A stretch of DNA of 20,000 bases from Bilabrum cf. latius (taxonomy: Eukaryota), in NCBI GenBank assembly GCA_965178125.1, contig OZ237775.1, positions 555,984-575,983 of the forward strand, written 5' to 3'. This document shows positions 1 through 20,000 of this stretch, piece by piece (within the stretch, counting starts at the first letter, position 1; the number at the start of each line of letters is the position of its first letter). The translations under genes and the position numbers were made by a program. The notes beneath the pieces are model-generated. The model was given only the letters and a program-made list of their open reading frames with translations. It did not search any database and was not told where the DNA came from.

Positions 1-1672
1 GCCACCCCGAAGGCTGGGTGCGTCTCCTCAACGGCCCTCAGGAAGTCTGAGTGCGTCAGCTTGATGTCCTTCCTGTCGATGGCCTTGCTCAGGTCACTCG
101 GGTCGATCACCCTGGCCATCGCGAAGGAGCGCGCATTGCGCACCACCCTGGAGAGCTCTGCCCCGGTGAAGTTCTTGGACCTCTTGGCCACCTCGAGCAG
201 GTCTACACCCTCCCCCAGGAAGCCCTCCTTCTGGAGCTTGGACGTGTGGATGCCCAGGATCTGCTCGCGGCCGTGCTCTGAGGGAAGACCGATCTCGACG
301 TGCACCTCCAGCCGGCCGGGCCGCAGCAGGGCATCGTCGATCATGTCCTTCCGGTTAGTCATTCCGATGAGCAGCACGTTGTTGAGTGAGTCCACGCCGT
401 CGATCTTGGACAGCAGCTGGTTCACGATGGAGTCGTGCACGCCGGTGCCTCCCCCCACGGACCCCCTCTTCCTGCAGATGGCGTCCAGCTCATCCATGAT
501 GATGATGTGCAGCCCGCTCTCGTCTCCCTTCTCGGCCTGCTCCTTCTCGGCGTCCTCGAATAGCTCCCTGATCTTCTTCTCGCTCTCGCCCACGTACTTG
601 TCCAGAATGCTCGGGCCTTGCACCACCTTCGGCTCGGCGGCGTTCAGCGCCTTGCCGATCTGACGAGCGATGAGCGTCTTGCCGCAGCCTGGCGGCCCGA
701 ACAGCAACATGCCCCTCACGTGGTTGAGGCCCATGGCGTCGATCAGAGAGGGGGGCAGCAGCCTCGAGGCGAAGGCCTGTCTGAAGATGAGCTTGAACTC
801 CTCGTCCAGCCCGCCCACCCCGAGAGCCTGGAAGTTGAAGCCCTTCCCGAAGATCTGCTGCCGCTGGTTGGACGCGCTGCCCTTGAGCTTGAACTGCGCG
901 TCTTGCCCCTTGCGGACGGTCACCTCGGTGCTAGAGAGCACCTAGGCTAGGTGGCCCCCACCCGAAGAGCCCTCCTTGGCCGTACCAGCTGCCTCACGGG
1001 GAGTTACCACGTCGAACTCGCGCACCGTGAACTTGAGTGGGACATCCACCGTGGCTGCACCGCCGCTAGCCGCCGCGCCAGCCCCAGATCCGTCCGAGCT
1101 GGGGTCGTGCTTGAATTTCACTGCCCCTGCCTATCCTACTTTAAACACGTGGCCAGCGAAGTTTCTCTTGATTGTGTCTCCGATTTTCCCTGCATTTAAC
1201 GTGTACGAGCCGTACGATCCTTTCCCGACCTGCTGAACCTCCACCACGATTCTGGTAGCAAGGAATGGCGTGTCTGGACGCGCAACGAACCGAGATACCG
1301 GCACCGGCTGATTGAGGCGAAAGTTGCCTGCTAGTCTATGCAGCTAACCCATGCCAATGCCACTCATGGAAGTTCCAGGATGTGGACTGCGAAATGTCGT
1401 AGCACATTCCAGAAAAGTACAAATACTCTTGGATGCGCACTAATTCGACACGGATGCCGGTGCAAGAGTGATATAGACAATCAATATGAATCAAATTCTT
1501 ACATCACGCGTAAAGCAAGGTCGCCCACTTGGCAGAGCAGTCCCGCTTGCTTCGCTTTCTCTGCAGCCAGGTCGCCGCCTGCCAACTCCTCAAACGACTC
1601 CTGGGAGACTGAAGCAACATCCATCCACGCTAATGTTGAAACATCAGGAATTTTTTCTGATACGAGCTCCAT
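1..1672 (-). CDS. NSF: Vesicle-fusing ATPase NSF/Sec18 (N domain + D1 AAA+ domain), 3' end beyond window start; exons 1672-1503 and 1386-<1
   Basis: Hand translation gives [25 protein letters not shown], Walker [25 protein letters not shown], Walker [34 protein letters not shown] and [35 protein letters not shown]...TTTCGCAG intron at 1502-1387 keeps frame. Three in-frame TAG (942-944, 1131-1133, 1344-1346). Start codon is tentative. Confidence 0.95.
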
Positions 1673-2069
1673 CTTTACAGGAAAAATCCCCTCGAAGACA
1701 GTTAAATGCGGGACCTCCAGAACTGCAGCAAGCAATAATGTGTTTTGTCTTCATCTTGATGCCGTGCATTTCGGTTGCAACCGCAGTTCAGACTTGTCCA
1801 GAATTTGCAGGCCCTGTACAAGTGCGTCATACTATACAACGTTCGTGTGATGTAGCACATGTAGCGCTGGCATGTATTTATGGTTGAATGTACTGAGAGC
1901 TTGAACATGGAATCTGGTGTGGGGGCCGAGGCAAGGACATCACACGACAAGTGCGCAATCGCCCAGAGGTGCCGTCACGGCAAGGTAACCAGGCAATCGT
2001 CCCAGGCCGCCAAGCGCCTCGCTTGTCACTCCAGCCCCCGCTATGGCCCCACCCTGCCTGCCAGCGTCC

Positions 2070-3313
<1,244 letters not shown>

Positions 3314-3910
3314 CTAGCCGCAATGGCTACTCCCCAACATAGACCGAGCGCGGGCCGGAAGTTCGCAACTTGAATTTCTTGATAGCAAGCACCACTGGCA
3401 GTGCTGGTACACAGTAGGGGGATGGACAGCTGGGTGAGCTGGTGTAGCGGCTGATGGACCTCGTGGCATAGGTGCAGCCCAACTTGCAGCAATTGTCCCT
3501 AACGAACGGCACATGTGGGGTATTGATTGCTTCAAGGTGTTAACACTGTTAAGACGATCGGATCACGGCAAACCCTCGGACTCCAAGTGCCAGGCAGCCG
3601 CCTCGACAGCAGGCCTGGCTGCGTCCGCGTGAAGAATGTTGTGCGTTATCCCCCACCGCGTGTACACACCGTGCTTGTTCTTGAAATCAGACTCTTTCAA
3701 AGAAACTGAATCCAACAAAGGTGTGAAACGTCGCACCACTGCTCCGTTACTGTATTGCTCCCGCGGCCATCACATGAATGCGGGCGCATGAATAAATAAT
3801 GTTTTAGCCGTTCAGGCCGACACTTGATGCATCTCACCCAGCATGCTGATGCACTGATACCGGAACTCACGTGCTTATCCCAAACCGGTAAATAAACCGA
3901 CAGCACCAGA

Positions 3911-5614
3911 ATGCAGCACAATCGCGCACGGAAGGGCAATTGTGACCCCCAGGCTTGGTCTGATTACGCTCAAATCGTAAATAGTTCTCCCATGTCAGCT
4001 CACCAAGAGAATCAAGGTGCTGGAAAGCCCGGTAGGGTTTCCAGCAGTTCTGCAATGGTTTCGATTCCGCCACCTACTAGCAGGGCTGGATCTATTGGCA
4101 TAGCACTTCCCCTTAATACGGGGGGTGCAATGATACCAATGGTGCAAGCTACAGGCGGCGTGCGGCAATCGTAGCAGCACCAATAGCAGCAACAAGGGTT
4201 CGTTTGGCACGGCTCCATGCAACCACAGTCCTACCCAGCCGTGTATTCGGTATAGCCATTCCAGCGCGGTCCTTCAGTAGAGTTCAACTAGTCTGACTCG
4301 CGAATTGGCGTGACCAGCCAGACCCAGAGACCCCAGGGCGTCGCAGCGGCAGCGGCTGCTGCTGCAGCGGCAGCTTCACGGCGCTCTTAGGGCTCCGCGC
4401 CCCCTCCATCTTCAGCTCCCATATCTTCCGAGACCGGATCATCTGCATTAATTCAATCTGGGGAGTGGCTAGGCCCGCCGGCCAACTCGCAGCGCGTTCG
4501 GCCGACTGCAACCACGATGGCGCCCAATAAGGCCCGCAGCCGTTCGAAAGGACCTGGCCGCCGTGCTGTCTCGCCCGGGATTGCGCCATTGCGCCAACGT
4601 GTCAACTTTGTCGCTAGTGATGCCACCGGTTCAGCTAGCGCGGCTGTAGAGGCTGCGGCAGGGCAGGCCAGGCAGATGGCGATCCAAGCCCGCAGGTCGG
4701 GGCAGGGGAGCCACGCCCTGCAAGCGCGCCAGGCAGCAGCGGCCCGGGCGGTGGAGGAGGCCGCCGCAAGCGGGGGCATGCATGCCCACAGGCAGCTAGG
4801 CGCCGCCCCGCGTGCGCCAGGCACGGGGGCAGGGAACAGCGGCAGCTCGCCCAGCAAGGTGGCGCAGGCAGCCGCCGCCGCCGCTGCTGCAGCCGCGCTG
4901 GCCAGCGGCAAGCAGCGAGGTGCCAAGGTTGATTCAATCGGGGCTTCTTCTAGCGATAGTCGGGCTGTCATGCTCGCGGCTGACGCTGCAGGAGGCTCGT
5001 CTCCATCCTTTGGCTTCGCTGTCAAGAAGAGCTCCAAGCGGCAGGGGCCGCGCATTCGCGGTCAGTACCAGCGGGCATGCACGTACTGCCAATCCCAGCG
5101 AAAGAAGTGTGACGGATAGCGCCCATGCGCTCGCTGTGTGCAGAGAGGTCCCCTTGCGGCCGCGCAGTGCAGGGACGGGCTGGACCTACGGCGGGGAGAA
5201 GGGCAGGCGAGGGCGAGGGGGCTGCTGCAGCCAGGAAGGGGCAGGGGCAGGGGCCGCGGCAGGGGAAGAGGTAGGGGCAAGCCCGCGACCGAAGGCGATG
5301 GAATGGACAGCTCGGGCGGGCGGGGCCGCAGGCGAGGTGGGCGTGGCAACAACAATAACAGCAGGCCGGCGGCACAGGCACACGACCCGCTGGCCGAGCT
5401 GGGCAGGAGGCAGGAGGCAGCCGAGACGCTAGCCACCGCGGTTGGGCAGGGCTTTCCCACGAGCATGGGCCAGTCTGCAGCTGCGGCTAGTGCTGCCAGC
5501 AAAGCCAAGGCTGCTGCAACCGCAGCAGCCGCTGCTGCGGCAGCGGGAGCCCAGTCACGTGGCGCCTCCCGCCCCATGAACAACGGAGCAAAGCGCCGGA
5601 GAGTTGGCCACTGA
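3911..5614 (+). CDS. Zn2Cys6 (GAL4-type zinc binuclear cluster) transcription factor-like protein, ~567 aa with TAG=Gln; Q/A-rich low-complexity regions and a GR-repeat
   Basis: ORF-track pieces 3911-4174, 4517-5119 and 5138-5614 are one frame separated only by TAG (4172, 4184, 4253, 4289, 4388, 5117). The motif CTYC-QSQRKK-C-DG[TAG]RP-C-AR-C-VQRGPLAAAQ-C spans the TAG at 5117. Ends in TGA. Confidence 0.85.
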
Positions 5615-5780
5615 TGTCGTGCTTTCTCGTGCGTTGCACTGCTCAGCAGAAATCAATTTGCTGTGGACTAGTAGCGATTCAGGATGATGCGTCTGGCAGC
5701 GGTGCTCATCTCTAATTGAGACTGCCCCGAAGGCCGCGCTTCAATCATTCAATACCGAGCTTAAGACATACAACTGCGCT

Positions 5781-8210
5781 TCATCTTGCCCCTGCCCTCT
5801 CTTTCAGGGCCGTTTCTGCCTCCATAGCTTCTTTATCCACCTCTTCCCAACGCTTCCTGCGCTCTTCTCGCCTGGCCTTTTCTTCAATCTCGTCGCGTTC
5901 AGCTTGCGCTTTCGCCTCTGCGAATGCCTTCGGGGCCACACTCTCGTAGTGCTACAAGCAGCTCTGGGCTAGTGAAGCCACGGTCGGGGACCAGTGCCCG
6001 CTGGCAGCTCTTGTGAGCGGCGGCAAAAGGGCTGGAAGGAGTACTGGCAAGAACGACACTGACAAGCAGCCGTTCAGCAAAGCATCGTTGTTCCATAGGA
6101 ACAGTGATCTCTCTGCAATCGCAAATGAAGGAGACCCGACGCAGCGACCAAGCAGCCGAAAGAGGGGCTTCGCGACCGGAGCCAGCTAGTCTGATGGCGT
6201 AACCTCGAGCAGCTCTTCCAGGCAATTGAGCATCAAGACTGCGGTGAATATCAGCAAACAACGGCTCGGTTACCATCGTATGAAGGCGCCTACATACAAG
6301 TAGCCTAGGCAAGGCATGCAACCCGGGCACATGCTCACCTTGCTTCTAGGAGTTGGACCAGGGCCAAACTTTGCAAATGCCCAGCAGGATGGCCGATGCC
6401 AACGCGGCGTCCTTGGCGATAAACTGGCAAAGGCAGTACGACAGTTGCTGCTGGTAGAGAGACAGCCACCTCGGTCGAAAGAGCGGCAGCAGCACACGCT
6501 CCAGAAATAGCCTGTGCTCGTCCTGCGCCGAGAGAGAGTCTCGAGTGGGGTGCCAGTGGGCGCATTTGGATCGCTGCAGGGAGAGAGCAAGCAGGGCATG
6601 CAAGCGAGTCAGGTCATGCGTCTCCCTCACAGCCAGAGGCAGGGAGAACCCGCTGACGATAGCCCCGTACACCTCGAGCAGCTCGGCCACTCCCAGGTGC
6701 CGGCCCGACTCGAACACGAAGCCGAAAAGGGTGTTGGCCATGGCCCGCCGGATGAAAGGCCGGTGTGACATGAGCTTCCCGTAGGCTCGGTGCAGGCACG
6801 TCTTCACGTAGTCCCTCTCGCGGGGGTCCTCCGTGTCGAATCGCTCGCTGCATGTGGCAGGATGGGCATCGGACGAGACTAGGCAGGATGGGGGCACTGT
6901 GGGGAGAGGACCGGGCGGGGCATTCCGCGAGCCTATACTCACATGAGTCTCATGAGGAATTTCTAGTCGATCGCCCCCTGTCTCTTCACATCCTTGGCCT
7001 TGGTTGCGGAAGACACGATGAAACGGAGGAGGTACTCGTACACCACAGTCAGGTGCGGCCAGGCGGGCTCGAGACACGGCTCGTCCTCCTCGGGGTCGTA
7101 CTCGTCAGAGGTGGGGGGCGTGTCTCGGAAGAGGTTGGCGGCCAGCATCTGGCAGATAGCCTTCTGGTACTTGGACCCGAAGAACCGCTTGCCCTCCTCT
7201 GTGGCGGAGAAGTCCACCAGCTCGAGCAAAGTCCGCTTCTTCTCGTCCTTGCCGCGCTCCTGGGCCTCCAGCCACCGCCTGTCCTCCGGACTTGCCAGCG
7301 AGCCCAGGTCTGATTCCCAGTCGAACATGACGCAGCAGAGCCTCAGCTTATCCAGGAAGAGCTGGTCGCGACTGCGGCTGTCCGTCACATCGCGCAGCAT
7401 CGGCAACCGCCGGAGAGATCCCGCGCCGCCAGAGACACCGACTGCGCGACTGCTCCGACTACTGCTCGGATCACCTGCCCTAGCTGCGCCGACAGCTGAT
7501 GGGCCGTGTGCCTCCCCATCGACGTCTCGACTGCTTGAGCTGCGCCTTCCTAGCCCACCGGTGGACCGCCCTGTCCCAGCGTCACCCCCTAGCGTTCGTG
7601 AGCTTGATGTAGTTGCTGGCCCAATAGTATTGGACCGCAATGACGCCCCTGTTGGAGGCCCTTTGGAGCCTCGACTGCGGTCGACGGATAACCGGTTCGT
7701 GTGCAGGCAGAAAACGAATACCGGGTGTCCCAGTTTAGGGCTTAACCAGAGCCTTTAGCAAAGCATGAGACACTTCAAAAGATAAATTTTCCACTGTAAC
7801 AAATCTCGATTCTAGCGAGATCCGCGATGCAAGCTAAATGATCGAGCAACTCAGGAAAGAGCAACTTGAAGGGTGTTGGCAAGGTGAAAATCGCATCGAG
7901 CCCAAATTTGATGCTTGGTTCAACAAAGTTTCAAACTATCTCACCGCTGTCGGGATCGTTTTCTGGCAGGCAGAGCGAGATCTGAGGATGGGGTTTGTTC
8001 TACACCAGCCGCGGCAGCATGATCTGCCTTCTGAGGGCCGGAGTGAGTCTTAAGCTCTTGTCCTGACCCTGATAATACACTTTTAGAAGACATACTGCGT
8101 GTTGAACTATTATTTTCTCTATATACAGCTGGTACCCCGCCTCTTCGCTTGTCGTCGTGTTCGCCGTGTGAACTGTCAGGATCCTTTCGCAGGCTAGCCG
8201 TACCAGACAT
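5781..8210 (-). CDS. PPP2R5: Protein phosphatase 2A regulatory subunit B'/B56 family, ~618 aa; exons 8210-7945 (tentative), 7674-6943, 6847-6631, 6522-6339, 6238-5781
   Basis: B56 motifs LFLDKLRLCCVMFDW, EYDPEEDEPCLEPAWPHLTVVYEYLLRF, ID[TAG]KFL, FDTEDPRERDYVKTCLHRAYGK, GVAELLEVYG, WPWSNS[TAG]KQV, IAERSLFLWNND and GHWSPTV. GT-AG introns with consistent phases. In-frame TAG at 6963, 6346, 6186, 5952; TGA stop at 5781-5783. The first exon is inferred from phase compatibility only. Confidence 0.92.
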
Positions 8211-8786
8211 GCACTGATACTGCAATACGAAACTATACTCATATGCATTTGTGAAGTGGCTGACGCGGTAACGGCAATTAGACAAGGCTGCAGCGATCAG
8301 CGATTCAGGAAATAGGCAGCCCCACACTCAACGAGATGGACATTGCCGGTTGCCAAGCCAGCCTTTTATAAAGTACAAGTCAATGATTCATGTACGCTAG
8401 GCTTACCTTGCCGCAACTCGGTTCAGTTTAGATACAGTCGGCCCAACCCTGAATCAGCGGAATTCAGCGATCAGGCCGCTCAACCTATGAAGCAACTGAG
8501 CCACTGCTATGCCAGCGCACACCCAACAAAGGTTTGAACTCAAGAACGCACTTGTATGGTGTTCACTCGTCTGGGTCGCTTTTTGTGGGATCTGTGGTTC
8601 GACCTGCGACAGAAAATTCGTCGCAACTTGAAGCTCCGTTTGCGAACTGCCATCGTGGTCGCAACCAGTGCCGGTACCGAAATAGCATAAACACCGGCAT
8701 TATACAAATATCATTCAATCTTTCAAGTTTTCCTATCGCGGCTCATGCACTATCATACAACGCCTAATACAGTCTAGCAGCCCACC

Positions 8787-9390
8787 GAGCACCCCAGCAC
8801 CCGATCCTGCCGCGAGATCTGGCAGTCCATGTGCCACGCGCTCCACTACTCCACCCAGCACCCCAGCACCCCAGCACCCCAGCACCCGATCCTGCCGCGA
8901 GATCTGGCAGTCCATGTGCCGCGCGCTCCACCTGTCCACCCAGCACCCCAGCACCCCAGCACCCGATTCTGCCGCGAGATCTGGCAGTCCATGTGCCGCG
9001 CGCTCCACCTGTCTACCTAGCACCCCAGCACCCCAGCACCCCAGCACCCCAGCACCCCAGCACCCGATCCTGCCGCGAGATCTGGCAGTCCATGTGCTGC
9101 GCGCTCCACCTGTCCACCCAGCACCCCAGCACCCCAGCACCCGATCCTGCCGCGAGATCTGGCAGTCCATGTGCCGCGCGCTCCACCTGTCCACCCAGCA
9201 CCCCAGCACCCCAGCACCCGATCCTGCGGCGAGATCTGGCAGTCCATGTGCTGCGCGCTCCACCTGTCTACCTAGCACCCCAGCACCCCAGCACCCCAGC
9301 ACCCCAGCACCCGATCCTGCCGCGAGATCTGGCAGTCCATGTGCCGCACGCTCCACCTGTCTACCCAGCACCCCAGCACCCCAGCACCCG
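8787..9390. repeat. Subtelomeric nested satellite: 7 copies of a ~55-bp core separated by variable numbers of the octamer CCCCAGCA
   Basis: Core CCGATCCTGCCGCGAGATCTGGCAGTCCATGTGCCGCGCGCTCCACCTGTCCA recurs with periods of about 85, 77, 101, 77, 77 and 93 bp, i.e. differences in multiples of 8. It directly abuts the telomeric array. Confidence 0.95.
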
Positions 9391-9391
9391 A

Positions 9392-11016
9392 CTAGGCTTA
9401 GGGGTTTAGGTTTAGGGTTAGGGTTAGGGTTAGGGTTAGGGTTAGGGTTAGGGTTAGGGTTAGGGTTAGGGTTAGGGTTAGGGTTAGGGTTAGGGTTAGG
9501 GTTAGGGTTAGGGTTAGGGTTAGGGTTAGGGTTAGGGTTAGGGTTAGGGTTAGGGTTAGGGTTAGGGTTAGGGTTAGGGTTAGGGTTAGGGTTAGGGTTA
9601 GGGTTAGGGTTAGGGTTAGGGTTAGGGTTAGGGTTAGGGTTAGGGTTAGGGTTAGGGTTAGGGTTAGGGTTAGGGTTAGGGTTAGGGTTAGGGTTAGGGT
9701 TAGGGTTAGGGTTAGGGTTAGGGTTAGGGTTAGGGTTAGGGTTAGGGTTAGGGTTAGGGTTAGGGTTAGGGTTAGGGTTAGGGTTAGGGTTAGGGTTAGG
9801 GTTAGGGTTAGGGTTAGGGTTAGGGTTAGGGTTAGGGTTAGGGTTAGGGTTAGGGTTAGGGTTAGGGTTAGGGTTAGGGTTAGGGTTAGGGTTAGGGTTA
9901 GGGTTAGGGTTAGGGTTAGGGTTAGGGTTAGGGTTAGGGTTAGGGTTAGGGTTAGGGTTAGGGTTAGGGTTAGGGTTAGGGTTAGGGTTAGGGTTAGGGT
10001 TAGGGTTAGGGTTAGGGTTAGGGTTAGGGTTAGGGTTAGGGTTAGGGTTAGGGTTAGGGTTAGGGTTAGGGTTAGGGTTAGGGTTAGGGTTAGGGTTAGG
10101 GTTAGGGTTAGGGTTAGGGTTAGGGTTAGGGTTAGGGTTAGGGTTAGGGTTAGGGTTAGGGTTAGGGTTAGGGTTAGGGTTAGGGTTAGGGTTAGGGTTA
10201 GGGTTAGGGTTAGGGTTAGGGTTAGGGTTAGGGTTAGGGTTAGGGTTAGGGTTAGGGTTAGGGTTAGGGTTAGGGTTAGGGTTAGGGTTAGGGTTAGGGT
10301 TAGGGTTAGGGTTAGGGTTAGGGTTAGGGTTAGGGTTAGGGTTAGGGTTAGGGTTAGGGTTAGGGTTAGGGTTAGGGTTAGGGTTAGGGTTAGGGTTAGG
10401 GTTAGGGTTAGGGTTAGGGTTAGGGTTAGGGTTAGGGTTAGGGTTAGGGTTAGGGTTAGGGTTAGGGTTAGGGTTAGGGTTAGGGTTAGGGTTAGGGTTA
10501 GGGTTAGGGTTAGGGTTAGGGTTAGGGTTAGGGTTAGGGTTAGGGTTAGGGTTAGGGTTAGGGTTAGGGTTAGGGTTAGGGTTAGGGTTAGGGTTAGGGT
10601 TAGGGTTAGGGTTAGGGTTAGGGTTAGGGTTAGGGTTAGGGTTAGGGTTAGGGTTAGGGTTAGGGTTAGGGTTAGGGTTAGGGTTAGGGTTAGGGTTAGG
10701 GTTAGGGTTAGGGTTAGGGTTAGGGTTAGGGTTAGGGTTAGGGTTAGGGTTAGGGTTAGGGTTAGGGTTAGGGTTAGGGTTAGGGTTAGGGTTAGGGTTA
10801 GGGTTAGGGTTAGGGTTAGGGTTAGGGTTAGGGTTAGGGTTAGGGTTAGGGTTAGGGTTAGGGTTAGGGTTAGGGTTAGGGTTAGGGTTAGGGTTAGGGT
10901 TAGGGTTAGGGTTAGGGTTAGGGTTAGGGTTAGGGTTAGGGTTAGGGTTAGGGTTAGGGTTAGGGTTAGGGTTAGGGTTAGGGTTAGGGTTAGGGTTAGG
11001 GTTAGGGTTAGGGTTA
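9392..11016 (+). repeat. Telomeric repeat array (TTAGGG)n, about 267 perfect units, with degenerate units at the proximal edge
   Basis: Variants CTAGGC, TTAGGGG and TTTAGG at 9392-9411, then uninterrupted TTAGGG from 9412, ending GGGTTA at 11016. The G-rich strand runs 5'->3' away from the host genes. Confidence 0.99.
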
Positions 11017-11049
11017 CAGTACCATCCTAGGCCAGGCCCGGGCGCCGCG

Positions 11050-11087
11050 AAAGTATCATGTTCCGCAAAAAGTATCATGTTCCGCAA
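11050..11087 (+). repeat. Perfect 19-bp tandem direct repeat (AAAGTATCATGTTCCGCAA x2) 33 bp from the telomere junction
   Basis: Seen directly at 11050-11068 and 11069-11087. Confidence 0.9.
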
Positions 11088-11188
11088 AGACGGTGTTGCC
11101 GCGCAGTGTCCAAGTGGTCGCAAGATCGCACTGAGGCAGATCTGGGCCAGTTGCAGATATGCAAGCAGTCGACAAGAGGTGCAAGTGA

Positions 11189-11728
11189 TTAGCAATGCAT
11201 ATTTGGTGTATGATTATGCTTGTCTGCTTGGTTTACAATGAATCTCGGCCTCGGTCTCCTCGGTGGTGCTGCCCGTGGGTGACGAGCACCCAGGGGGCTG
11301 CACGGGATGGACGCCCACCCGGCGAGTCTGGACCAAACCGCGTCGTGCAAATTGGGTTTGCCAAGGAGGTGTGCCCTGCTGTGTTTCGCCCGCGAGAATA
11401 GGGGGTTGTCTCCCCGTCGGGCAGGTGCTCCATCCAGCTCGCCCGTCCGTGACTGAGACAGCACGGGCCGCGACAAGTGCGCGAGCCCGGGGATCAAGTC
11501 AGCGGCCGATGGCAGCGAGCCGGCATGAAGCGCGTGCACGAGGAGCTTGCGCTTCCCATGCACTGCCTGCCCCACCTCATTGCGGATCTGGGACATCAGG
11601 TTCATCGTGTTGCCACACACACCTCCACACTCGACGATCGGATCTACAGAGACACCTGTCCCGGGATGCTGCTCCTCGTCATTGGCCTGCTCCTTCTCGC
11701 CCCGGGGGCACGCGCTGCCTCGAAGCAC
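11189..11728 (-). CDS. Possible hypothetical protein or terminal exon (179 codons, TAA stop)
   Basis: Open frame across a GC-rich block. No recognisable motif and no ATG at the frame start. Confidence 0.2.
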   Translation of the reverse strand: MLRGSACPRGEKEQANDEEQHPGTGVSVDPIVECGGVCGNTMNLMSQIRNEVGQAVHGKRKLLVHALHAGSLPSAADLIPGLAHLSRPVLSQSRTGELDGAPARRGDNPLFSRAKHSRAHLLGKPNLHDAVWSRLAGWASIPCSPLGARHPRAAPPRRPRPRFIVNQADKHNHTPNMHC

Positions 11729-12582
11729 GCACCCGCGCTCCCGCCCGACTCAAGGACTGATTGCTGGGAGGGTGCGCGGGCAGCCGCGTGAGAGGATGAC
11801 GGGCGTGCCGCCGAAGGCCGAGTCCAGGAGCTGGGGACGGGACGCATCGTTGGGACTGCCCTGAGGAGACCAAAGAATCAACCGCCATCCGTACGGATCC
11901 CTATACGGTTGGCCGGTCTGACTCTCTGCTCGCCCACCGCACAGATCTGCTCAGTTCCATGCAATGTTTGCCAGAAGCGGCGAGAGGGTCTCATCAGCAC
12001 AGGTGGGTCCTAAAGGCTGCCTGCAATGCATAGAAAAAGAATATATCGATTGAAACTAATTAATAGCCCCTCGATGCATGGCAACATACCCGAGTGCTGC
12101 CATGAAAACCGGACAACGCACAAGCACGTTAGCAGACCAGCGATGATCCCATACAGATGCCAGAACCTAACAGAAACACCAACAATCAATTTGAATGAAT
12201 ACAATAGAATCAAAATACCTGGCGGTTGTTGTACTCGGGCTATGCGGTACCTAGCTGTTCTGTCTGCAAACGCCATGGCGCGCCCCAATGAGGCGAGACC
12301 AAAAGCAGACCCACAGCAGCATGTCACCTTGAACATACAACGACATATGGCAGTAAGTGGTAATTAACATGAATCCCAACAGGCCTCAGTACAGTTGAGC
12401 CGGTATGTGGCGCTGAGAGGTGTGGTTGCGCCAGAATCCGCAAACGGTCGTGAACAGCGGAACCAGCATGCGCGGCGCCGAGGACGTCCAGCAGGGCAAG
12501 CCTGTAGCAGGGTGTGCACCGGTTCACGGTACCGATGCTTGGATGTTTGTGGGCTAGGAATCTGTTTTGTAATACACATGAT

Positions 12583-12600
12583 AGGGTTAGCCCTAACCCT
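12583..12600. repeat. Head-to-head telomeric palindrome AGGGTTAG-CC-CTAACCCT
   Basis: 8-bp perfect inverted repeat made of telomeric sequence, about 260 bp downstream of the giant gene's stop codon. Confidence 0.75.
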
Positions 12601-12862
12601 TCAGAATCGGATGCATGGTTCATTTACTTCCATGAGAAGGGCTGACGTCCTGCATGCACTACATTAGCCCAAATACAACACACGCACATGTCGTCTTGAA
12701 ACAGTGCACCTCTTTATATTACAGTGGATATAACTCATGGCGAGAGAGGCTTGTCTGTCTGCAGTGCTGCAATGCAGCTCTTCACTGCTGCACATGCAGC
12801 TCGAGGTTCTGCAAGTTATCTGTTCTGCATAGAAAATCACAGAACATGACACCTCACTGGCC

Positions 12863-15800
12863 TCATGTCCATTTCTCGTCAAACCCCCAGCCTTCTTGCT
12901 CAATTGCTGGGATGTGTACCCACCGTGGAGCGGTGCCAAGAAGAAGGATCTCGATTTCGCCACGTGCCCGTGAAATATCTCGCTGGCCCATACCACGCAA
13001 TCCAGCGCCGGGCACTGATGGCGCCATGTTCTGGTCACCACGAATTCCTCTAGGTCGTGACAGTGCTGAAGTCGGCGGCTGCGTGATGGCGCTGGAGGCT
13101 GCTCCCAGCGGCGGCTGCAACTCGGCAAGGCCGTCACTACCAGCCTTGTCGGTAGGCATCTGCAGCAATCGACCGATTGGATCATCATCGCTGCCAGCCC
13201 CACTGGATGCTGATTCCGAGGCAGGCCTCAATGGTTCCGATGCCCTGCTGCCGATCGCAGTTCGGTTGAATGCGTTGGCCTCCGTTCGTTCTGCGGGACT
13301 CGAGCTCGCATGCTCGCCGGATTGCCGCATGTGCCTTGATCGCTTCTATTGCCCTTCTTCCTCATCGCTCTCATGGCCGGGCCAAATATGTCCCAACGAA
13401 TCTAGGCTATGCTCAAGAGCAGAAGTAGTGGTGGATGCCTGTGACAGGATGCTGTCGCCATCGTCAAGAGGACGAGCACGTGTGTACATCCGAAGAACCT
13501 AGCTGCAGTGTTGCGATTGAGGTATGTGATACGCACGCCAAAGCTCGTGCCTCTGGTCGGCACTCACGCCTGCTTCTCCTGCTTCTGCACGTGCTCGGGC
13601 CACCATGGATCGGACATCTCCCACAGCTTTCAAGCTTTGAGCTAGTGACCTGCGTACCAGCCCCTTGCCTGCTGCCTTGTAGTACGGGGCTTCTGATAGT
13701 GCAGGCACTACTGATGGACTACAGGGCAGGTTAATGCAGAGACCAGCGCCGTAGTAGCCTACATCGATGACACGACGCAGTGACCCATCCTACCTGTTCA
13801 GCGCCCCTCTGAAGACTTGAGGACAATCAAAGCCTGGGTTCATCCACTTGAAATGATCTAGCACGACAGACTCCACGTGCTGGGCAATGGTAACGGCAGG
13901 CTGGGCGGTTCTTGGTGGTGGCGAGACGTCGAGCACTGTCTAAAGTCCAGATCGTGCAATCGACGGCTGGCCTCCCCTTGGTCGCTTCGTTCCAGGCAGA
14001 GGGGGCCGCTGCAACCGATCGGGCAGCAATACTGCAGACCCAATCACACACGCAGGTAAAAGCCACACTGATACCATACGACGAAACTGCTCGTCTGCGA
14101 GGGATGGCTGTCCGTTCTGCCTGGTGCCTACGACAGCACGAAGAATTGAAGCGACGTACGAGGTCCGGACAGATGACTCGGCAGCAAGCTTGCGTTGCAT
14201 GGTCCAGGATAACGATGTTATCAACGCATAGCCTAGCTTGGAGGCCCTAGCAGATGTCGTGGTCGCCAAGTCACCCCTGAGATTCCCAGCGTTCTTAGAG
14301 CCGCGCCACATTGCGCCTGCATCTGGCCTGGGACTGAAGGCAATCTTGGATATGCACATCTGCAAGCCAACTAGTATTGCACTCCTTGAGCACCTGAGCC
14401 GAGATAGGAGCAGCCCGTACAGTGCTACAGCTAGGCTGCCCCTTGCTAGCATTCCTTTCCGTGTGCCACTGCGAAGGTGGAGCTTTGCCAGGTGCATTTG
14501 CGCAAGGTAAAGCTTCCGTAGCTGCTGCTCCATGACTACAGCGTGGGACATGTCTGTAGACTTGGCAAAGTGCAACAATAGCCTGGACCGCTCAGGCAGT
14601 CGAGACAAAATGTCAGCCTGCACGTCAGCCCGTACCATAGCACGAAAGCCGGTGATTCCGTTGTTCACACCGCTGATGCCCAACTGGAAGTGCTCGTCAC
14701 CTTGCGTTGATACGAGTCCAGAAAGACCATACCTCTCGGAGATCCGAGAGATCTGCCATGTCATGCCCAAGCCTTCTGCCAACGCACACAGGCTCCAAGA
14801 CGTTACCATGACCTCACAGACGGCAAGCACAGTCCACGAGTTCAAGAACGTACCGTTGCACCCCCCAGCCCTGACTGACTACACCGCATTTCCGATTTGA
14901 TCAATGATGGCGGATGCAACCGCCATTACATTAGACTGCTCAGGCATACTGCTAGCAGATTGCAAACAGTCACGGACGCTGGACCACTCCAGTGTCGAAG
15001 GCCCTAAGTTTCGAAGAACTGGCCTAGTAGCGGGAAGCCACGTTACGGCAATTTGCTCTGCAACAACCTGAGACCATGCATCTGTCCGTAGAGCCACGCA
15101 GCCTTCCATACAGCATCTGCTCATCGATGCAGCTAGCGCCCACATCGCCGATCGCTGATACGTGGGAATCCTGTCTGCACCACAGACAGCTGCTACGAGC
15201 AGTCTTTCGATTCTGCAAAGTGCCCGACGGAGTGTATACCTGAGCATTTCCAAGTGATTCATGATGGATGTCTTCTTCACGACCTCCACGAAGCATTGCG
15301 AGAATGGAGCCACTGACAAATGCTCGATAGTGTCGGCGCGATGTTCACTCCGTAACTGTCCGTACTGCAGTTCAGCTGGTAGCACTACGGAGGCCAGCAT
15401 CAGACTCATGGTTGACGCGGGTACATCGAACTCGCCCCTGGTCGATCCAAGGATTCCTGCAGTTAGCCTTGCATAGCTTTGAGTGAATGCCGTTTGCAGC
15501 CCAAGGTATATCCGCCGGCGGGTTGGCAGTGCATCCAGAGCTGCCTAGGCTCGAATCATGCTTGCAGTTCTCGAACTCAAAGTCGATGGAGCATGTGCAT
15601 CCGATTCAGCGAAGTGGCGAACCTTAGAGAGAACTCGTCGGCGAAACTGGTCATATGCAGAGTCGTGCGCCCCTGGACTAGGCTGAAATGCTCGGAATGC
15701 TCCAGGCTGGTACAAATGCAGCTGAGATGACAGCATGCAGCCAAGTGACATAAATGAAGGCATGCCGTAGTCGTTGCCAGTGTCATTCTCGGCTAAAACA

Positions 15801-18800
15801 CGTCGGTGCACGGAAAGCACGTCACCCCAGGATAGCGTAGCTGGAAGCATTCCTTGGAAGGTTCCGGCGTACTCTCCAACGGACGCCAGCGCCGCATATG
15901 GACGAATTCGCTCTTGCATCACGGCATACCGTGCGTGTTCGAGCCGTGTTCCGTGTATGACTCCTCGCAGCAACTGATCCCGACAGCTATGCATGTACTG
16001 AACTGTTGCTGGGTTTGGTACAGCAACTGACACTGAGCGTTCACCACACACCTCAAAGCCTACGCCAAAACTGCAGTACATGGCCATATCCGCATCCTGT
16101 TGCGGCCACAGCTGTCCGTACGGATGAATTATGGCTGCGAGATCTCTCATACCTCGGCGTTGATGACGTCCAGTCCAAGCAGGTGCTCGCGCCGCGCCGC
16201 GGTACAGCTGTTCCCGAGCACTGCGTGTCAGTGTTTTCCTGCTCACCTTCCTGTTTGTAGCGCCTGACGCCGATCGCTTGCCATCTCCTGTTGGACCAAA
16301 CCATTCACCTCTGCGGCCTCTGGCAAACTCCTCATCGCTCTCATCCATTGCGATCTCCCGAGCACGTTCTTCTTCTGCCTGCTGGGCAGCCAAGTCTTCA
16401 TGAGCTTTGCGAAGCTGTCCCTGTGCTGCCTGTTGCAAGAGAGACATAGGATTGCATGCTTTGCAGCCCACTCGCTAGGCGTAGAACACGGAGCACCTGG
16501 CTATCTGTCTCATCAGCAGTATCATGAGGAAGCAGTTGTAGTGTGATACTAAGTGCAGATGATCAAGTAAAGAGTCGTGACTCAAAGACCACTCGTAGGA
16601 GCTGCTGTGCTATGCTTCATCATTCTCCACGCCACGTTGCTTAGCGAAGTCGTCGTCCTCATCCACGTCCACGTCGGTGTCGTCTGAATCGCTCTGCGCA
16701 GCAGCACCACCGCTTATTCCCACGCCTTCATTCTGCTGAGCCTCGTCAGAATCAGAGTCAGAGTCACTCAACTAGTCAACGGCTGGGTAGCCAAGCCACC
16801 GTACCCAATGAAATGCGCACGAAAGCAACCGGGATGGGCTTCTGTGCAGGGTGTGAGAGCCAGGCCAGAATCTACTTGTCTGTGGACCAGGTCCACTCCC
16901 AGCGTGTGCGAGCGACGAATGGTATCCACCGGCTTGGCCTCCACCACGTTGGACACGTACCACTAGCTCTGGACCTAGCCAGTCGAGCCTGCTGGCAGCA
17001 GCCGTGAGCCCGCAGCCGAAGACGTACAGCACACAGCTTCGGATCACATCCACATGGGAGCCCTGGGTCCAGAAGCCTTCATGCATACTCATTTCTACAA
17101 CACCCTCAGTATCAAGCGTTTGCTGCAAGGACTGAGACGGAGGTTCGAACGAGTCTATCAGGTCACGGCAAAGATCAAGCAATCCACTAGGTACAAGAAT
17201 AGATACCGTAGCAGCACCAACATCGAAAAGTTGAACGTGGATGTCAGCAGCGAGTCCGCGCAGTATACGAAGCGTTGGCAATTTCGACGATTGATCGTTT
17301 GCGTTTTCTGCTTGCGTGCTGACAGCCCTACTCCACAAGGTTCCAGAATGCGGCACCACTGAAGCCCACCCTTCCCTTGCAGCCTTGTCGACATCACGAT
17401 GGAACTATCGGGTGCACTCCTACTCAATTAGTTTGCTATACTTGGTAACATCAGACAAGGCCCCGGCAGCCAACACCCGGATGCTTGAGCCACCAAGTCC
17501 ATTCGGACACTTCTGCTGCAGATCGGTCACCTTGGATCGTAAGCTATCAATCTGCTCTTGGTCGCAACGACGCTCAGCCCACAGCATCGCAGTTTGCTAG
17601 TCTTTGAAAACGTCATCCCCGTCATCAAGGAATGCTGTCCATGATATGCGCATTGATCCGCCGGCAGGCGGCCGCTGTGCGTGCGGGGCGCGAACTACCA
17701 CGCCAGTTGAGGGTGATTGAGACAAGCTGGTATACGACGGAAGCAGCGAATCTGAGTCATGTACACCTAGAACGCCATCTGTGATCCAGTCCAGCAGTGC
17801 ATGGTCCGATCCATCAAGCCCCAGTGGGCTTGCCAACGTGTGAGGCAGAAAGTGGTTCGAAGTCTCGTCTGCACTGGATCCATTGAGGTCTGCGACAGCT
17901 CCAAGAACAGTGAACCCATCTAAATCAAATGCAGAATCGCTGTGACAAGACAGCGGTACGTTTCTGGAACCTGGTGCAGACTTGAACGCTCTATATATCG
18001 CAGGCTGGTCCGGAATTGTGCTGTCCATTGATCTTCGCGGAGAGGCCGAGCTTGACAGGCCTCGGCTTGCACTCGGAGTGACGGGCTAGCTGGATGTTCG
18101 ACTCTCTTTGACAGCGACTTTCTTCCTTGCTGCGGCACGAGATCCTTGCCTTCGGACGGCGGGCAATGGAGCGAACCCAAGGCACATGCCTGCCAAGAAG
18201 TCCAGGGGGGATGACAGGTGCTGTAGAGGTCCAGACTCCGTTTCTGGTTGGGACATCTGATCGAGCGAGCTGCCAGTGGCCTAGCTGGCACCACGAGAAC
18301 TACTGCTGTGGCTGCTTGCGGCGCCTGACGACTGTCGACGGCGGCTTGGCGAGCTGCCAGTGGCCTAGCTGGCACCACGAGAACTACTGCTGTGGCTGCT
18401 TGCGGCGCCTGACGACTGTCGACGGCGGCTTGGCGAGCTGCCAGTGGCCTAGCTGGCACCACGAGAACTACTGCTGTGGCTGCTTGCGGCGCCTGACGAC
18501 TGTCGACGGCGGCTTGGCGAGCTGCCAGTGGCCTAGCTGGCACCACGAGAACTACTGCTGGGGCTGCTTGCGGCGCCTGACGACTGTCGACGGCGGCTTG
18601 GCGAGCTGCCAGTGGCCTAGCTGGCACCACGAGAACTACTGCTGGGGCTGCTTGCGGCGCCTGACGACTGTCGACGGCGGCTTGGCGAGCTGCCAGTGGC
18701 CTAGCTGGCACCACGAGAACTACTGCTGTGGCTGCTTGCGGCGCCTGACGACTGTCGACGGCGGCTTGGCGAGCTGCCAGTGGCCTAGCTGGCACCACGA

Positions 18801-19541
18801 GAACTACTGCTGGGGCTGCTTGCGCCTCGTGACGATCGTGCACGAGTAGCCGTTTCAGGAAGTTCGAATCCCCGCATCTCACTGTGTGCTCCTGACATCT
18901 CTGCTCGGGCAGCGAGAGCAGCTTGGGCAGGCAGATATCCAGTTGGCGCGTACTAGCAGCAATCAACCAGCGATACGTATGTATGCAGATCTGACTCCTT
19001 AATCAAGTCGTCAATTAATTGTTTGTGAAATATTTCTGCATCAGCGCTGGGTGTATCGTAGACCGTGAGAAGATCGGCCAGCATGCCATTTTCGATGACA
19101 TCGCTTGAGACTCCAAGTTCTCGAAGGCACTCCTAAATCTCTTCGACTTCGATGCCATCCATCTGCGATATAATAAACTGAAGTTCAATATACTGCGGTT
19201 GCTGCTGAGATGTACTCCTATTATCCCAACTGTAGCTCTGGCTTACTTCAGCTGGCGGATTCGGCTGCTGGGGATCGAAAGTGCGGATCATCTCTAATTT
19301 CTCTTCGGATATCTGCGTAACAATGCAACATAAGTATGTATTGAGCTGTCTGCGGCGGATAGCAAATCAATACTGCCCATATACTCCACATAGAACTCAC
19401 TGGAACGTGCTACCAAAACAGAGCTCGACGATTCATTGCTCGCTGCAATCTTTTGAGTACTTTGTGCATAGATTGCATCTAGCGTGTATCATCTAAGACT
19501 TTACATGCATCGTCAATGGAACACAAGGTTTCGTCAGACAT
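12863..19541 (-). CDS. Giant hypothetical protein, ~2,196 aa with TAG=Gln; exons 19541-19401 and 19312-12863
   Basis: ORF-track pieces 17597-18028, 16772-17359, 15545-16471, 14879-15409, 13940-14845, 13499-13708 and 12863-13330 share one frame. Hand translation of every gap found only TAG stops, with no TAA or TGA from 19366 to the TGA at 12863-12865. A phase-0 intron GTGAGT...TTACGCAG (19400-19313) joins a 47-codon exon starting MSDETLCSIDDACK. Confidence 0.88.
18265..18824. repeat. 84-bp coding tandem repeat, 6 full copies plus a partial, inside the giant gene (28-aa unit QATGSSPSRRRQSSGAASS[H/P]SSSSRGAS)
   Basis: Units start at 18265, 18349, 18433, 18517, 18601, 18685 and 18769. The full copies differ at only one T/G site. 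Each unit has one in-frame TAG. Confidence 0.95.
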
Positions 19542-19752
19542 CTTTAGGCCGGTTCTGGCGCAAGCAATACTCAACGGAATATTGTGCGCGTCCCCCTCGT
19601 GGGGGGCGAGTGCCACCAGTGGGGGGTGCGTGCGGCGCCGCGCTCGACGGCGGAACACAGTATCTCAAACTGCAAGTGGTCTCGAACATCAAGATTTTTT
19701 TGTTTGCTTGCTGGCATTTTGTTTCTCTTCTGCCAGGCAGTGTGAAAAATAT
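19542..19752. promoter_or_regulatory. Putative bidirectional promoter between divergent genes
   Basis: 211-bp gap between ATG 19541(-) and ATG 19753(+). It has a GC-rich core with two GTGGGGGG boxes and a CCCCC-TCGT-GGGGG hairpin. Confidence 0.4.
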
Positions 19753-20000
19753 ATGTCAGACCATGCATCACCGTGGGCATTGCTTGGATTGAAGCCTGTA
19801 GACTTCGCAACGGAAAATCTCGCAATCCGCCGAGGCTTGTGTATCGCAGCTTGCGGCATATCGGTTGAAACCGTGCGGTGCATCTTTTAGGATGGTGCCT
19901 ATGTATCTGCGCGATAGCGTACATCACTTCATAGTGTAATGCAGCGTATTTGTGCGACAGATGACGGCAAAGTGCTGCGTGTCGACCCAAGCTTCTTGCT
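19753..20000 (+). CDS. 5' part of a hypothetical protein, open to the window end with TAG=Gln
   Basis: MSDHASPWALLGLKPVDFATENLAIRRGLCIAACGISVETVRCIF[TAG]DGAYVSAR[TAG]RTSLHSVMQRICATDDGKVLRVDPSFL. TAG at 19888 and 19915; A-rich context before the ATG. Confidence 0.5.

Follow-up and report, generated by a model that had tools for sequence, protein, structure and literature searches.

The minus strand of the window (the whole 20,000-nt stretch of DNA analysed here) carries a very large protein-coding gene that can be read from end to end only if TAG is a sense codon. We favour, with a probability of about 0.7, the view that we are dealing with an ordinary nuclear gene from a eukaryote whose UAG encodes glutamine, and that the gene product belongs to a small, clade-restricted family without detectable relation to described domains. 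Selection acts on the frame, which codes for a genuine protein of some 2,150-2,200 residues, and conservation of the gene extends to at least three or four lineages.

When TAG is translated as an amino acid, the minus-strand frame at 12863..19291 is a single open reading frame (ORF) of 2142 aa. Its 2143 codons include 22 TAG, no TAA and a single TGA, the terminator, whereas the remaining five frames over the region contain 3-10 TAA, 21-27 TAG and 30-66 TGA. TAG is not depleted in the main frame relative to the others; TAA and TGA are excluded from it. About 40 TGA would be expected in the frame and none is seen internally, and the same holds at two independent loci, the window ORF and the orthologue described below. 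Of the 22 TAG, seven recur as copies within an 84-nt tandem repeat, leaving 16 that are independent. Under table 11 the same region yields only shorter ORFs, 155-348 aa long, of which six reach 150 aa or more. The original prediction had held that the long ORF appears only when TAG is glutamine and that a frame free of TAA and TGA implies selection; a table 15-like translation, the stop codons of the other five frames and the conservation of the orthologue bear out both statements. Six positions within the ORF distinguish run X5 from the window, five of them third-codon positions; four of the differences are synonymous and two are replacements.

The long exon may be preceded by a short one (Table 1). 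A GTGAGT donor at 19400, a GCAG acceptor ending at 19313 and a putative exon 2 running from 19312 have the correct geometry, and if exon 1 is real the main frame gains seven in-frame codons upstream of the ATG at 19291, up to 19312. The B56 gene in the same window has a 108-nt intron (GTGAGG...GCGCAG) that offers a precedent for the putative 88-nt intron, and further stop-free, in-frame introns of the B56 kind may lie inside the long exon. Contigs of unrecorded kind from four runs (X1, X5, X6 and X7) are collinear with the stretch and contain no joint.

Table 1. Features of the gene and its predicted product, in coordinates of the window
Feature	Position	Strand	Basis and remarks
Putative first exon, 47 codons including 2 TAG, ATG 19541	19401..19541	-	Sequence reading
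Putative intron, 88 nt, GTGAGT...GCAG	19313..19400	-	Sequence and frame check; exon 1 in phase with the main frame
Main coding exon	12863..19312	-	ATG 19291, TGA 12865..12863; 2142 aa, 22 TAG as Gln; L001 orthologue collinear
Tandem repeat, 84 nt (28 aa), 6.8 copies, 98% alike, Ser/Arg-rich, unit SSRGASQATGSSPSRRRQSSGAASSHSS, one TAG per unit	18265..18835	-	Absent from the orthologue
Best-conserved N-terminal block, about residues 683-797, IHVQLFDVGAATVSILVPSGLLD...	16901..17243	-	Modelled small alpha/beta domain, pLDDT 51-80
Asp/Glu/Ser-rich acidic linker, residues 841-891	16621..16771	-	Sequence composition
Conserved C-terminal region, residues 924-1756	14024..16522	-	29% identity to L001 orthologue; predicted all-alpha, low confidence
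Low-complexity tail, about residues 1901-2142; KRSR, acidic patches	12866..13591	-	Sequence composition

A collinear orthologue is present on a metagenome contig of 8.1 kb (L001). It has 1886 codons with 24 TAG, no TAA and TGA at the terminal position only, and the other frames of its locus contain 26-65 TGA. BLASTP aligns the two proteins in collinear order, at 29% identity over 850 aa (E 4e-77) and at 26% over 457 aa (E 2e-24). The upstream neighbours of the two genes are unrelated. Among 1.84 billion library representatives, the matches were all fragments resembling orthologues: ten at 35-88% identity, to which a search with the N-terminal half added three; among the 7998 candidates scored against query residues 560-2000 there was no homologue of near-complete length. 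Public relatives closer to the window protein than the L001 orthologue exist only as standard-code ORF fragments spanning 43-364 residues. Six of 17 such fragments terminate exactly at positions occupied by TAG in the window. Gene calling under the standard code therefore misses this gene, as had been anticipated.

The layout of the protein is as first described: an acidic N-terminus (net charge -14 over residues 1-100), a Ser/Arg-rich repeat of 28 aa, a tract of Asp and Glu, roughly 900 aa of mixed sequence rich in hydrophobic residues and, finally, a low-complexity tail. Basic clusters occur as KRPR and KRSR in the window protein and as KRRRR in the orthologue. Judged by eye, the short Trp-containing C-terminal end resembles that of the orthologue. 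A hydrophobicity scan of the protein found one buried-type helix only, and no other conserved run of transmembrane grade. A Ser/Arg-rich tract is also a mark of the SR/RS-domain proteins of RNA processing, but the orthologue has no such repeat, and Pfam detects neither an RRM nor another RNA-related domain that would place the window protein among them.

Could the protein belong to a family that is already described? Pfam returns no family for the window protein at E <= 0.1, and nothing consistent for 17 family members at E <= 10. PHROGs returns none, and 31 pattern matches in viral contigs include none that is confirmed as a relative. Reverse transcriptase, DDE, endonuclease, transposase, recombinase, helicase and capsid domains are undetectable with Pfam and PHROGs, in line with the earlier failure to recognise motifs of the RT, DDE, recombinase, helicase or capsid kind. 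Rfam has no match in the window. Of two profile searches of the PDB, one (A4) was empty at E <= 10 and the other (A5) gave a sole match at E 1.7, which was dismissed. Fold prediction, which had been proposed along with the gene, did yield models, but both are poor. AlphaFold2 renders residues 924-1790 (12-row alignment) as all-helical at a mean pLDDT of 29.7, and residues 440-860 (5-row alignment) at a mean of 36.5 with one stretch at 51-80; Foldseek found no match in the PDB for the second model at E <= 0.001.

These searches bear on the alternative that survives best, namely that the protein has diverged strongly within one of the known families of large helical-repeat proteins, for instance scaffolds of the nuclear-pore, TOR-complex, cohesin-loader or Rif1 type, and that sequence methods miss it because the lineage is poorly sampled. 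The C-terminal half is indeed predicted to be all-helical, and the orthologue has a weak match to RICTOR_N (E 0.074 and 0.029) that lies far below the cut-off. In the Protein Atlas, the neighbours of an orthologue fragment (P0010) are clusters of the HEAT/TPR/ARM type, all of them sub-threshold (score <=0.80, TM <=0.41), with LINES_N, TPR_SYO1, Nup192/RICTOR_M, HEATR5A and DOP1 clusters at 0.75-0.80. However, in the Atlas's own calibration shuffled proteins score at least 0.8 on their first match one third of the time, the window protein itself has no Pfam match of this sort, and the PDB profile searches offer nothing beyond the dismissed match. The likeness to alpha-solenoid scaffolds such as Rictor, Nup192, HEATR5 and Dopey extends to size, a C-terminal half predicted to be all-helical, and disordered, charged tracts on either side, and it is a working resemblance only: neither orthologue reaches a family threshold, and no solved structure is related to them by sequence or, for the second model, by fold. 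From the predicted secondary structure and the sub-threshold leads we infer a helical-repeat fold class, but membership of a known family seems unlikely.

On the favoured reading, that of an ordinary nuclear gene of a clade-restricted family, the product is organised as follows. The acidic N-terminus leads into the recently expanded Ser/Arg repeat, which is probably disordered and open to phosphorylation. A conserved stretch of about 120 aa, modelled as an alpha/beta domain, and the acidic linker come next, and then some 850 conserved aa that are predicted to be all-helical and may form an alpha-solenoid. The charged, low-complexity tail, with its basic clusters, makes up the C terminus. A tentative proposal for function is that of a soluble, probably nuclear scaffold, in which the helical body would bind partners and the Ser/Arg and acidic tracts would tune these contacts through phosphorylation. 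The basic clusters are the one feature of the sequence that points to a probable nuclear localisation.

Telomere-associated elements include telomeric retrotransposons and subtelomeric helicase genes, and the original prediction suggested that the orphan might be the core gene of an undescribed mobile element of this class. The surroundings of the gene gave some grounds for it. An array of (TTAGGG)270, 1.6 kb long, occupies 9393..11016, 1.85 kb from the gene, and an 18-nt telomere-like palindrome, AGGGTTAGCCCTAACCCT, lies in the gene's 3' flank at 12583..12600. Between array and gene, at 11300..12300, the run contigs occur in variant forms and include a loose end, which is how repeated sequence would look. 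Yet the protein has no reverse transcriptase, endonuclease, helicase, transposase or capsid domain, and the gene is not bounded by terminal direct or inverted repeats: a search for element boundaries over 11017..20000 found no inverted pair; the 84-nt array inside the gene and a single 21-nt pair attributable to chance were the only repeats. The viral contigs likewise yielded no relative, and the 1.84 billion representatives contained nothing of the kind beyond fragments that look like orthologues. On the 8.1-kb contig of the orthologue there is not even a TTAGGG dimer. The array itself has its G-strand directed toward the gene and carries subtelomere-type satellite only on its far side, and so it looks like the terminus of the segment to its left, not like a component of a unit to which the gene also belongs. 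Proximity to TTAGGG repeats is all that the window gene shares with known telomere-associated elements, from which it differs in having no reverse transcriptase, Gag-like or helicase domain and no end repeats, and in having an orthologue with no telomere repeats nearby. Chance, or the way the sequence was assembled, is the best explanation for the distance of 1.85 kb. The mobile-element claim is unsupported, and we consider an element of this type very improbable.

The assignment of TAG to glutamine, also part of the original prediction, finds its clearest support in a neighbouring gene. Codon 118 of the NSF gene is TAG and aligns to a column that is Gln in 47 of 56 homologues. Because this gene carries TAG at a conserved Gln column, the use of TAG as a sense codon is, on the sequence, a property of the organism and not of the orphan gene alone. 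In the well-aligned columns of the orphan and its orthologue, TAG stands opposite Q in three of six and is never consistently opposite Glu, Leu, Tyr or Ser only. TAG makes up 17-28% of the Gln codons of the two orthologues. All five ORFs examined, a small sample, terminate with TGA, never with TAA. Table 6, in which TAA is also Gln, was tried and rejected, as it lengthens no homology-supported ORF and TAA is never in frame. The window contains no tRNA gene.

Another meaning for TAG, either a different residue (Glu, Leu, Ser or Tyr, as in other lineages) or a stop read through at low efficiency, is highly unlikely, even though a few positions could be taken to favour it. The ends of two close-relative fragments (P0008 and P0014) fall opposite Glu in the window, the TAG of B56 falls opposite Pro in human B56-gamma, and TAG codon 181 of NSF lies in a column where I predominates (39 homologues, against 12 with Q), the nearest relatives having Q. 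Against it stand NSF codon 118 and the orthologue pair, in which TAG consistently faces none of the alternative residues. Low-efficiency readthrough of 22-24 TAG per gene would leave essentially no full-length product, and the frequency of TAG in the frame is undiminished. That the frame opened by chance or is a decayed pseudogene is scarcely credible: GC is nearly flat across the codon positions of the main ORF (0.60, 0.54, 0.54), but the missing TGA at two loci, conservation at the protein level and the third-codon bias of the strain differences all oppose it.

How does this code compare with those already described? Among the lineages named in excerpts of PMC5304391 and PMC11687900, UAG is Gln with UAA not reassigned (NCBI table 15) in Iotanema spirale, Protocruzia tuzeti and some phyllopharyngean ciliates. 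The window resembles these, as far as those excerpts describe them, in having TAG at a conserved housekeeping Gln position and no in-frame TAA. In the five ORFs examined, TAA was seen neither in frame nor as a terminator. By its features the host does not look like a ciliate: it has TTAGGG telomere repeats, a GC content of 48-64% and spliceosomal introns. In an NSF tree of 24 rows, the window sequence groups with the stramenopile rows, away from fungi. The same excerpts give UAR as Gln (table 6) in Amoeboaphelidium protococcarum, hexamitid diplomonads, oxymonads and ulvophytes. These are non-ciliates with a stop-to-Gln reassignment, and to that extent comparable, and the window has a Zn2Cys6 gene nearby; but no window gene has an in-frame TAA, and the placement of NSF points away from fungi.

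A literature search turned up no instance, in stramenopiles or comparable groups, of UAG alone being Gln, though the code may be familiar already to the sequencers of this organism. It is conceivable, though doubtful, that the host represents an undescribed UAG-to-Gln lineage outside ciliates and metamonads, with the orphan as founding member of a clade-specific family that standard-code callers have shredded in every public assembly. If the host truly lies outside the known lineages in which only UAG is Gln, it would be an independent and rare case of the uncoupling of UAG from UAA. A bolder addition, that the family acts at chromosome ends, would, if true, account for both the neighbouring TTAGGG array and the palindrome of telomere-like sequence in the 3' flank. 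A conserved, very large and unclassified family is not in itself exceptional for a poorly sampled protist. The gene is, however, a worked example of how the reassignment of a stop codon hides genes: its relatives are recorded as fragments, several of them cut at TAG codons that they have in common with the window. Re-annotation of this organism and of its metagenomic relatives with TAG as Gln would recover many such genes, and the orphan family is a reasonable target for studies of localisation and interaction.

Standard-code translation splits the minus strand of 12863..19291 into successive ORFs of 155-348 aa. As the original prediction had it, these fuse into a single 2142-codon ORF once TAG, with 22 in frame, counts as an amino acid, and the segments then described, from the acidic N-terminus through to the low-complexity tail, all lie where they had been placed. 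This frame contains no TAA and a single TGA, its terminator, compared with 3-10 TAA and 30-66 TGA in the five other frames of the interval, while TAG is equally frequent inside the frame (22) and outside it (21-27). An 84-nt tandem repeat contributes seven copied TAG to the 22 in frame, so that 16 count as independent. Two stops are therefore excluded over 6.4 kb and the third is treated like any other codon.

Features of the window and of the metagenome contig L001
Feature	Coordinates	Strand	Remarks
NSF/Sec18	3..1484	minus	4 TAG in ORF; runs off window edge
Zn2Cys6 protein	3911..5614	plus	567-aa ORF, 6 in-frame TAG
PP2A-B56	5899..7077	minus	1 in-frame TAG
Satellite	8788..9391		77-255-nt periods, rich in CCCAGCAC; left of array only
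(TTAGGG)270 array	9393..11016		G-rich strand 5'->3' towards the large gene; near-perfect units
Acidic N-terminus of large protein		minus	
Ser/Arg-rich 28-aa repeat of large protein		minus	84-nt unit
D/E tract of large protein	16621..16771	minus	
Long hydrophobic-rich part of large protein		minus	listed after D/E tract
Low-complexity tail of large protein		minus	C-terminus
Putative first exon	19541..19401	minus	47 codons
Putative intron	19400..19313	minus	88 nt, GTGAGT...GCAG; from sequence geometry
L001 orthologue ORF (TAG=Q)	1719..7379		1886 codons, single ORF

Homologues show the gene to be conserved. Residues 880-1900, searched against 1.84 billion representative proteins, gave 10 matches: nine fragments that are 43-220 aa long and 57-88% identical, and a 364-aa fragment at 35% identity; the N-terminal half matched three additional fragments, and all of these 10 + 3 are unnamed and without a Pfam domain. 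A distant relative sits on L001, a JGI metagenome contig of 8118 nt, in an ORF with 24 TAG, no TAA and only a terminal TGA, the other L001 frames holding 26-65 TGA. Two blocks align in collinear order, residues 924-1756 of the window's protein (29% identity, E = 4e-77) and residues 446-853 (26% identity, E = 2e-24), and in columns with good local identity TAG in either orthologue stands opposite Q, Q, Q, S, H and A (Q in three of six). When 17 fragments of closer relatives were projected onto the window's protein, the ends of six coincided exactly with a window TAG (codons 624, 840, 939, 1249 and 1834, five in all), where chance would give about 1% per fragment. The relatives thus retain TAG at those sites, which is where gene calling under the standard code truncated them. 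A seventh fragment stops at a CAR-encoded Gln. Contigs of a near-identical strain (run X5) differ from the window at six sites inside the ORF, five of them third-codon positions, with four synonymous changes and two replacements (L to Q and E to D). Taken together, the homologues, the fragment ends and the strain differences show that the frame is translated and that purifying selection acts on it in no fewer than three or four lineages, confirming the selection that had been proposed. Upstream of the L001 orthologue lies a minus-strand 336-aa ORF (241..1251) with 4 TAG and no Pfam match, which bears no relation to the window gene's own upstream ORF.

What kind of protein could this be? No Pfam family matches it at E <= 0.1, 17 aligned members share no consistent Pfam match at E <= 10, and no relatives were found in PHROGs, in a PDB profile search or among viral contigs. 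A single RICTOR_N match, in the L001 orthologue, scored far below the cut-off. Judged by its sequence, this is a real and conserved orphan gene of large size, visible only when TAG is read as Gln, and its product is a new clade-restricted family. AlphaFold2 models from shallow alignments are poor, both for residues 924-1790 (all-helical, pLDDT 29.7) and for residues 440-860 (pLDDT 36.5), of which residues ~704-800 (pLDDT 51-80) lie within an alpha/beta unit of beta-hairpin, helix and strand that covers the best-conserved block. For the second model, Foldseek returned no PDB match at E <= 0.001, and the Protein Atlas neighbours of P0010, a database orthologue fragment, are sub-threshold, mostly HEAT/TPR/ARM-type clusters with scores of at most 0.80. 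By hydropathy, the protein has no conserved group of membrane-spanning helices. The ordered parts are flanked by basic clusters (KRPR and KRSR in the window's protein, KRRRR in the orthologue) and by long Ser/Arg and acidic tracts. The Ser/Arg repeat is absent from the L001 orthologue and its window copies are 98% alike, pointing to a recent expansion. Tentatively, at odds of roughly three in ten, the protein would be a soluble, probably nuclear, helical scaffold whose disordered tracts could be regulatory.

The proposed first exon, once the interval behind it is removed, continues in phase into the main frame at 19312, which would give a protein of ~2,196 residues. Within the PP2A-B56 ORF, a 108-nt GTGAGG...GCGCAG insert (6630..6523, minus) is in-frame and stop-free, and its site is the junction of residues 210 and 211 of human B56, which are contiguous in human. 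This insert is likely an intron concealed within the ORF and, by analogy, offers an in-window precedent for the putative intron of the large gene; stop-free introns resembling it could be hidden in further long ORFs here.

The suggestion that the gene is the core of a telomere-associated element is unsupported: no repeats were found flanking it, no enzymatic domain was found in its product, its upstream neighbour is not syntenic with that of the L001 orthologue, and L001 has no telomere repeat along its length. The satellite on one side of the array, the unique sequence on its right and the direction of its G-rich strand together have the layout of a left-hand segment that ends there. Where this meets the right-hand 9 kb, the array may be genuinely interstitial, or the assembly may have joined a chromosome end to a different segment. 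An 18-nt perfect palindrome with telomere-like half-sites (AGGGTTAG/CCCTAACCCT) occupies 12583..12600, 263 nt downstream of the stop codon of the large gene (0 matches expected from dinucleotide-preserving shuffles). Across 11300..12300, sequencing runs contain variant contigs, which show 5-11 differences per 100-120 nt, as well as a loose end at 11309, a pattern that suggests sequence repeated elsewhere in the genome. A minus-strand ORF at 11189..11728 (179 aa) has no Pfam match.

Is the use of TAG peculiar to this gene? Neighbouring window genes are eukaryotic and likewise contain in-frame TAG. When the NSF ORF was aligned with the 104 of 120 listed matches of at least 430 aa, the TAG at codon 118 (context FKVG-TAG-AGAVKF) fell in a column that has residues in 56 rows, 47 of them Q; this is the clearest support for the TAG=Gln reading in the host. 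Codon 181 falls in a mixed column (I 39, Q 12, L 10, M 8, V 6), with Q in the nearest relatives, and the B56 TAG stands opposite a Pro of human B56-gamma at a variable site. TGA terminates all five ORFs checked (window ends 5614, 6768, 5899 and 12863; L001 7379), these ORFs contain no in-frame TAA, and reading TAA as Gln as well (table 6) lengthened no homology-supported window ORF. The Q columns, the TGA ends and the table 6 result all point to UAG=Gln, a reading we regard as well supported for the host; TGA may be the main or sole terminator of the lineage. TAG as a sense codon is, on this reading, an organism-wide property.

Identity to the best NSF matches, which belong to mixed eukaryotes, is only 55-68%. 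An NSF tree of 24 rows, with 16 organism-named and the top 7 unnamed matches among the 120 listed, groups the window with Phaeodactylum, Chrysoparadoxa and unnamed rows (support 98/94), apart from fungi, animals, plants and Perkinsus; as a single-gene tree with no rows from Rhizaria, Haptista and some other groups, it gives a hint of host affinity with the Phaeodactylum/Chrysoparadoxa group. The 3911..5614 ORF encodes a DNA-binding domain of fungal type, the Zn2Cys6 binuclear cluster (E = 8e-6), along with long low-complexity tracts of Ala/Gly/Arg, although the host NSF lies outside fungi. Published accounts describe UAG-only Gln codes in Iotanema spirale, Protocruzia tuzeti and phyllopharyngean ciliates, and UAR=Gln in Amoeboaphelidium and others (PMC5304391, PMC11687900); among the literature search results listed there was no stramenopile case of such a code. 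Among the by-products of the analysis, the most valuable is the evidence that UAG=Gln is used by a host not obviously belonging to the ciliates or the metamonads.
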